Source: Burkholderiaceae bacterium
Lineage (GTDB): Bacteria > Pseudomonadota > Gammaproteobacteria > Burkholderiales > Burkholderiaceae_C
DNA length: 64,000 nucleotides
Assembly (NCBI GenBank): GCA_040382935.1
Contig: JBEIEP010000015.1
Coordinates: 213-64,212 of the forward strand
Reading direction: 5' to 3'
Shown here: piece by piece, positions 1 to 64,000 of the stretch
Layout: each line of letters opens with the position of its first letter
Position numbering within the stretch: the stretch's first letter is position 1
Program-made: the position numbers and the translations under genes
Notes under the pieces: model-generated
Told to the model about the DNA's origin: nothing
What the model saw: only the letters and a program-made list of their open reading frames with translations
The model's database searches: none

Positions 1-866
1 GGTGTCGTTGGTAGGCTAAGTTCGCTGCCATTCGAAACAACCGCTACTGTGCGAATGGCCTCTACGGTGCTGTCCATGCCGTTGATAACCCTCCCAAATG
101 CGGCATATCCACCGGTAACTTTATCTCTATCCGTATCTAGGAATGTATTGTTAACCACGTTGATAAAGAATTCATTTGTGGCACTGTTCAACACACTGGT
201 TCGTGCCATTGCAATAGTGCCCTTGACATTGCTAATACCTGTCTGCGCTGGTGCTTCTAAGGCGATGGCCGCGTAGGTGGATGATTTCCTTGTTAGAGCT
301 GTGGTGTAGGTGTATCCGCCCCCTTGAACCATGAAGTCCGATATAACTCTGTGAAAAACGGTGGATGCGTAAAAACCGTCATTCACATATTTCAGAAAGT
401 TAGCCGTTGTGATCGGCGCCTTGGTTGGCTCCAATTCAACGACAAACTGCCCCAAGCTTGTGCCCATACAAACCGTAGGCTTGGTGCTTGCGTCAGAGGC
501 CGTATAACCAGACGCATTGCAGGGGCCGCGAACAGAAGAGGGCGCACTCACGTTACCGGCCGTATCCTTTGCCCATACATAGTAAGTCGAGTTAGGGACC
601 ACCAACTGCACCGCTTTGGTATTTGAGGATTGAAAGCAGGCATCCGAATTGCTTGGCGTTGTGTTTGAATTCTTAAAGCAGTAGCCTGACACCTGAAAAT
701 TGTCTGTGGCAGTGGCAGTCAGCGTGATAGCGCCGGAAACCGGTGCTCCCGCAGAGACGCCTGATAGCGTAGGGGCAATCGAATCCGGAGTACCGCCGCC
801 GCCACCGCCACACCCTACAAGAATGCTCAAAACGCTAACGCTGCATGTCGTTAAAAAGTAATTCAT
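1..866 (-). CDS. Lipoprotein with Ig-like region and cyclophilin-type peptidyl-prolyl isomerase domain (3' end runs off the window)
   Basis: ATG at 866-864. Reverse translation gives MNYFLTTCSVSVLSILVGCGGGGGG (signal peptide plus lipobox LVGC), then TATATDNFQVSGY, then the cyclophilin signature APITTANFLKYVNDGFYASTVFHRVISDFMVQGGG. The frame stays open to position 1. It is absent from the ORF track because no stop lies inside the window. Confidence 0.75.
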   Translation of the reverse strand, partial: MNYFLTTCSVSVLSILVGCGGGGGGTPDSIAPTLSGVSAGAPVSGAITLTATATDNFQVSGYCFKNSNTTPSNSDACFQSSNTKAVQLVVPNSTYYVWAKDTAGNVSAPSSVRGPCNASGYTASDASTKPTVCMGTSLGQFVVELEPTKAPITTANFLKYVNDGFYASTVFHRVISDFMVQGGGYTYTTALTRKSSTYAAIALEAPAQTGISNVKGTIAMARTSVLNSATNEFFINVVNNTFLDTDRDKVTGGYAAFGRVINGMDSTVEAIRTVAVVSNGSELSLPTT

Positions 867-1098
867 TTAAACACCTAAGAGGTTGCTGGGCGCACACACA
901 AAGTGTGGTGGGAGCGTATTGTTACTTAGTTTTGTGTTGAGCGCTATGACAAGCTGATATTCGCGGTGTTGGCTTGATACCAGCACTGATCAGAATCGGT
1001 TGCATGGATCGGCTCTTAATTTGGCGAGTGCACTAATGGATGAACAAGCTATTGATTATATACAATGTATATTATGTTAAATACCAAATATTCTCAGG

Positions 1099-1503
1099 CT
1101 AGCGTTCTAACCAGTTCTCAACCCTAAGGCCACGGATACGGTCGAACTCTCGCCCGTTCTCAGTGACCAGTGTGAGGCCCAACGCACGGGCGTGCGCGGC
1201 GATCAACAGGTCGTTCATACCAATGGGTTGGCCCGCGGCTTCTAGCTCGGCGCGAATGCTGCCGTATTCAGCGTCAACCGGACTCTCTAGCGGCAGAACC
1301 GGAACCGTTCGCAAGATCTCCTCAACCTTAGCAAGCAACTTGGCTGAACCCTTTTTGGCACAGCCATAGCGAAGCTCAGACGCAACAATGATGCTGGTGA
1401 CGATACGGTTTGATCCAAGCTGCCCAATGTGACGTGCGGCCAGCCCGTCCGGGTTTCGAATTAGCTCGCTGATGATGTTGGTATCCAGCAGGTAGCCGTT
1501 CAA
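1099..1503 (-). CDS. vapC: PIN-domain toxin VapC
   Basis: N-terminus MNGYLLDTNIISELIR with acidic PIN residues. It overlaps the upstream antitoxin gene by 4 nt. Confidence 0.85.
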   Translation of the reverse strand: MNGYLLDTNIISELIRNPDGLAARHIGQLGSNRIVTSIIVASELRYGCAKKGSAKLLAKVEEILRTVPVLPLESPVDAEYGSIRAELEAAGQPIGMNDLLIAAHARALGLTLVTENGREFDRIRGLRVENWLER

Positions 1504-1766
1504 AACAGGTTCTCCGGCTGGGCTGGCATATCGTCAATGTCTGGGAACTGATCGCCCTGCCCAAACGGCGCGTCTAGCCGCCATTGGGTGAGTAATTCGA
1601 CGATGTTAGTGGGCCGGGTCACCGGCTCAATGATGAGCCTGCCCCCTTCACGGTGTATCAACACGCGCTCGCCCGGCAACTCGAACTCAACCGGAATCCG
1701 CACAGCTTGGCTGCGGTTGTTGCGAAACAGCTTGGCTTCTTTGGGTTTGGCTGGTGTGGACAGCAT
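1500..1766 (-). CDS. vapB: AbrB/SpoVT-type antitoxin VapB
   Basis: Contains LFRNNRSQAVRIPVEFELPGERVLIHREGGRLIIEPV (swapped-hairpin AbrB-like fold). I chose the ATG at 1766 (MLSTPAK), preceded by AGAGGA, over the GTG at 1784. Confidence 0.8.
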   Translation of the reverse strand: MLSTPAKPKEAKLFRNNRSQAVRIPVEFELPGERVLIHREGGRLIIEPVTRPTNIVELLTQWRLDAPFGQGDQFPDIDDMPAQPENLF

Positions 1767-1786
1767 AGGCACAGGTCCTCTCACTT

Positions 1787-1814
1787 ATGTATATGCCATA
1801 TTGTATATGCCATA
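1787..1814 (-). promoter_or_regulatory. Two tandem 14-bp direct repeats, candidate VapB operator
   Basis: atgtatatgccata followed by ttgtatatgccata, back to back, 21-48 nt upstream of the vapB ATG. Confidence 0.4.
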
Positions 1815-1851
1815 ACATCACCCTGGCAACCGGGTGGTTGACAACCCCATG

Positions 1852-2247
1852 TCACAAAAGGTGCGTAGATTGCCCCTGGGCCACTAAAAGTGTTAGAGCC
1901 TTCTTATCAAAGGACACAAAGGTTTCTCCGCCCAACCAATGGCCTTCATAGGCGATGACGCCGTCGGCAAAGTCTCCGCCTGCCTCTAGTACCCGCAAAC
2001 CCGCCTCAACAGCCGGTCGGTTCAATTCCACGTTAGAGGTGGCAATAAGCGCTCGAATCGCGCGTGCCGCGTCTGCCTGCTGCAAGCCGTACACGCGCAG
2101 CAACACCCAAACAAACTCGCAGAGACAGGGCGTTGCCACCGCAATGAGCTCAGCTTGGGTCAAGACGGCGACGGCGGCATTCGCTTGTACTGGATCGTCA
2201 CGTACCACCGCCCGCACCAGCACGTTGGTATCGACTGCGACCTTCAT
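1852..2247 (-). CDS. vapC: PIN-domain toxin (second VapC)
   Basis: Starts MKVAVDTNVLVRAVVRDD. The ATG overlaps the antitoxin stop in an ATGA arrangement. Confidence 0.8.
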   Translation of the reverse strand: MKVAVDTNVLVRAVVRDDPVQANAAVAVLTQAELIAVATPCLCEFVWVLLRVYGLQQADAARAIRALIATSNVELNRPAVEAGLRVLEAGGDFADGVIAYEGHWLGGETFVSFDKKALTLLVAQGQSTHLL

Positions 2248-2495
2248 TTCTTGCTTGCCCAACCCTGGGTGGCCGCCTCGTTCATTTCTTCAATGCTGGC
2301 GACCTTGTCTGTTTTACCCGCTAGCAGGCCGACAAAGCCGGTGATTGTTTCTGGCGGACGCGCCGCCTTGATAACACCTCTGCCATCGGGAAGCAAATCC
2401 AACTCGATCTTGTCGCCTGGCTTGATACCCAAGTGCTGCAAAACGTCTTTGCGAAAGGTGACTTGCCCTCTCTCAGTAAGCGTCAGTGTCGTCAT
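2244..2495 (-). CDS. vapB: AbrB/SpoVT-type antitoxin (second VapB)
   Basis: MTTLTLTERGQVTFRKDVLQHLGIKPGDKIELDLLPDGRGVI matches the SpoVT/AbrB motif. Confidence 0.8.
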   Translation of the reverse strand: MTTLTLTERGQVTFRKDVLQHLGIKPGDKIELDLLPDGRGVIKAARPPETITGFVGLLAGKTDKVASIEEMNEAATQGWASKK

Positions 2496-2604
2496 GTCGA
2501 TGCGCCTTTTAGGATGGCAGTTTGCAAAAACACATAGTAATGCAAAATCGCCTTATCGTCTATGGCGTCTATTCCAGCCGCAAACTGACGCGTAAAGCAA
2601 CAGG

Positions 2605-3534
2605 CTATCCCCAATACAACAAAACATCACGGCCCGAAACAGTCAGCTGGGTTTTAAGGCCAAATGGCAACACCACCTTGGTGGGTACGTGGCCAAAAGG
2701 CAGGCCTGTTAACACGGGTAGGCCGGTAAGCTGGGCCAGCCATTGCTCCACCGTGCGCAACTTAAAGCCTCTATCGGCAGGCGACAAGGTAAACGCGGTA
2801 AATTGCCCCAGCACAATGGCTTTTTGCGACGCTAGCACCCCGGCCAGATGCAACTGGTTCAGCATGCGCTCTATCTTGTAAGGCGGCTCGCCCACATCCT
2901 CTAACCACAAAATGCCGCCTTTAACCTTAGGAAAATAGGGCGTGCCCAGTAGGCTGACCAGCACGCACAGGTTGCCCCCCCACAGAACACCGCTACCCAA
3001 ATCTTCCTCTTGGTCAGCGGCCAGTTGATAGGGCGATGAGGCCGGTAAACGCCAACCCGCGCCCTCGCCCTGCCCCTGAACCAAATCGTCAAAGCAGGCC
3101 TCCATAATGTCATCTGGAAGCTGCGTATTTGGGTCTTGATGCCCAAAATCAGCGCCGACTGACGGCCCAGCCCAGGTGACGGTTTTGTTGACGGCGTAAC
3201 TTGCCGCTTGCAGGGCAGTAAAGTCGCTAAACCCCACAAACCGGGTGCCCTTGGCCACGGCTTGGTGGATCTTGTCGTAGGGCAATTGGGTCAGCAGCCG
3301 CGTTAGGCCGTAACCGCCGCGAGACACGATGGCAATATCGGCACCGCTAGAGGCAGCGCGGTCTATGGCACGTAGTCGCGTTTCATCGTTACCTGCAAAT
3401 CGCGTAAAACTGGCCGTTGCATCTGGGTCCACCGTGACCTCGTGCCCTAAGTGCTTCAGGCGGGCCAAGCCCCTAGCAAAGGCTTTTTTGTCGATGATGA
3501 GGCTGGACGGTGAATAAACGTAAATCGATGCCAT
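2605..3534 (-). CDS. ldcA: LD-carboxypeptidase (muramoyltetrapeptide carboxypeptidase, peptidase S66)
   Basis: Motifs SRGGYGLTRLL and FVGFSDFTAL (nucleophile Ser). The start MASIYVYSP at 3534 forms a TAATG overlap with the upstream stop. The longer 374-aa ORF N-terminus is Arg/Cys-rich and lies inside the upstream gene. Confidence 0.8.
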   Translation of the reverse strand: MASIYVYSPSSLIIDKKAFARGLARLKHLGHEVTVDPDATASFTRFAGNDETRLRAIDRAASSGADIAIVSRGGYGLTRLLTQLPYDKIHQAVAKGTRFVGFSDFTALQAASYAVNKTVTWAGPSVGADFGHQDPNTQLPDDIMEACFDDLVQGQGEGAGWRLPASSPYQLAADQEEDLGSGVLWGGNLCVLVSLLGTPYFPKVKGGILWLEDVGEPPYKIERMLNQLHLAGVLASQKAIVLGQFTAFTLSPADRGFKLRTVEQWLAQLTGLPVLTGLPFGHVPTKVVLPFGLKTQLTVSGRDVLLYWG

Positions 3535-4919
3535 TACTGAAAAATCTCCAATGCACATTCTGCGATTTCTTTGCCGTGCTCTTGTACAAAGTGGCCTGCC
3601 TGCGGGATTTGCAGCGCAGGCCCACAACCCCGGATAGCGGGCCGCATGGCCTGCATCACGTCCCAGCCTAACACAGGGTCTTGCATTCCTACGGCCATTA
3701 AACTGGCACCGCTCCATTGCTCTGACCAAAAAGTCTTGGCCTGCCGCACCAGCGCAGCACCCGGTGCGTCTGGTTGGTCGGGCACCATGTTGGGGAAACG
3801 CCGCGTGCCTGCTCTCAACCCACTGTTCACAAAAGGCGCGTTATAGGCCTGGCACTCGGCTGGGCTTAGGTGGGGGTTGCCTCTGGCAAACAGCCGTGCA
3901 ATGTCAAACACCGGGTTTTTGCCGCACATGGTGCGCCAGTCTAAAAAGCCCTGGCTTAAAGGCTCAAGACCCGTAGGCATAGCGGTGTTCATCACCAAAA
4001 GCCCTTTGTAGCGATGCGGTGCCGCCATGGGCAGGGTCAATCCCAAAATGCCGCCCCAGTCTTGTACCACCAACACCACGTTGCGCAGGTCCAACCACTC
4101 CACCAGTTCCAGCAGGTTGTTTCTGTGCCACTCAAACTGATGGAAGTCGTCGGCCTTGGGTTTGTCGCTTTTGCCAAACCCTATCAAATCGGGGGCCACC
4201 ACGCGGTGCCCACCCGCCAAAAACACCGGGATCATTTTGCGGTACAGGTAGCTCCAAGCGGGGTTGCCGTGCAAACACAGGTAGGTGGTGGCCGTGTGCG
4301 CACTGCCCTGCCCTTGGTATTCATCCAGGTAGTGCTGGCGCAAACCCGACAGGCTGGGCAGATCGGCCACGTAGTGGGGTGCCCAAGGGTAGTTGGGGCA
4401 CTGGGCAAAGGCCTCGTCAGGCGTTCTTAGGGCGTCGTCGCGCAGCGGAAAGTTCATTTTGGCCTGTGCCAGATTTTCATGGCGGCGTTGTTTAAAAAAT
4501 GCGGACAACAAATCGGCAGATTGAGCTGCCGCTTGCGTACCCGCATACGAAGTAACTTGCGTATGGTGGTTGATTTGGCGCTGGGCAAACACATCGATCA
4601 CCGACCCTGCTGCCCCGGCTTTGGCGTCTGCTGCCGCAAAATGCACCTTGGCCAATCTCGCATTGGCGATGGCCCCGGCGCACATGGCGCAAGGCTCCAA
4701 GGTCACATACAGCTCACAGCCCTCTAATCGGTAGTTGCCCAGTGTGGCCGCGGCTTGGCGCAGCGCGACGATTTCGGCATGGGCGCTGGGGTCATGGTCT
4801 TGCACACAGCGGTTGCTCCCCTCCCCCACAATGCGCCCATCTTTAACCACCACCGCACCCACAGGCACCTCACCCCGCTCAAAGGCCGATTGGGCCAGGG
4901 CCAGTGCACGGTCAAACAT
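3534..4919 (-). CDS. tadA: tRNA adenosine(34) deaminase TadA fused to an alpha/beta-hydrolase (haloalkane-dehalogenase-like) domain
   Basis: The N-terminal part has HAEIVALR...TLEPCAMCAGAI (CDA zinc motifs). The C-terminal roughly 290 aa has LCLHGNPAWSYLYRKMIP, APDLIGFGKSDKP and VVQDWGG (nucleophile elbow). Confidence 0.8.
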   Translation of the reverse strand: MFDRALALAQSAFERGEVPVGAVVVKDGRIVGEGSNRCVQDHDPSAHAEIVALRQAAATLGNYRLEGCELYVTLEPCAMCAGAIANARLAKVHFAAADAKAGAAGSVIDVFAQRQINHHTQVTSYAGTQAAAQSADLLSAFFKQRRHENLAQAKMNFPLRDDALRTPDEAFAQCPNYPWAPHYVADLPSLSGLRQHYLDEYQGQGSAHTATTYLCLHGNPAWSYLYRKMIPVFLAGGHRVVAPDLIGFGKSDKPKADDFHQFEWHRNNLLELVEWLDLRNVVLVVQDWGGILGLTLPMAAPHRYKGLLVMNTAMPTGLEPLSQGFLDWRTMCGKNPVFDIARLFARGNPHLSPAECQAYNAPFVNSGLRAGTRRFPNMVPDQPDAPGAALVRQAKTFWSEQWSGASLMAVGMQDPVLGWDVMQAMRPAIRGCGPALQIPQAGHFVQEHGKEIAECALEIFQ

Positions 4920-5571
4920 TGCCCTCTATCCAATCGGCCAATTGGCGCTCGCCATGCGTGCCTGCCCGGTACTGCGCCAAGGTGGTGGCGCGAGCCTCTG
5001 GCCGGTGCTGGTTGATTTTGACTTTAAGTTGCCAACTCGTCACCGTTAGCCGGTAACCCGTAATGGCACTTAGCATTTTGCCGGTGTAGTCCTCTGGCAG
5101 ATCGCGCCACTGCTGGGCGTAGTGCGGTTCGTGGTCACCAATCAAGCGCTTGAGCAATTGGTCTTTTTGATGGGCATCGGTAATCACTTCTACATCGGCC
5201 CGGCAATGCAGGGCCACGTAATTCCAAGTGGGCACCCGTTGCAAATCGGGGTACACCGAGGGCGACAGGTAGGCATTGGGGCCTAACACAGTCACCACCA
5301 CACGCGGCCGCGCCAGCAAATGGCGCACCTGGGGGTTGCCATTGGCCAGGTGGCACAACAAAACAAAGGTCTGTTCATCTTGCCCCGATTGGCTTGCATC
5401 ACCCGGCGGCACCGCTCTGCCTTGTGCTACGTCTTGCCAGTGCAACGGCACGTGGCTGATATAGGGCAATCCCTCGTCATCGGTGCTAATCACGCTGCCA
5501 AGGGGGTATTCGCGCACCAGCCGTTGGGCTACCGACAGGTCACGGGATGCAAAGTGTTTGGGAAGGTACAT
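4912..5571 (-). CDS. FMN-binding negative transcriptional regulator, PaiB family
   Basis: The N-terminus MYLPKHFASRDLSVAQRLVREYPLGSVIS is typical of the PaiB family. Confidence 0.7.
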   Translation of the reverse strand: MYLPKHFASRDLSVAQRLVREYPLGSVISTDDEGLPYISHVPLHWQDVAQGRAVPPGDASQSGQDEQTFVLLCHLANGNPQVRHLLARPRVVVTVLGPNAYLSPSVYPDLQRVPTWNYVALHCRADVEVITDAHQKDQLLKRLIGDHEPHYAQQWRDLPEDYTGKMLSAITGYRLTVTSWQLKVKINQHRPEARATTLAQYRAGTHGERQLADWIEGNV

Positions 5572-5696
5572 GGGCTTAAACGTCCAAGGTAAGCAGGATT
5601 GTTAGGGCTTCATTCTAAGCCGCTGAAACGCCCTAGGCGCTAGATTCGGCCCAATAGCGGCATTGCTTGAAGTCGGTGTTTACGGAGAGTAAAACC

Positions 5697-6941
5697 CTAG
5701 TCAGGCCTATAGCCATACAACCAAGGCCGGTCTAGCAGCGCCCTGCCATTCACCTTGAGCGCCAGATTGCGCGCCACGGCTAAAGGGCCGTTGGCATGAA
5801 AAATCTTTGCGTTGCGTCTGGCCCCGGCCTGTACTTTTGCGACGCGGGCCTGACGTTGTTGCACGTAGTGCTGGGCCAGGCTTGGGTGATGGGTTTGTTT
5901 ATTGTTTGCTGGCAAGGTGGCACACCCTTGTGCGATAGACCAGGCGTCTTCAATAGACATGGCCGCGCCTTGCGCCAAAAATGGCAGCATAGGGTGGGCA
6001 GCATCGCCCAGCAACAGCGTGCTGGGGTGCGGTACCAGCTCTTTTGATTGGGAAACCGGTGGCCTGTCAAACAAGGCCCATGACCGCCATTGCTCAACCG
6101 AGTCAACCAGCTGCGCCAAGGTTTTGTGGCCTATAGGGGTGCGAAGCGGCAGTTTAGAGGTCATTTGGCGTTGCTCCCACAGCGTATCCACCTGTGCCAA
6201 AGGCACCTGCAAAATGACCACCAAGTTGTACAAGTCCCCTGCACGAACCGGGTAGCCCACCGTGTGCATATCGGGGCCTAGCCAAACGCTTACACATTGT
6301 CCGGTTAATCCTAAATTAAGATTTTTCAGCGGTAACAAGGCGCGAAATGCCACTTGCCCGGTAACAGCAGGCGGGCCATCGGCCAACAACAACGCCCGCA
6401 CCTGGCTAAATCCGCCATCGCAACCCAATAGCAAATCGGTGGTGATTGGGTCTGCCAACTCGTCCCCCTGCAACTTCGCCCTGAGCGTCAATGCGCCGTC
6501 TGGCCCTTGATCAATACCGGTGAGTTCTCGGTTCAACGCCAGTTGCGCCCAGCCCTCGCGTTGAACGGCCTCAAGCAACAGTTGATGAAGGTCTGCGCGG
6601 TGAACGGTCGTGTACGGCGCACCATACTGCTGTGCGCTGGTTGAGCCAAGGGGTTTGGTGGCCAAGGTTTCAGTGCGCAAAGCGTTGCACACCGCCAGGC
6701 TGACGGGCTGGCTACCGATGCGTGCCAAGGCTGGGCCTAAACCCATGCGAATGAGCAAGCCACTGGCATTGGGTCCCAATTGCAAGCCGGCTCCGACTTC
6801 TTCAAATCGGGGGGCCCGTTCCCAGAGCGTGAGCGAACCTAAGGCTTTTTGCGCGCGTTGCCCCAACGCCAGCGCCAATGTCAAACCCGCAATGCCACCC
6901 CCCACAATCACACCACGGTTGAACCGCAGGGAATTGGGCAT
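5697..6941 (-). CDS. FAD-dependent monooxygenase (UbiH/salicylate hydroxylase family)
   Basis: Contains GVIVGGGIAGLTLALAL (GxGxxG), CDGGFSQVR and LLGDAAHPMLPFLAQGAAMSIEDA. Confidence 0.8.
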   Translation of the reverse strand: MPNSLRFNRGVIVGGGIAGLTLALALGQRAQKALGSLTLWERAPRFEEVGAGLQLGPNASGLLIRMGLGPALARIGSQPVSLAVCNALRTETLATKPLGSTSAQQYGAPYTTVHRADLHQLLLEAVQREGWAQLALNRELTGIDQGPDGALTLRAKLQGDELADPITTDLLLGCDGGFSQVRALLLADGPPAVTGQVAFRALLPLKNLNLGLTGQCVSVWLGPDMHTVGYPVRAGDLYNLVVILQVPLAQVDTLWEQRQMTSKLPLRTPIGHKTLAQLVDSVEQWRSWALFDRPPVSQSKELVPHPSTLLLGDAAHPMLPFLAQGAAMSIEDAWSIAQGCATLPANNKQTHHPSLAQHYVQQRQARVAKVQAGARRNAKIFHANGPLAVARNLALKVNGRALLDRPWLYGYRPD

Positions 6942-6945
6942 GGCT

Positions 6946-9579
6946 CTATCTGCCTTGCAGCAAGACCTTGAGTGCCGCCTGCAATCGGGCCTTGTTGTCG
7001 CCAGCTACCCCGGATTGCAATACTTTGGCGACGTCAGCTCCCCACGTCTCTTTAGGGGCGGGATCGTTTCGGCGTGTCAACAACTGCAATTGCAGCGCCC
7101 GTCGGGCGTCGATATGCGTTGCCGGTGTAGGTGTATCGGTGGCGATTTCGAGGCGCAGCAGCGCTGTCGCGGCCGCTGCATCGTCAACAACCGACTCGCT
7201 AAGCGCCTTGGTCCAGGCCTGACGGGTGGATGGGCTAACTCTGGCGCCCAGGGCTTGTACACCAGGCAACAATGAGGCATCTCTGGCTTGCCATGCGCTT
7301 AACACTTGGGTCAGTACCTCACCGTGCGCCTGAACGGACAGCTTCTTGAGTGCCATTTCGGCAACTTCAAAGGCATTGCGCTGGGCTCTGAATGCCGTAT
7401 CGCCCAAGCGCGGTGGTGGTGGGCCAGCGGGCTCGCGGCGCTCAAAGGTTCGGCCTGCGGGTTTGCCATCCATCGAACGCCTAGGCGCACCTGGCCTTTC
7501 ACCTCGCGCATGAGCAGGGGCATGCGCTTCGGCGCGCTTTGCACCGGGCCTGTCGTCTCCGCGCATCGCAACCACCGGTTTGGCGGGCGACTTAACAGGT
7601 TCACGGACAGCCGATTCGGCGGGCTGATTGTCATCAGTGGCCAAAGCGCTGGTTTCAGGGCTGGTTGGAATAGGGTTGGCGTGTTTTTGATCGTCTGGTT
7701 TAGGTGCCGGGTCACTGCCGCCGCTTAGCACTTGCCGCAACGCCTGCATGGACTGGTGAATCGCGGTCGCGTCTCCGGCCTGCGTCGCCTGCTGAAGTGC
7801 GTTGGCCGCGTTAACCACCGCTTGGTCAAAGGCACCCATGGCCATGGCGGCCTTTTCACGCTCTTGGGTCTTGCGATCAAAGGCATCGTCAATGGGTTTG
7901 CGGAATCTGTCCCATAGCTTTTGTTCAAACCGGCGCTCTAACGGCACACGGCTGGCCTCTGTCTGCCAACGCTTTTGCAGCTCTTTGATGGCATTGATGT
8001 TAAGAACAGCCTGTGCACCGAGCGCGTCGGCCTCTGCGGTCATGAGCTTGCGGGCCTCTACGCTAGCGGCTTGAACTGCATCTATAGGCGCGGTCGCGGC
8101 GTCAAACGCAGATTTCCATAGCGGGGCAAGTTCTGTAAAGGTCTTTTCATTGACATGGCCGGCGTCTCGCCAACGCTGTGCAAACTGGTGCAAGGAGCGG
8201 CTCACGTCCTTCCAATCTGGCCCGTTTGCCTTTTCTGCTGTCCACGCGGTCAGCTCTTGAACCAGATCAAGTCTGGACTGGCGGTTGGCGGCATTTTCGG
8301 ACTTGACTTTTTCTATCCACAGGTCGACCACCTTGTGAGCCTCGTTGCAGGCCTCATCAAATTTCTTCCAAAGCGCATGATTGGGATTGCCGCCTTGGTC
8401 AGTGGCCTTCCATTGCTCACGCAAACCGCGCAACTGCTCTTGGATTTTTTTACCGCCCAAGGATTGACCGGGTGGGCGATTAAGCAAACCCTGGGCTTTG
8501 GTGACCAGCTCTTGACGCAACTGATCGGCCCGCCACCGCTGCCATCCTTCTAGTTCACCGGCAGCATTCAGCGCATTGTGCGCTTGTACTTCTAAGGCGT
8601 GGTCCAGCAACCCGGCAAACTCTTTTAACCGTTGGCGCAATACCGATGCGGCTTGCACGGTCGCCTTGCCGTGGCCTTCGGCCAACTGGGCTTCTAGGTC
8701 GGCCAGCAGCTTTGCAACCGCCCCTGTTGCCTCGGCCTTTTTCTCGGGATCAACTTTTGGTTTTGAGGTTTTTTCTGGCAGAGGTGCTGCCTGCGCAAGT
8801 CCGTGCAGTTTCCTGATTTCTTCGGCCCACGTAGGCACATTGGGCAGCTCCGCACTGGGGTCATCCCGAGCGGCCACTGCCTGTTCAAGCGCGCCAGAAA
8901 AGGCATTCCAAACCGCTTGCAACTGCCGACCTGATCCTTCCAAGAGTGGCGGAAACTTGGCGTCAATACTGGCCCAGAGCCGGTGGTGCGTTAGTTCCAG
9001 GGCCTGTGTCTGCCAATGCTCGAAGTCACCTTTCAACGAGCCTTGGGCGGCGAATGCTTCAGTTAGCGACTTGGTCGACAAAACATCGGTGCGTTGGGTC
9101 AGCAACACGGCGGCCTCGCGCTGGATTTGGCAGCCATTTTGCAAATCTTCAATTTGGGACACCCGTGCCACCAACTGCTGTTTGAGCGACATCAGGGGTT
9201 CGCGCGAAAGCCCGGCACCCGCCTTGGCCGCATCGCGCTGCCACGCCATCGCGTCGGCGATATTGAGCTTGTCTTGTGCCAGTAATTGTTCGGCCTTCTG
9301 GGCCCACTCCTGCCCTATTGATTCTTGGGCTTTTTGGCGTTTGATCTCGTCTAGGCGCTCCCTAAGCGGTTTTGCCGCGCCTTTGTCTTTACTGCTCATT
9401 TCCTTGAACACGTCCTGCACCAAGGCGACGTCTGGCTGAGACGCCAACCACTCCCGAATACGTGTGGCTCGCTCGCCGGAGGTCGACGCGGAGAAGGCGC
9501 CCCCCGTCAGCTGGTCCAGCGCAAGAGCGGACAACTTCGCGGTGCCGCCATCTTCGGAGGACTTATTTGCAGAGGCCAT
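6946..9579 (-). CDS. DUF349 repeat protein (877 aa)
   Basis: Repeated helical units with W..F......W motifs, for example ALWKKFDEACNEAHKV, KLWDRFRKPIDDAFDRK and FAQRWRDAGHV. Its stop lies 4 nt before the monooxygenase start. Confidence 0.7.
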   Translation of the reverse strand: MASANKSSEDGGTAKLSALALDQLTGGAFSASTSGERATRIREWLASQPDVALVQDVFKEMSSKDKGAAKPLRERLDEIKRQKAQESIGQEWAQKAEQLLAQDKLNIADAMAWQRDAAKAGAGLSREPLMSLKQQLVARVSQIEDLQNGCQIQREAAVLLTQRTDVLSTKSLTEAFAAQGSLKGDFEHWQTQALELTHHRLWASIDAKFPPLLEGSGRQLQAVWNAFSGALEQAVAARDDPSAELPNVPTWAEEIRKLHGLAQAAPLPEKTSKPKVDPEKKAEATGAVAKLLADLEAQLAEGHGKATVQAASVLRQRLKEFAGLLDHALEVQAHNALNAAGELEGWQRWRADQLRQELVTKAQGLLNRPPGQSLGGKKIQEQLRGLREQWKATDQGGNPNHALWKKFDEACNEAHKVVDLWIEKVKSENAANRQSRLDLVQELTAWTAEKANGPDWKDVSRSLHQFAQRWRDAGHVNEKTFTELAPLWKSAFDAATAPIDAVQAASVEARKLMTAEADALGAQAVLNINAIKELQKRWQTEASRVPLERRFEQKLWDRFRKPIDDAFDRKTQEREKAAMAMGAFDQAVVNAANALQQATQAGDATAIHQSMQALRQVLSGGSDPAPKPDDQKHANPIPTSPETSALATDDNQPAESAVREPVKSPAKPVVAMRGDDRPGAKRAEAHAPAHARGERPGAPRRSMDGKPAGRTFERREPAGPPPPRLGDTAFRAQRNAFEVAEMALKKLSVQAHGEVLTQVLSAWQARDASLLPGVQALGARVSPSTRQAWTKALSESVVDDAAAATALLRLEIATDTPTPATHIDARRALQLQLLTRRNDPAPKETWGADVAKVLQSGVAGDNKARLQAALKVLLQGR

Positions 9580-10089
9580 AGTGAAACCGTTTTAAACCGT
9601 TAGATAAAGAGAAACTTGCAACGCCCACCTGTAAAGCCCAGCGGGAAACACGCGATTTTAGGTGAGGAACGACTCAGAAAACCAGCCACACGCTAGTACA
9701 CGGACTGTTTAAGCGGCCAAGGCCATTAAATTGCCCGAAACCAAGCCTCACCGCGAAGGCATGCGACGGACTCGCACCATCTTTTTACATATTTTTTCAT
9801 CTATCGAGGGATTTATCTAGAACACCCAAAATCACCGATGGTTGGTGCCTCTTCGGGGCAAGTCGCCCAAACGGCTTGGTACCACAAAAAAAACCGTCTA
9901 GACCCATCAGAAATTGTTAAATATCTATTTAAAACAATAACTTATGAAATATATTTGAATCAACTACTTAGGCTTGATTCAGCTCAAACGGTCAAATTTT
10001 TCTCATATTTACCAGGGTTAACCCGAAATTATTTGGCTCAGTTAGTCAGTTGATATTACTTTTATATATCATTTTAAGTTTTTATAGTG

Positions 10090-10117
10090 TTGACTTGATC
10101 TATATGGACCATAGAAT
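10090..10117 (+). promoter_or_regulatory. Candidate sigma70-type promoter (TTGACT, 16 nt, TAGAAT)
   Basis: Near-consensus hexamers sit inside an AT-rich intergenic core, about 230 nt upstream of the transglycosylase ATG. Confidence 0.35.
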
Positions 10118-10346
10118 CGCCCGGTCGTCTGACACTCTCCATCCGACTGACCCTCCGTTTAAGTGGTATTGATCGCATCTACAGAAAGGAAATCGCGCAT
10201 CACACCGCATCCACCTCACTTTAGGACAGGCTTCATTGCGTTCTAGCCGGACACATTCTGGCAGGCCGCATTGGAAAGACTCTCCTACAACGCAGGCGCT
10301 GGTCGAAACGCTTCGACGGGCCCCTGCTAATAGAAAAGGAAATGCT

Positions 10347-11210
10347 ATGCAGGTTTATACCTACCCTCTACAACGAATCAAGACCTTAGCCACCGACGTG
10401 GCCAACGGTTTTTTCGAGATTCTTCATAACGGCCTGGCACTTCTTGGTGTCGCGGTCGTCGCGCTCATGATCTTGATCGCCAATCGCCCCGATATCCGCC
10501 AAAGCATGCAAGACCGCGTGGTTCAATGGGTTGCATTCCATCACTTGATCCCACAATCGGATTCCCTCACGGGTGGTGCACGCTCCGATGCGAGTGAACG
10601 TGCCACCGCTGCCAATCCCCACGAACTGCCCAAACCACAGGCCGCCGTGGCGTTCTGGTTAAGCAAAAAATACCGCGTCGCACCTGAGCCTATCAGTGCC
10701 TTGGTCAACGAGTCCTATTTGCTAAGCGCCAAGGCCAATATTGAGCCTACGCTCATTTTGGCGGTGATGGCCATTGAGTCAGGATTCAACCCGTTCGCGC
10801 AAAGCCAAATGGGTGCGCAGGGTTTGATGCAGGTGCTAACCCGCGTTCATACGGATAAGTACGAAAACTTTGGTGGAAATTTTGCCGCCTTTGATCCGCT
10901 GACCAACCTCAAAGTGGGGGTCAAAATCCTGCGCGAATGCATTGAAAAAGCAGGTTCCGTAGAGGGCGGTCTGCGTTACTACGTGGGTGCCGCCAATTTG
11001 TTGGACGACGGCGGTTACGCCGATAAAGTGCTTGCAGAGCACGAGCGGCTCAAGTTGGTTGCACAGGGCAAACGCGTAGATCCACAAATGGTGGTGACGC
11101 TAGAGGCTCCCGCCAAGAACGATGCAACCCCTGCCCCCAATTTGGGTGCACTGCCAACCAACCTGCCATCCAAGCCCGGCACAGCCAATTTACTGGCGAT
11201 GGGTTTGTAG
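10347..11210 (+). CDS. Lytic transglycosylase (SLT domain) with N-terminal TM anchor
   Basis: Contains ILAVMAIESGFNPFAQSQMGAQGLMQV (catalytic Glu motif). The ATG at 10347 is preceded by AAGGA. A hydrophobic segment LALLGVAVVALMILIA lies near the N-terminus. Confidence 0.8.
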   Translation: MQVYTYPLQRIKTLATDVANGFFEILHNGLALLGVAVVALMILIANRPDIRQSMQDRVVQWVAFHHLIPQSDSLTGGARSDASERATAANPHELPKPQAAVAFWLSKKYRVAPEPISALVNESYLLSAKANIEPTLILAVMAIESGFNPFAQSQMGAQGLMQVLTRVHTDKYENFGGNFAAFDPLTNLKVGVKILRECIEKAGSVEGGLRYYVGAANLLDDGGYADKVLAEHERLKLVAQGKRVDPQMVVTLEAPAKNDATPAPNLGALPTNLPSKPGTANLLAMGL

Positions 11211-11405
11211 TCTTTTTCGAGGCCAGCCAGATCACCCCATTTCGGAGGCGACCTACCCCATTCTGCGGGCGCAAGCAGGAGTGTGGCGCTGGTCTAATCA
11301 GATAAACTTGCCGGTGCTGGCCTGCGCTTAAAGCTGCGTTGTGGCCCCTTCAAAAACCATCTAACACCTAGGTGCTAGATGGCCAACCATTACCAGGAAC
11401 CCTCT

Positions 11406-12662
11406 ATGTACGACCGTTCACAACTCGTAGAACAAGTAGACCCCCAACTGTGGGCCGCTATCGTTGCCGAAAACCAAAGGCAGGAGCACCACATCGAACT
11501 GATCGCCAGCGAGAACTACGCCTCGCCTGCCGTTATGGCTGCCCAGGGTTCGCAACTGACTAACAAATACGCCGAAGGTTATCCCGGCAAGCGGTATTAC
11601 GGTGGCTGTGAGAACGTCGACATTGCCGAGCAGTTGGCGATAGACCGCGTGCGCCAGTTGTTTGGCGCGGATGCCCACGGCTGGGGTGCCAACGTGCAAG
11701 CCCATTGCGGCGCATCGGCCAATGAAGCGGTGTTCTTGGCTTTCTTGAAGCCAGGCGACACGATTATGGGAATGAGCTTGTCGGAAGGGGGTCACCTGAC
11801 GCATGGCATGGCACTCAATATGAGTGGAAAATGGTTTAACGTAGTCAGCTACGGCCTCGATGCCAACGAGGCCATTGACTACGAAGCGATGGAGCGCAAA
11901 GCCCACGAATCCAAACCTAAACTCATTATTGCGGGTGCTTCTGCCTATTCCCTGCATATTGACTTTGCCCGCTTTGCCAAGGTGGCCAAAGACGTAGGCG
12001 CGATTTTTATGGTGGACATGGCGCATTACGCCGGGCTGATCGCGGCAGGTGTCTACCCCAACCCCATTCCCCACGCCGATGTGGTCACCTCTACCACGCA
12101 CAAAAGCCTTCGTGGCCCCCGTGGCGGCATCATTTTGATGCGCCCCGAGCACGAAAAAGCCATTAACAGCGCCATATTCCCAGGCCTTCAAGGCGGGCCG
12201 CTGATGCATGTGATCGCGGCCAAGGCCGTGGCCTTTAAAGAGGCCCTGTCGCCCTCATTCAAAACCTATCAACAACAGGTGGTGACAAACGCCGCCATCG
12301 TGGCCCAAACCTTGACCGAGCGCGGATTGCGCATCGTTAGCGGTGGAACCCAAAGCCACGTGATGTTGGTCGACTTGCGTTCCAAAGGCATTACCGGCAA
12401 AGTGGCCGAAGCCGTTTTGGGCGACGCCCACATCACCACAAACAAAAATGGCATCCCCAACGACCCTGAAAAGCCAATGGTCACCAGCGGCATACGCGTG
12501 GGCACCCCTGCCATGACCACCCGCGGTTTCAAAGACGAAGAGGCCCGCCTTACCGCCCATTTGGTGGCCGACGTACTAGACAACCCGCACGACCCCGCCT
12601 GCATCGCCACCGTGCGCGCCAAGGTTAACGAGCTAACCGCCCGTTTCCCGGTGTACCGCTGA
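11406..12662 (+). CDS. glyA: Serine hydroxymethyltransferase
   Basis: Contains [39 protein letters not shown] and [14 protein letters not shown] (PLP lysine). An alternative start is at 11379. Confidence 0.95.
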
Positions 12663-12702
12663 GCCCGAACCGTTTGTTTGACCCGTCACACCGCCGCCCC
12701 CT

Positions 12703-13152
12703 ATGAAATGCCCGTTTTGCAGCCACACCGAAACGCAGGTGGTGGAAACACGGATTTCTGAAGAGGGCGACTTCGTGCGCCGTAGGCGGCAATGCCAAGC
12801 CTGTGACAAGCGGTTTACCACCTACGAGCGTGCCGAGGTCAACTTCCCGGTGGTGGTCAAAAAAGACGGGCGTCGCCTGGAATACTCCAGCGCCAAAGTG
12901 AAGGCGTCGATTTCTTTGGCGCTGCGCAAACGCCCCGTCAGCGTCGATCAAATCGACGCCGCCATGGCCCGTATTGAAGAAAAACTGCTGGCCTTAGGGC
13001 AAAAAGAAATCGCCTCCACCAAAATTGGCGAGCTTGTGATGCGTGAACTGCGTCGCATCGACAAAGTGGCCTACATCCGATTCGCCAGCGTTTACCGCAG
13101 CTTTGAGGACGTAGAAGAATTTACCCTGCTCGTAGACCAGGTAAAGAAATAG
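12703..13152 (+). CDS. nrdR: Transcriptional repressor NrdR
   Basis: [17 protein letters not shown]...[12 protein letters not shown] zinc ribbon followed by an ATP-cone. Confidence 0.95.
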
Positions 13153-13153
13153 C

Positions 13154-14308
13154 GTGAGCCCTTCACACCCTTCGCCCCGTTCACACCCTGCCCCGTCCCT
13201 GCTGATGCAACGGGCTTTGGAGCTGGCCGAGTCAGTCATGAATTGGACCACCCCCAACCCGCACGTGGGCTGTGTGCTGTGCGACGCGAGTGGCCAAATC
13301 ATTGGTGAAGGGGCCACCCAACCGCCAGGCGGCGCCCACGCCGAGGTCATGGCTCTGCGCGATGCGCACAGCAAAGGGCACTCTACCCAGGGTGCTACAG
13401 CCTATGTCACCCTTGAGCCCTGCTCCCACCAAGGGCGCACGGGGCCCTGTTGCGAGGCCTTGGTTCAGGCCGGTGTTTCTACGGTGCATGCCGCCGTTGC
13501 CGACCCCAACCCACTGGTAGCAGGCGCCGGATTGCGCCATTTGCAAGCCCACGGGGTGCAGGTCACCCTGGGTGATGGCCTTGCACAAGCACAAGCGCTC
13601 AATATGGGTTTTTTTAGCCGCATGATTCGTCAACGGCCTTGGGTTCGCCTCAAAATTGCCGCCTCGCTGGACGGACTCACCGCCCTGAACAATGGGCGCA
13701 GCCAATGGATTACCGGCGAAGCCGCCCGCCAAGACGGCCACCAGTGGCGCGCCCGAGCCTGTGCCGTACTGACCGGTGTAGGCACCGTATTGCAAGACGA
13801 CCCGCGCCTAGATGTGCGCTTGGTGCCTGCGCAACGCCAGCCCAGCGCCGTGCTGGTAGACAGCCGCCTAGACGCACCCGTGCAATCCCAGTGGTTCCAA
13901 ATCAATCGCGATCGCCTGGTGTACTGCGGACAAGCCACCCCCGACCGCATGGAAGCGATACGCACCGTGCCCTGCACCCTTACATCCTTGCCCGATGGGC
14001 AGGGCAAAGTCGATTTGCTCCGTCTGCTGCACGATCTGGGGGCAAAGCAAATCAACGAGCTACACGTAGAAGCCGGCGCCAAGCTAAACGGGTCATTGTT
14101 AAAAGCTGGATTGGTGGACGAGTTATTGGTCTATCTGGCCCCAAAGATGTTGGGAAGCGGCCAGGGTATGAGCAACCTAGGTCCGTTTGAACAGTTGCAA
14201 CAGGGCTTGCCCTTGCAGTTTATTGAGTCCACCCTGGTGGGCGACGACCTGCGCTTGCGCGCTTATGTACAGGGTGCTGCCGATTTCTTGCCCAAAGCCA
14301 CTGGTTAA
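13154..14308 (+). CDS. ribD: Bifunctional riboflavin biosynthesis deaminase/reductase RibD
   Basis: Contains HAEVMALR...TLEPCSHQGRTGPC, followed by a reductase domain. The GTG at 13154 lies 1 nt after the nrdR stop. An alternative ATG is at 13205. Confidence 0.9.
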   Translation: MSPSHPSPRSHPAPSLLMQRALELAESVMNWTTPNPHVGCVLCDASGQIIGEGATQPPGGAHAEVMALRDAHSKGHSTQGATAYVTLEPCSHQGRTGPCCEALVQAGVSTVHAAVADPNPLVAGAGLRHLQAHGVQVTLGDGLAQAQALNMGFFSRMIRQRPWVRLKIAASLDGLTALNNGRSQWITGEAARQDGHQWRARACAVLTGVGTVLQDDPRLDVRLVPAQRQPSAVLVDSRLDAPVQSQWFQINRDRLVYCGQATPDRMEAIRTVPCTLTSLPDGQGKVDLLRLLHDLGAKQINELHVEAGAKLNGSLLKAGLVDELLVYLAPKMLGSGQGMSNLGPFEQLQQGLPLQFIESTLVGDDLRLRAYVQGAADFLPKATG

Positions 14309-14343
14309 AGCCCCACTTGCTAAATTTTCAGGAGTAAGACCCT

Positions 14344-15003
14344 ATGTTTACAGGCATTGTTTCGGCCACCGGCCATATCGTCGCCCATGTGCACTTGTCA
14401 ACGCAGACCACCCTCGCCGCCGCTGATTCTTCTGGCCACGGACTGAGCGTCACCGTACAAACCCCCGCCGGTTACCTGGCGGATGTGGGTTTGGGTGACA
14501 GCATCGCCGTCAACGGTGCCTGCATGACCGTTACCTGTATTGACCTTGCCCTGCACCGGTTTGACGTAGACGTATCGCGCGAGAGCCTAAACAAAACCTG
14601 TGGCTTGGATCAATTAGGCCTGGTCAACCTCGAAAAAGCCCTGCGCGCCAACGACCGTCTGGGCGGCCACCTGGTCAGCGGCCATGTGGACGGCATTGGG
14701 AAGGTGGCACAGTTCCAGCCTCTGGGAGAAAGCTGGCATCTGGAAGTCCTGTGCCCACCCGAATTGGCCCGGTTCATGGCTTACAAAGGCTCTATCACTG
14801 TAAATGGTGTGAGCCTGACGGTTAACCAAATTAAAGACCAGGCCGATGGCTGCCTGGTCAGCATCAATCTGATCCCCCACACCGTTGAAAACACGGCATT
14901 GAGAGTCTTGATCCCTGGCGCATCGGTGAATTTGGAGATCGATTTAATTGCACGGTATGTGGAGAGGATGTTGGGTGTAGCGTCCACAATTCCAAACCAA
15001 TGA
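14344..15003 (+). CDS. ribE: Riboflavin synthase alpha chain
   Basis: Starts MFTGIV and has duplicated lumazine-binding repeats (SIAVNGACMTV and SITVNGVSLTV). Confidence 0.9.
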   Translation: MFTGIVSATGHIVAHVHLSTQTTLAAADSSGHGLSVTVQTPAGYLADVGLGDSIAVNGACMTVTCIDLALHRFDVDVSRESLNKTCGLDQLGLVNLEKALRANDRLGGHLVSGHVDGIGKVAQFQPLGESWHLEVLCPPELARFMAYKGSITVNGVSLTVNQIKDQADGCLVSINLIPHTVENTALRVLIPGASVNLEIDLIARYVERMLGVASTIPNQ

Positions 15004-15012
15004 GCCGATAGT

Positions 15013-15035
15013 GAGGGGGCAATCCCCCTCCTTTC
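15013..15035 (+). terminator. GC-rich hairpin between convergent ribE and the SDR gene
   Basis: gaggggg-caat-ccccctc forms a perfect 7-bp stem, followed by cTTTc. The T-tract is short. Confidence 0.4.
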
Positions 15036-15043
15036 GCGTTGAC

Positions 15044-15931
15044 CTATCCCGTAAAGGCGGCCTTGTTGGCTTGAAGCCACTGTGCAAACGGCAACGGTGC
15101 TTTGCCGGTTAACTTCTGGAAATCACCTGTCAATTGTGCCACCCGGCCCGCCGCTGTATTGGTGTCAAAAGACGCGAACACGGCGGCCAAAGGTGGTGGC
15201 AAACCTGCGGCCACCATGCCCTGAACCAAGCCCTCTACCGGCACATGCACCACCTCTAAGGCTTTGCCCGTTACCTCGCGTATGGCAGCGGCAATTTCTT
15301 CGGTGGTAAAGGCCTCTGCACCGCTTAAGGTGTAAGTGTTTTTGCCTTCGTCCTTCAACAAAGCGGTCGCAGCGGCCAGCGCCAGGTCATCGCGGGCAAT
15401 ATGGGCCACCCGGCCCTGTTCGGCCGCCGAATACCATTTGCCCGTACTGAGCGCTTGGGGAACCGACATCCACAGGTTTTCAAAATACCAATGGTTGCGC
15501 AAAATAGTCCACCCCGGCAAGGCGCTGGCCACAATCGCCTTTTCTGTTTCGGCATGGTCGGGTGCCAACAGCAGTGGCGAATCATTGGGTAAGGGCATAG
15601 AGGTGTATGCCAGATGCTGCACCCCGGCCTTGGTGGCCGCGGCCAAGGCATTTTGGTGCTGGGTTAGACGGCGCAAGGGCCGGTCCAGCGCATCGGTGCT
15701 AATCAATAGCACCCGTTGCGCGCCTTCAAAGGCACGGGCCAAAGACGATAAATCCTCAAAATCTGCCGTTCGTACCGTAACACCCTGCGCCGCCAAGTCT
15801 TGCAAGCGGTCGGAATTCCGGCTGGTGGCGATGATGCGTGCCGGCGCAACCCCCAAGGTGTGCAAAAGATGGTGAATGACGCGTTGGCCCAGGTTTCCTG
15901 ATGCGCCGGTGACAAGTAATTTTGATTCCAT
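15044..15931 (-). CDS. NmrA-like/atypical SDR NAD(P)H-binding oxidoreductase
   Basis: Starts MESKLLVTGASGNLGQRVIHHLL (Rossmann motif). It is divergent from an HxlR regulator, a common pairing. Confidence 0.8.
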   Translation of the reverse strand: MESKLLVTGASGNLGQRVIHHLLHTLGVAPARIIATSRNSDRLQDLAAQGVTVRTADFEDLSSLARAFEGAQRVLLISTDALDRPLRRLTQHQNALAAATKAGVQHLAYTSMPLPNDSPLLLAPDHAETEKAIVASALPGWTILRNHWYFENLWMSVPQALSTGKWYSAAEQGRVAHIARDDLALAAATALLKDEGKNTYTLSGAEAFTTEEIAAAIREVTGKALEVVHVPVEGLVQGMVAAGLPPPLAAVFASFDTNTAAGRVAQLTGDFQKLTGKAPLPFAQWLQANKAAFTG

Positions 15932-16134
15932 AGTCGTGTCCTTGAAAAAGTAAAGGTGAGAAAAACGCAAGTGCACTGTTTGGATTAAAGTATTAAAAAT
16001 ATACTAATATCCGTTTAGTTAGTTGCTATTAGAATAATAGGCATGCAATTTTCAATTGCAAGAAGGGTTTTTAAAGTCACTTGGTTACATCCAAGTAACC
16101 CCTACACAGGCCGGTTGCGTCCAAAGGAGAACCC

Positions 16135-16521
16135 ATGTCAGTTCATAAATCGAAGGTTGAATGGGCCGAGCGTTGCCCTGTTCGTGACGTGCTGGAGCGC
16201 ATGGGCGACCGTTGGAGCATGTTGGTGCTGCTCATGTTGCGTGACCACACCACCATGCGATTCAGTGTTTTGAAAAACACGATTGGCGACATCTCGCAAC
16301 GCATGCTTTCACAAACACTGCGCCGTTTAGAACAAGACGGCCTGATACTGCGCGTTGCCCATCCCACCGTACCGCCTAGGGTGGACTACTCCTTAACCGA
16401 GCTTGGCAGGTCGTTTATGCAACCCATGGGCCACCTGCTGGCTTGGGCCGACCAAAACCACCAGCAGGTGCGAGATGCCCGCTTGGCCTACGTGCCACCG
16501 CCCAAGCATGAGGCTTTGTAG
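16135..16521 (+). CDS. HxlR-family transcriptional regulator
   Basis: Contains CPVRDVLERMGDRWSMLVLLML...LSQTLRRLEQDGLILR. Confidence 0.85.
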   Translation: MSVHKSKVEWAERCPVRDVLERMGDRWSMLVLLMLRDHTTMRFSVLKNTIGDISQRMLSQTLRRLEQDGLILRVAHPTVPPRVDYSLTELGRSFMQPMGHLLAWADQNHQQVRDARLAYVPPPKHEAL

Positions 16522-16637
16522 GCCGTAGCAACGATACCCAAAGTCTTAATCATGCTTGGGTTCGAGTGGCTCGTTATTAAAAAAACCTGTTATTAATCAA
16601 TTAGTTAAGAAAATAGTATACATTTTTAAATTTACAT

Positions 16638-16686
16638 ACAGTTAGTCTGTTTGTAAATGTATAAATAAAACAAACTGACTGTTTGT
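16638..16686. promoter_or_regulatory. Two related inverted-repeat motifs upstream of the TetR gene (candidate operator)
   Basis: acagttagtctgtttgt (16638-16654) and acaaactgactgtttgt (16670-16686, arms ACAAAC/GTTTGT) lie in an AT-rich spacer that ends 13 nt before the ATG. Confidence 0.3.
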
Positions 16687-16698
16687 TAAAATGATTGA

Positions 16699-17292
16699 AT
16701 GGCAACCAATCATGAACGCTCCACCAAAACACGGCAAAGCCTAATTGCAGAGGCTAGGCAACTGTTTGCCAAGCAGGGTTATGCCGCCACCGGTACAGAA
16801 AGCATCTTGAAGGCCACCGGCATGAAACGTGGCGCGCTGTACCACCACTTTGCCGATAAATCAGTCCTGTTTGAAGCCGTCTACCGCCAGATATACCAAG
16901 AGGCCACCCAGGCCATTGAACTGGCGTTGCCCAAGGAACGCCAACTCTTTGCAGACCAAGACGTGGTGCACGCCTCAATGGCTTGGTTGCGCTTTGTGTC
17001 TAAGCCAGAAATCCGCCAAATCATGCTAATCGACGCCCCCGCTGCCCTGGGGTCCGCCCGTTGGCTGGCCTTAGAAAAGGAACTGGGCGCCGCGTCATTG
17101 CATAAAAGTATAGAAGCCGCTGCCGCGACCGGAATGCTTCAACCCGGTTGTAGTGCAGAGCAACTCACCAACTTGGTAAAAGGCGCACTCAGCGCTTTGG
17201 CTCTAAGCGCGGGTTTAACGCAGGATGACACCTTTGAGGCGCAGCACCAGGAAGCGGTAGAGGCGCTTTGGCGGGGGTTTTTGCGGGCGTAG
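16699..17292 (+). CDS. TetR-family transcriptional regulator
   Basis: Contains TRQSLIAEARQLFAKQGYAATGTESILKATGMKRGALYHHF (TetR HTH). Confidence 0.85.
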   Translation: MATNHERSTKTRQSLIAEARQLFAKQGYAATGTESILKATGMKRGALYHHFADKSVLFEAVYRQIYQEATQAIELALPKERQLFADQDVVHASMAWLRFVSKPEIRQIMLIDAPAALGSARWLALEKELGAASLHKSIEAAAATGMLQPGCSAEQLTNLVKGALSALALSAGLTQDDTFEAQHQEAVEALWRGFLRA

Positions 17293-17529
17293 GTCGCAGG
17301 ATATGAAGCCAAACTACGAGCATCAACCAAAGAAAACCAAACTCATTGGGGTAGTTCGTCACCCGCTGTAGGTGGGCGATTTTTAACCTTCAACAAAAGC
17401 TTTGCCAGATCACCTTTGCTAGATTGGCCTGCCCGCTGTAAAAAAAAGTCGGCTGTTTGCAATGCAGAAACCTTCTCGGCAACCGCCACGGCAACGACCA
17501 ATACGTCGCGCGCCATGCCCGGACAGCCG

Positions 17530-17844
17530 TCACGCCAACTCGGCAAAGTTGTTGATCTTCACAGTACCATCTGGAAATTTTGCCACCACCTCCAGTTCAC
17601 CACCCATCGCCTCAATGTGGCTGCGCAACGAGGAAATGTACATATCCGTGCGCCGCTCCAACTTGGCGACTGAGGGTTGCTGCACGTGCAAGGCTTCTGC
17701 CAACATTTTTTGAGAAAGCCCGCGGGCACGGCGCAGCTCATGCAGAGGCATTTCAGCTAACATGGCTTTGGTCTGTTGGTCGGATTGAACACGCGCCTGA
17801 GGCGTCATCGCATTGCGCAATTCAGAAAACTTCTTGGCCATCAC
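17530..17844 (-). CDS. XRE-family HTH antitoxin (HigA-like)
   Basis: Contains LRRARGLSQKMLAEALHVQQPSVAKLE. It overlaps the upstream toxin gene by 4 nt. Confidence 0.75.
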   Translation of the reverse strand: MMAKKFSELRNAMTPQARVQSDQQTKAMLAEMPLHELRRARGLSQKMLAEALHVQQPSVAKLERRTDMYISSLRSHIEAMGGELEVVAKFPDGTVKINNFAELA

Positions 17845-18206
17845 TCTTCTCCTTCACGCTTCAATTGAACAAGATGCTCGTCGTACAGTCGATCTGCAAG
17901 TGGCACATTCACGTCGTACCAACGACCATCGCCCGTTTTGTCGCCGCCTATCAGCAAGATTGCCATTCGACGCGGGTCAAAGGCATAGAGCGTTCGCAGC
18001 GGCCTTCCTGCGTGCTGCGTGCGCAGTTCACGCATATGCCCATGGCGTGATCCGTTGATTCCGCTGCTGTGCGGATGCCCTAAATTCGGGCCTCGGGCTT
18101 CAAGCAAACCAACAGACGCGGCCACCGAGACCTGCTCGGCGTTGGTGAGCGAAACCCACCAATCTCCAAATTCGTCTGTGTACTCAACGTCCCAAGCCAT
18201 GGTCAA
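17841..18206 (-). CDS. RelE/ParE-superfamily toxin, HigB/Gp49-like
   Basis: Contains WDVEYTDEFGDWW...MRELRTQHAGRPLRTLYAFDPRRMAILLIGGDKTG. The toxin-first gene order is typical of higBA. Confidence 0.75.
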   Translation of the reverse strand: MTMAWDVEYTDEFGDWWVSLTNAEQVSVAASVGLLEARGPNLGHPHSSGINGSRHGHMRELRTQHAGRPLRTLYAFDPRRMAILLIGGDKTGDGRWYDVNVPLADRLYDEHLVQLKREGEE

Positions 18207-18346
18207 AATATAGCTCGGAAAGAATATTTCGTCAAGAGAATACCAATCTCACTCCAAACTCGCCTGGTTAGCGGTGTTCACAATCCAAAACGCGGCACTA
18301 CTTTGAAGTGGGCCGCAATTGATTCGAGTCTGACTAACCACACCTC

Positions 18347-18598
18347 TCAACCCAGCAACCCCTCCAACTTGTCAAAACTTCCCGTCCACCCACCCGTCAT
18401 ACTGGTGCGTTGATTGACAAATTCTGCAAGGTCGTCCGGCGTGGCGTCTATGGGCTCCCAGCGAATGGTGATGCGCGTGGCCTGCTCTCCTTCGCTGGCC
18501 AGTTCTACTGTGGTTTGCATTAGCAAAGGCCAATGCTTGAAGAACGGTGGGTGTAGACAAGGCGACAGCCCCTGCCTAACGGCGCCGTCGCTATGCAC
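18347..18598 (-). pseudogene. C-terminal fragment of an SRPBCC/AHSA1-family protein
   Basis: Only the last roughly 55 aa (TTVELASEGEQATRITIRWEPIDATPDDLAEFVNQRTSMTGGWTGSFDKLEGLL) resemble the family. The upstream part of the ORF does not. Confidence 0.45.
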
Positions 18599-18684
18599 TA
18601 AGGGAGGCCGGGCTGATTCGAAGCTGCGCCTCCAAGCGAAGAAGCGCAGTTCTTAACTATCGACTGGTTTGAGAGGACAGAAAA

Positions 18685-19029
18685 CTATGCAAGCACCTCT
18701 AACCCATGCTTTTGCACAACTGAAAGCAACTTGAGCGCCGTTCCGCTGGGGCGCTTGGCACCCGCCTCCCACTTTTGTACGGTGGATTCGGTGGTGTTGA
18801 GATATCGAGCGAAGATGGGTTGGCTAACGTGATTTTGCTCGCGCAAGCGCTTAATGGCTTTTGGCTCAAACACATCGGGCACGGATAAACATGCGTCATC
18901 GAATTCACGCAATGTTGTCTTGCTGATCGCGCCGACCTTGTGCAAGGCTTTGGTTGATTGGTGAATGGATGCGAAAGCGTCGGACTTGAACTTAGGCTTG
19001 GTACGGTTTATGGAGGGCAGGTCACTCAC
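18685..19029 (-). CDS. HTH antitoxin-like protein (COG2944/HigA-2-like), with no adjacent toxin
   Basis: Contains IKRLREQNHVSQPIFARYLNTTESTVQKWEAGAKRPSGTALKLLSVVQKHG. It belongs to the same family as the 30950-31276 gene. Confidence 0.7.
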   Translation of the reverse strand: MSDLPSINRTKPKFKSDAFASIHQSTKALHKVGAISKTTLREFDDACLSVPDVFEPKAIKRLREQNHVSQPIFARYLNTTESTVQKWEAGAKRPSGTALKLLSVVQKHGLEVLA

Positions 19030-19036
19030 AATCCGA

Positions 19037-19684
19037 TTACGTTTTCACAACCAACTCAAACTGTGCATGCAGTTCCTGGCCTTTGGCCACAAAAGGACGC
19101 GTCAAAACGGCGCGCTCTTCTGTGTTCAGTCTGCGCCAAATGCTGTCCTTGGCGTTCTCAGGATGGCCCTCGATATAGAACTGTGTGGTTAACAGTGTTT
19201 TGCGCCCTAGCTTCACTTTGACATGAATATGCGGCGTGCGTCCCACGTAAGTTCCGGGATGGATGGTGCGAAATTGGAAGCGGCCATCGGCGGCGACTTG
19301 GACTCGACCAAAACCTTGAAACTCTTTATGCGCCTTATTTCCGTCGCCAGAATGATGATAGTTGCCTTTGTGGTCACATTGCCAAATTTCCACCACGGCG
19401 TTTGGCAGCGGTTTGCCATGGATGTCGTAAACGACTCCACCAACCAAAGCGATTTGACCCTTGTCGTAAACGGCTGAGCCGCTTTTGACCAAGTCCCAAT
19501 CGTTGTCGGCCGGGATAGCTTCGGGGTAAAAAGGCCCTTCGGGTTGGCTAGGGGTACGCCGCAAGGTTTTGGCTTCGCTTACCGATGGGGTTAACGCCAT
19601 TTGGCCCACCACAGCTCCCACCGCCAGCGCTGAAACACCAGTGACAAGGGTGCGGCGAGAAAGATTCAATTTTTGACTCAGCAT
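19037..19684 (-). CDS. Intradiol ring-cleavage dioxygenase family protein with Tat signal
   Basis: MLSQKLNLSRRTLVTGVSALAVG carries the twin-arginine motif. The iron-ligand region GRTPHIHVKV is present. The ATG at 19684 is preceded by AAGGA. Confidence 0.75.
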   Translation of the reverse strand: MLSQKLNLSRRTLVTGVSALAVGAVVGQMALTPSVSEAKTLRRTPSQPEGPFYPEAIPADNDWDLVKSGSAVYDKGQIALVGGVVYDIHGKPLPNAVVEIWQCDHKGNYHHSGDGNKAHKEFQGFGRVQVAADGRFQFRTIHPGTYVGRTPHIHVKVKLGRKTLLTTQFYIEGHPENAKDSIWRRLNTEERAVLTRPFVAKGQELHAQFELVVKT

Positions 19685-20038
19685 AGGTCCTTGGTAGTAA
19701 ATCAACGGCCCAACATGCGGTTGCTTAGGTTTGGAAAGGCCAGCGGCAACTTTAGGCGAGAACTATTCGGGCCGCAACCTGTCTGTACAAAATTTAACGT
19801 TTTACTGGTACCCGACATTTCAATGGAAGGATGTCGTAGGATGGTGCAGGACACTCGTTACGGACGATGCAGACATGCAAAACGGTGTGATCTAGAGCAT
19901 CACGGTCGTATTTGTAAACTCGTGCTCACCCATCCATCTTGTCGAAAAAGACAGCAAAGACAGCCAGAACAACGGCTTGAGGTTCGCCCATAGCACGGCA
20001 CCACTCACACTTTTGAAAGGCCTCTAGACGGGTACGGT

Positions 20039-20200
20039 TCATGGTGCAACAAACTGAGCAGCTCGATGACTGCCATCGCAATAAGGTTTGTTCTTCGAGT
20101 GCCCGCACCGGCAGAGCGTTGCACGTGGACAAGCTTGCGTTTCGCCATGAATTTGCAGATCGGCTTCTATCGCCAAGGGACCACTTTCACGAATGCGCAC
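20039..20200 (-). CDS. Small CDGSH iron-sulfur domain protein (below the ORF-track size cut-off)
   Basis: My own translation of the minus strand gives (V)RIRESGPLAIEADLQIHGETQACPRATLCRCGHSKNKPYCDGSHRAAQFVAP*. The CxCx2Sx3PxCDGSH signature is exact. The start is GTG at 20200 or TTG at 20212, and I saw no clear SD. Confidence 0.55.
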   Translation of the reverse strand: MRIRESGPLAIEADLQIHGETQACPRATLCRCGHSKNKPYCDGSHRAAQFVAP

Positions 20201-20308
20201 GGTATTGACCAATGGTGCCGCATCAGAATTTGGCAGCCCTTCCCTGTTGGCATGCCGAATCGCACCCTAAGGGCATAAACCTTGTCTCCAATTATTGACT
20301 TAAGGGGA

Positions 20309-21907
20309 TCACGACGCAGTTCGGATCAGACAGGCCGCCCGTTCGGCCAACATCACCGTGGGAGCCATCGTATGACCACGTATCAGGGATGGAAAGACTG
20401 AAGCGTCAACGACCCTGAGTCCACTCACGCCTTTTACCCTCAGTTCAGGATCCACTACCGCTAAGGGGTCGTTCCTTGCACCCATGCGCGCTGTTCCAAC
20501 CGGATGAAATGCGATGCCTGCATCTTTACGGATCCAAGCCTCTAAGGTTTCATTGGATGCCGCCATCTCCGGATACAACTCGTTGGTATAGGGTTGCAAT
20601 GCATCGGTCGCCGCGATTTTCTGGGCTGCGCGCAGGCCCTCCATCAAGGCCAACACATCATCCCTGTTACTCAGATAAGCGGGGTCAATTTTTGGGGCTA
20701 CATTGGGATTATTGGACTCCAAGCGCACACTGCCGCGGCTTTGAGGTTGCAACAAGATGACGGCAATCGTGTAACCCGAGCGCGACGCGGCATCAGGCAC
20801 ATGATCAAAAACGCCTTGCGATGTGTCCGGGTTGTACTGAAACATCAGTTCAACATCTGGCCCTTTGGACGTAGACCGCGTGCGCACAAAACCCACACCG
20901 TTTTGAGCCCAATAGCTGGCGGGTCCCGTGCGGTCTTTGCGCCACTGCTCCATCTCCTGCGGGCCAGCCCAATAGGGATACGAAACGTTCACGCCCGCTG
21001 GTGCAAGCCCTCTTATTGAGACCACAACGTGGTCTTGCAAATTGGCTCCTACTCCTGGGGCATCAACGACGCAAGCAATGCCAAGCTCCCCCAAATGGTC
21101 GGCAGCCCCAATGCCCGAAAGCATCAAGAGTTGCGGCGTATTGAAAGCGCCAGCGCACAAGATCACTTCGCGGCGTGCCTCCAACACCTGCTCAATCCCA
21201 GACTGCGAGTAAGTAACGCCACAGGCGCGCCCAGCTTCTATATTGACTTTGGTGACCATCGCCTCGGTAACAATGTGCAAATTGGGGCGCGCTCTTGTAG
21301 CGGCATCCAAATAGGCGTCCGCTGGCGTTCTTCTCTCACCTTCAGGAAACAAAGTCTGGTACCTGTCGGCAACGTAAGGGGTGGCCCCATTGGCGTCGCC
21401 CCTATCGCCATACCCCGCTTGGGTAAATGCTTGAAGCAGCGTGTCAGAGAAAGTCGTGGGCGTTGGAAGGTCTTGCATGCGCAAAGGCCCACCTTGTCCG
21501 CGCCACTGATTGGGACCACGATCTGTATCTTCAATGGATTGAAAGATATCAAGCGCAGCCTGCCAATTCCAACCCGTTGCACCGGCAGCCTCCCAAGCAT
21601 CGTAGTCTGCAGGGCAACCCCTGAGCCACGCGCCAACGTTGATCGCCGTAGAGCCGCCCATGACCCGACCACGCGGCTGGTCAATCGACCGCCCACCCAA
21701 GCTTGGCTGGGGCGTGGAGCGGTACATCCAATTCATGTCGCTACCCCATGTGTGGAAGAAAGCACCTTGCATACGACCAACGTCGTTTGTGTTTTCTTTT
21801 CCAGCCTCAAGCAGCGCGACTTGAACCTGCGGATCCTCACTCAGTCTCGCGGCAAGTACCGGACCCGCCGCGCCAGCGCCAACAATGATGTAGTCGAACT
21901 GATTCAT
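20309..21907 (-). CDS. GMC-family FAD oxidoreductase (choline dehydrogenase-like)
   Basis: Starts MNQFDYIIVGAGAAGPVLAARLSED. Also contains GGSTAINVGAW and the C-terminal FHPVGTARMG...DASVFPSLIRGHT. Confidence 0.9.
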   Translation of the reverse strand: MNQFDYIIVGAGAAGPVLAARLSEDPQVQVALLEAGKENTNDVGRMQGAFFHTWGSDMNWMYRSTPQPSLGGRSIDQPRGRVMGGSTAINVGAWLRGCPADYDAWEAAGATGWNWQAALDIFQSIEDTDRGPNQWRGQGGPLRMQDLPTPTTFSDTLLQAFTQAGYGDRGDANGATPYVADRYQTLFPEGERRTPADAYLDAATRARPNLHIVTEAMVTKVNIEAGRACGVTYSQSGIEQVLEARREVILCAGAFNTPQLLMLSGIGAADHLGELGIACVVDAPGVGANLQDHVVVSIRGLAPAGVNVSYPYWAGPQEMEQWRKDRTGPASYWAQNGVGFVRTRSTSKGPDVELMFQYNPDTSQGVFDHVPDAASRSGYTIAVILLQPQSRGSVRLESNNPNVAPKIDPAYLSNRDDVLALMEGLRAAQKIAATDALQPYTNELYPEMAASNETLEAWIRKDAGIAFHPVGTARMGARNDPLAVVDPELRVKGVSGLRVVDASVFPSLIRGHTMAPTVMLAERAACLIRTAS

Positions 21908-21922
21908 GGGGAGCACCTATGC

Positions 21923-22690
21923 TTAGAAACCAAACTTACCGTTTGCGTTTTTCCACTCTGCGCGCGGTAGGATGGTTTCGATAACGTCCCAGTGCTCGAC
22001 GATCTTTCCGGCTGACACGCGAAACAGGTCATAGAAAGCCGAGTGTTTGCCTGCAAATTCGCCTTCGCTGACGGCCAACACAAAATTACCTTCACCCAAG
22101 ACTTTGTGCACTTCGTTGTATTTCATCGTCACACCCGCTTTGGCCATGGCGGCCAGCGCCTCGGATAAGCCCCCTAGCCCATCGGCAATGGCAGGGTTGT
22201 GCTGCGTGTAGTTGTTGGCGTCAATGTAGTGAGGCAATTTGTCGTACTTTGCATTCAGCAAAATATCACTCACAAAAGCGCTCACAAGCGTTTTGTTGGC
22301 CTGGGTCTTATCCAAATCACTGACCTCAGTGGGGCCATCAATCATGCTGTGACCGGACGGGTTGGGCTGGGTGGGCTTGTCTTGCAAGTTGTCCCAGTGC
22401 TCAACCACTAAACCGTTTTCTAAGCGAAAAATATCAAAACCAATCTTGAGGCCGAAAAAGTTGTAGTCGGTGTGGACCACCACATATTGGCCATCTTGGA
22501 ACACCCGCACTGGGCTCGCCTTGATGGATCCTTGAGCCGCTTGCAGCACAGCGCCTAAACCCGCCAGACCATCGCCCACACCTACGTTATGCTGAATATA
22601 TTTGTCTGCGTTAACGACTTTAACTGCCTCGGAATCGCCGGTTTCTAGGCTTTTAACTAAGGCGACGATCTGTTGTTTAGTTTGCGACAT
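21923..22690 (-). CDS. Tandem SnoaL-like/NTF2-fold protein
   Basis: Internal duplication: both halves contain KYIQHN/NYTQHN ... GDGL/ADGL ... VEHWD. Confidence 0.6.
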   Translation of the reverse strand: MSQTKQQIVALVKSLETGDSEAVKVVNADKYIQHNVGVGDGLAGLGAVLQAAQGSIKASPVRVFQDGQYVVVHTDYNFFGLKIGFDIFRLENGLVVEHWDNLQDKPTQPNPSGHSMIDGPTEVSDLDKTQANKTLVSAFVSDILLNAKYDKLPHYIDANNYTQHNPAIADGLGGLSEALAAMAKAGVTMKYNEVHKVLGEGNFVLAVSEGEFAGKHSAFYDLFRVSAGKIVEHWDVIETILPRAEWKNANGKFGF

Positions 22691-22834
22691 GGTGATGTTT
22701 CCTTTGGATTGGTTGGTGCCGTCGCTTTAGAGGCAATGACGTGATTTGGAAGCGCTAGTTTCATGTTTTTGACTTTTTATACAAGGTAAAAATCCGCCAA
22801 AAAATGGTCAAAATCATGCATTGCTAAAACTTAG

Positions 22835-23095
22835 CCCTGCCGGGAGCTAGGCGTCAGCAGCGCGACGTTCTACAAGTGGCGCGCCAGGTATGGCGGTATG
22901 GACACCTCGATGATGGCCAGGATGAAAGAGCAGGAGGATGAGAACCGGCGCTTGCGCAAGCGCTACATGGACGAGAAGCTCAAAGCCGAGATCGTTGCCC
23001 AGGCCTTGGCAAAAAAGTGGTGAGGCCGTCTCGACGGCGCGAGATGGCCTGTGAATCGGTCAAACCGCGTGGGGTTGGCATCACGCTAGCCTGTA
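22835..23095 (+). mobile_element. Truncated IS3-family transposase relic (orfA C-terminus, frameshift site, first codons of orfB)
   Basis: Frame 1 reads RELGVSSATFYKWRARYGGMDTSMMARMKEQEDENRRLRKRYMDEKLKAEIVAQALAKKW*. The slippery A AAA AAG is at 23011-23017. The -1 frame continues KKVVRPSRRREMA...GVGITLAC. There is no start, no DDE domain and no inverted repeats. Confidence 0.7.
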
Positions 23096-23923
23096 CAAAC
23101 TTTCGCCTCCGGCCAGTCTCAGTACAAAGAATGCCAAAATTTCATCACGCGCCGCCAGCGTGGGCTGGCCCTCCTCGTCAATCAAATGTGCGGTCACCAC
23201 GCTGTGCGGCGTGGTGACATGGCGCGCGAAGAATGGGGCGAGGTCTTTGTTAGCGGCTGTATCGGGCAGCACACGCGCCACAAACCTCTGCCCCAGAGCC
23301 GTGTTGTAAGCAGCAAACCGCTCGGCCTTGCAAAATTTATCACCTTCAAAGCGATAGGCCAGCACGCTTAAATCATCGCGATCCAATCGCTGCCTCACGT
23401 TCACCAAGTCTTCTGGAGATATTTCCAAACCGCCAGGCTGATCAAGCGGCAATGAAGGCTGGCACACAACAGGTGCAATCACAGAGGACTCAAGCATCAT
23501 GGTGAGTGCAAAGTTGCCCGTAAAGCACATGCCAATCGCACCCACACCAGCGCCGCCGCACTCTTGATGCGCTTCTCGCGCCAATGCACGCAACCATTGC
23601 GTCACCGGGCTGGATTTACCGCCACCCAAGACGCGAAACTCTTTACTGATGCACGCACGCTGAAAAATCGTCGCGCCTTCATCGGCCTGCGGCACCGCAC
23701 CATCTCGACCAAACAATGAAGGCATGTACACCGTGAACCCTGCATCACGCACCCAGCGCGCAAAGCGCGCCACATGTGGGCTGATACCTGGCATCTCCGT
23801 CATCACGATCACTGCGGGGCCATTGCCTGCGACGTACACCCTTTTGCTTGCCCCCTCAAAGGTAATGGCTCGCGCAGTGAAGTCGTCTAACGGATCGTCT
23901 CGCTGCATATTGTGTTGGGTCAT
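23081..23923 (-). CDS. Dienelactone hydrolase family protein
   Basis: Alpha/beta hydrolase with the Cys nucleophile motif GAIGMCFTGNFAL. Confidence 0.8.
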   Translation of the reverse strand: MTQHNMQRDDPLDDFTARAITFEGASKRVYVAGNGPAVIVMTEMPGISPHVARFARWVRDAGFTVYMPSLFGRDGAVPQADEGATIFQRACISKEFRVLGGGKSSPVTQWLRALAREAHQECGGAGVGAIGMCFTGNFALTMMLESSVIAPVVCQPSLPLDQPGGLEISPEDLVNVRQRLDRDDLSVLAYRFEGDKFCKAERFAAYNTALGQRFVARVLPDTAANKDLAPFFARHVTTPHSVVTAHLIDEEGQPTLAARDEILAFFVLRLAGGESLYRLA

Positions 23924-23935
23924 GATGATTGCACC

Positions 23936-24388
23936 TTAGCCAATCAAGCTTTGCAAATGCGCATAGCCCGCCGCTTTCGCAAAATCCGGCAAGCGCCAGA
24001 TCGAACCGTTACCACCCCACTGGCCCTCGGGAATTTCATGCAAGATCACCGAGGTGGCTATTTGCCGCTTGTCATCGGCAGCCAGCGTTGAGGCAAATGC
24101 GGCATGTACCGTGTTGACATACTGAGCTCGCGCTGCACCATCGAGTACACCTGCTGGCAGATACACCATGGCAATGCACGGGATGACATGCTGCGTGGTG
24201 TCCATGCCACCACATGTGAATAAGCCATGAGCCACCTCGTCGACTGTAATCCAACTCAGGAAGCGCTTTTTCATTTCAGCAGGCATTTGCTCAGCGACTG
24301 AAGCTGCCTCGGTAATGGTTTCAGTTAGTTTGCGCAGCTGCGCGGGTGGAAAAACGCCTTGCGGCACTTTAATCAAAATATTAGGCAT
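23936..24388 (-). CDS. Tautomerase-superfamily protein (4-OT-like, long form)
   Basis: The start MPNILIKVPQGVF gives the catalytic Pro1. The ORF-track start at 24418 would bury it. Confidence 0.65.
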   Translation of the reverse strand: MPNILIKVPQGVFPPAQLRKLTETITEAASVAEQMPAEMKKRFLSWITVDEVAHGLFTCGGMDTTQHVIPCIAMVYLPAGVLDGAARAQYVNTVHAAFASTLAADDKRQIATSVILHEIPEGQWGGNGSIWRLPDFAKAAGYAHLQSLIG

Positions 24389-24500
24389 CAAAATTTCCTT
24401 GAGTGAATAAGCCTTCATTGAAATTCATTCTTCGAATTTATCGCAGTGTCTATAATGACATTAATCAGGCTTTTTTAGACAATCACAGATTCGACGTGTC

Positions 24501-25481
24501 ATGACAAAATTCAATATTTTGGTGCTCCAAGATGCCTACGCATCCAGCGTGGCGCTCACCCTCGATATTCTTTCGGCAGCCGCTTTCATAGCGTCTCAAC
24601 AAAAGCTCATCGCACCGCAGTACAAGCTTTACAGCTTCCAGGGAGGAGAAATTACGCTGTCCAACGGTATGAGGCTGACCACACACTCTTTTGCGCGCAA
24701 ACGGTTGAACAAAGATGAAATATGGCTCGTCCCCGGCATTGGCATCAGCTCAGCTTTGCAGGCAAGTGCTCGCCTCGCGCAGCCTGACGCGCAATCTGCT
24801 GTCGCACTATTGAAAAAGGCGAACCAAGCAGGCTGCCGCATGGCCGCCTCATGCTCGGCCGTCCTGCTCTTGCAGCAAGCGGGCTTGCTCGTGAATAAGC
24901 GTGTGACCACGGCTTGGTGGCTAGCGCCGCTCTTACAGCAGCGCGAGAGTAGCTGCCAGATCGATGCCAATCGCATGATCGTGAGCGATGGGCGCTTGGT
25001 GACTGCTGGCGCTGCTTTGGCGCAATCGGATTTGATGCTGTATTTGCTGCGCGAGCACTCCGGCATCAAGCTAGCTGACGCTGTGGCGCGGGTGCTCTTG
25101 ATCGACAAGCGCCAAAGTCAAGCGCCTTTCATCGTGCCACAAGCATATGCTAGTGGCAACCAATTGGTCGCGCAATTGAGCGCGCGCTTAGAGGCTGCAC
25201 TGCCCGAGCCGCCCAGCATGCAGACGCTCGCGCAAGAGATGTGCATGTCGGAGCGCACATTGGCCAGACACGTCCGCGCTGCCACAGGCCGCGCACCGCT
25301 AGCCATGCTGCAAAGCATTCGTATCCACAGGGCCCAAGCCCTGCTACAAAACAGCCGCCTCTCAGTCGATGAAATCGCCGCCCGCGTTGGCTACCAAGAT
25401 GCTACTGCGTTACGTAGACTACTCAAAACAACAATGCAATCCACGCCCCGTCAAATCCGCCGGCATACAGATCTGCGCTGA
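24501..25481 (+). CDS. AraC-family regulator with DJ-1/PfpI-like N-terminal domain (GlxA type)
   Basis: The N-terminal part is class I GATase-like. The C-terminal part has MQTLAQEMCMSERTLARHV...VDEIAARVGYQDATALRRLL (two HTH motifs). Confidence 0.85.
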   Translation: MTKFNILVLQDAYASSVALTLDILSAAAFIASQQKLIAPQYKLYSFQGGEITLSNGMRLTTHSFARKRLNKDEIWLVPGIGISSALQASARLAQPDAQSAVALLKKANQAGCRMAASCSAVLLLQQAGLLVNKRVTTAWWLAPLLQQRESSCQIDANRMIVSDGRLVTAGAALAQSDLMLYLLREHSGIKLADAVARVLLIDKRQSQAPFIVPQAYASGNQLVAQLSARLEAALPEPPSMQTLAQEMCMSERTLARHVRAATGRAPLAMLQSIRIHRAQALLQNSRLSVDEIAARVGYQDATALRRLLKTTMQSTPRQIRRHTDLR

Positions 25482-25734
25482 TCCCCCCTGTGCCAGAATG
25501 ACTTGCTGCACCTACCCCAGTTAGTTTAGAGAACCATGAGGTAGGTATGAAGATCAACAAACAACCCAAGGCACAAATGCATGCAGCCGCAGATTTAGTC
25601 GATACAGGCGAATCGCAAGAAGCCCGAAGTGAACATCACCCCATTCGGCGGCACCAACCAACGGCTCAGTCTCAGGTCAAAATGTTACCCGGATTTGAAC
25701 CACGCCAAAAGTCTCATGCCTGAATGGGAAATGA

Positions 25735-26394
25735 CTACCCAGTCATAAGAATAGTTGGCAGCAAATTCATATTAGAAAAGACAGCCACGGTCGCGGAACT
25801 TTGAATCTCGTCTTCGGCATCATCTTGGACGGCTGGTTCTGGCCTAAACCAGAACGGTTTCATGCAAGCCCGTTGTGCTGCGACTATCCCTATGGCGCTG
25901 TCCTCAACGACTGCGCAACTTGCGGGGTCAACGCCCATATCACGAGCAGCGAAGAGAAATAGGCCAGGCTCGGGCTTCCAAGAGTTCACGACGTAGGAAC
26001 TGAATATCCTGTTGCCAAAATAGTGCGCAAGACCCGTTACCCTCAACGCTTGCCGGATCTTCTCCGGTGGACCGCTAGATGCAACGCACACTGGCAGAGT
26101 GATCGCATCTAACGCTTGCTTAACACCGGGAATGGGGACTAGTTGGCGTTCGAACAATTCGCTGACACGTTGGCGATACCGGTCAACAAATTTCTTGTCA
26201 ATGCGGCGACCATGTGTCGTCTCCATAACTTCTAGAATTCGGTCTAGCTTTGCGCCCCGGAACCGCTTCCTCATGTCGTCGGCTGATTCACGAATCCCAA
26301 TGTCTTCGAGCTCCTTTTGCATTGCCTGGTGGCCGAGAAACTCACTGTCGACGAGAGTTCCGTCAAGATCGAAAATTACGCATCGACAAGGCAT
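25735..26394 (-). CDS. HAD-IA family hydrolase/phosphatase
   Basis: Contains VIFDLDGTLVDSE (motif I), VCVASSG (motif II) and VEDSAIGIVAA (motif IV). Its GC is lower than in the core genes. Confidence 0.8.
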   Translation of the reverse strand: MPCRCVIFDLDGTLVDSEFLGHQAMQKELEDIGIRESADDMRKRFRGAKLDRILEVMETTHGRRIDKKFVDRYRQRVSELFERQLVPIPGVKQALDAITLPVCVASSGPPEKIRQALRVTGLAHYFGNRIFSSYVVNSWKPEPGLFLFAARDMGVDPASCAVVEDSAIGIVAAQRACMKPFWFRPEPAVQDDAEDEIQSSATVAVFSNMNLLPTILMTG

Positions 26395-26510
26395 GGATTT
26401 TCCTCAATAGGCGAGCATCTGAGCAGAACACTGATCGATTGTGCAACTCCGTTGACGCCCCCAGCTTCGCCGTCAACAACGTCCCATTTGCGACTAAATG
26501 CCTCTTCCCG

Positions 26511-26528
26511 TTACTCCCACTCAATTGT
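26511..26528 (-). repeat. Third, short copy of the guaA 3' terminus (att-like core)
   Basis: ttactcccactcaattgt matches tcactcccactcaatcgt at 32799-32816 at 16 of 18 positions, in the same orientation. Its reverse complement encodes TIEWE* like GuaA. It sits at the left edge of the low-GC block. Confidence 0.5.
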
Positions 26529-26974
26529 CAACCCGCAAGAAAAGTTGAATTTCATCACACCGTGTCGCACTTGGTTGGACAGTGGCTACTGATTGTGCAA
26601 GGTCGTCCATACCGTCAGCTTTACCGTCGGGAAAAACCAGACTAAATTTTGGCCGTTCGTCGCCTGCAAGCGAAATGCTGTTTTCAACCACCAATGGGTT
26701 TAATGGAAAGAAAATTATGCCAGCATCTCACGCACGCATCAATCAAATCCCTACCCTGCAAAGCAGAAGACTACGATATCGACCTCCATAAAAAAAAGCG
26801 AGACGATGCAGCAAAAAGTGTGGCACGATCTGTCGAAACTTCACTGATTTTCGAACGCCTGAATCACCTGTTCTTCCTGATCATCTCAAGGAGTTAGCAT
26901 GCATTGAACACATGTTTGCTTCCTGAGCCCCAAATGAATTACTCAAGTACGTAGCGAGCAATCAAGCCGCAGCC

Positions 26975-28516
26975 TTAAAGCTTAGTAAGCCCCGCAATTA
27001 TTGCTGTGACGCATTTTTGTTGCTGAATGGGCGACAAATTCGCGCGCAAAAGACGGTAATGGAACACTGCTAAAGCATAATAGTAATTTTGGAAAGATTC
27101 ATTGGGAAAATTTGCCTTTGCCAAGCCCCTTATTGTTTGAATAATTTCAAAAGATTCAGATTTTGCATGTGCGACTGATTGTCCTGCTTGGATTTCATCC
27201 TCCAAGTAGTGCAGCCAATTAGAAGGTTCTGTCGACTTTCCAAAAAGTCGAATGCTTGACTCCATTGTTACAAAGTCCTCAAACACATGTCCACGCCCAG
27301 TCTCTTGAAAATCTATAAATATGACGTCCTCCAATTTCGAGACGATGACGTTGTTGGAGTTAAGATCACCATGGCATATGCAGGAAAGATAGCGATCCAT
27401 CGGCGTACCAAATAACCGCGCGTGCGGTTCGACTACAACGATACCTGCGACGGCCAGTCTTTTTCCCTGCACAATAGCCCGAAATGTATCTGAGGCCACG
27501 CGATTAAAAACTAAAGCACTCGTGGCTTTCGCCTCAGCTCCACTAAAGTACCGCTTTGAATAATGCTCAACTATATTTGTGGATGATTCTATTAACTCCT
27601 CGCCGTACCATCGGCGCATATTAGGACTAAAAATTCTCTCGATTACTTTTCTAACAACATCAAAACTTCCCGTTTCAAGAAAATAAGTAAGAGAATTGAA
27701 ATCAACACCGGAGTCACCCTGAATAAACGAATATGCAACAGCACCGAGACTTTTTGTTTCTCCGCTTCCAAGTAAATCAACCCGCCACTTATACGGCAGC
27801 CCCCATTTTACGAATTTGTTGTAATTATTGAGTTCTGACGCAGCCCACTCTCGTTCTGATACTTTGAGCACTGCTGGAACAGATTCGAGTTTGCTTTTGC
27901 TGTTAAATGTGTTGAACTTATAAACCTTGCTCCCACTGAATCCGCCCGCAAGTTTACTTATGCGGACAGTATCAGGGGTGATCTGCGTATCAGAGTCATG
28001 TCCGGTGAACGTGATCTGAGCAAGAAGTGAATTAAATTCTCTAAGCTGACCTTTTGATTTAAAGTCATCGTGGTAAGCGGTCCCGGATTCTTCTATTTTG
28101 AGAATAGTATTGATCCGAAAACGAGAAGCGAATTGCTGGGCGCAAATCTCGATGTACGGTTTGTTTTTACCAATCAGTTCTCCTTTATCAAAAAACATAT
28201 CGAAAAATGCTTTTTTAGCAAAGACATTTCTCGGTGAATATTCTGAACCTGACGCAAGAATGCGAAAGATGTCTGGATACTCCGTGCGGAGGGTTTTTAG
28301 GATTAACAGTCCATCCGCTACTTGCCCAAGGGACATATCGCATATGACAACATGTGGCCAATTTTTATCTATCTCTTTACGAGCCTCGCCTTCTGATGTT
28401 GTCAAGGCAAAAGTTGCGTTGTATCCAGCCAAGTTAAAAATCTCTTGGTAGCTACTTTCCAATTTTCTCGCTAAATCGATGCTTGACTCGACTATTAAAA
28501 CTTTAACTGGTTTCAT
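26975..28516 (-). CDS. Receiver (REC) domain fused to a protein-kinase-like/APH-type phosphotransferase domain
   Basis: REC features: KVLIVESS, phospho-acceptor D60 in VVICDMS, ILASGS and FDKG. Kinase-like features: G-loop GGFSGSKVY, AVLKV, catalytic HGDLNSNN and IDFQETG. GGAG precedes the ATG. Confidence 0.75.
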   Translation of the reverse strand: MKPVKVLIVESSIDLARKLESSYQEIFNLAGYNATFALTTSEGEARKEIDKNWPHVVICDMSLGQVADGLLILKTLRTEYPDIFRILASGSEYSPRNVFAKKAFFDMFFDKGELIGKNKPYIEICAQQFASRFRINTILKIEESGTAYHDDFKSKGQLREFNSLLAQITFTGHDSDTQITPDTVRISKLAGGFSGSKVYKFNTFNSKSKLESVPAVLKVSEREWAASELNNYNKFVKWGLPYKWRVDLLGSGETKSLGAVAYSFIQGDSGVDFNSLTYFLETGSFDVVRKVIERIFSPNMRRWYGEELIESSTNIVEHYSKRYFSGAEAKATSALVFNRVASDTFRAIVQGKRLAVAGIVVVEPHARLFGTPMDRYLSCICHGDLNSNNVIVSKLEDVIFIDFQETGRGHVFEDFVTMESSIRLFGKSTEPSNWLHYLEDEIQAGQSVAHAKSESFEIIQTIRGLAKANFPNESFQNYYYALAVFHYRLLRANLSPIQQQKCVTAIIAGLTKL

Positions 28517-28541
28517 TCTTCGGCTCCAAATTTTTACAGCG

Positions 28542-30944
28542 TCATGCAGGATAGGGGATTTTTATCAAGCACTCGGTATTGTTTCTAGTAGCTTCTCTTG
28601 TGAGAAAAACCTGTCCACCAAGCGTTTTTGTAATCATTCCGATGAGTAACATGCCGTAGCGAGCTCCCCTGTCATTTGAAATTATCGGAGCAACACACAT
28701 GCGATCAAGAATTCCTTGATCTCGAATTGCACCGTGCTTGGACGTTATGCGTACGATTGACCTATCACCAATCCCGAATATTGGTCGGTCATCAATAGTG
28801 ATCGAATGGGCATCAGATTGCTCGATACTTCCGTGTGACACTGTGTTCTGAATTAAATTTTTAACAATAAACTGAAAGCCAAACCAGTAGCTGTTTGGGA
28901 AACGCTCTTTGGATAATGATTTAACTTGAACAAGATTAATAATCTTTCTCCGATTTTCTTCGGAAAGAGCAGCATACGCCAAAGAAACCCACTCACTCAG
29001 CCAATCGCCAAAAGGTAAACCGTGACCGTGACCGTGATCCTGGTCTCTAAGCCGAAACAACTTCGATAAAAGCTGTTGCTGATTTGAGGAAAAAATGGAG
29101 TTCTCCACAGACAGGTGTTGATCCAACTCGTGAACGGCGGCATGAGTGCTGATCTGTTTGGCAAGGCTACGGATGTCGCTATAGCCAAGAGTGTGCGAGT
29201 AAGCTTCCTCAATGTTGTCTCTAACTGCCTTTAAATAGCTTTCCATTCCGTCAAAAGCACGGGGCATTGGGGCCTCTAAGTTTATTGTCCCGACAGGTAC
29301 TTTTCCAAACCTGAGCGGAAGACAAGCTTCAGACCGAGTGTTGTGCCTTGCATTAATCGTAGAATTTAGACCCTTCTTGCGTAGCTCAATTGGAATGTAG
29401 GATGCATTTGGACGAGTCGAGTCGATAAACGGAATATTTATGAAATCTAAGCCATCGATTGCATGGGCGAAAGCAAAAGCGTTTACGCTTGTACGAAATT
29501 GACTTGCACGAATCTCAAAATTTTCGCTTGAACTTGAATATTTACCCTCAGAGTCCCTAGCCTTTGCAACCAATCTAAGCTCTCGCGAGTCTTGCTCATA
29601 CAACCTAACCGTCATGCTGTGAGCCATGGTTGCAGCAATTGTTTGATGAGACATCCATTCTGAAAAGTCTACAAAATCAGATAGAAGTTGCGGGTAAGTA
29701 ACCTCGCTAAAGGTCTTTTGTTTTGATTTTAGAGCCTGGAGACGTTGACGTGCAAATACCAATGATTCGAGGCGTTTAGAAATAGTTTTTTGCCTAACAA
29801 ACTCATCCAGTATGACCTCGACAGAATATATGTCGTTTCTTTGAAATGGTTGATCGGAAAGAACGATAACGAGAAATCTCGGTCGTGTCGGCTTTGCGGC
29901 TGCAAACAATTCTGGAGTGGTTAGCGGAAATACCATGCCTTGTTGGCTACTTTGCTTGGCACTAGGTTCGAAATACTGTGGTTTTGCAAAATGCACTGCA
30001 TCAACAAGTGCCGCCCAGGTTGGCGTAGTCTTCCCACGTAGCGTGACCGGACGTCCGCGATGATTCAACGAACCATGCAATTCGCTTGGGATAACGATTG
30101 AAGTTTCACCAAATTTCGCTTCCTCAAACCCTTTATTACTATCAAATGCATGCGTTTGATCTGCCTGTTTTTGAAAAGCCAACCAGCTAGCAACTTTGGC
30201 AATAGAATCGTCATTGCGACTTGTTGACATGAGGATAATATGATCTGGTTGGACATGCACCACCACGCTTTCAAGTCTAGTATGCGACTCAATTTGATCT
30301 GCGACAGCTACAAGCCAATCTTGACTCTTATCCGTTAGCTCGATTCGGACTTTATCTCTCAGTTCAGAATGGTCATCACGATCAATGCTCAGTTTAATGA
30401 CTGAGTTTTCGTAAAAAAGATCGACCATCAGTCCAAGTTGTTGCAGTGTTTGTCTAACAAAATTCACGTCGCCGAAAATTTTGTAGTGCTCCGATTCCAG
30501 TATTTTTTTTGTAGCCCAATCATGTCCTAGAATACGTATAGCCTCCGCTTCGAGTGCGCTACCTGAGTCAAATGTTAAAGCGGGTGAACCTAGTCTGATC
30601 GAAAAACTGAGAGCGGTACTTTTCCTATTTCTAGATTTCGTATGCTGCATAAAAAGTAACGATCCAGATAGTATTTCGTTAAATACAACCGAGAATTCGT
30701 CGATGTCAGCAAGCGTTAAGAGCACGCCGCGAGAGATTTTTCTCAGCAGTGCAGAGTTAATTTTCCGAAACAAACTCGACAGTCGCTTTTGATTACCAGG
30801 GTACGCTTGCCTGTTCCGATTCCGTAAGTTTTCTTCAGGTGTTGCTATACCTAGGTTGGCCGGAGTGGAAGACCTTGCCTCATACGAGTTTGTAGTCGTT
30901 AGAGGCATCGAGCCAGTATCAGGGGAGGTTTTGATCATTCCCAT
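28542..30944 (-). CDS. Cytoplasmic sensor: unknown N-terminal region, GAF-like domain, HisKA_3-like helix and GHKL ATPase
   Basis: I saw no TM segment. The GAF-like stretch ends CLPLRFGKVPVGTINLEAP. The H-box candidate is HAAVHELDQHL, the N-box VKNLIQNTVSHG and the G-box DRGARYGMLLIGMITKTLGGQV. The start lies 5 nt after the upstream stop. Confidence 0.7.
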   Translation of the reverse strand: MGMIKTSPDTGSMPLTTTNSYEARSSTPANLGIATPEENLRNRNRQAYPGNQKRLSSLFRKINSALLRKISRGVLLTLADIDEFSVVFNEILSGSLLFMQHTKSRNRKSTALSFSIRLGSPALTFDSGSALEAEAIRILGHDWATKKILESEHYKIFGDVNFVRQTLQQLGLMVDLFYENSVIKLSIDRDDHSELRDKVRIELTDKSQDWLVAVADQIESHTRLESVVVHVQPDHIILMSTSRNDDSIAKVASWLAFQKQADQTHAFDSNKGFEEAKFGETSIVIPSELHGSLNHRGRPVTLRGKTTPTWAALVDAVHFAKPQYFEPSAKQSSQQGMVFPLTTPELFAAAKPTRPRFLVIVLSDQPFQRNDIYSVEVILDEFVRQKTISKRLESLVFARQRLQALKSKQKTFSEVTYPQLLSDFVDFSEWMSHQTIAATMAHSMTVRLYEQDSRELRLVAKARDSEGKYSSSSENFEIRASQFRTSVNAFAFAHAIDGLDFINIPFIDSTRPNASYIPIELRKKGLNSTINARHNTRSEACLPLRFGKVPVGTINLEAPMPRAFDGMESYLKAVRDNIEEAYSHTLGYSDIRSLAKQISTHAAVHELDQHLSVENSIFSSNQQQLLSKLFRLRDQDHGHGHGLPFGDWLSEWVSLAYAALSEENRRKIINLVQVKSLSKERFPNSYWFGFQFIVKNLIQNTVSHGSIEQSDAHSITIDDRPIFGIGDRSIVRITSKHGAIRDQGILDRMCVAPIISNDRGARYGMLLIGMITKTLGGQVFLTREATRNNTECLIKIPYPA

Positions 30945-30949
30945 ACTAT

Positions 30950-31276
30950 TTATAGTGCTACTCTAAGTTCGTGCGACAACTCAGGGTGTTTAATGATGAG
31001 CTTCAGTAAACAGACCACTCCACCGGGCGGAACAAATCTCCCCTGCTCCCAATCGCGCAACGTCGCTACCGGGGTAGCTATCCGTTCCGCGAATGCGGCT
31101 TGCGTCAGACCCGCTTTCTCACGCGCCTGTCGCACCAAAATTTGCTCGGGTATGGTGACTCGGCCAAGCCCGGTTTGCGCTTCAGCGAGTGCTTGCCGCA
31201 GATCAGGCAACGTCTCCCCAACGTCAGCTTCAAACGCCGCGGCCACCTTTTCAATGTCGATCTTTTTGATGCCCAT
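30950..31276 (-). CDS. HTH protein of the COG2944/HigA-2 antitoxin family
   Basis: Contains ILVRQAREKAGLTQAAFAERIATPVATLRDWEQGRFVPPGGVVCLLKLIIKHPEL. I chose the ATG at 31276 (MGIKKID). The longer 173-aa ORF is a read-through of the decayed toxin. Confidence 0.75.
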   Translation of the reverse strand: MGIKKIDIEKVAAAFEADVGETLPDLRQALAEAQTGLGRVTIPEQILVRQAREKAGLTQAAFAERIATPVATLRDWEQGRFVPPGGVVCLLKLIIKHPELSHELRVAL

Positions 31277-31277
31277 G

Positions 31278-31575
31278 TCACACCACCTTTTCGATTCCGG
31301 CTGGAAGCGTGTTGGCACTGTCGGCCTTGGCGAAGGCCGACACCAGCAACACCACTCCTGCTCGATCAAGTTGAAGTAGATCACCCGCGTACCACCTGAT
31401 TTGCCCGACCCGCCGCGGCCCCATCGAACATTGCCCGCTCCGTCCGCGCCGGGGACAACATCCCCAGCCAACGGGTTAGCAGCTTTTCAATCGATGAACC
31501 CAGCCGCTCGGTTTCAGTCCATAGCTTCTCTACTTGCCTCTGGATGGTGAACGTCTCAGTTTCTGTACGAATGCT
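31278..31575 (-). pseudogene. Decayed RelE/HigB-2-like toxin gene (two frameshifts plus an in-frame TGA)
   Basis: Homology is spread over three frames: IRTETETFTIQRQVEKLWTETERLG, then FID*KAANPLAGDVVPGADGAGNVRWGRGGSGKSGGTRVIYFNLIEQE, then GVVLLVSAFAKADSANTLPAGIEKVV*. No start codon sits at the expected N-terminus. Confidence 0.6.
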
Positions 31576-31751
31576 CTGATTGTACGGGATTTCCGTACTT
31601 ACGCAACATCCAACTGATGGCATAGCCCGTCCCATGTTTATGCCACTAGTCACACGAGACAGGGCTAAAAAAGGGAACGTTCGTATCGTAAAGCGACGGT
31701 GCAGCTTGATTTATTTACATCCAGTGCGATTCAGGACGACCCACTCGTACA

Positions 31752-31924
31752 TCACTCCCACTCAATCGTAGCCGGCGGCTTACTACTCACGTCATAAGTC
31801 ACCCGGATAATGCCTTTCACCTCGTTAATGATGCGGCTGGACACTTTTTTGAGCAAGGCGTAGGGTAGTTCTGCCCAGTCTGCGGTCATAAAGTCGGTGG
31901 TTTGTACGGCTCTTAGGGCCACCA
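31752..31924 (-). repeat. 173-bp direct copy of the guaA 3' end (att-type duplication)
   Basis: It aligns base by base with 32799-32971, stop codon included, with 5 mismatches (31807, 31827, 31842, 31856, 31908). Confidence 0.9.
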
Positions 31925-31974
31925 TCCACGATGTGACCCGTCGTTATGATGCGCGCGCTATCCATCGTCTTCCT

Positions 31975-32394
31975 TCAAGCAAAGTAAAAAGCTACCCGGT
32001 CAGTTGTCCAAGTAGCCACACCAGTGCCAAAGAAATCCGTGTCTTCAGTCCAGACGGGACAACCTAATGTCATCGCGCACGCCAGTACAGGCCAATCGTC
32101 CGCGTCACGAACCGCGATGCGTTGCAAGGCCTGCTGTTGCATGCCTTCATAGAGTTCGGCATCAATGGATTGCACAACACCCTCAAGCCTATCCAGCACC
32201 AGCATTGCTGCACTGGAATCAACGTCGCGCTTTTTCAGCAACTCGGGCAGGTACTTTCGTGCGTCTGCATACGCAACATCAGGGGCAAAGAACTTGACCG
32301 TCCCAGCGTTGTCACAAATCAGTTCACGCACTCGCTTTCCCAATACCGCACGAATCAGAATGTTCGCATCAAGAACGATGGTCTTGCCACTCAT
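31975..32394 (-). CDS. vapC: PIN-domain toxin VapC
   Basis: Starts MSGKTIVLDANILIRAVLG and has WTEDTDF near the C-terminus. It overlaps the antitoxin gene by 4 nt. Confidence 0.85.
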   Translation of the reverse strand: MSGKTIVLDANILIRAVLGKRVRELICDNAGTVKFFAPDVAYADARKYLPELLKKRDVDSSAAMLVLDRLEGVVQSIDAELYEGMQQQALQRIAVRDADDWPVLACAMTLGCPVWTEDTDFFGTGVATWTTDRVAFYFA

Positions 32395-32678
32395 GCCGCT
32401 TTGACTTTCAGTTTTTTAGCGGGTGTGCTGGCTTTCCTGCGTGCTGCTTTGAAGTCTGCAACCACGGACTCAACATCCACCCCCTGTGCCTCAAGCAACT
32501 TGTCCAAGGTCTTGCTGGCTTTTTTCAAGGCTGCGATGTCTGCTTCAACTTCTCCCTGCGTGGGGATGAAGTAGCCAACTGTTTGGCCATGCCGAGTTAC
32601 AGCCACCGGCGTGTTGGAAGCGATGTACTCTGCTAGGTCGGAGCGAAATTCGCGTATGCCTACCTTTGTCGTTTCCAT
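32391..32678 (-). CDS. Phd/YefM-family antitoxin
   Basis: Starts METTKVGIREFRSDLAEYIASNTPVAVTRHGQTVGYFIP. The start was chosen at 32678. Confidence 0.8.
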   Translation of the reverse strand: METTKVGIREFRSDLAEYIASNTPVAVTRHGQTVGYFIPTQGEVEADIAALKKASKTLDKLLEAQGVDVESVVADFKAARRKASTPAKKLKVKAA

Positions 32679-32798
32679 GTGGATGCCCCTTTGGTTGTGA
32701 ATCTGTGTGTACACATTTTACGCGGTAATCCCCCCGACCATTCGTACCGCGATCGCCGCTCATTGCGCACGGCTCTAACGAACATCAGTCCTTGAACC

Positions 32799-34409
32799 TC
32801 ACTCCCACTCAATCGTAGCCGGCGGCTTACTACTCACGTCATAAGTCACCCGGTTAATGCCTTTCACCTCGTTGATGATGCGGCTGGATACTTTTTTGAG
32901 CAGGGCGTAGGGTAGTTCTGCCCAGTCTGCGGTCATAAAGTCGGTGGTTTGTACCGCTCTTAGGGCCACCACGTAGTCGTAGGTGCGGCCGTCGCCCATC
33001 ACGCCTACGCTTTTAACGGGTAGGAACACGGCAAAGGCTTGGCTGGTCAGGTCGTACCAGGATTTCCCAGTGGCGGGGTCTTGGTGGTTGCGTAGTTCTT
33101 GAATAAAGATGGCGTCGGCGCGGCGTAGCAGGTCGGCGTATTCTGGTTTGACTTCGCCCAGTATGCGTACGCCAAGGCCTGGGCCTGGGAAGGGGTGTCG
33201 GTACACCATGCTGGCGGGTAATCCCAGGGCAATGCCCAGTTCGCGCACTTCGTCTTTGAACAGGTCGCGCAGGGGTTCTAGCAATTGAAGGCCTAGCTGC
33301 TCAGGCAGGCCGCCCACGTTGTGGTGGCTTTTGATGGTGACGGCTTTTTTGTTTTTGGCCCCGCCGGACTCGATCACGTCAGGGTAGATGGTGCCTTGCG
33401 CCAGCCATGCCACATGGCGTGATTGTTGGTTTTTAAGGGCGGTGGCCTCTGCCTTAAACACCTCTACAAACTCGCGGCCAATGATTTTGCGTTTGGCCTC
33501 GGGGTCGGTTACGCCCGCCAGATGGCCTAAGAACTGCCCGGCCGCATCCACCCGAATTACCTTGGCGTGCAGTTGGCCCACAAACATGTCCATCACGGCA
33601 TCGCCTTCGTTGAGGCGTAGCAGGCCGTGGTCCACAAACACGCAAGTGAGTTGGTCGCCAATGGCGCGGTGAATCAAAGCCGCTGCCACCGATGAATCCA
33701 CCCCGCCGGACAGGCCTAAGATGACTTCTTCGTTGCCCACTTGGGCGCGTATTTTGGCCACCGCCTCGGCGATGTAGTCGCCCATAATCCAGTCGGCCTG
33801 GGTTTGGCAAATGTCTAAAACAAAGCGCCGCAGCAAGGCATTGCCCTGGCGGGTGTGGGTGACCTCGGGGTGAAACTGCACGGCGTAAAAATGCCGCGCT
33901 TCGTCGGCCATACCTGCAATGGGGCAGGCGTCGTTAGAGGCCATGAGCTTAAAGCCGGGGGGCAAGGCGGTGACTTTGTCGCCGTGGCTCATCCACACGT
34001 CCAACAGGCCGTGGCCCTCTGGGGTGGTTTCGTCGGCTATGCCGCTTAGCAAGGCGGTGTGGCCACGGGCGCGCACACGGGCTGCACCAAACTCACGGGT
34101 CGTGCCCGCCTCTACCGTGCCGCCCAGTTGCTGGGCCATGGTTTGCATGCCGTAGCAAATGCCCAACACCGGTACGCCCAATGTAAACACCGCCTCTGGG
34201 GCTTTGTCGGTTTCGGCCTCGTAGGCGCTGGCATGGCTGCCCGATAGCACCACGCCTTTGAGTTGGCCATCGGCGGCAAAGGCTTTGACCCATTCGTCGG
34301 ACACGTCGCAGGGGTGTACTTCGCAGTACACGTGGGCCTCGCGGATGCGGCGGGCGATGAGTTGGGTGACCTGAGAGCCAAAGTCAAGAATCAGAATTTT
34401 TTGGTGCAT
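32799..34409 (-). CDS. guaA: GMP synthase (glutamine-hydrolysing)
   Basis: Starts [24 protein letters not shown]. Also has [15 protein letters not shown] and the C-terminal KPPATIEWE. The 668-aa ORF extension overlaps guaB and is rejected. Confidence 0.95.
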
Positions 34410-34419
34410 GGTAAAAGTT

Positions 34420-35970
<1,551 letters not shown>

Positions 35971-36022
35971 TTAGCCTATTTTTCATTGCCAATAAGCACA
36001 GGTATGGATTAAACTAACAAAA

Positions 36023-36526
36023 ATGATAGATTCAAAAAAATTACTGAAATTCGTGGGTGCCTTGGCCTTTGGTGTTTGCAGTCTGGGTGTATTTGTTCCG
36101 ATGAACGCGTGGGCGCAGTGGCAGTGGGTGGATGCGCAGGGGCAAAAGGTATTTAGCGACAGGGCACCAAGTGCTGATGTACCTGAAAAGAACATTTTGC
36201 AACGTCCAAAAACCGTACAGCCCCAGGATGCACCAAAGAATGCCGCTGCTGCTGCAACACCGGCTAACAGTGCCCCTCCCACGGCCAACGCTGTGGTCGA
36301 TAAAAATAAAGCGGCCATGCTGGACCTAAACACCCAGTTGGCAGAACAAAACAAAGCCAGCCGCGCCCGCAACTGCACCGAGGCTCGCCGTCAGTTGGGA
36401 ATTCTTAAGTCAGGCGTTCGTATCGCCAAAATCAATGACAAGGGTGACCGCGAATTTTTGGACGATGCCGCGATCGCGGCTGAGATAAAGCAATTCCAGC
36501 GCACAGCCGACTCGGAATGCCAGTAA
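36023..36526 (+). CDS. DUF4124 domain protein (secreted)
   Basis: A signal peptide is followed by WQWVDAQGQKVFSDRAP, typical of DUF4124. Confidence 0.7.
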   Translation: MIDSKKLLKFVGALAFGVCSLGVFVPMNAWAQWQWVDAQGQKVFSDRAPSADVPEKNILQRPKTVQPQDAPKNAAAAATPANSAPPTANAVVDKNKAAMLDLNTQLAEQNKASRARNCTEARRQLGILKSGVRIAKINDKGDREFLDDAAIAAEIKQFQRTADSECQ

Positions 36527-36541
36527 AGTGGTTTCTCTGCT

Positions 36542-36588
36542 AGCGGCACCGCTTGCTGGCCTGTTCTGGTTATGCCGCTGGCTTTTTT
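36542..36588 (+). terminator. Possible rho-independent terminator of the DUF4124 gene
   Basis: The agcggca/tgccgct stem can be extended to about 9 bp with one G-U pair. The loop is large (24 nt) and is followed by T6. It overlaps the rnfH 3' end. Confidence 0.3.
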
Positions 36589-36926
36589 ATACGAAACAAC
36601 CCCGCCCCCCGTTTACCTTGCTTATCAAAGCGGAGCTGCCGCGCAACTTTAGGGTCAACGGTTAAGGGCCGCAAAACTTCTACCCGGTCGGTGCTTTGAA
36701 GTTGTGTTTGCCCGCTGGACTTGATGTTCCAAATCGCCAGACTTAAGCCTTTTAAATCATCGGGGCCAAGCCCCAATGCCGGCGCTGCAATGGCCACTGC
36801 CTGCTGCGCTGTACAAGCTTTGGCAAGGTCTAAGGTTTGAGACTTTATGTTCCTAGGGCTGGGGCACCACACAACTTCTACCGTTATGGTGCCAGTTGCG
36901 ACGGACTCGTTGACGTGAATGGACAT
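36570..36926 (-). CDS. rnfH: RnfH-family ubiquitin-like protein
   Basis: Contains ITVEVVWCPSP...DRVEVLRPLTVDPK. It sits in the conserved position next to ratA and smpB. Confidence 0.75.
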   Translation of the reverse strand: MSIHVNESVATGTITVEVVWCPSPRNIKSQTLDLAKACTAQQAVAIAAPALGLGPDDLKGLSLAIWNIKSSGQTQLQSTDRVEVLRPLTVDPKVARQLRFDKQGKRGAGLFRIKKPAA

Positions 36927-36935
36927 GGGCAGTGC

Positions 36936-37376
36936 CTAGCCGTAGACGGCGTGTGCTCTTTTAAAAAAAGCGTCTACCAAGTTGGCGGCAATTTTGTCAA
37001 ACACGGGCCCAACCAGGCCGGCCAATACCGGGTTGTCAAAGCCGTAGCGCAAGGACAAGGAGGTCCGACAGGCGTGGTCTGAGGTGTCTCCTACCGGTGC
37101 AAAACGCCAGTATCCGTCCAAGTTAGAGAAGGGACCAGAGACCAATTGCAGGTGGATTTGCCGACCGGGAATATGTGTGTTTCGGGTAGAAAATCGCTGC
37201 TTGAGTTTGCTATAGGCCATGCCTATCTCTGCGGTCACGCCGTCGTCATGGTACGCACTGATCTGTGCGTGGTCGCACCACGGCAAAAATGCAGGGTATT
37301 GATCGATGGCGCAAACCAGATCGAACATTTGGTTGGCGCTAAATCCGACCAGGATGGACTTCTCAATTGTTTTCAT
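36936..37376 (-). CDS. ratA: SRPBCC protein RatA/YfjG (COQ10-like)
   Basis: Starts MKTIEKSILVGFSANQMFDLVCAIDQYPAFLPWC. The start was chosen at 37376. It is divergent from smpB. Confidence 0.8.
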   Translation of the reverse strand: MKTIEKSILVGFSANQMFDLVCAIDQYPAFLPWCDHAQISAYHDDGVTAEIGMAYSKLKQRFSTRNTHIPGRQIHLQLVSGPFSNLDGYWRFAPVGDTSDHACRTSLSLRYGFDNPVLAGLVGPVFDKIAANLVDAFFKRAHAVYG

Positions 37377-37431
37377 AGAATAGCCGGTTCGGGCATTGTA
37401 AATCCATCGTACGCCCTCACACCTGATTGTC

Positions 37432-37920
37432 ATGTCCACGTCTAAAAAATCGCCCGTCACCGATGGTGGCCGCATTGCCGAAAACAAAAAAGCCAGCTTC
37501 AACTATTTCTTTGAGGAGCGAATAGAGGCCGGCTTGGTGCTGGACGGATGGGAGGTCAAATCTCTGCGCGCCGGAAAAGTGCAATTGACCGATGGCTATG
37601 TATTGGCGCGCGGGGGCGAGTTGTTTTTGATCGGTTGCCAAATCAACCCGCTGCACAGCGCCTCCACCCATGTCACCCCTGATACGGTGCGTACCCGCAA
37701 GTTGTTGTTGCACAAGGAACAAATTGAAAAGCTCACCGCCAAGGTGGATCAAAAAGGTTATACCCTGGTACCGCTCAACCTTCACTGGAAAGGTGGGCGT
37801 ATCAAATGCGAAATAGCGCTGGCCAAGGGCAAGGCCGAACACGACAAACGTGACACGATCAAAGACCGCGAGGGCAAGCGCGAAGTTGAGCGCGCCATGA
37901 AAACCCGGCAACGGGTGTAA
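37432..37920 (+). CDS. smpB: SsrA-binding protein
   Basis: Contains [38 protein letters not shown]...[11 protein letters not shown]. Confidence 0.95.
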
Positions 37921-37927
37921 AAGGCCC

Positions 37928-38344
37928 TTAAACCGACGCTTCGTCCATGTCACCCCGGTAAATCAACTGGCCACGAATGCGTGCCTTGGGGTGAATATCA
38001 AGTAGACCGTCGTACTGAGCGTCACCGATCACCGTGGCAGAACCAGTGATCTCAAGTGTTTTACGTGCCAACAGTTGTCCAGACACACGCCCTTCAATGT
38101 AGATGTGATCGGCTTCGATCGACGTGCCTTCTACCACAGCGGTAGGGCCTATATGTACCGCTCCGCCAATGTCGATTCGAATCGCGCCTTTAACCCGGCC
38201 ATCAATCCGAATACCCAAGTCGCGAGAGGTAAAAAAGTCGCCTTCAAACACTGCACCCTCGCCAATTAGGCTAGTAATGGCAGCAAATCGCTCTGCAGAA
38301 ACCAGTCGGGCCTGTGAAGCACGCTGTGTGGGGTTCTCGCTCAT
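37928..38344 (-). CDS. Bactofilin (polymer-forming cytoskeletal protein)
   Basis: Beta-helical repeats IDGRVKGAIRIDIGGAVHIGPTAVVEGTSIEADHIYIEGRVSGQL. Confidence 0.8.
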   Translation of the reverse strand: MSENPTQRASQARLVSAERFAAITSLIGEGAVFEGDFFTSRDLGIRIDGRVKGAIRIDIGGAVHIGPTAVVEGTSIEADHIYIEGRVSGQLLARKTLEITGSATVIGDAQYDGLLDIHPKARIRGQLIYRGDMDEASV

Positions 38345-38365
38345 TTGGGCTCCTTTAACGGTGGG

Positions 38366-38710
38366 TTACTTTAAATTTTCGATTCGGGATTGATCGGGCC
38401 TTTTGGCTGCATCAACCTGGGGTTGTAGCGCACCTTCTGACAGGTGCACGGCCTGATTTGGATCGGGGTGGGTAGGACCTTGGAGCCAACTGCCCAGAGG
38501 AAGGCCCAGCCCGTGAAGCGCCAGTGCGACACAAAAAAAAAGCCCCATACTGGGTAGCACCTTTCCCCACAGCACATCCCACACGATGCGCCCCATTTTG
38601 CGACGCACGGCAACATTTTTGCCACGCCTTTCCGCTTGCGCTAGCGCTTTTTTGCGTAACTGCTCTAAGGGGATTAGCGGTTGAGGATCAGAACCGGACG
38701 ATACAGGCAT
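38366..38710 (-). CDS. Small membrane protein, function unknown
   Basis: One hydrophobic span (LPSMGLFFCVALALHGLGL). The start is uncertain: 38710, or 38764 which overlaps the upstream gene. Confidence 0.4.
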   Translation of the reverse strand: MPVSSGSDPQPLIPLEQLRKKALAQAERRGKNVAVRRKMGRIVWDVLWGKVLPSMGLFFCVALALHGLGLPLGSWLQGPTHPDPNQAVHLSEGALQPQVDAAKRPDQSRIENLK

Positions 38711-38720
38711 ACGCAATGAA

Positions 38721-39269
38721 TCAAATAGCTGGAGTACTTGCGATAACACGCTCCAAGGTGGCATTTAAGTCGGCGTCGTTCACCAACAATCTGCCATATC
38801 GGATGTGTCCGGAAACGATGGCGCCGGGGTGCAGCTCCACGCGGCCTCCTGGCGCGTTTAGCGAGCCTGCGTACAAACCCATGACGGAGGCGTGGCTTAC
38901 GTGTAAATCGGCTTGTACTACGCCCGTTCCGGTAATCACAATGCTGGCCGATTGCCCTAACAAGGGCTTAAGATGCCCCTCAAAGCTCCCGGAAATGCTG
39001 CAGGCGCCCTTGATCAAAGCTTTGCCTCTGAACTGCCATCCGTCTTGCAACACCGATAGCGCGTGCTCCTTCATCGCGATGTGTTCTGATTGTTCAGTGG
39101 GAGACAGAGGTGCCGACAGGGTAGGAATCTCGGCTGCATCGGGCATAGCGACTCCCAAGACCATAGTAGGCCCTGTGACAGGAAGCGAAGGCGCTTCAGA
39201 TACGCCTTGACTTAAGGGATTGTTGTGGGTGTCGGGCATTGCGTGGGCTCCAAGGATTGAATCTAACAC
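38721..39269 (-). CDS. Bactofilin-domain protein (paralog 2)
   Basis: Contains FRGKALIKGACSISGSFEGHL...VITGTGVVQADLHVSHASVMGLYAGSL...VSGHIRYGRLLV. Confidence 0.7.
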   Translation of the reverse strand: MLDSILGAHAMPDTHNNPLSQGVSEAPSLPVTGPTMVLGVAMPDAAEIPTLSAPLSPTEQSEHIAMKEHALSVLQDGWQFRGKALIKGACSISGSFEGHLKPLLGQSASIVITGTGVVQADLHVSHASVMGLYAGSLNAPGGRVELHPGAIVSGHIRYGRLLVNDADLNATLERVIASTPAI

Positions 39270-39285
39270 AAACGGTTAATCGGTC

Positions 39286-39687
39286 TTACACATTGGGTTT
39301 GAGCGTTCGCATTTCGCCGGTGACTTTGGCCCCTTCGTAAAGCCGCAAACCAACGGTCAAAACGGTAGCGAAACTCACCGCGCTAAACGCCATGTAGGTA
39401 GTGCCATGACATTCAATAAGTGTTTCGTCTAAACCGGGGTTCTTACTGCCAAGCTGACCAAAGACATAGAGGTCACCGGTGATTCTGAAATGACCTATCA
39501 GAAGGCTTTTTTGGGTCATGACTAGGTTACCCGCCACCAGTCCACTGCCGTGCCAATGCCCTTGAAGCAATAGCCCCCCCTGGTAGGCGTGTGCTCCTTT
39601 TACCACTGTTCCAGGAGCCAACAGGTTGATCAACCCCAACTGCGAAGGGTTGATCTTCAATACATCGGCCTGAGTCGACTGGCTCAC
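39286..39687 (-). CDS. Bactofilin-domain protein (paralog 3)
   Basis: Contains VVKGAHAYQGGLLLQGHWHGSGLVAGNLVMTQKSLLIGHFRITGDLYVFG. I chose the GTG at 39687 because it has AGGAG upstream and a GTGA overlap with the upstream stop. Confidence 0.6.
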   Translation of the reverse strand: MSQSTQADVLKINPSQLGLINLLAPGTVVKGAHAYQGGLLLQGHWHGSGLVAGNLVMTQKSLLIGHFRITGDLYVFGQLGSKNPGLDETLIECHGTTYMAFSAVSFATVLTVGLRLYEGAKVTGEMRTLKPNV

Positions 39688-40013
39688 GTCAACACTCCTG
39701 AGCGCGCGATACCCCAGATCAATAACCCACCACCAGCCAGCCCCAACACCAAGGGGACAAGCAAGGGCTTGACCCTTTTCCACCGGGATGGGCTTTGAAT
39801 CAATGGGTCTCTATGGGCATGCATGGTCGGCGGTATATCTAACTTAGCGTCTATGAGGGCACGCAGTGGATCCGACAGCCACTGCGCTTGTAGCAACTTA
39901 GGATTTCTTCCAGCCAGCATGTATTTGGCATTGTCTACGGTCATCGGAGTTCCCAGTTCAATGGGGTCTAGCGAGCCTAGAATGGCGTTGGTAAATGTGT
40001 CGTTTCGTTCCAC
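39684..40013 (-). CDS. Hypothetical protein with C-terminal TM anchor
   Basis: It leads the bactofilin cluster. The C-terminal LLVPLVLGLAGGGLLIWGIA is hydrophobic. I recognised no family motif. Confidence 0.45.
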   Translation of the reverse strand: MERNDTFTNAILGSLDPIELGTPMTVDNAKYMLAGRNPKLLQAQWLSDPLRALIDAKLDIPPTMHAHRDPLIQSPSRWKRVKPLLVPLVLGLAGGGLLIWGIARSGVLT

Positions 40014-40036
40014 GCTTATCCTTTGTTTTCGTCGCT

Positions 40037-41173
40037 ATGTCAACAATTTTATACCTCACCCAAATTCAAATGGCTTTCGGTGCCATTGGCCAATTGCCCG
40101 CTGAATGCAAACGCCTAGGCGTTGCCAGACCACTGATTGTGACCGACCCTGGCATTGCGGCCACGGGGCTGCTTTCAACGGTGCAGACGCAGTTGGGGGC
40201 GCTGCCCCATGCGGTGTTTGCCGCAACGCCTTCTAACCCCACGGAGGCGGCCGTGCGCCAAGCCAGTGCGGTGTACCACAGTGAGGGGTGTGACGGGCTG
40301 ATTGCGCTGGGCGGTGGCTCGTCGATTGACTGCGCCAAAGGGGTGGCCATTGCGGTTACCCACCCTGGCCCTTTGATGACGTATGCCACCATTGAAGGGG
40401 GATCGCCACTGATTTCTGACCGTGTGCCCCCTATCGTGGCCATACCCACCACGGCGGGCACGGGCAGTGAGGTGGCGCGTGGGGCTATTTTGATTGTGGA
40501 CGACGGACGCAAATTGGGCTTTCATAGCTGGCATTTGCTGCCTAAATCGGCCTTGTGTGACCCTGATTTGACGTTGGACTTGCCGCCTTTTTTAACGGCG
40601 GCCACTGGCATGGACGCGATTGCCCATTGCATGGAAACGTTTATGGCACCGCCATTTAACCCACCGGCAGACGCTATCGCACTGGACGGCCTGGAACGGG
40701 GCTGGGGACATATTGAACGGGCCACGCGCGACGGCCACGACAAAGAGGCTAGATTGCAAATGATGAGCGCCAGCATGCAAGGGGCCATGGCGTTTCAAAA
40801 AGGGCTGGGCTGCGTGCATTCGCTCAGCCATAGCCTGGGTGGGCTGATACCCCGTTTGCACCATGGCACTTTGAATGCCCTGTTTTTACCGGCCGTGATT
40901 GCCTTTAACCGGGAGGCCGAATCGGTAAAAAGCAACCGGCGTTTAGAACGCATGGCAGCGGCCATGGGATTGCCCGGCCAGGCAGACATAGAACAGGCGA
41001 TTTACGCCATGAACGCGCGCTTAGGCTTGCCCAAAGGCCTTGGCGAACTAGGCGTGACGCCGGGTGACTTTGATGCAATCATTAAAGGTGCCTTGGCCGA
41101 CCATTGCCACAAAACCAACCCGCGCCTTGCCAGCGCGGAGGATTACCGCAACATGCTGCAACAGGCGATGTAG
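40037..41173 (+). CDS. Iron-containing alcohol dehydrogenase
   Basis: Contains LIALGGGSSIDCAKG, TTAGTGSE and a histidine cluster AHCMETF...HSLSH. Confidence 0.85.
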   Translation: MSTILYLTQIQMAFGAIGQLPAECKRLGVARPLIVTDPGIAATGLLSTVQTQLGALPHAVFAATPSNPTEAAVRQASAVYHSEGCDGLIALGGGSSIDCAKGVAIAVTHPGPLMTYATIEGGSPLISDRVPPIVAIPTTAGTGSEVARGAILIVDDGRKLGFHSWHLLPKSALCDPDLTLDLPPFLTAATGMDAIAHCMETFMAPPFNPPADAIALDGLERGWGHIERATRDGHDKEARLQMMSASMQGAMAFQKGLGCVHSLSHSLGGLIPRLHHGTLNALFLPAVIAFNREAESVKSNRRLERMAAAMGLPGQADIEQAIYAMNARLGLPKGLGELGVTPGDFDAIIKGALADHCHKTNPRLASAEDYRNMLQQAM

Positions 41174-41200
41174 AACCCACTACCCGGCTGGGGGGCCGGT

Positions 41201-43030
41201 TTAAACAATGCCGCGGTTGGCTTTTTTGCGGTCGTGCTCTTTCAGGTGGCGTTTGCGCAGACGAATCGACTTGGGCGTGATTTCGGCCAATTCGTCATCT
41301 TCAATAAACTCCACTGCGTATTCCAGTGAAAGCTGGATGGCTGAGGTGATCTTGATCGCGTCTTCTTTGCCGCTGACCCTGAAGTTGGTCAATTGTTTCT
41401 GGCGCACCGCGTTAACGATTAAGTCGTTGTCGCGGCTATGAATACCCACAATCATGCCCTCATACACCGGATCTCCTGCTTTTACAAACATACGTCCACG
41501 GTCGTCCAACTTACCTAGGGCGTAGGTCACGATTTCGCCTTCGTCCATACTGATGAGCACGCCGTTTTTGCGGCTGGCAATTTCACCCTTGTAGGCCTCG
41601 TAGCCGTCAAAAATGTTGCTGCACAGGCCAGAGCCTCGGGTGGCGTTTAAAAACTCGTTCTGAAAACCAATCAGGCCGCGCGCAGGGATGCGGTATTCCA
41701 TACGCACCCGGCCACGCCCATCGGGTTCGAGGTTGACAAGGTCGGCTTTGCGTTCACCCAAGGCCTGCATCACGGCACCTTGGTGGCCTTCTTCAATGTC
41801 TACGGTCAGTAATTCAATCGGCTCATAGCGCTCGCCGTTGACTTCTTTGAACACCACGCGGGGCTTCGATACGGCCAGCTCGTAGCCTTCACGGCGCATG
41901 TTCTCAAGCAGGATGGTCAAGTGCAACTCGCCGCGGCCCATTACCTCATAAATACCGTCTTCATCGGTGTCTTTGACGCGCAGGGCAACGTTGGCTTGCA
42001 ACTCCTTTTCTAGGCGGTCTCTGAGCTGGCGACTGGTCACAAACTTGCCTTCGCGCCCTGCCAGAGGCGAGGTGTTCACGCAAAAATTCATGGTCAGGGT
42101 GGGCTCATCAATCGTGAGCATGGGCAACGGTGCGGGGTTGAGCGGATCGGTCAGGGTGGTGCCGATGTTGATCTCTTCCACGCCGTTGACCAACACGATG
42201 TCTCCGGGGCCAGCAATATCGGCTTGCAGGCGTTCTAGACCGGCAAACTTGAGTACTTGGTTGACGCGCCCACGCACAGCCTTGCCATCGGCGCCTTCCA
42301 TGGCCAATACGTCTTGCCCTGGGCGAAGGGTGCCCGCGTTGATACGGCCCACTCCTATGCGCCCCACATAGCTTGAGTAATCAAGCGAACAGATTTGCAA
42401 TTGCAATGGGGCATTGGGGTCACCCTGGTGGGCGGGAACCCGGCTTAACACCGTGTTGAAAAGAGCGGCCAAGTCCTCGCCCCATCGTTCGCCCTCTACG
42501 CCCTCGGTCAGGCTGGCCCAGCCGTTAAGGCCTGAGGCGTACACCACAGGAAAGTCGAGTTGGTCTTCGGTGGCGCCCAGTTTGTCAAACAAGTCAAACG
42601 CGGCATTGATGACGTAATCGGGGCGTGAGCCTGGGCGGTCAACCTTGTTAACCACCACGATAGGCTTGAGGCCCAGCGCCAAGGCTTTTTTGGTCACAAA
42701 GCGGGTTTGCGGCATGGGGCCTTCGACGGCGTCAATCAACAAAACCACGCCGTCCACCATAGACAATGCGCGCTCCACCTCCCCCCCAAAATCGGCGTGG
42801 CCTGGGGTGTCAACGATGTTGATGTGGGTGTCTAACCAACTTACCGCGCAGTTTTTGGCAAGAATGGTAATGCCGCGTTCGCGCTCTAAGTCGTTGCTGT
42901 CCATCACGCGCTCGGTCATTTTTTCGTTTTCTCGAAAAGTGCCGCTTTGGCGCAGCATTTGGTCCACCAAGGTGGTTTTGCCGTGGTCCACGTGGGCAAT
43001 GATGGCGATGTTTCGGATTTGCTTGTTCAT
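41201..43030 (-). CDS. typA: Translational GTPase TypA/BipA
   Basis: Contains [31 protein letters not shown] and NKVDR. Confidence 0.95.
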
Positions 43031-43080
43031 GGTGTCTTTCTGAATACGTGAATCAATAAAGGGTTGACGTTGGCGAGGAG

Positions 43081-44088
43081 TTAGCTGCCAAACAAAGGTG
43101 CGGGTACGGGCAAGTGCGCCGTCGACAGAATTTGAGCGATTTCTTGCGGGTTCAGTAAACGATCAGGAATCAGCTCGCCGGCCACTATATGGGCCGTGCC
43201 CAACAGGGCGGCTGGTTCGCTGCCATAAACGGCAACAGTTGGGGCATCGGGGTGCTGAACACGCCTACGCAATCCACTTAGAAAGCGGCCTGCTTCGCTA
43301 GGTTCAAGCGTCATAGTCATGTGGCCACTGAGTAGCACGTCTACGGGTTTAATGGTGGCGGCGCGATCGGCTTCATTGGCTTCTTCCAGTTCGGTCAAGG
43401 TGACCGCCAACGACAGATCAAACGGCCCGGTTTTGGTCCGCCTGAGCGCGATCAAATGCCCCGCAGTTCCTAGTGCTTTGGCGATGTCTTCACCCAGGGT
43501 GCGAATATAGGTGCCTTTGCTGCAATCGACCTGTAGGCCAAGCAGTTGTGTGCCTTGGCCGGTTGAGTCATGCGGGCTGGGCGTAAAGGCATGCAGATGG
43601 CCTTGAATCGAGTGAATACGAATGGCGCGGGGCTCACGCGGGATGTCAATGCCGTCTCTGGCGTACTCGTAGAGCGCCTTGCCATCTTTTTTGAGCGCAC
43701 TGTACATAGGCGGCGTCTGCAACAAGGGGCCGATAAAGCGAGGCAATACCGCGTCTACATCCCCCTGCGTGACTTGAGACGCTTGGCGTTGCAGCACCTG
43801 CCCCATCGCGTCGCCCGAGTCCGTTGCTATGCCTAAGCAAACCATTGCTTCATAGGATTTATCGGCATCCAGATGAATTTGACTAAATTTGGTGGCAGCC
43901 CCAAAACACAGCGGCAAGGCACCGGTGGCCATGGGGTCTAAGGTGCCGGTATGGCCCGCTTTTTCAGCGCGCAGCAGCCATTTGACGCGCTGCAAGGCCT
44001 GGTTGCTTGAAAGCCCCTGCGGTTTGTCCAACAAAAGCACCCCATGCACAGGGCGCCTAGGCACCTTTGTGCGTGGCGGCGTGTTCAT
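43081..44088 (-). CDS. truB: tRNA pseudouridine(55) synthase
   Basis: Contains GVLLLDKPQGLSSNQAL...GHTGTLDPMATG (catalytic Asp). Confidence 0.9.
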   Translation of the reverse strand: MNTPPRTKVPRRPVHGVLLLDKPQGLSSNQALQRVKWLLRAEKAGHTGTLDPMATGALPLCFGAATKFSQIHLDADKSYEAMVCLGIATDSGDAMGQVLQRQASQVTQGDVDAVLPRFIGPLLQTPPMYSALKKDGKALYEYARDGIDIPREPRAIRIHSIQGHLHAFTPSPHDSTGQGTQLLGLQVDCSKGTYIRTLGEDIAKALGTAGHLIALRRTKTGPFDLSLAVTLTELEEANEADRAATIKPVDVLLSGHMTMTLEPSEAGRFLSGLRRRVQHPDAPTVAVYGSEPAALLGTAHIVAGELIPDRLLNPQEIAQILSTAHLPVPAPLFGS

Positions 44089-44090
44089 GC

Positions 44091-44462
44091 TTAGTCCTCT
44101 TTTGCCCGCGACGAAACGGCCTTGGCGATCAGTGCGTTAAGGTCTGCGGCACGCTCTGGCGTACGGTCAAAAATGAAATGCAAGGTGGGCACCGTGTGGA
44201 TATGCAAGCGTTTGAACAGGCCTTTGCGCAAAAAGCCCGCTGCTTGGTTAAGGGCATCGGCCGTTTGCTGAACATCACCACTCATCACACTGAAATACAC
44301 CTTGGCATGGGCGTAATCGGGCGTGACCTCAACGCCTTGCAGCGTGACCATGCCCACCCGTGGGTCTTTTAACTCACGGGCGATCAACTCGGAGAGGTCG
44401 CGCGTAATCTGGTCGGCGACCTGAAACCCCCGGTGTTGATGCGTTGCCTTTTTTATCGCCAT
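44091..44462 (-). CDS. rbfA: Ribosome-binding factor A
   Basis: Contains [29 protein letters not shown]. It sits in the infB-rbfA-truB order. Confidence 0.9.
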
Positions 44463-44476
44463 GCCAATTGCCCTGC

Positions 44477-47431
44477 TTACAGGCTACGGGCCACTTCGCG
44501 AATCTCAAAGAACTCCAACTGATCGCCTTCAACGATGTCGTTGTAGTTTTTGATATTCAAACCGCACTCAAACTGCTCTTTGACTTCTTTGACGTCGTCT
44601 TTGAAGCGTTTGAGCGAATCGAGTTCGCCCGTGAACACGACCACGTTGTTGCGTAGCAAGCGCAGCTTGGCGGTACGCCGCACAACGCCTGACGTGACCA
44701 TACAACCCGCAATAGAACCCACCTTGCTGACCTTGATCACCTGGCGAATCTCTGCCGTGCCAATCACTTCTTCTTGCTTGTCGGGCGTCAACATGCCGGA
44801 CATGGCGGCTTTGAGCTCATCCACAGCGTCGTAAATGATGTTGTAGTAACGGATCTCAACGCCATTGCCTTCGGCCAGTTTGCGGGCCCCTGCATCCGCG
44901 CGGGTGTTAAAGCCGATGACCACGGCCTTAGAAGCAATAGCCAAATTGACGTCCGACTCGCTGATGCCACCCACACCGGAGTACACCAGTTGTACGCGCA
45001 CCTCGTCGGTAGAGAGCTTTTGCAATGACGAGGACAAGGCCTCTTGCGAGCCCTGTACGTCGGCTTTGACAATGATGGGCAAGAGTTTGACTTCACCGGC
45101 CGTCATGTCGGTAAACATGTTCTCTAGCTTGGAGGCTTGCTGCTTGGCCAGCTTGGTATGGCGGAACTTGCCGGCACGGTAGGTGGCAATTTCACGGGCA
45201 CGGCGCTCGTCGCCTAGCACCATGAACTCGTCACCAGCCTGGGGAACTTCCGTCAAACCTTGAATCTCGACCGGAATCGACGGACCTGCGCTTTTGCATG
45301 GTTTACCGTTCTCGTCCAGCATGGCACGCACGCGGCCATAGGTTTGGCCAGCCAACACCACGTCACCTGCGCTAAGCGTGCCGGTCTGCACCAAGATGGT
45401 CGCCACAGGGCCACGGCCTTTGTCCAGACGCGCTTCAATCACCAAACCTTTTGCTGCCGCAACCACAGGGGCTTTAAGTTCAAGCACCTCCGCTTGCAGG
45501 AGCACCTGCTCCAGCAGCGCGTCAATGCCAGCACCGGTACGGGCGGAAACGTTGACGAATGGCGACTCGCCTCCGTACTCTTCAGGTACCACCTCTTCGG
45601 CTACCAACTCTTGCCTTACGCGGTCAGGGTTGGAGTCGGGCTTGTCGATTTTGTTGATTGCTACAACGATAGGAACGCCCGCCGCTTTAGCGTGTTTGAT
45701 CGCCTCTTTGGTTTGCGGCATTACACCGTCGTCGGCAGCCACTACCAAAATAACAATGTCGGTCGCTTTAGCACCACGTGCACGCATGGCCGTAAAGGCG
45801 GCGTGGCCTGGGGTGTCCAAGAATGAGATCATGCCGCGTGGCGTTTCGACATGGTAGGCCCCAATGTGCTGGGTAATCCCACCGGCTTCGCCCGCAGCAA
45901 CTTTGGCACGACGGATGTAATCCAGCAAAGAGGTCTTGCCGTGGTCCACGTGGCCCATCACCGTCACCACAGGCGCGCGGGTGATCGACTCGGCCTGATG
46001 GCTGGTCACTTCCTCTTCAGTAAATGCCTCGGGGTCGTCCAAAGCAGCGGTAATCGCCTTGTGGCCCATTTCCTCAACCACAATCATTGCGGTGTCTTGG
46101 TCAAGCGGCTGGTTAATGGTGACCATTTGGCCCAGCTTCATCAACTGCTTGATGACTTCAGAGGCCTTGATGGCCATCTTGTGGGCCAACTCGGCCACCG
46201 TAATCGTTTCAGGTACGTGCACTTCAATGACCCGTGCCTCCACCTGCACTTGGGTTTGCATCATGGGCTCGTCGCGACGGTCTGACTTCCGGCCACGCGG
46301 TCCGGCACGCCAGGCGTTTGCGCCTGGGCGTGTGCTGGCATTGGTGTCGCCACGGGTTTTGATTTCCTTTTTCTTGGCCGGATCACCCGCCCAGCTAGAG
46401 GACATCTTGGCCGACTTGAGCTCTTTGACCGCGCCTGGCGCAGCGGTGCCAGTAGCGGCTGGTTTGGCAGGCGCACCGGTTGCTGGTTTGTGCAATGTGC
46501 CTGTGAGAGGTGCCTTAGGCGGCTCAGGCTTTTTCGCCACCATCGCTTTTTGCGGCGATGACATCATGGAACGAATCGCAGCAGCCTCGGTTTCGGCTTG
46601 TTTGCGGCGTGTGGCCAAATCTACGGCGCGCAGTTCGTCGGTCATTTCAAGGCGCGCAGCTGCGGCTTTGCTGACCGCCGCACTCATGGGCGGTGCTTTT
46701 TGGAACTTGCTTTCAGCGGGCTTGACCACATTGGCCGGTGCAGCAACCACTGGTGCGGTAACGACTGCTGGTGTTGCCGGTACTGGGGTAACCGCGGTAG
46801 GTGCACCAGCTGCATCAACTTTTCCGCGGCGCTTGGGTGCAGCTTTCGCCGCATTCTCAGCCTCTAGTTGGGCTGCAGCTGCTAGTGCGGCCTGCTCTGC
46901 CAATTGCGCTTGTCTGCTGGCCTCTTCGGCCGCCAAACGGGCGGCTTCGGCGTCTTTGGCGTTTTGCTCGGCTTGCAAGCGGCGCTTTTCGGCCAAATCC
47001 TGTTCTTGCAGACGGATTAAGGTGGCCTGCTTTTCAGCTTCTTCAGCACGCTGATTCAATAGATTCTGTTCAACGACGGCGGTGTGCTCTTCTAACTCCG
47101 CGGCCTCGGGTTTGCCCCCTTCGGCTTGGCCGTCACGTTGCACAAACACGCGCTTTTTACGAACCTCTACCTGAATGGTGCGGGCTTTTCCGCTGGCGTC
47201 AGCCTGCTTGATTTCGGTGGTCGACTTTTTGACCAGAGTAATTTTTTTGCGTTCACCCGCAACCGCTCCGTGGCTGCTTTTTAGGTAGGCCAATAGCTTT
47301 TGTTTGTCGGTTTCGCTGATGGTTTCGCTGGTGTCGCTCTTTGGAACGCCAGCGCTTTGCAATTGCTCTAGTAGGGCCTCAGGTGACCGTTTCAGTTCAG
47401 CGGCAAATTCCGCGACAGTAGTGGTGGACAT
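44477..47431 (-). CDS. infB: Translation initiation factor IF-2
   Basis: Ala/Lys/Glu-rich N-terminal region followed by [22 protein letters not shown] and NKID. Confidence 0.95.
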
Positions 47432-47452
47432 AGTTGGAATACCCTTTCATGA

Positions 47453-48952
47453 TCAGTTCTCAGAAGACGCAGATTCACTGGAAAACCAGTGCGCTCGTGC
47501 CTTCATGATCAATGTTTTAGCCTCTTCTTCAGACTGGCCGGTGATTTCCACCAGTTCGTCCACCGCCAGATCGGCCAGATCATCCAGGGTGTGTATGCCG
47601 CCTGCAGCCAGTTTGGCAATCAGGTCAGCGGTCAGTCCATCGAGATCACGCAGGTCTTGGGTGGCCTCTTCGACCCCCTCCTCGCGCACAATTTCCATAG
47701 TTAGCAGGGCATCTTTGGCACGGGCGCGCAGCTCGTTAACGGTGTCTTCGTCAAAGCCTTCAATCTCAAGCATCTCTTGCAGCGGCACGTAGGCCACCTC
47801 TTCGAGGCTGCTAAAGCCCTCGGCGATCAGCATATCGGCCACGTCCTCGTCAACGTCAAGCTTGGCCATGAACAAGGCGCGGCTGGCCTGGGTTTCTGTG
47901 GCGGCCTTCATGGCCGACTCGGCGGCGTCCAGAATATTGATTTTCCAGCCCGTCAGTTCAGAGCTAAGACGCACGTTTTGCCCGCCACGCCCAATCGCAA
48001 TCGCTAGGTTTTCTTCGTCTACCACCACGTCCATGGCGTGGCGTTCTTCGTCCACCACAATGGACTGCACGTTGGCGGGTGCCAAGGCACTGATCACGTA
48101 TTGGGCGGGATCGGCGCTCCACACCACGACTTCAACACGCTCACCGGCCAACTCATTGGTAATGGCGTTGACGCGGCTGCCCCGTACACCCACGCAGGTG
48201 CCAATAGGGTCGATTTTTTTGTCCAGCGAGTGCACCGCAAATTTGGCGCGTGAGCCCGGGTCACGGGTACAGCCTTTAACTTGCAGCAGTCCCTGCTCGA
48301 TCTCTGGTACTTCGTTACGGAACAGCTCAATCATGTACTCAGGAGAAGTACGTGACAAAATCAAAGGAGCGGTACGGGCGTTGTGGTCGACGCCAACAAT
48401 CAATGCACGTACGCGGTCGCCGGTACGAAGGTTTTCTTTGGGGATAAGGTCGGCACGGCGCAAGCGCCCTTCTACCCGTCCGCTCTCCACAATCACATCG
48501 CCTTTGTCCATCCGCTTAACGGTACCGACCAGGATTTTTTCTCCACGTGCCAAGTAATCGTTCAAGATCATTTCACGTTCGGCATCACGGATTTTTTGCA
48601 AAATCACTTGCTTAGCGGCCATGGCTCCAATACGGCCAATGGGTACAGAGGGAATGGACTCCTCAATGTACTCGTCAACCTCAATATCTTCGATTTGCTC
48701 TTGCGCTTCAAACAGCAACACTTCGGAGTCGGGCAGTTGCAGGCCTGCCTCGTTGGGCACCACGTGCCAGCGCCTAAAGGTTTCGTACTCGCCGCTGTCC
48801 CGGTCTACCGCGACACGAATGTCCACCTCGCCGGTATAGAGTTTCTTGGTGGCCTGTGCCAGAGCTGCCTCAACGGCACCGAACACCAGATCGGGTTCCA
48901 CGCTTTTTTCACGTGAGATGGCCTCTACCAACATCAACATTTCACGGTTCAT
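47453..48952 (-). CDS. nusA: Transcription termination/antitermination factor NusA
   Basis: Starts [16 protein letters not shown] and has S1, KH and acidic C-terminal repeat regions. Confidence 0.95.
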
Positions 48953-48965
48953 TTTCTGACTCCCT

Positions 48966-49586
48966 TTACTCTAAGTCGCTGGGACGCGCCGTGCGCCCAT
49001 TAAAATTTACGATCGGTGCCAAACGGGCTTCCTTGATTTCGGCCAAGGTAAACCCCAATACTTGCTCAAGCACTTGGCGCTTCTTACTTGCCGTCTTGCC
49101 TGCCAACACCCGGTTTTTATGCGCGGGCGGCAATTTTTTATCTACTACAGGCTCATCAACCCAAGCGATCTGCCATTGGCCGGGTAATTCACCGGCTCTC
49201 AACTCGCCTCGAAACTTTTTGCGATTGGCGTTGACCATACCCCCTGCCGCCGCACCCAAGGCCGCCTTGAGCGTGAGATCAATGGTTTGGCCCAAAAACC
49301 GATCAAAATCCACCGCATTACGCAATGGCCTGTCAATACCGGGTGAGGACACTTCAAGCCGCCTGTACTCAATGGCTTCGACCTCTAAGGCGAACTGCAA
49401 CTGACGGGTTACTTTTTCACAGTCTTCTACCGACAACACCGCGTTTGCCATCGCTTGGCCGCCAACTTCGGGCTGCCAAGGCACATCGATGGTGATGCGT
49501 ACTAGGCCACCCGCCGAGCGTTCAGTCTCAATCAACTCGTACCCTAATCCCGATACGGTTGTATTGACAATTTCTTGAAACGACAC
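48966..49586 (-). CDS. rimP: Ribosome maturation factor RimP
   Basis: Contains [22 protein letters not shown] and lies immediately upstream of nusA. Confidence 0.9.
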
Positions 49587-49686
49587 TAAATCCCTACCCT
49601 ATTGAATAAACCGCGCAGACCAAAACCAAGCGCTGTGACCACCCGCACAGGCAAGCACCCCAGGCACTGCGCAAAACCGATCGCCC

Positions 49687-49716
49687 AAAAAAAACGGGCG
49701 TCTAAACGATGCCCGC
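49687..49716 (-). terminator. Rho-independent terminator after yejF
   Basis: The minus strand reads gCGGGC-atcgtttagac-GCCCG-TTTTTTTT. That is a 5-6 bp GC stem followed by T8, about 110 nt downstream of the yejF stop. Confidence 0.5.
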
Positions 49717-49826
49717 TTGCTTTAACACATCGGATTATAGCGTTTTTTTGGTGCTTGCGACGTAAGAACTGCCTTTATCCAGCGCGACTGGCCATTCAAC
49801 ACAAACCAAGTGGGGATGCCAATACC

Positions 49827-51509
49827 TTAGCCATCAGCACCCAACAATTCACGGGTGTAAGGATGCTGTGCCCGCGTTTGCAAGACTTCGATAGGCCCTT
49901 GCTCCACCACTTGGCCATTTTTAAGCACGAGTAAATCGTGCGCCATGGCCTGTACCACGGCCATGTCGTGGGTGATGAGCAGGTAGGCCAAACCACGTTC
50001 GGCTTGCAGTTGTTGCAGCAGTTCTAAAACCTGCCCCTGAATGGTGAGGTCCAGGGCGCTGGTGGGTTCGTCCAAAATCACCAAGGCGGGTTGCACGATC
50101 AGCGCTCTGGCAATGGCAATGCGCTGACGTTGTCCCCCAGAAAACTGGTGGGGGTAGCGTTGCAGCAGGCCGGGGTACTGGTGCTCGGTCAGGCCCACGG
50201 CTTGTAATTCTTGCAATACGCGTTCTTGGCGCTGGGCGGCGGTCAAATGGGCTTGGTGGACCTGCAAGCCCTCGCCCACAATCTCACCCACCGTTAACCG
50301 GGGGGAAAGGGAAGAATACGGGTCTTGAAACACCACTTGCACTTTTTTGCGCAGGGCCAAGTTGTGTTTGGCCTTGGTCTGCCAATGCTGGTCAAACACG
50401 GTAACTTGGCCGGTATACGGGATCAGCCCCAAGCAGGCCAGGGCCAAACTGCTCTTGCCCGAACCCGACTCGCCAATGATGCCCAAGGTTTTTCCGGCCT
50501 GTACCTGAAAGGAGACGCCCTGCACGGCCGAGAAACGCCCTTTTTGAAACCACCCTTTGATGCCGGGTAAGCGGGTGGCGCAATCAACACCTAGCTGTTG
50601 GGCCTGTAGCACTATAGGCGTAATGGCGTCGCCGTTTGAGGGTGTCTGTTGGCGACGCCGTACCGGCACGCTATCGACCAAACGCTGGGTGTAGGGATGT
50701 TGCGGGGCTTGCAACAAGGGTTCTGTGCGCCCCTGCTCCACACAATGGCCTTTTTCTAGCACCAGCGTGTGGTCGGCAAAGCGTTTGACGACGCCCAAGT
50801 CATGGGTAATCAACACAACGGCCATGCCGGTTTGGGCTTGCAGCCTGTCCAAAAGAGCCATGATTTGTTGGCGCACGGCCACGTCTAAAGCGGTGGTGGG
50901 CTCATCGGCAATCAAAATATCGGGCCGGCCAGCCAGTGCCATGGCAATCATGGCGCGTTGGCGTTCACCCCCAGAGAGCTGATGCGGGTAAGCGGCGTAC
51001 TTGGCGGCCGGTTGGGTTAAGGCGGCTTGGGCCAATAGGTCTATGGCTTGCTTGGCCGCTTCAGCCTGCCCTAGCGCGTGGTGCAGGCCAAGGGTTTCTG
51101 TGATTTGTTGCCCTATGGTTAGCAACGGGTTAAGCGCCGACATAGGCTCTTGGAACACCATGGCGATTCGCCGCCCTCTCACATTTTGCAATACCGATGG
51201 CGGCGCACCCATTAACTCGACGGCGAGTTCGGCGGCTTGAGCGGACCTGTTCGCGTCGGGCAAGTGCGGCAGTGCCTGCGGCAGCGACTGGGCGCTGCCC
51301 GCAACCTGTGCACCCTCTAGCAAACCCAGCAACGCCAACGCAGCGACAGTTTTGCCAGAACCGGACTCACCCACAATGGCTAGTTTTTGGCCCCGGTGTA
51401 GATCAAAACTAAGGTCATGCAACACCGTTTGCCCGCCAAATGCGACGTGCAGGTTTTGCACCCGCAGCAAGGGGGCAAGGGCTACAGAACGGGGGTCTAT
51501 AGCGTTCAT
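49827..51509 (-). CDS. yejF: ABC transporter ATP-binding protein with two ATPase cassettes (YejF type)
   Basis: Two Walker A motifs (GESGSGKT and GESGSGKS) and two LSGG signatures. The ATG at 51509 forms an ATGA overlap with the yejE stop. Confidence 0.85.
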   Translation of the reverse strand: MNAIDPRSVALAPLLRVQNLHVAFGGQTVLHDLSFDLHRGQKLAIVGESGSGKTVAALALLGLLEGAQVAGSAQSLPQALPHLPDANRSAQAAELAVELMGAPPSVLQNVRGRRIAMVFQEPMSALNPLLTIGQQITETLGLHHALGQAEAAKQAIDLLAQAALTQPAAKYAAYPHQLSGGERQRAMIAMALAGRPDILIADEPTTALDVAVRQQIMALLDRLQAQTGMAVVLITHDLGVVKRFADHTLVLEKGHCVEQGRTEPLLQAPQHPYTQRLVDSVPVRRRQQTPSNGDAITPIVLQAQQLGVDCATRLPGIKGWFQKGRFSAVQGVSFQVQAGKTLGIIGESGSGKSSLALACLGLIPYTGQVTVFDQHWQTKAKHNLALRKKVQVVFQDPYSSLSPRLTVGEIVGEGLQVHQAHLTAAQRQERVLQELQAVGLTEHQYPGLLQRYPHQFSGGQRQRIAIARALIVQPALVILDEPTSALDLTIQGQVLELLQQLQAERGLAYLLITHDMAVVQAMAHDLLVLKNGQVVEQGPIEVLQTRAQHPYTRELLGADG

Positions 51510-52585
51510 GCAGTCGCCTTTCTGGGGTCCAGTGCGTCGCGCAGGGCATCGCCAATTAAGGTCAGCAACAATAGGGTGACCACCAGCACCACAAAGGTGG
51601 ACAAAGAAATCCACCACGCGTCAATGTTGTTTTTACCTTGCAGCAGCAGTTCACCCAAGGACGGCGTACCCGGCGGCACCCCCAAGCCCAAAAAATCCAG
51701 CGAAGTCAAAGCCAGGATGGCCCCACTCATGCGAAACGGTAAAAAAGTGACCACTGGGGTCAGGCTGTTGGGCAGCAGGTGACGCCAAATAATGGCCCGG
51801 TCACTCACACCCAGCGCTCTGGCGGCGCGCACATAGTCCATTTGCCGGTTCTTGAAGAATTCAGCCCGAACATAGTCCGACAAGCCCATCCAGCCAAAAA
51901 GGCTGAGCAGAATCACCAGCAACCACAAGCTGGGCGTAAACAAGGCACTGATGATGATGAGCAGGTAAAGCTCTGGCATGGAGCTCCAGACCTCGATGAG
52001 GCGTTGTAAGGTTAGGTCAAGCTTGCCGCCAAAGTAGCCTTGCACCGCCCCGGCCAGCAGGCCTAGCACCACACCGGTAAGGGTTAAGACAAAGCCAAAC
52101 ATGACGCTGATACGAAACCCGTAAATGAGTTGGGCCAATAGGTCACGGCCCCTGTCGTCGGTGCCCAACCAGTTAACGGACGTGGGCGGCGAAGGGTTGG
52201 GCCCGGCGGCAAAGTAGTTGATGGTGTTGGGCCCAAAGGGGTTGGGGGCGTACATGGCCCAATTGGGCGAGGTGGTGAGCCGCTGGCGGATATAAGGGTC
52301 CAGGTAATCGGTGGGGGTTTCAAAGTCGCCACCAAAGGTGGTTTCTGGGTAGTTGTTGGCGACTGGAAAGTAAAACTGGCCTTGGTAACGCACCACCAGC
52401 GGTTTGTCGGTGGAGAGCACATCCGCCAAAAGGCTTAAGACCACCAAACCACAAAACAAAACCAGGCTCACAAAACCCAATCGATTGGCGCGAAAACGTG
52501 CCCAGGCCCGACGCGTGGGGCTGATAATGGGTGCGGTGGTCAACGAGGTGCTAGTCGAATTTGACACGGGGGTCCACCCAGGCAT
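51506..52585 (-). CDS. yejE: ABC transporter permease (YejE type)
   Basis: Contains RRAWARFRANRLGFVSL, multiple TM spans and the EAA-like DYVRAARALG. The start is uncertain (52585 ATG or about 52567 GTG). Confidence 0.8.
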   Translation of the reverse strand: MPGWTPVSNSTSTSLTTAPIISPTRRAWARFRANRLGFVSLVLFCGLVVLSLLADVLSTDKPLVVRYQGQFYFPVANNYPETTFGGDFETPTDYLDPYIRQRLTTSPNWAMYAPNPFGPNTINYFAAGPNPSPPTSVNWLGTDDRGRDLLAQLIYGFRISVMFGFVLTLTGVVLGLLAGAVQGYFGGKLDLTLQRLIEVWSSMPELYLLIIISALFTPSLWLLVILLSLFGWMGLSDYVRAEFFKNRQMDYVRAARALGVSDRAIIWRHLLPNSLTPVVTFLPFRMSGAILALTSLDFLGLGVPPGTPSLGELLLQGKNNIDAWWISLSTFVVLVVTLLLLTLIGDALRDALDPRKATA

Positions 52586-53597
52586 AAGAAAGATCCGATA
52601 TAAGCTTGGTGAGCAAGCCAATAACAGTGAAGAAAAACAGCGAGCCCATCACCACAGGATAGTCGCGGCGAATCACAGCCTCATACGATAGCAGGCCCAA
52701 TCCGTCTAGCGAGAACTGGGTTTCTATGAGCAAAGACCCGGCAAAAAACGCCCCTACAAAGGCCGCTGGGAAACCGGTCATGATGGGGATTAAGGCATTG
52801 CGAAACACATGGCGGGTCATCACAGCGCGTTCCGACAGGCCTTTGGCCCTTGCGGTCACCACGTACTGTTTGCGAATTTCTTCTAGCACGGCGTTTTTGG
52901 TGAGCATTGCGGTGGTGGCAAAGCTGCCAATCACCATGGCTGTGACCGGCATGGCAATGTGCCACAGGTAATCCACCACCTTGCCCATCAGGCTTAATTC
53001 GTCAAAGTTACTTGAGCTTAGCCCCCTTAGCGGAAACCATTCCAACTGCCCGCCAAACACCACCAACAAAGCCACCCCCAATACAAATCCGGGAATGGCA
53101 TACCCGATCATGACAAAAAAGGTGGTCACCAGATCCCAGCGCGAACCTGCCCGTACTGCCTTCCAAACCCCCAGAGGCACGGCCACCAGATAGCTGATAA
53201 AAAAGGTCCAAAGTCCCAGGCTCATGGACACCGGTAATTTTTCCCAAATCAGGGTTGCGACGTCTTTGTTTTGGTAAAAACTTTTGCCCAGGTCCAGCCG
53301 CAAAAACTGCCCCAGCATCTGAAAAAAACGTTCATGTGCCGGTTTGTCAAAGCCGTACAGGGCTTTGATTTGCTCTATCCGTTTGGGGTCCACCCCCTGT
53401 GCGCCCCGGTAGCCTCCACCACTGCCACCGCTCTCACCGGCGACTGACCCCCCGCCTTTTAGTCCGGCTTTGGCCTCGGCCAAGTATTGTTCTACGGGGC
53501 CACCGGGTACAAATTGAATAACGGTAAACGTCACCAACAACACCCCCAACAAGGTCGGAATCATCAAGAGCAGGCGCTTAAGAATATAGATGGCCAT
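52551..53597 (-). CDS. yejB: ABC transporter permease (YejB type)
   Basis: Starts MAIYILKRLLLMIPTLLGV and contains QYVVTARAKGLSE. Confidence 0.85.
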   Translation of the reverse strand: MAIYILKRLLLMIPTLLGVLLVTFTVIQFVPGGPVEQYLAEAKAGLKGGGSVAGESGGSGGGYRGAQGVDPKRIEQIKALYGFDKPAHERFFQMLGQFLRLDLGKSFYQNKDVATLIWEKLPVSMSLGLWTFFISYLVAVPLGVWKAVRAGSRWDLVTTFFVMIGYAIPGFVLGVALLVVFGGQLEWFPLRGLSSSNFDELSLMGKVVDYLWHIAMPVTAMVIGSFATTAMLTKNAVLEEIRKQYVVTARAKGLSERAVMTRHVFRNALIPIMTGFPAAFVGAFFAGSLLIETQFSLDGLGLLSYEAVIRRDYPVVMGSLFFFTVIGLLTKLISDLSYAWVDPRVKFD

Positions 53598-53604
53598 AGC
53601 GTCG

Positions 53605-55443
53605 TTAAGGTTGTAGTGCCCACCAGGTTTCAATAGCCCAAGTTTCGCCAGTGGCGTAGGGCGGCATGGCACCGGGCAAGCCTAGCCGTTTGGCACTGTA
53701 GGCCATCCGGTGGGTAGAACTAGACCATTGCGGGATTAGGTAGTGGCTGTGCGCAATAACGCGATCCAGCGCACGGCAAGCAGGCAACAGTTGTGGTTTG
53801 GATTTTGCGGTGGTCATTTTGGCAATGATGGCGTCTACCGCAGGACTCTTGACGCCTGCATAGTTGCCCGAGTCTTCGGTATCCGCTGCCTTGCTACCAA
53901 ACATTTCGGCGTATTCCTGGCCGGGGTTGTGGGTACCACCAAAAGCCAAACTGGTGATATCAAAGTCAAACTTGTGCAGGCGCTGTTGGTACAGCGAAAA
54001 ATCCACCACGCGCAATTTCAATTTGATGCCCAGTTTTTCAAGGTTGCGCGCCCATGGTGCCACCACCCGCGCCATGTTTTCGTTGCTATCGAGCAGTTCA
54101 AGCTCCAAAGCCTCACCCTTGGCGTTGCGAAGCTGTCCCGCTTGCGGCGTCCATCCCGCTTGCGCCAACAAGGCTCTGGCTTTGAGCAAATTGGCGCGCA
54201 AGCTACTGTTGCCATCGGTGCGGGGCGGCACCACCATCTCCCCCCACACGCTGGCGGGCAACTGGGACTGCCACGGTTTGAGCAGGGCCAACTCATCGTT
54301 GGAGGGCAAGCCCTTGGCCTGGCAATCGGTGTTACCAAACAGGCCCTGCACCCGCACGTAGGCGTTGTAAAACAGTTGGCGGTTCAGCCACTCGTAATCC
54401 ATCGCAAGTCCCAGTGCCTCGCGCACACGGGGGTCTGACAAGTGGGGCCGCCGGGTATTGAGCACATAGCTTTGAAACCCGCTGGGCAATTGATGGGCAA
54501 ACTCGGCTTTCACCAATTCACCCGAATCGAAACGCTTGCCCGCCACGCGCCTGGCCCAATCGCCCGCCGAGAAAAATCGCATCAGGTCAAATTCGCCCGC
54601 CTTCAGCGCCTCAAGCCTAGCGGTACTGTCTTTGTAGATTTTGACGGTAATGCGGTCAAAGTTGGCCGTGCCCACCCGCACATTGAGGTGGTTGCCCCAG
54701 TAGTTGGGGTCCCGCACATAAGTAATGTCTTTGCCAAATTTGACCGGGCCTATTTTGTAGGGGCCAGAGCCAATCGGTATGTCCATGACTACCTTGTCAA
54801 ACGCCTTGGGCTGGCCATTGACCCTGCCCCATTCGTGGCTGAACACTGGCAATGCGCCTACGGTAAGCGGCAGTTCGCGGTTGGGCTTTTTAAAGCGGTA
54901 GCGCACAGTTCGCTCATCCAGCACATCCAACCCGGCCACGTCTTCTAGGACACTTTTATAGGCCGGTTTGGTCAATGGCCCCATCAAGGTGTTAAAGCTG
55001 TGCAATACATCTTTGGCCAGTACCGGCTTGCCATTGTGAAAGCGCGCGTTGGCCCGCAGTTTAAAAGTTGCACTCAGTCCATCAACTGCCACCTGCACAT
55101 CTTCGGCCAGCAAGCCATAGCCCGAGGCCGTTTCGTCCATCGCCCCAGTCAGCAGCGATTCAAACATCAAGTCCGACAAATACGCCGGTTCGTTGCCTTT
55201 GATGGTGAAGGGGTTGTATTTGTCAAAGGTGGACACACGCAGGTTGCTGACCAAGCGCAACTCGCCCTGCTTGGGCGCTTTGGGGTTGACGTAGTCAAAA
55301 TGGGCAAAGCCGGGGGGGTATTTGAGGTCGTTCCACAGGGCATAGCCGTGCGCCGCCCAGGCGGGCGTGGCGCAACCCGCTGTCCAGAACGCAGCCAGCA
55401 GCCAGTGCAATGCGTGACGCCTCATCAAGGTAAAACCCAACAT
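53605..55443 (-). CDS. yejA: Periplasmic family-5 solute-binding protein (YejA type)
   Basis: A signal peptide ending AWAAHG is followed by a long SBP_bac_5-like body. It is the first gene of the yejABEF-like operon. Confidence 0.8.
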   Translation of the reverse strand: MLGFTLMRRHALHWLLAAFWTAGCATPAWAAHGYALWNDLKYPPGFAHFDYVNPKAPKQGELRLVSNLRVSTFDKYNPFTIKGNEPAYLSDLMFESLLTGAMDETASGYGLLAEDVQVAVDGLSATFKLRANARFHNGKPVLAKDVLHSFNTLMGPLTKPAYKSVLEDVAGLDVLDERTVRYRFKKPNRELPLTVGALPVFSHEWGRVNGQPKAFDKVVMDIPIGSGPYKIGPVKFGKDITYVRDPNYWGNHLNVRVGTANFDRITVKIYKDSTARLEALKAGEFDLMRFFSAGDWARRVAGKRFDSGELVKAEFAHQLPSGFQSYVLNTRRPHLSDPRVREALGLAMDYEWLNRQLFYNAYVRVQGLFGNTDCQAKGLPSNDELALLKPWQSQLPASVWGEMVVPPRTDGNSSLRANLLKARALLAQAGWTPQAGQLRNAKGEALELELLDSNENMARVVAPWARNLEKLGIKLKLRVVDFSLYQQRLHKFDFDITSLAFGGTHNPGQEYAEMFGSKAADTEDSGNYAGVKSPAVDAIIAKMTTAKSKPQLLPACRALDRVIAHSHYLIPQWSSSTHRMAYSAKRLGLPGAMPPYATGETWAIETWWALQP

Positions 55444-55554
55444 GCGACAATTCTGCCTGAAACTTGGCGACCTGCGCGCGGTCTGGCTAACATTGCCGCC
55501 GCGCCGCTGTAGCGCCTATCGGATAATCTGGGTTTACCTAAAGGACATGACACC

Positions 55555-56346
55555 ATGGGATTTTTAGCGGGAAAAAAACTACTCATTACTGGGCTGCTGA
55601 GCAACCGTTCTATCGCCTACGGCATTGCCAAAGCCTGCCACCGCGAAGGTGCTGAACTGGCGTTTAGTTATGTGGGCGAGCGTTTTAAAGACCGCATTAC
55701 CGCCTTTGCCGCCGAGTTCAACTCCCAGTTGGTGTTTGACTGCGATGTGGGCAGCGACGAGCAAATCGCAAAAATGTTTTCTGATTTGGCAAGCCATTGG
55801 CCCACCTTTGACGGCTTTGTGCACAGCATTGGTTTTGCCCCGCGTGAGGCGCTAGAGGGCAATTTTTTAGATGGCTTAACCCGCGAGAACTACCGCATTG
55901 CCCACGACATCAGTGCCTACAGCTTTCCAGCGTTGGCCAAAGCCGCCCTGCCCTACCTTAATCCGCAATCGTCATTGCTTACGCTGTCTTACCTGGGGGC
56001 CTTGCGGGCCGTGCCCAACTACAACACCATGGGTTTGGCCAAGGCGTCACTAGAGGCGTCGGTGCGCTACTTGGCCGAGGCGGTGGGTTCCAAAAATATC
56101 CGCGTTAACGGCATTAGCGCCGGGCCTATCAAAACATTGGCGGCCAGCGGCATTAAAGACTTTGGCAAGTTGCTGAGCGCTGTGGCCAGCGCCACCCCAC
56201 TGCGCCGCAACGTGACGATTGACGAAGTGGGCAATGTGGCGGCGTTTTTGTTGAGCGACCTGTCCAGCGGTGTGACTTCTGAAATCACCTACGTGGACTG
56301 TGGCTACAGCCAAGGCGTTGGCGTATCGGCCGATAACCTGGGCTAA
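55555..56346 (+). CDS. fabI: Enoyl-ACP reductase (NADH)
   Basis: Contains [20 protein letters not shown], the [13 protein letters not shown] catalytic Tyr/Lys region and [12 protein letters not shown]. Confidence 0.95.
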
Positions 56347-56393
56347 TCAAGGTCTTCCCATCTGACACTTCCTTACCCACTGAAAGACGCATC

Positions 56394-57668
56394 ATGATTT
56401 CTACCAGCGCCGCAGCAATCCCCTTTGAGTGGGTCAGTGCCACCTTGTTTGCGGTGGCGATTTTGCACACCTTTATGACCAAGTTTTTCGACCACTTGGC
56501 CGTAACGCGCCCTGCTCATGCGGGGATTTGGCACCTGTTGGGCGAGGTGGAGGTGGTGTTTGGGTTTTGGGCACTGGTTTTGGTACTGACCATGGCGGTA
56601 ATGCTGGGGGGTAGCCAGGCCATCACTTATGTGGACTCCCGTAACTTTACTGAGCCGCTGTTTATCTTTGTGATTATGGTGATTGCGGCAACCAAGCCGG
56701 TGTTGCAGGTCTCTCAGGCGGTGATCACGCAACTGGCCAAAGCGTTACCACTGCCCAGTGGCATGTCGTTTTATGCGGTGGTGATGGTGTTTGTTCCCTT
56801 GCTGGGGTCCTTTATTACCGAGCCTGCGGCCATGACATTGGCAGCCATGTTGTTGGCCAAACAGGTGTACTCACAATCTATTTCTACCCGCCTCAAGTAC
56901 GCCACGATTGGTGCCTTGTTTGTTAACGTGTCGATAGGTGGAACCCTAACCTCTTATGCTGCGCCTCCGGTGTTGATGGTGGCGGGTGCCTGGGGCTGGG
57001 ACACGGCCTTTATGTTTACCCACTTTGGCTGGAAAGCAGCCATTGCGGTGTTGGTCAACACCCTGTTGGTGATGGCTTTGTGTCGCAAAGAACTGCTGGC
57101 CTTGCGCGTCAACCCTGCTAACGAGAATGCAAGCAAGGTGCCGACCGCCTTGGTGGTCACCCATCTGCTTTTTTTGGCCGCTATGGTGGTGTTTGCCCAT
57201 CACCCCGCCGTTTTTCTAGGCTTGTTTTTGTTCTTTTTAGGGATTGCCCATGCTTATGAGCGGCATCAAGACCGGCTGATTCTGCGCGAGGCCCTGCTAG
57301 TGGCCTTCTTTTTGGCGGGGCTGGTGGTGTTGGGTGGGCAACAGGCCTGGTGGCTCAAACCCCTGTTAATGAGCCTAAGCCCCCAAGAGGTGTATTGGGG
57401 TGCCACGGTGCTCACAGCCTTTACCGACAATGCCGCACTTACCTACCTTGGTTCTTTGGTGCCCAACTTGACACCCGAGTTTCAATACGCGCTGGTGGCA
57501 GGGGCTGTAACAGGTGGAGGCCTTACCGTGATCGCCAACGCGCCCAACCCCGCGGGCATGGCGATTTTGCAACCCTATTTTGCCGATGAGTCGGTGCATC
57601 CACTGGGGCTAGCCGCTGCGGCACTGGTGCCTACCTTGGTGGCGGCTGCGGCGTTTTTGTTGCTTTAA
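56394..57668 (+). CDS. Polytopic membrane protein, putative Na+/H+ antiporter family (DUF1504-like)
   Basis: Contains LFAVAILHTFMTKFFDHLA...HLLGEVEVVFGFWALVL and about 10 or more hydrophobic spans. Confidence 0.6.
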   Translation: MISTSAAAIPFEWVSATLFAVAILHTFMTKFFDHLAVTRPAHAGIWHLLGEVEVVFGFWALVLVLTMAVMLGGSQAITYVDSRNFTEPLFIFVIMVIAATKPVLQVSQAVITQLAKALPLPSGMSFYAVVMVFVPLLGSFITEPAAMTLAAMLLAKQVYSQSISTRLKYATIGALFVNVSIGGTLTSYAAPPVLMVAGAWGWDTAFMFTHFGWKAAIAVLVNTLLVMALCRKELLALRVNPANENASKVPTALVVTHLLFLAAMVVFAHHPAVFLGLFLFFLGIAHAYERHQDRLILREALLVAFFLAGLVVLGGQQAWWLKPLLMSLSPQEVYWGATVLTAFTDNAALTYLGSLVPNLTPEFQYALVAGAVTGGGLTVIANAPNPAGMAILQPYFADESVHPLGLAAAALVPTLVAAAAFLLL

Positions 57669-58066
57669 GCGGCTCTGACTTCGTTGAGTAAATGGGGGTG
57701 GCGATCAAGCAATTTAAACAGCTTCACCAGTGCCAAAGGTGGTCTGGTTTTCCCATTTTCATACCGGGAAAAAGCGTTTACGCCGCCACCAAAAATTTCT
57801 GCTGCCTCACGTTGTCCAAGATCAAGTTTTTTGCGCACATTAACGATGAAAACGGGGTCGACCGCAGCCGCATTCACCTGTTTGTTAAAAGCTTGCATCT
57901 CACGCATGACACGATTGGTTTCCGCCATATCGGTGATGGATTCATCGCATGCGGGACAAAAGTCGGCTGTTACTGAAGGTATTACCGTCGCTTCGCCTTT
58001 GTACATATAGGGCAGGTCGCGGGTGTCATGGATCAATTGCGCGGCACCGCATACTGGACATTTCAT
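57665..58066 (-). CDS. mqsA: MqsA-family antitoxin (zinc ribbon plus HTH)
   Basis: Contains MKCPVCG...CPACDE and REAAEIFGGGVNAFSRYENGKTRPPLALVKLFKLL. The AAGGAG spacing favours the ATG at 58066 over 58072. Confidence 0.85.
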   Translation of the reverse strand: MKCPVCGAAQLIHDTRDLPYMYKGEATVIPSVTADFCPACDESITDMAETNRVMREMQAFNKQVNAAAVDPVFIVNVRKKLDLGQREAAEIFGGGVNAFSRYENGKTRPPLALVKLFKLLDRHPHLLNEVRAA

Positions 58067-58068
58067 GG

Positions 58069-58365
58069 TCATAGCTCCTTAAACGACACGATCAATACAT
58101 CCTCTATCACTGTTAGCTTCAAGTAAACGTCACCCACCTGAGTCCTTGGTCGGTAAACATCTTGCCAAACAGTGTGGTCCACGTGGGTAGTCATGCTTTT
58201 ATAGAAATCCGAGGGCGCGAGCGCCGTTATCACAGACAACATACCCGAAAGATCCAGCCCCAACGCAGTAGCGCCAATTCTGGCCGACTGCGTGACGCGA
58301 ACTTTGCCTATTTCCACCAAGCGCTTCACGACCACCAGATTGCAGTGTGGAGAATGCTTTTCCAT
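58069..58365 (-). CDS. mqsR: MqsR-family toxin
   Basis: 98 aa: MEKHSPHCNLVVVKRLVE...YKSMTTHVDHTVWQDVYRP...VYLKLTVIEDVLIVSFKEL. The toxin-first gene order is typical of mqsRA. Confidence 0.85.
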   Translation of the reverse strand: MEKHSPHCNLVVVKRLVEIGKVRVTQSARIGATALGLDLSGMLSVITALAPSDFYKSMTTHVDHTVWQDVYRPRTQVGDVYLKLTVIEDVLIVSFKEL

Positions 58366-58377
58366 TCTTCAATTATA

Positions 58378-58388
58378 ACCAAGTTGGT
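58378..58388. promoter_or_regulatory. Short palindrome ACCAAgTTGGT just upstream of mqsR
   Basis: 5+5 bp inverted repeat, 13-23 nt from the mqsR ATG. It is reminiscent of the ACCT..AGGT-type MqsA boxes but not identical to them. Confidence 0.25.
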
Positions 58389-58595
58389 ATGTTTTGGGTC
58401 AATAACATTGTCACTCTGAGGCAAGCGACCAAAACCGTCCTAGGGAAAACTCGCTGTGCAGATATGAGCCACGAGAATGGATGCACCACAAGGCGGATTT
58501 TGCAGCTCATACCGGGCGGTAAAGCCTAAAAAGCCAACGCAGTGGGGCGCCATTATCGGGGGCTCAGATCGCGCATGGGGTTTTGCAGAGGTTCC

Positions 58596-61500
58596 CTACC
58601 CCACAAACCGCCGTGCGTTCACCCACATCTGCATCCACGGGCTGTACTCAGACAAGTCTTGAGGGGTCCAGCTCATTTGCACGTTGCGAAACACCCGTTC
58701 GGGGTGGGGCATCATGGCGGTAAAGCGCCCGTCGGGGGTGCATACCGCTGTTAGGCCTTGGGGGCTGCCATTGGGGTTAAAGGGGTAGCGCTCGGTGGGC
58801 GCGCCCTGGTGGTCCACAAACTGCATGGCGGCTATCACCTGGGTGCTATCGCCCTGCCCGCCCTGGTGCGGGTCAAAATTGGCAAAACCCTCGCCGTGGG
58901 CCACCGCAATGGGCAGGCGCGACTCGGCCATGCCAGCAAAGAACAGGCTGGGTGACGGTAACACCTTGACCATGGCAAAGCGGGCTTCAAAGCGTTCACT
59001 TTGGTTAGTGGTAAAGCGCGGCCAATGTTGGGCACCGGGGATGATGGTGGCCAATTCGGCAAACATTTGGCAGCCGTTGCACACCCCTAGGCCAAAGGTG
59101 TCACCCCTGGCAAAAAACTGTTGGAACTGGTCAGACAAGGCGGGGTTAAAGGTAATCGAACGGGCCCAACCCACCCCCGCGCCCAAGGTGTCGCCGTAGC
59201 TAAAACCACCACAAGCCACCAAGCCAATAAAGTCTTTGAGCTGGACGCGCCCGCTTTGCAGGTCCGTCATGTGCACATCGTAGGACTCAAAACCGGCCAT
59301 CTCAAACGCGTAGGCCATCTCGCGGTGCGAGTTGACGCCCTGCTCTCGCAACACGGCTACTTTGGGTTTTTGGGTAAGCAACCCCGGCGCTTGCAACTTG
59401 CCTGACTTTAGGCTGGGCGCAAAACTCAGGTGCACATGGTGGCCGTTGTCTGTAGGATCTCCACAGGCGGCATGTTCAGCGTCAGCACAAGCCGGGTTGT
59501 CGCGCTGGCGGGCAATGCGCCACGACACCACGTCCCACACTTGGTGCAGGTCTTGCAAACTGGCGCTGAACAACTGGGTGGCATCGCGCCAAATCTGAAT
59601 CGCGTCTTTGCCTGCATCGACGGTGGATGAGCGCGGGCGGGTTTTGCCAATCACATGGCTACAGGTGGCCAGGCCATGCTCGCGCAACACTTGCATCACC
59701 GCAGAGCGATCAGCCGTTTTGATTTGTAGGACAGCACCCAGCTCTTCGCAAAACAGGGCGGCCAAGCTGGCATGGTGACGGCGGCCGCTGATTTGCTGCG
59801 CCCAGTTTTTGGAGTCGCCCACATCCATAGGCGCCGTGCCTTGTGCCGGTGCCGCTTGGCTGGCGGGCACCAACAACATATCGATGTTGAGCGCCACACC
59901 CACTTGGCCCGCAAAGGCCATCTCGCACACTGCGGCCAACAAACCACCGTCGCTGCGGTCGTGGTAGGCCAGTAGCAGGCCCTTGGCACGCAAGGCGTTC
60001 ACGGCTTTGAATAAATGAACCAGGTCTTCGGGGTGGTCCAGGTCGGGCACCTCGTCGCCCACCTGGTTTTGGGTTTGCAGCAATATGCTGCCGCCCAGGC
60101 GATGTTGGCCCCTGCCCAAATCGACCAACACCAAACTGCTATCGGCTTCGTCGCGGTTGAGCTGCGGGGTGAGCGTGGAGCGAACATCCTCTACCGCGGC
60201 AAAGGCGGTGACCACCAAGCTAACGGGGGATACCACCTTTTTCTGAACCGAGGGTGCATGGGCGTCTTGGGTGCTTGCGCCCCCTATGCCGGTTTCGCTT
60301 TCATCAACCGCTTGCGGATTTAGTGGCTTTAGCGGCTCTGGCGGCTCCTGCCATTGCGTGCGCATGGACAAGGAATCTTTGCCCACCGGGATGCCAATGC
60401 CCAGCGCAGGGCACAAGTCTATGCCCACCGCCTGCACGGTTTGGTAAAGCGCGGCGTCTTCACCGGGCTCGCCACAGGCGGCCATCCAGTTGGCCGACAG
60501 TTTGACTTCGGACAGTTCTACCGGCGCAGACAGCAAATTGGTCAGGCTTTCGGCAATCGCCATGCGGCCCGAGGCGGGGGCGTTTAAGGCGGCCAGGGGC
60601 GTGCGTTCTCCCAAGGCCATGGCCTCGCCTTTAAACCCGGCGTAATCGGCCAAGGTCACCGCGCAGTCGGCCACGGGCACTTGCCAGGGGCCTACCATTT
60701 GGTCACGATGGGTGAGGCCACCCACGGTTCTATCACCTATGGTGATTAAAAAACGCTTGCTGGCCACCGTGGGGTGGCTCAGTACGGCCAGCACCGCGTC
60801 TTGTAGCGGCAAGGCACTCAAGTCCACCGGGGTGCCCTTCCAGGCCAAAGAATTCACCTTGCGATGCATTTTGGGTGGTTTGCCCAGCAATACGTCCAGG
60901 GGCATGTTCACGGGTGCCACGGATTGGGTCACATCCTGCCCTTGGTAGTGCACCACCAGGTCACGCTTTTCAGTGGCAACACCCACTACCGCAAATGGGC
61001 AGCGCTCTCGCTGGCAGATGGCCTCAAACAAAGGCAGGTGCTCGGGCGCAATGGCCAGTACATAGCGCTCTTGGCTTTCGTTGCACCAAATCTCTTTGGG
61101 GGCCATGCCCGACTCTTCTAGCGGCACGGCGTCTAGGTTAAAGCGCGCGCCACAACCGGCGTCGTTCACCAACTCCGGAAAGGCGTTGCTCAGGCCCCCC
61201 GCGCCCACATCGTGGATCGCCAAAATCGGGTTGCCTGCACCCAAGTGGCGACAACGGTTAATCACCTCTTGTGCGCGGCGCTCAATCTCGGGGTTGCCGC
61301 GTTGCACCGAATCAAAGTCCAAATCGGCCGCGTTGGTGCCACTGGCCAGCGAACTGGCAGCGCCACCGCCCATGCCAATGCGCATCCCTGGCCCACCCAA
61401 TTGGATCAACAAACTGCCGGGGCCAAATTCAATCTTTGGCGTCTGGCTGTCTGCAATGGTGCCCAGGCCTCCGGCCAACATAATGGGCTTGTGGTAACCC

Positions 61501-62789
61501 CGGTGAACACCATCCACCTCTAGCTCGTATTCCCGAAAATACCCGAGCAGGTTGGGCCTACCAAATTCATTGTTAAACGCCGCCCCACCCAATGGCCCTT
61601 CGGTCATGATTTGCAAGGGGCTGGCGATGTGCGCTGGGCGGCCGTAGGGCTTGAGGGCCGCTGCTCCCGTGCTCGGGGTTTCGTCGTCCCACGCCAGTCG
61701 CGATACAGAAAACCCGGTCAGCCCCGCTTTAGGGGCAGAGCCTCGGCCTGTCGCTCCCTCGTCCCGAATCTCACCGCCCGCGCCGGTACTGGCCCCTGGG
61801 AATGGTGAGATAGCGGTGGGATGGTTGTGGGTTTCTACCTTCATCACCACGTGCTGGAGGGCTTGTCCGCGCTGGTAGCGCATGGCCGTGCCGCCTTCTG
61901 TGGCCACTGGGAAATAGCTCTCTACGCTATGCCCTTGCATAATCGCCGCGTTGTCGGCGTAGGCCAAAACAGTATGCTGGGGTGCTAGCTTTTCGGTGTT
62001 GCGTATCATCCCAAACAGGGTGTGGGGCTGCTCTTGCCCATCAATGCTGAACTGGGCGTTAAAGATTTTGTGGCGGCAATGTTCGCTATTGGCCTGTGCG
62101 AACATCATCAACTCGACATCGTTGGGGTTGCGCCCCAGCTTACGAAAGGCATCCACCAAGTAGTCGATTTCATCGGCGGCCAGTGCAAAACCAAATTGCT
62201 GGTTGGCGCGCTCCAGGTTTAGGGCGGCTTGGGCAATGTCGGTGGTCATTACATCCACCTGGGCCATGGCCGGTGCCACTACGCTGGCAAACAACTGGGT
62301 GCAAGCGGCCCGGTCCAACCAACAGGACTCGGTCATGCGGTCCATCAACACGGGGGCCAGGGCCAAGCGTTGGGCGTCACTCAAGGGAGGTGACCCTGCG
62401 CCAAACTCAAAGTGGTACTCCACCAATCGTTCGATGCGTTTGATCTGTAAACCACAGTTCAAGGCAATGTCCGTGGCCTTTGAAGCCCAGGGCGACACCG
62501 TGCCAAGCCGTGGGCCTACCAACACTGCGGCGGTGCTGTCGGATGGGGCAATATCGGCAGGAGGTCCGTAATCGAGCAACTGCGCAGCACGGGCCAGCAA
62601 TGTGGGCTCAGGCGAATCCTTGAGCCACAGGGCGTGCACATAACGCGCACGAACGTTGGTAACCAAGGGTTGAATGGCTTGTAGCTGCGCCAACAAGCGG
62701 GTACGACGAAATGCGCTAAGCGCTTGTCCGCCGTCGAGAAAGATGTGAGTTTCAGACAACGCATTCACCAAGTATGTAGAGGCCACCAT
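58596..62789 (-). CDS. purL: Phosphoribosylformylglycinamidine synthase (large single-chain PurL)
   Basis: The N-terminus has [20 protein letters not shown]-synthase-like repeats follow, then a C-terminal glutaminase (GVCNGCQM). I chose the ATG at 62789. The ORF-track start at 62852 adds a non-homologous leader. Confidence 0.95.
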
Positions 62790-62861
62790 CAAAAGCAGCC
62801 GAGGCAATCCAGCTCGGCATTTTACCGGCCTGAGCCCCGCCAACTTTGGCAAGCCGATGGC

Positions 62862-64000
62862 CTATTTCCAGTTCGCGGCAATCACTGGGTTAAGTGCGGT
62901 TTGGTAATTCGCAGGCAGAGTGACTTGTCCGCTCACAGGTATCTTAAAGGCCGCCATCGCTGATACCAAGGCGTCCACCCGGCTGTGCAGCAGGGCTTTT
63001 CCGTCGGAGGTGCTGAACTGCTCAATATGGTGTGCGTCGCCCAAATACCAGTTCACAATAGTAGTCTTATCCTTAGAGCCGATCACACTCACTTCCAAAT
63101 TCGACCCCAAGCGGCGCAACCAAATTTGGTTTGCAGAAATACCAGGGCCGATAGAGAGGCTGTCGGAGTTGCCAATTGACCCATCCACATCGAAAATCGC
63201 ATCGGCGCCAGATCCGCTGCCAAAGCGATACAGGTCGTTGCCCAAGCCGCCGTTCAAGATGTCGTTGCCCGCACCCCCCAACAATGTATCCGCGCCCTTT
63301 CCCCCGAGCAGGGTGTCGTCACCCCCTTCACCAGCCAAGGTGTTGCCTACGTCGTTTGCGGTAAGGGTGTTGTTTAATTCATTACCAACGCCGCTGATTG
63401 GGGCAGAACCGGTCATCGTCAGATTCTCGACATTGGCTCCCAAGGCATAGCTAATACTGGCTTTAACACTGTCAGTGCCTTGATTTACTAACTCGGTTAC
63501 CGTATCACCCGCGCTGTCGACGTCGTAAACGTCGTTCCCCGCGCCACCCACCATCTGGTCAAAGCCCAATCCCCCCAAAAGAATATCGGCACCTTTACCT
63601 CCTCTCAAAATGTCATTCCCAGCCTCGCCAGACAGAGTGTTGCCTCCATCGTTAGCGGTTATGATATTGTTCAATTCGTTGCCGGTTCCTTGCTTCGCGG
63701 TAGTGGCAACCAGTGCCAAGTTCTCCACATTGACACCAAGGGTGTAGTTGACGCTAGCGTTGACCAAATCAATCCCTTCTCCGACCAATTCGCTGACCTT
63801 ATCACCCACGTCGTCTACGCCGTAGGTATCGTTGCCCGCACCGCCAGCCATCTGATCGGGTCCGGCGCCACCGAGTAGCATATCGGCGCCTAAGCCACCG
63901 CGCAGAGTGTCATTTCCCAAAGAACCAAACAAGGTGTTGCCCGCATCGTTTGCGACCATCGTGTTATTCAATTCGTTGCCTGTTCCATTGATGGCGGCTG
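62862..64000 (-). CDS. RTX-type calcium-binding repeat protein, probable type I secretion substrate (5' end outside the window)
   Basis: Many GGxGxD nonapeptides (GGLGADMLLGGAGPDQMAGGAGND). The frame stays open to 64000. The C-terminal non-repeat tail is typical of T1SS substrates. Confidence 0.8.
   Translation of the reverse strand, partial: AAINGTGNELNNTMVANDAGNTLFGSLGNDTLRGGLGADMLLGGAGPDQMAGGAGNDTYGVDDVGDKVSELVGEGIDLVNASVNYTLGVNVENLALVATTAKQGTGNELNNIITANDGGNTLSGEAGNDILRGGKGADILLGGLGFDQMVGGAGNDVYDVDSAGDTVTELVNQGTDSVKASISYALGANVENLTMTGSAPISGVGNELNNTLTANDVGNTLAGEGGDDTLLGGKGADTLLGGAGNDILNGGLGNDLYRFGSGSGADAIFDVDGSIGNSDSLSIGPGISANQIWLRRLGSNLEVSVIGSKDKTTIVNWYLGDAHHIEQFSTSDGKALLHSRVDALVSAMAAFKIPVSGQVTLPANYQTALNPVIAANWK
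63230..64000 (-). repeat. Tandem 297-bp (99-aa) coding repeats inside the RTX gene
   Basis: GNELNN..ANDxGNTL... recurs at aa 1, 100 and 199 of the ORF-track protein, an exact 99-aa period. There are two full units and one partial unit in the window. Confidence 0.6.

Follow-up and report, generated by a model that had tools for sequence, protein, structure and literature searches.

In the 64-kb stretch of DNA analysed here (the window), the 3′ end of guaA, which encodes GMP synthase, has probably served at least two integrative elements as an attachment site; both would since have decayed to CIME-like remnants that lie in tandem and lack an integrase. Serial integration at guaA had been proposed in a first-pass annotation made from the letters alone, and is now supported by the att core, by use of the same site as an insertion hot spot in relatives, by the mostly synonymous divergence between the long repeats and by the missing recombinase. 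The guaA array is a new example of island accretion and decay of a kind already described, and it reveals no new mechanism.

Three copies of the guaA 3′ end

The features of the array, from guaA outwards, are listed below; E1 and E2 are the proximal and distal inserts.

32799–34409, minus strand: guaA, GMP synthase, 536 aa, intact, ending TIEWE-stop (Pfam GATase and GMP_synt_C; translation)
32799–32971, minus strand: copy 1, the last 173 nt of intact guaA, with weak similarity continuing to 32791 (repeat finder, BLASTN)
32724–32798, minus strand: 75-nt spacer from the guaA stop to the toxin–antitoxin (TA) cassette, the left end of E1
31967–32723, minus strand: Phd-like/PIN_2 TA cassette, evidently mobile (PIN_2, E = 2.7e-40; Phd weak)
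32391–32678, possibly extending to 32714, minus strand: antitoxin ORF, with a 4-nt overlap with the toxin ORF
31975–32394, minus strand: toxin ORF (PIN_2, E = 2.7e-40)
31925–31966, minus strand: 42-nt spacer from the cassette to the guaA fragment, the right end of E1, outside the conserved cassette
31752–31924, minus strand: copy 2, displaced guaA 3′ fragment, 57 codons and stop (GMP_synt_C, E = 6e-28)
26529–31751, minus strand: insert E2, 5.2 kb (Pfam/NCBIfam)
31381–31653, minus strand: ORF of 80/90 aa in E2
30950–31276, minus strand: MqsA-like HTH protein in E2 (Pfam/NCBIfam)
28542–30944, minus strand: GAF/histidine-kinase-like protein of 800 aa in E2 (Pfam/NCBIfam)
26975–28516, minus strand: REC-TCAD9/APH-like protein in E2 (Pfam/NCBIfam)
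26529–26974: non-coding part of E2
26511–26528, minus strand: copy 3, 18-nt att-like guaA terminus (ACAATTGAGTGGGAGTAA), the distal boundary of E2
25735–26394, minus strand: HAD-IA hydrolase, flanking the array on its far side (Pfam/NCBIfam)

The repetition of guaA's final 173 nt, first noticed in the letters in the same orientation and at 168 of 173 positions, is recovered when the window is compared with itself: BLASTN aligns 32799–32971 with 31752–31924 over 173 ungapped nucleotides with five mismatches (168/173), and a repeat finder reports a direct repeat of 181 nt at 96% identity (31744–31924 and 32791–32971). A pattern search with the guaA terminus, TCACTCCCACTCAATCGT, gives no mismatches at 32799 and 31752 and two at 26511–26528, so confirming the third copy that had been described there with 16 of 18 positions identical and TAA for TGA. 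Copy 3 reads TTACTCCCACTCAATTGT; on the coding strand the changes are TAA for TGA and ACA for ACG, both of which preserve the T-I-E-W-E-stop reading, and ACAATT and TAA are natural variants of the guaA terminus among relatives. All three copies lie on one strand (minus) and contain GAGTGGGA; a count of the 8-nt core, TCCCACTC, over the window gives exactly three occurrences, each inside a guaA-end copy. The homology of copy 3 ends at its 18 nt, none being found further out, and the flanks of copies 1, 2 and 3 showed no mutual relatedness when compared. The copies had been called nested; their number stands, and their arrangement is serial, or tandem. E1 is thus bounded by 173-nt direct repeats and E2 by direct repeats of the 18-nt guaA terminus (copies 2 and 3, 16/18 identical). 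Domain searches and ORFs also agree with the gene content first given for the inter-copy segments, namely a lone TA pair in E1 and a low-GC sensor/effector block with a TA relic in E2.

The source is a metagenome-assembled contig, and it might be supposed that the tandem layout is an assembly artefact, in which the assembler, misled by the longest stretch of identity between copies 1 and 2 (66 nt), has worked a strain variant or a molecule apart into the chromosomal path, one candidate molecule being a circle of 1,047 bp made up of the TA cassette and guaA′. An independent Logan assembly of the same run (k = 31) breaks inside the repeat, in copy 2, and the TA/guaA′ junction is seen in one assembly only, with no second assembly of it on record; among relatives, 11–13 of 80 contigs end just past guaA, the point at which such repeats break short-k assemblies. 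We nevertheless regard an artefact as highly improbable. The two copies differ at five positions, and reads of 100–150 nt and k > 66 resolve the paths; furthermore, where the TA spacer meets guaA′ (31924/31925) there is no identity of k-mer length to the guaA upstream sequence, so this junction cannot come from mis-joining in the graph and must exist in the reads.

The guaA terminus as an integration site

The end of guaA is the site used by GIsul2, for which the core GAGTGGGA and 19-bp att sites have been defined experimentally (PMC9376610), and PIMEs, which carry immune systems, use the same attB (bioRxiv 10.64898/2026.01.12.698999). The window resembles GIsul2 and the PIMEs, a group to which BcenGI2 and the Brucella IncP island are added, in its target, the last guaA codons, in the 8-bp core GAGTGGGA within imperfect att repeats of about 19 bp and in cargo of a defence or conflict type. 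Unlike them, it has no int, alpA, repA/repC or trbJ/trbL, no relics of these and no recognisable arm-type repeats.

The guaA product can be aligned over residues 1/2–536 with its counterparts in 80 relatives, identity reaching 86%. These 80 Burkholderiales guaA loci were compared, 77 of them being used for the guaA terminus and single residues. The core lies within the last 18 nt of guaA in 68 of the 77, and an integrase of the GIsul2 family (Pfam Arm-DNA-bind_3 and Phage_integrase) is found 250–300 nt past the guaA stop in 10 of the 80. At eight loci this is a single intact or contig-truncated copy with 53–92% identity to the GIsul2 Int of pAB3; of the other two, L046 has a short end-of-contig match only and L015 two integrase fragments only. 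Integrase-less inserts also occur at the site. At L017, guaA is followed by 1.58 kb with VapB/PIN only and then by an att copy (two mismatches, TAA stop), no integrase being present, and the insert carries arm-like GACGGTA repeats together with ordinary short att repeats. At L077 an integrase-less insert of 726 bp has a perfect 18-mer at its boundary. About 0.01 such extra att copies would be expected by chance (up to two mismatches, 480 kb scanned, own arithmetic). A long displaced guaA fragment was found within 10 kb of guaA in none of the relatives. No close relative was found in the databases and collections searched, and consequently no unoccupied guaA junction was available for comparison.

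The absence of a recombinase between 25482 and 32798, another early observation, was upheld by Pfam searches in all frames and by tblastn. The named ORFs of the region have no recombinase domain. Among the remaining frames in 25400–32900, 63 reach 45 aa or more, and these gave no Pfam match at E ≤ 0.05 save two at chance level. With GIsul2 Int and six guaA-adjacent integrases as tblastn queries for a relic, the best E in the whole window was 0.1–0.2. The GIsul2 proteins of pAB3 detected no alpA, repA/repC or trbJ/trbL in the window (tblastn), nor did all ORFs of six int-bearing islands and of the L077 and L085 inserts match anything in it (tblastn). Thus neither E1 nor E2 was found to hold integration, excision or transfer genes between its att-like repeats, and none of the arm-type repeats CTATCG, CTGGCA and GACGGTA is recognisable in the inserts. 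The link of E2 to GIsul2 and the PIMEs therefore rests on 18 nt and their position, since no backbone gene or arm-type site is kept.

With so short a match, copy 3 could in principle have arisen by chance or convergence, the low-GC block having come otherwise, e.g. by an IS-mediated route. BLAST ranks its 13-nt exact core no higher than random 13-mers, no arm-type sites lie in the flanks, and the fall in GC is not sharp at 26511–26528. In addition, the pair of large genes in E2, with a GC content of 0.42–0.44 against 0.52–0.59 in the neighbours, recurs at another locus (L082), where it adjoins an IS30 transposase fragment. Such an origin is very unlikely all the same: only 0.03 matches to the 18-mer with up to three mismatches are expected in the window (shuffles), and about 0.003 with up to two in 64 kb on both strands (own arithmetic). 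Copy 3 moreover lies on the same strand as the others at exactly the experimentally defined att position, keeps both its reading to the stop and the full core, and sits at the end of a compositionally foreign block, while the equivalent extra copies at L017 and L077 likewise bound small inserts. Beyond copy 3, the HAD-IA hydrolase has no homologue above 54% identity among 5.8 billion proteins.

The proximal insert and its toxin–antitoxin cassette

E1 (31925–32798) is 874 bp long, of which the cassette fills 757. Its PIN_2 toxin gene is preceded by a 95-aa antitoxin ORF; the two are co-conserved elsewhere at 88–96% aa identity. The antitoxin matches PhdYeFM_antitox weakly (E = 0.002–0.003, 18 bits against a cut-off of 29.8 bits) and has no match in NCBIfam. 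Over its 757 nt the cassette is 89% identical to that of Betaproteobacteria bacterium UKL13-2 and 82% to that of L168, both distant genomes, with the left boundary at 32723 in common, whereas the guaA 3′ end in this comparison is only 66–75% identical; the cassette is far better conserved than host genes. Toxin homologues number in the thousands at 85–97% aa identity, and the cassette is found elsewhere at varied loci, including another guaA–tadA island; one contig of a sister lineage, whose toxin is 97% identical, has it beside a dioxygenase and an rve gene rather than guaA. Judged from this distribution, the TA cassette is evidently mobile. The 75-nt spacer (32724–32798) is not common to other cassette copies and does not significantly resemble GIsul2-type P′ arms.

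The differences between the two long copies of the guaA end bear on their origins. Four of the five differences are synonymous (P = 0.012 against neutral expectation), and the fifth replaces N by I in the displaced fragment, copy 2, at an Asn that is invariant in the 77 relatives and kept in copy 1. At the synonymous differences copy 1 has codons (GCG, GTA) that the housekeeping genes of the host use less often, and copy 2 has the host-preferred ones. Copy 1 is therefore probably an imported surrogate 3′ end and copy 2 probably the native guaA end, now displaced. The earlier proposal that each element brought a surrogate 3′ end would, for a long copy, apply to E1 only; E2 has just a 19-bp-type att site.

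The closest precedent for E1 is the cryptic prophage e14, or phage 21, in icd of E. coli, where a long element-borne copy of the 3′ end (165 nt in e14, 173 nt here) restores the gene and the displaced native end remains, in fragmentary form, at the far att site (the icdC pseudogene). The differences are mainly synonymous in both cases (10 of 12 in e14, four of five here), and both have a perfectly identical stretch at the 5′ edge (11 nt in e14, 16 nt here). In contrast to e14, the target is guaA, a TA cassette is the sole content with no int or xis, and the copies are 97% rather than 93% identical.

It is possible, if unlikely, that no integrase took part in forming E1, and that a fragment or circle of sister-strain DNA, in which the TA cassette followed a guaA 3′ end, entered the guaA already present by a single-crossover (Campbell-type) homologous or a homology-facilitated illegitimate recombination event. 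Such an event would duplicate the 173 nt and require no decay, and E1 does contain little beyond the cassette and the 75- and 42-nt spacers. Elsewhere the cassette stands alone as a two-gene module, at non-att sites and with no flanking repeats, and so moves without a dedicated att. The 173-nt copies have diverged by 3%, as alleles of close strains do, compared with 25–34% for guaA of the nearest genera; their mostly synonymous differences suit two alleles equally well, and the 5′ junction has only short GTGG/TGG microhomology. The donor arrangement, however, is without direct evidence, and the e14/icd precedent gives the same anatomy by a known mechanism at what is here a proven integrase hot spot, where L017 provides a TA-only remnant with short att and arm-like repeats. 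Under integration of an element that brought its own guaA end, which we prefer, the near-complete occupancy of E1 by the cassette means that decay must have trimmed both sides closely; no integrase family was found that crosses over 173 nt inside guaA.

Probable accretion and decay, and possible remobilisation

On the integrases concerned, the sequence of events and the subsequent decay, we infer the following. E2 would have entered by a site-specific event at the GIsul2/PIME-type core, bringing an HTH/TA-like pair together with two low-GC genes that form a signalling or conflict module. The E1 element, by analogy with e14/phage 21, would have carried its own functional last 173 nt of guaA, and crossover at the 5′ edge of this block would have joined guaA to the imported end, with the native one displaced to 31752–31924. 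Later deletion would have spared just the Phd/PIN_2 addiction cassette, probably since its loss is counter-selected.

The outcome resembles the accretions described for ICESt1-related elements of Streptococcus thermophilus, in which CIMEs keep attL and attR, have lost the genes for integration and transfer, and, through site-specific integrations in succession, lie in tandem at the 3′ end of the target gene (PMC5704250). Here too, direct att-like repeats flank each segment at the 3′ end of the target and genes for integration, excision and transfer are absent, but the phylum, target and integrase families are different and the repeat of one unit is long. Like the CR2-sul2 unit of GIsul2, the window has an integrase-less segment between guaA-type att cores, and the attLR of pAB3, ACAATCGAGTGGGAGTGA, is close to copy 3, ACAATTGAGTGGGAGTAA, the ACAAT-core arrangement being common to both; the CR2-sul2 unit, by contrast, lies between attLR and the attR of an integrase-encoding element, whereas no integrase is present in these 64 kb. 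The GIsul2 integrase acts in trans to move that unit (PMC9376610). Because accretion, or an integrase acting in trans, can move att-flanked units that have no integrase of their own, CIMEs and the CR2-sul2 unit among them, the lack of an integrase does not establish that the remnants are immobilised, as had first been suggested.

A more speculative and rather doubtful extension, drawn by analogy with the movement of the CR2-sul2 unit in trans, is that the three att sites, instead of being dead scars, form a working docking array, at which visiting GIsul2/PIME integrases might store, excise and exchange integrase-less cassettes such as a TA module and a signalling/defence module. In a variant of this idea, the 173-nt guaA arm may be an integrase-independent homing device of the TA cassette, acting through homologous recombination of the host. 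Such an array would turn the end of an essential gene into an integron-like platform for cassettes.

GIsul2/PIME elements, which spread sul2 and immune systems in pathogens, have the guaA 3′ end as their attB; in this uncultured Comamonadaceae-like lineage, that end appears to gather cargo and to keep it after the mobile machinery is lost. For annotation, island boundaries can be read from short GAGTGGGA-bearing copies of the guaA terminus, and likewise from longer displaced fragments of the gene, even where no integrase is present. TA cassettes appear to be the typical last survivors at the site, as in E1 and at L017.

The guaA terminus and its further copies

The guaA gene of the window, which is full length against 80 relatives, is followed by two partial copies of its own 3' end, with the inserts E1 (proximal) and E2 (distal) between the copies.

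Copies of the guaA 3' end and the inserts between them
32799-34409, minus strand: guaA, 536 aa, GATase and GMP_synt_C domains (Pfam); its end, 32799-32971, is copy 1
31925-32798: E1, 874 bp; 95-aa Phd-like antitoxin and PIN_2 toxin with a 4-nt overlap (TA cassette)
31752-31924: copy 2, a guaA fragment (guaA')
26529-31751: E2, 5.2 kb; 80/90-aa ORF, MqsA-like HTH protein, 800-aa protein, 513-aa REC + TCAD9/APH-like protein, 446 nt non-coding
26511-26528: copy 3, 18 nt

Copy 2 repeats the last 173 nt of guaA with 5 mismatches and no gaps (repeat finder and BLASTN, the former stretching the similarity to 181 nt). Copy 3 repeats the terminal 18 nt on the same strand with 2 mismatches; from shuffles, 0.03 matches to this 18-mer are expected in the whole window at ≤3 mismatches. 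An 8-nt core, TCCCACTC, is present in all three copies, which hold its only 3 occurrences in the 64 kb. Copy 3 has no homology above shuffles beyond its 18 nt, and the flanks of copies 1, 2 and 3 are mutually unrelated, sharing none above shuffles. A chance origin of copy 3 is unlikely. The recurrences noticed in the first-pass annotation are thus borne out by the repeat finder, BLASTN and the 18-mer search, while the arrangement, described there as nested, is in fact serial. An assembly artefact is an unlikely source of the tandem, although the Logan k=31 assembly breaks within the repeat and the junction of TA cassette and guaA' is found in no second assembly.

The interpretation offered earlier, serial integration at guaA with surrogate 3' ends, is supported with caveats. 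The best-supported explanation, which we consider probable, is tandem accretion at guaA of two decayed integrative elements resembling CIMEs (cis-mobilizable elements); CIMEs and accretion have been described as a concept (PMC5704250).

A second partial core, GAGTGGG, lies at 31738-31748 (minus strand), 5 nt past the copy 2 stop (TGA TGTAC GAGTGGG TCG). A secondary site or the remains of another att could account for it, as could a chance match, the probability of a given 7-mer within 30 nt being ~0.2%, judged post hoc.

Cargo of the inserts

No recombinase domain was detected in the named ORFs between the copies, and 63 other frames of at least 45 aa in 25400-32900 had no Pfam match at E ≤ 0.05 bar two at chance level. 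Searching the window by tblastn with the GIsul2 integrase and six guaA-adjacent integrases revealed no integrase or relic, upholding the first-pass statement that the array holds no recombinase ORF. Neither GIsul2 backbone genes nor arm-site relics were found in E1 or E2, and RNA families, promoters and terminators in the gaps did not rise above chance.

The two large genes of E2 have 42-44% GC, against 52-59% in their neighbours, and this low-GC cargo forms a two-gene module (26975-30944, minus strand). The family of the 800-aa protein is small and unannotated, with a variable N-terminus (134 representatives among 1.8 billion proteins). The protein contains a GAF domain (profile against PDB, E = 1e-5) and, in its C-terminal part, histidine-kinase-like H, N and G boxes in which H605, N700, G764 and G777 are invariant; its match to SrrB is weak (E = 0.065). 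The other gene of the pair encodes a REC + TCAD9/APH-like kinase-fold protein, and the module recurs at another Burkholderiales locus (L082, 558-4386; 42% and 69% aa identity), adjoining an IS30 transposase fragment. The low-GC pair had no PADLOC match, and no known defence family was found among the cargo genes scanned, where only two RmrA models matched, both to the HTH part of the MqsA-like ORF (E 0.0013 and 0.0099).

The block at 30950-31653 has 56% GC, which sets it apart from the adjoining low-GC genes and makes E2 a mosaic. Here, on the minus strand, the 80/90-aa ORF, which matches no family, lies upstream of the 108-aa MqsA-like HTH protein, whose reading frame stays open for 65 further codons upstream. 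The two may be a degraded toxin-antitoxin pair.

The guaA 3' end in relatives

BcenGI2 and the Brucella IncP island, both with immune systems, lie at the guaA site, which is also used by PIMEs, integrative mobilizable elements carrying immune systems (bioRxiv 10.64898/2026.01.12.698999). GIsul2, another integrative mobilizable element, enters the guaA 3' end via att sites of 19 bp whose core is GAGTGGGA, where its integrase has been shown to act (PMC9376610). This core, which matches the Glu-Trp-Glu codons, is found in all three window copies and in the last 18 nt of guaA in 68 of 77 relatives. Since attB can be joined to attL, attLR and attR by the GIsul2 integrase, which also moves the integrase-less CR2-sul2 unit (PMC9376610), the earlier description of the remnants as immobilised is not proven. 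The array is one more instance of phenomena already known, at a hot spot that is itself known.

A GIsul2-family integrase lies 250-300 nt past the guaA stop at 10 of 80 Burkholderiales loci; the guaA-adjacent integrases have Arm-DNA-bind_3 and Phage_integrase domains (Pfam), with identities to GIsul2 Int of 92% (L028) and 57.7% (L020). Two integrase fragments (11933-12229 and 16349-16663) lie downstream of guaA in Ottowia thiooxydans (L015). Within 480 kb of downstream DNA, a further copy of the locus's own terminal 18-mer occurs at two loci only. In L077 (5940-6666) a perfect 18-mer 709 nt downstream encloses a DUF1801 gene only, the repeats running ~50 nt past the guaA stop. In L017 (a Rhodoferax MAG, 3755-5352) the extra copy, ATGATCGAGTGGGAGTAA, lies 1.58 kb downstream with GACGGTA arm-like repeats ahead of it, and a VapB/PIN pair is all that it encloses. 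Small att-flanked inserts without an integrase, including remnants that hold only a TA pair, are thus a recurrent feature of the guaA site. L017, L077 and L015 present other decay stages at guaA.

Of the 80 contigs, 11-13 stop within ~210 nt of the guaA stop (eleven at 0-207 nt past it, two more inside the guaA 3' end), compared with 2-3 that stop just before the guaA start. MAG assemblies thus break systematically at the guaA 3' end. Several such stubs show GIsul2-type arm repeats (CTATCG, GACGGTA).

Contigs stopping after guaA
L012, L014, L016, L023, L036, L039, L051, L052, L066, L073, L074

No close relative of this genome turned up in the collections searched. In a genome scan with GuaA the relatives did not exceed 86% identity, and none showed synteny past guaA or an unoccupied junction; a metagenome scan with the dioxygenase reached 59% identity at best, and the exact GuaA, PIN, HAD, guaA' and antitoxin proteins had no entry in the position index. 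The genes next after guaA in 18 relatives (e.g. L002, L003, L010, L019, L025, L057) are (paiB-like)-tadA/hydrolase fusion-ldcA, a block that keeps its orientation in the window but lies 27 kb away, at 5571-2605. Housekeeping genes (glyA, ribD and ribE) and accessory catabolic genes occupy the interval, so remodelling extends well beyond the two inserts; a single 27-kb island was rejected because of these housekeeping genes. For the HAD-IA hydrolase flanking the array (25735-26394), which resembles an ordinary sugar-phosphate phosphatase, homologues among 5.8 billion proteins reach no more than 54% identity. The gene may itself be acquired DNA.

Source of the 173-nt pair and of the cassette

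Four of the five differences between the 173-nt copies are synonymous (P = 0.012 for neutral change) and the fifth, in the fragment, changes to Ile an Asn that is invariant in 77 relatives, indicating that each copy diverged while serving as a functional guaA end in a lineage of its own, the fragment having become free to decay since then. In situ tandem duplication is disfavoured by the synonymous bias. The fragment has the host-preferred codons at its synonymous sites (housekeeping counts: GCC 243 vs GCG 77; GTG 166 vs GTA 46), and this codon usage suggests that it is the native guaA end and that the end now joined to guaA was imported. The E. coli prophage e14 has the same anatomy: it supplies 165 nt of icd and leaves the native end as icdC, the copies differing at 12 positions, 10 of them synonymous, with the first 11 nt identical.

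Under tandem accretion, E2 would have entered by a GIsul2-type event at an 18-19-bp att, and E1 by one of e14 type that brought a surrogate end of 173 nt; the TA cassette would be what survives of E1. The main rival for E1 is insertion without an integrase, through homologous or homology-facilitated recombination with sister-strain DNA; it requires no decay and agrees with E1 being almost exactly the size of the cassette, and we consider it rather improbable.

Homologues of the PIN_2 toxin at 85-97% aa identity number in the thousands, against a best of 86% for GuaA and 54% for HAD. A 757-nt cassette block (32723-31967) is 89% identical in Betaproteobacteria bacterium UKL13-2, where it too sits in an island between guaA and tadA, at 5 kb from guaA; identity between the guaA 3' ends of the two genomes is no more than 66-75%. 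In another lineage the block, 82% identical, is on its own, with an MCP gene to one side and a PEP-CTERM gene to the other; its left boundary is unchanged and flanking repeats are absent. Long flanking duplications, a sign of a general insertion mechanism, were absent around the cassette in other genomes. These comparisons show the TA cassette to be mobile in itself. It forms a discrete 750-nt module with 82-89% nt identity across distant Burkholderiales, its left boundary always at window 32723 and its loci unrelated and free of flanking repeats.

Cassette copies
window 31967-32723
L085 7672-8427
L168 5672-6416

A 17,547-bp sister-lineage contig (JGI 3300059473) encodes a 97% identical toxin and is collinear with the window over 11.4-19.7 kb, a stretch running from the dioxygenase (19037-19684) to glyA. 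Its cassette adjoins an rve gene and lies ~240 nt from the dioxygenase gene, so this contig is without E2 and the HAD-GMC block. A 32-aa ORF begins 10 nt past the toxin stop, an offset equal to that of window ORF 31825-31965, and the space is just sufficient for a guaA' fragment. If such a fragment is there, window 19.7-26.5 kb (HAD to GMC oxidoreductase) would be a further insertion.

Follow-up and report, generated by a model that had tools for sequence, protein, structure and literature searches.

Does the low-GC gene pair inserted at the end of guaA in a Burkholderiaceae bacterium encode a signaling module that acts in biological conflict, or an accessory function of another kind? We analyzed a 64,000-nucleotide stretch of contig JBEIEP010000015.1 (the window), for which an earlier sequence-only reading had proposed a candidate signaling or defense system made up of a sensor gene (gene 1) and an effector gene (gene 2). 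Both minus-strand ORFs, the 25-nt spacing between them and the GGAG before the second ATG are as that reading placed them, and all the motifs it quoted are present, with H605 and N700 of gene 1 and D60, K218, D384, and D402 of gene 2 checked at the codon level (Table 1). The pair has a GC content of 43.0% over positions 26975-30944 versus 55.0% for the whole window, confirming the low GC estimated earlier by hand; in steps of 500 nt, values are 41-46% at 26.5-31.0 kb versus 51-61% in the flanks. The last codons of guaA (ACGATTGAGTGGGAGT) are found in three copies (32801-32816, 31754-31769, and 26513-26528) where 0.01 would be expected by chance, so the suspected integration scars are real. The islet that holds the pair measures 5.2 kb, carries guaA 3'-end repeats at both ends, and contains no integrase. 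The gene pair is foreign low-GC DNA inserted at the guaA end. Toxin-antitoxin genes adjoin the islet in this window. The MqsA/HigA-like antitoxin gene next to gene 1 has a host-like GC content, was also called in the duplicate contig, at 108 aa, and is not kept beside the pair in the related loci whose neighbors were compared.

Table 1. Positions of the gene pair, its domains and the islet features in the window (residue numbers refer to the respective protein).
Feature	Position	Strand	Evidence and remarks
Gene 2, 513-aa receiver + TCAD9/APH-type kinase	26975-28516	-	Pfam, AF2
Receiver domain, (beta-alpha)5, gene 2 aa 1-132	28121-28516	-	Putative phospho-acceptor D60 (codon 28337-28339), S89, K111
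APH-fold kinase, gene 2 aa 183-513	26978-27970	-	GGFSGS Gly-rich loop, K218, E228, H382-G-D384-x4-N389, D402 (IDF)
Gene 1, 800-aa cytoplasmic multi-domain histidine-kinase-like sensor	28542-30944	-	ORF, AF2 model, Foldseek
Two N-terminal alpha/beta sensor-like domains, gene 1 aa 46-365	29850-30809	-	AF2 secondary structure; hypervariable in family
Conserved GAF domain, gene 1 aa 415-585 (…RSEACLPLRFGKVPVGTINLEAP…)	29190-29702	-	Family profile, Pfam, conservation
DHp helices, gene 1 aa 586-640	29025-29189	-	H605 (codon 29130-29132) invariant; helices 591-613, 620-637 in model
GHKL/CA-like domain, gene 1 aa 641-800	28545-29024	-	N-box intact (N700, codon 28845-28847); G1 Asp absent; G2 box reduced
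GGAG ribosome-binding site	28524-28527	-	Within 25-nt spacer, 7 nt ahead of gene 2 ATG; sequence read
Distal guaA 3'-end core copy (ACAATTGAGTGGGAGT)	26513-26528	-	Islet far boundary; 3 matches vs 0.01 expected
Second copy, guaA last 110 nt	31744-31853	-	95% identical to 32791-32900; core 31754-31769; islet near boundary
MqsA/HigA-like HTH antitoxin gene, 108 aa	30950-31276	-	Pfam MqsA_antitoxin 2.5e-8 + HTH_31; stops 5 nt before gene 1 ATG

The two families are obligately adjacent, with translational coupling. In all 22 related loci for which upstream DNA is available, a gene 1 family member lies directly upstream of a gene 2 family member; the gap is -4 nt in 8 of them, between -58 and -1 nt in a further 6, and ≤44 nt in the remainder. 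The same adjacency was found in 8 loci (7 independent) reached from gene 2 homologs, and in 4 of 4 look-ups begun from gene 1 relatives, the weakest match (E = 8e-4) included. The families are thus immediate neighbors in every testable locus, about 30 independent ones approached from both partners, and no third gene is conserved with the pair across them. Divergence is always greater in the sensor than in the effector (for instance 41.5% versus 68.6% identity, or 27.7% versus 46%, the former across half of the length), which we counted toward a conflict role. Such tight two-gene coupling with no third partner, among toxin-antitoxin genes here and elsewhere, would suit an addiction pair in which the kinase is a HipA-like toxin curbed by the sensor protein, mainly stabilizing the islet rather than sensing invaders. 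We regard this as highly improbable. Known toxin-antitoxin pairs are far simpler than one whose "antitoxin" has 800 aa, five domains, and conserved phospho-sites and whose toxin bears a receiver; gene order and sizes lie outside type II conventions, and the pair lacks a DNA-binding domain for autoregulation.

The evidence supports the architecture first read from the motifs of gene 2, a fusion of a receiver and an APH-type kinase whose catalytic core is intact. The protein passes the Pfam cut-offs for APH (33.6 versus 23.2 bits) and Response_reg (31.1 versus 30.2), Foldseek and profile searches agree, and the AF2 model has a pLDDT of 90. In the alignment of 33 gene 2 relatives D60, which the model places where beta3 ends, is invariant and K111 is present in at least 90%; the family profile matches the receivers HupR1, NtrC, RcsB, and CheY (3.5e-5 to 1e-3). 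The second residue of the beta1 acidic pair is not conserved among these relatives, which we counted against a conflict role. The kinase residues GGFSGS, K218, E228, H382, D384, N389, and D402 are all invariant. Foldseek searches with the kinase gave APH(3')-Ia (2e-7), MTR kinase, and maltokinase as best matches, and the family profile matches APH(2'')-Ia (1.3e-6). These enzymes share the fold and the HGDxxxxN and IDF motifs with gene 2, whereas identity is 11-15%, and gene 2 has an N-terminal receiver as well as a unique stretch, FQETGRGHVFEDF, that follows the DFG equivalent and is invariant. By Pfam's own threshold (76 versus 40 bits), the output domain is a member of the kinase-clan family TCAD9 (PF19974), which owes its name to a link with vWA-MoxR-VMAP conflict systems.

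The sequence-only reading had allowed that the kinase might prove to be an ordinary antibiotic enzyme. This was rejected, as NCBIfam resistance APH models score 18.9 bits versus a cut-off of 205. A broader non-immune reading is an accessory two-component system in which the GAF domain senses a xenobiotic, antibiotic, or metabolite and activates the APH-like kinase, which phosphorylates this compound or a related one, giving inducible detoxification, resistance, or salvage on DNA as mobile as many resistance genes. It is in keeping with the proteins that the kinase most resembles in structure (APH(3'), APH(4), APH(2''), APH(9), amicoumacin kinase, MTR kinase, and maltokinase), with the best-conserved sensor domain being a GAF of the kind that binds small ligands, and with the metabolic character of some contexts (L024, L038, and upstream in L037). 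We counted these structural neighbors against the conflict reading, as a non-immune role fits them equally well. We nevertheless consider such a detoxification system unlikely: besides the NCBIfam scores, hypervariable N-terminal sensor domains are odd for a fixed small-molecule ligand, phage-defense and toxin-antitoxin genes rather than resistance or catabolic genes dominate the neighbors, and TCAD9 has been described as linked to vWA-MoxR-VMAP conflict systems (PMC10910872).

Gene 1, whose family comprises 134 representatives, is supported as a soluble GAF-containing histidine-kinase-like protein. As read from the sequence, it has no transmembrane segment (the highest 19-residue Kyte-Doolittle mean is 1.33). 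Alone it stays below the Pfam thresholds (GAF_2, 13.6 bits versus a cut-off of 28.6), so the domain calls depend on a profile of the family and on the modeled structure (AF2, pLDDT 85, pTM 0.83). The suggested GAF block is corroborated by profile matches to the PDB GAF proteins 3ksg (7e-7), 4mmn (7e-4), and 8dgd (1e-3), by GAF_2 (PF13185) matches in 14 of 61 family members, and by the near invariance of R533, S538, E539, G552, N555, and E557. Beyond the earlier account, the protein carries two further N-terminal domains, which are hypervariable: all-pairs identity in the family is 13-14% there, 29% in the GAF domain, and 22-23% in DHp and CA, and most relatives are alignable only from about aa 305-435 on. 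Foldseek returned full-length bacteriophytochrome histidine kinases and tandem-GAF proteins as best matches. The former (PAS-GAF-PHY-DHp-CA; PDB 9eut, 8upk) are the best global folds for gene 1 and are likewise soluble, with three tandem alpha/beta sensor domains and long helices into DHp-CA. In contrast, identity to gene 1 is 9-10% at a TM-score of about 0.18, and gene 1 has hypervariable N-terminal domains, degenerate G1 and G2 boxes, and no evidence of bilin binding.

Across the alignment of 61 gene 1 relatives H605 and N700 are invariant, in line with the proposed H-box candidate and N-box; the HisKA_3 assignment is not supported, the H-box consensus of the family being 'HEL'. The residues of the proposed G-box are present, but they form a degenerate G2/G3 region rather than an intact box, and the G1 DxGxG is missing. 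In the family, Y, S, V, or similar residues stand in place of the G1 Asp, no more than 'rYGmflvG' is left of GxGxG, and in the profile alignment 'lrIrykssg' stands opposite 'ILYIKDTGTG' of SrrB. ATP binding and autophosphorylation are therefore not assured. Pfam HATPase_c (PF02518) is reached by only 8 of 61 members, and the closest solved sequence relatives of the DHp-CA region include SrrB (6paj, 0.0075) and RetS (6dk8, 0.014). We counted the degenerate boxes and the closeness to RetS against the conflict reading, as autophosphorylation may not occur. RetS is not known to have autokinase activity. A comparable pseudo-kinase sensor would bind no ATP and would control the receiver-kinase by binding to it, by serving through H605 as a phosphatase or as a sink for phosphoryl groups, or by receiving such groups from elsewhere, leaving the APH/TCAD9 domain as sole ATP-using enzyme, in a role that could still be conflict. 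This appears quite unlikely, since the Mg-ATP-coordinating N700 and its N-box neighbors are invariant or conserved, as are G764, G769, R773, and G777 around the ATP lid, and loss of nucleotide binding is hard to reconcile with that conservation; moreover, the best match, SrrB, is a true kinase, and H605 is invariant. RetS of Pseudomonas aeruginosa (PDB 6dk7, 6dk8) shares with gene 1 a histidine-kinase-like build with an atypical ATP-binding region, but is a membrane hybrid kinase acting on another kinase, GacS (PMC12189002), whereas gene 1 is a soluble protein that has a receiver protein of its own as partner.

The family has a rare and patchy distribution, with Sphingomonas, Roseomonas, Cohaesibacter, Phaeobacter, and Magnetococcales among its hosts. 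Its neighbors elsewhere include a Lamassu-like SMC and SIR2 pair, SIR2-STAND, AbiEi/Eii, a CBASS-type cyclase, and PglZ with SNF2, further caspase with patatin, a Schlafen-like gene, and PIN/Phd, RelE, and zeta toxins, as well as integrases and IS66, IS3, and IS110 elements; this link to defense genes was counted qualitatively, with no background model. Both this and the housekeeping-like look of about 2 of 13 contexts (L024 and L038) were counted against the conflict reading. The settings are variable and rich in mobile elements and defense genes rather than housekeeping, which, like the co-occurrence of the two families, favors the sequence-only reading. No relatives were found on viral contigs, which was counted as neutral.

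PADLOC models match neither protein, which agrees with the earlier view that no named system has this composition; it also means that there is no homology link to a validated system, and was counted against the conflict reading. In Detocs (DtcA sensor kinase, DtcB buffer receiver, DtcC receiver-PNP effector; Rousset et al., 2023), a layout from histidine kinase to receiver-effector can be a bona fide defense system (bioRxiv 10.1101/2023.01.24.525353). The likeness noted earlier holds: a cytoplasmic sensor kinase stands beside a fusion of receiver and enzymatic, non-DNA-binding effector, in a defense island, with His-to-Asp phosphotransfer proposed to activate the effector (bioRxiv 10.1101/2023.01.24.525353). 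Assignment to Detocs was nonetheless rejected, because the PADLOC search gave no match, the sensor has GAF-type domains where that of Detocs has TPR, the effector is a kinase of the APH/TCAD9 type and not a PNP ATP nucleosidase, and a standalone buffer receiver is absent; the ATP-binding boxes of gene 1 are degenerate as well. APH-related small-molecule kinases, presumably TCAD9, have been listed by the Aravind group among the effector domains of vWA-MoxR-VMAP systems (PMC7159879; PMC8195603), with which the source papers report no histidine kinases (PMC7159879). In contrast, the TCAD9 domain of gene 2 forms one protein with a receiver and has a histidine-kinase-like sensor as its partner, and no vWA, MoxR, or VMAP genes were present in 13 annotated neighborhoods.

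The pair is best read as a two-component conflict module that resembles Detocs but in which both the sensor and the kinase effector are new; the case for defense is circumstantial. The hypervariable N-terminal domains and the conserved GAF of gene 1 would read a cytoplasmic cue, and the signal would run via the DHp helix pair with H605, beside the GHKL-type CA domain. We infer that the receiver of gene 2 takes a phosphoryl group on D60, which would turn the fused APH/TCAD9-type kinase on (or off); the kinase may then phosphorylate a small molecule or other non-canonical substrate, and growth would then stop or an invader molecule would be inactivated. With moderate confidence, we propose that the two genes form a self-contained and horizontally mobile phosphorelay module that serves in biological conflict, most likely against phages or other invaders, and that is probably an undescribed two-component conflict system.

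The pair consists of a sensor gene (gene 1) and an effector gene (gene 2), both on the minus strand and separated by a spacer of 25 nt, with a GGAG sequence 7 nt 5' of the gene 2 ATG. The ORF calls and the sequence itself place the genes, the gap and the GGAG where the sequence-only reading had put them, and a codon-by-codon check recovered every motif and residue it had named. No transmembrane segment was found in either protein, in line with its description of gene 1. The low [G + C] content ascribed to the pair was also borne out (43.0%, vs. 55.0% for the window): in 500-nt windows the values are 41–46% across 26.5–31.0 kb and 51–61% on either flank.

Features of the window and predicted domains of the gene 1 protein
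Feature	Position	Strand	Description
Gene 1	28542-30944	-	ORF, 800 aa
Gene 2	26975-28516	-	ORF, 513 aa
Islet 1	31770-32800	-	Only a PIN_2 toxin and a Phd-like antitoxin; between the true guaA 3' end and its 110-nt, 95% duplicate
Islet 1 genes	31975-32394 and 32391-32714	-	
Islet 2	26529-31753		Frameshifted RelE-like gene, MqsA/HigA-like HTH gene, the pair
Gene 1 disordered tail	residues 1-45		AlphaFold model
Gene 1 alpha/beta domain 1	residues ~50-180		AlphaFold model
Gene 1 alpha/beta domain 2	residues ~205-365		AlphaFold model
Gene 1 long helix	residues 369-407		AlphaFold model
Gene 1 GAF	residues 415-585		AlphaFold model
Gene 1 two DHp helices	residues 591-613 and 620-637		AlphaFold model; H605 mid-helix in the first
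Gene 1 alpha/beta CA domain	residues 645-797		AlphaFold model

The last codons of guaA, the GMP synthase gene (…ATT GAG TGG GAG), occur three times in the window where 0.01 occurrences are expected, which substantiates the integration scars proposed earlier. The middle copy extends over the last 110 nt of guaA (95% identity). The three copies define two tandem islets and, as guaB follows guaA (at 34420–35889), these are located at the 3' end of the guaBA operon. The mechanical guaA ORF (32799–34805, minus strand) is 668 aa long because it was called from a TTG further upstream; GMP synthase itself has approximately 525 aa. The distal guaA-core copy (26513–26528) is flanked by a 38-nt direct repeat with 71% identity (26437–26474 and 26591–26628); recombination-site arms may have left this repeat, or it may be due to chance. 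Neither islet contains an integrase or a tRNA. No tRNA or RNA elements were found in the islet of the pair, and promoter and terminator scans of this islet did not exceed shuffled expectation.

Islet 1 (PIN_2 match at 2.7e-40) resembles a minimal toxin-antitoxin (TA) cassette inserted at the att site that the islet of the pair also uses, the two being arranged in tandem. In islet 2, the MqsA/HigA-like HTH gene reaches to within 5 nt of the gene 1 ATG, has a host-like GC content and is not kept with the pair elsewhere; the HTH protein near the pair in L005, a related locus from a metagenome, shares merely 29% identity with it over 58 aa. Upstream of the HTH gene, a RelE-type (PF06296-like) toxin gene (31270–31660, minus strand) is split over three reading frames, in order '…FTIQRQVEKLW…', '…GKSGGTRVIYFNLIEQE' and 'GVVLLVSAFAKAD…'. 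This reflects an assembly error or else marks the toxin gene as a pseudogene whose antitoxin is now an orphan. The mechanical list contains a 173-aa ORF that joins the tail of the RelE-type gene to the 108-aa HTH gene; this ORF is an artifact.

The gene 2 product matched three Pfam families: the kinase family TCAD9 (PF19974; 76 bits, cut-off 40), APH (33.6 bits, cut-off 23.2) and Response_reg (31.1 bits, cut-off 30.2). A word-indexed search yielded 81 relatives, nearly all of 510–570 aa with the same labels, and the precomputed TCAD9 label was present on all 81 homologs except the window's own entry. A scan of the genome collection with the single gene 2 protein returned one locus. In a 33-sequence alignment the receiver D60 is invariant, S/T is kept at position 89 and K111 is found in at least 90%; in the acidic pair of the Mg2+ site after receiver beta1, E10 is kept as E or D, and the other position varies (S, D, P, E or N). 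Invariant in the kinase are G191, S194 and S196 of the Gly-rich loop, K218, E228, H382-G383-D384, N389 and D402, and a distinctive conserved segment (G407, H410, D414, F415, E419, R423) lies C-terminal to the DFG equivalent.

In the AlphaFold model of the effector (pLDDT 90), D60 ends beta3 of a canonical (beta-alpha)5 receiver; the kinase that follows is bilobal, and its C-lobe is helical. Foldseek ranked APH(3')-Ia, 5-methylthioribose kinase and maltokinase at the top, and the family profile matched APH(2'')-Ia (1.3e-6) and the receivers HupR1, NtrC, RcsB and CheY (3.5e-5 to 1e-3). Pfam, alignment, model and Foldseek thus agree with the receiver (D60, S89, K111) fused to an APH/kinase-like fold that had been recognized by eye. 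Gene 2 does not group with the antibiotic-resistance APHs: its best NCBIfam equivalog score (APH_3p) is 18.9 bits, where 205 are required. A rival explanation that has to be weighed with this kinase fold is a non-immune, inducible small-molecule kinase system.

Searched by itself, gene 1 had no significant match in Pfam, NCBIfam, PADLOC or PDB sequences. A word-indexed search found just one relative, and the same type of search with a 61-sequence profile returned the query alone. It took an exhaustive search with HMMER, over 1.84 billion cluster representatives, to expose the family; this search identified 134 relatives (73 at E ≤ 1e-10), mostly of 650–770 aa; most of these align only from approximately residue 305–435 to the C-terminus. 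In the alignment of 61 sequences, P340, H605, N700, G764 and G777 are invariant and the GAF residues R533, S538, E539, G552, N555 and E557 nearly so. The pairwise identity is 13–14% in the two N-terminal domains, 29% in the GAF domain and 22–23% in DHp and CA. For the predicted structure (pLDDT 85, pTM 0.83) the best fold matches were full-length bacteriophytochrome histidine kinases and tandem-GAF proteins; the likeness to bacteriophytochromes is one of global fold only, at 9–10% identity.

The GAF-like block noted earlier holds up, as the family profile matches 3ksg (7e-7), with the window protein alone sub-threshold at 13.6 bits, and GAF_2 (PF13185) was detected in 14 of the 61 members scanned singly (HATPase_c in 8 of the 61). 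The sequence of residues 528–575 (window positions ~29220–29363) resembles the free-methionine-R-sulfoxide-reductase or YebR type (3ksg, 1vhm, 1f5m), and the catalytic Cys of those GAF domains is missing at the aligned position ('ARH' vs. 'ACD'). This suggests that a conserved small-ligand pocket was kept without the methionine-sulfoxide-reductase activity.

A profile of the C-terminal region of the family matched the DHp-CA of SrrB (0.0075) and RetS (0.014). The H605 named earlier as the H-box histidine is invariant in the 61 relatives and central in its helix; the HisKA_3 label given to that H-box is unsupported because the family consensus is 'HEL', and was rejected, the solved relatives found being of the SrrB, RetS and QseC types. 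The proposed N-box also stands, with the invariant N700 located within 'KNLIQN..H', a motif that aligns with the SrrB and RetS N-boxes. The G-box stands in part only. The Asp of the G1 box (DxGxG) is not conserved in the family, where the column opposite the Asp of SrrB 'KDTGTG' is Y, S, V, R or similar, and the G2 box/ATP lid is reduced to 'rYGmflvG…R.lGG', in which G764, G769 and G777 are kept and the first glycines are missing. Judged by these motifs, the sensor retains the phospho-His and the Mg-ATP Asn without the canonical adenine-binding Asp. The missing G1 box raises the mechanistic question of how such HK-like proteins get their phosphoryl group. In a more radical form of the immune reading given below, this degenerate ATP site could mean a non-canonical relay, in which the kinase domain of the effector itself would supply or control the phosphoryl group. 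The rival to be weighed against autophosphorylation is a RetS-like pseudo-kinase sensor, which would control the receiver without it.

Gene 2 served to retrieve 29 loci, whose ORFs were searched with HMMs of both families. A gene 1 member is located immediately upstream of gene 2 in 22 of the 22 loci with upstream DNA; the gap is −4 nt in 8 of them and between −58 and −1 nt in another 6. Gene 2 homologs on long contigs added eight further loci (seven independent) with the same arrangement, and in look-ups that started from relatives of gene 1 a TCAD9/APH protein of 513–543 aa lies directly downstream in 4/4, including the weakest hit at E = 8e-4. The co-occurrence survey that the sequence-only reading had proposed therefore has a uniform outcome: the families adjoin wherever both sides could be read, and genes 1 and 2 are an obligate pair. 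An all-against-all comparison of approximately 400 neighboring ORFs yielded no third conserved gene beside the pair, and a buffer receiver, an HTH gene and an integrase were each rejected for that role. In every locus compared, the sensor is further diverged from the window copy than the effector (41.5% vs. 68.6% identity in L001; 27.7% over half its length vs. 46% in L002).

Mobile-element, TA or defense genes are present in ~10–11 of 13 contexts, a qualitative count and not a statistical enrichment. Among the neighbors of the pair are a Lamassu-like SMC+SIR2, IS66, RelE/HTH and integrase (L005), integrases (L008, L033), SIR2-STAND and a zeta-like toxin (L034), IS3, caspase and patatin (L035), PglZ, SNF2 and PIN (L036), DNA methylase, transposase, a Schlafen-like gene and PIN/Phd (L031), IS110 (L037) and nuclease genes (L007). 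PADLOC matches in the pooled neighbors include AbiEi/Eii, a CBASS-type cyclase, LmuA/B, ThsA-like and mad2/3. The mobile and defense context expected earlier is found in most of these contexts. The neighborhoods of L024 and L038 are mostly housekeeping in appearance. No gene 2 relatives were found on viral contigs and no near-identical DNA in the plasmid collection. Weighed with this context is also the rival that the pair is a TA-like addiction pair.

In the metagenomic L005 (1–5155), the three-gene Lamassu-like cassette (SMC-like ATPase, small protein, SIR2) lies directly upstream of the pair and is followed by IS66, the RelE/HTH pair and the integrase; this region is a compact integrative defense island. 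NUDIX-domain proteins adjoin the pair in two unrelated loci (L011, 93–1106, 337 aa; L033, 11715–12851, 378 aa), on its upstream side in one locus and its downstream side in the second, and form no homology cluster in the neighbor comparison. They could be a coincidence or an occasional accessory gene.

We compared the pair with Detocs (DtcA/DtcB/DtcC), a two-component phage-defense system that shares the design of a histidine kinase with a receiver-effector and is found in defense islands. Detocs has three genes, including the standalone buffer receiver DtcB, whereas the neighbor comparison and the annotated loci show no buffer receiver with the pair; its receiver carries a cell-killing effector (a PNP in 80%), that of the pair an APH-type kinase. 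PADLOC, in a release that may or may not include all Detocs models, gave zero families for gene 1 or gene 2 at E up to 1, the outcome of a check proposed with the sequence-only reading. Because it lacks a buffer receiver, has other sensor and effector types and matches no PADLOC model, membership of the pair in Detocs was rejected, in keeping with the earlier view of a Detocs-like logic with a different effector.

TCAD9, the 'Ternary Complex-Associated Domain 9', is tied to vWA-MoxR-VMAP conflict systems (PMC10910872) and is a member of the protein-kinase clan (bioRxiv 10.64898/2026.09.18.752743). In the conflict systems, the effector domains include an active APH-like small-molecule kinase and are not accompanied by histidine kinases (PMC7159879, PMC8195603); this kinase is probably TCAD9, a name absent from both papers. 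Gene 2 shares the TCAD9 kinase with these systems, but the pair lacks their defining context: the Pfam annotation of 13 neighborhoods, and that of the surroundings of the pair in the window, shows no vWA, MoxR AAA+ or VMAP genes. The literature on TCAD9, receiver-APH fusions and HK-based defense yielded no description of the pair.

The domain architecture, the conserved residues, the obligate coupling of the two genes, the unequal divergence of their products and the context are observed. The best-supported reading of the pair is a mobile conflict module of two genes, and it is a credible and testable candidate system. For the phosphotransfer, cue, substrate and phenotype we infer the following. 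The soluble sensor, with its variable N-terminus and conserved GAF domain, would signal via H605 to D60 of the effector, and this signal would gate the APH/TCAD9-type kinase, the target of which would be a small molecule or another atypical substrate. It is possible, though we consider it somewhat improbable, that the pair represents an undescribed two-component immune family, in which a fast-evolving, soluble multi-GAF sensor senses infection and a His-Asp relay unleashes the kinase effector. Defense would then proceed by phosphorylating a nucleotide, a cofactor or an invader-derived molecule, an effector chemistry that would be new to phage defense.

Two-component phosphorelays have only recently been shown to act as direct anti-phage systems (Detocs). 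If the immune reading is true, the pair would be a second, unrelated family with another sensor class and a kinase effector and would show that this design was recruited more than once, and the 'regulated small-molecule kinase' would join the known immune effector chemistries. The pair would give the uncharacterized TCAD9 kinases a tractable two-gene context for finding substrates, and the sensor, with its hypervariable N-terminal domains and conserved GAF domain, would be a good model for invader recognition by soluble bacterial sensors.
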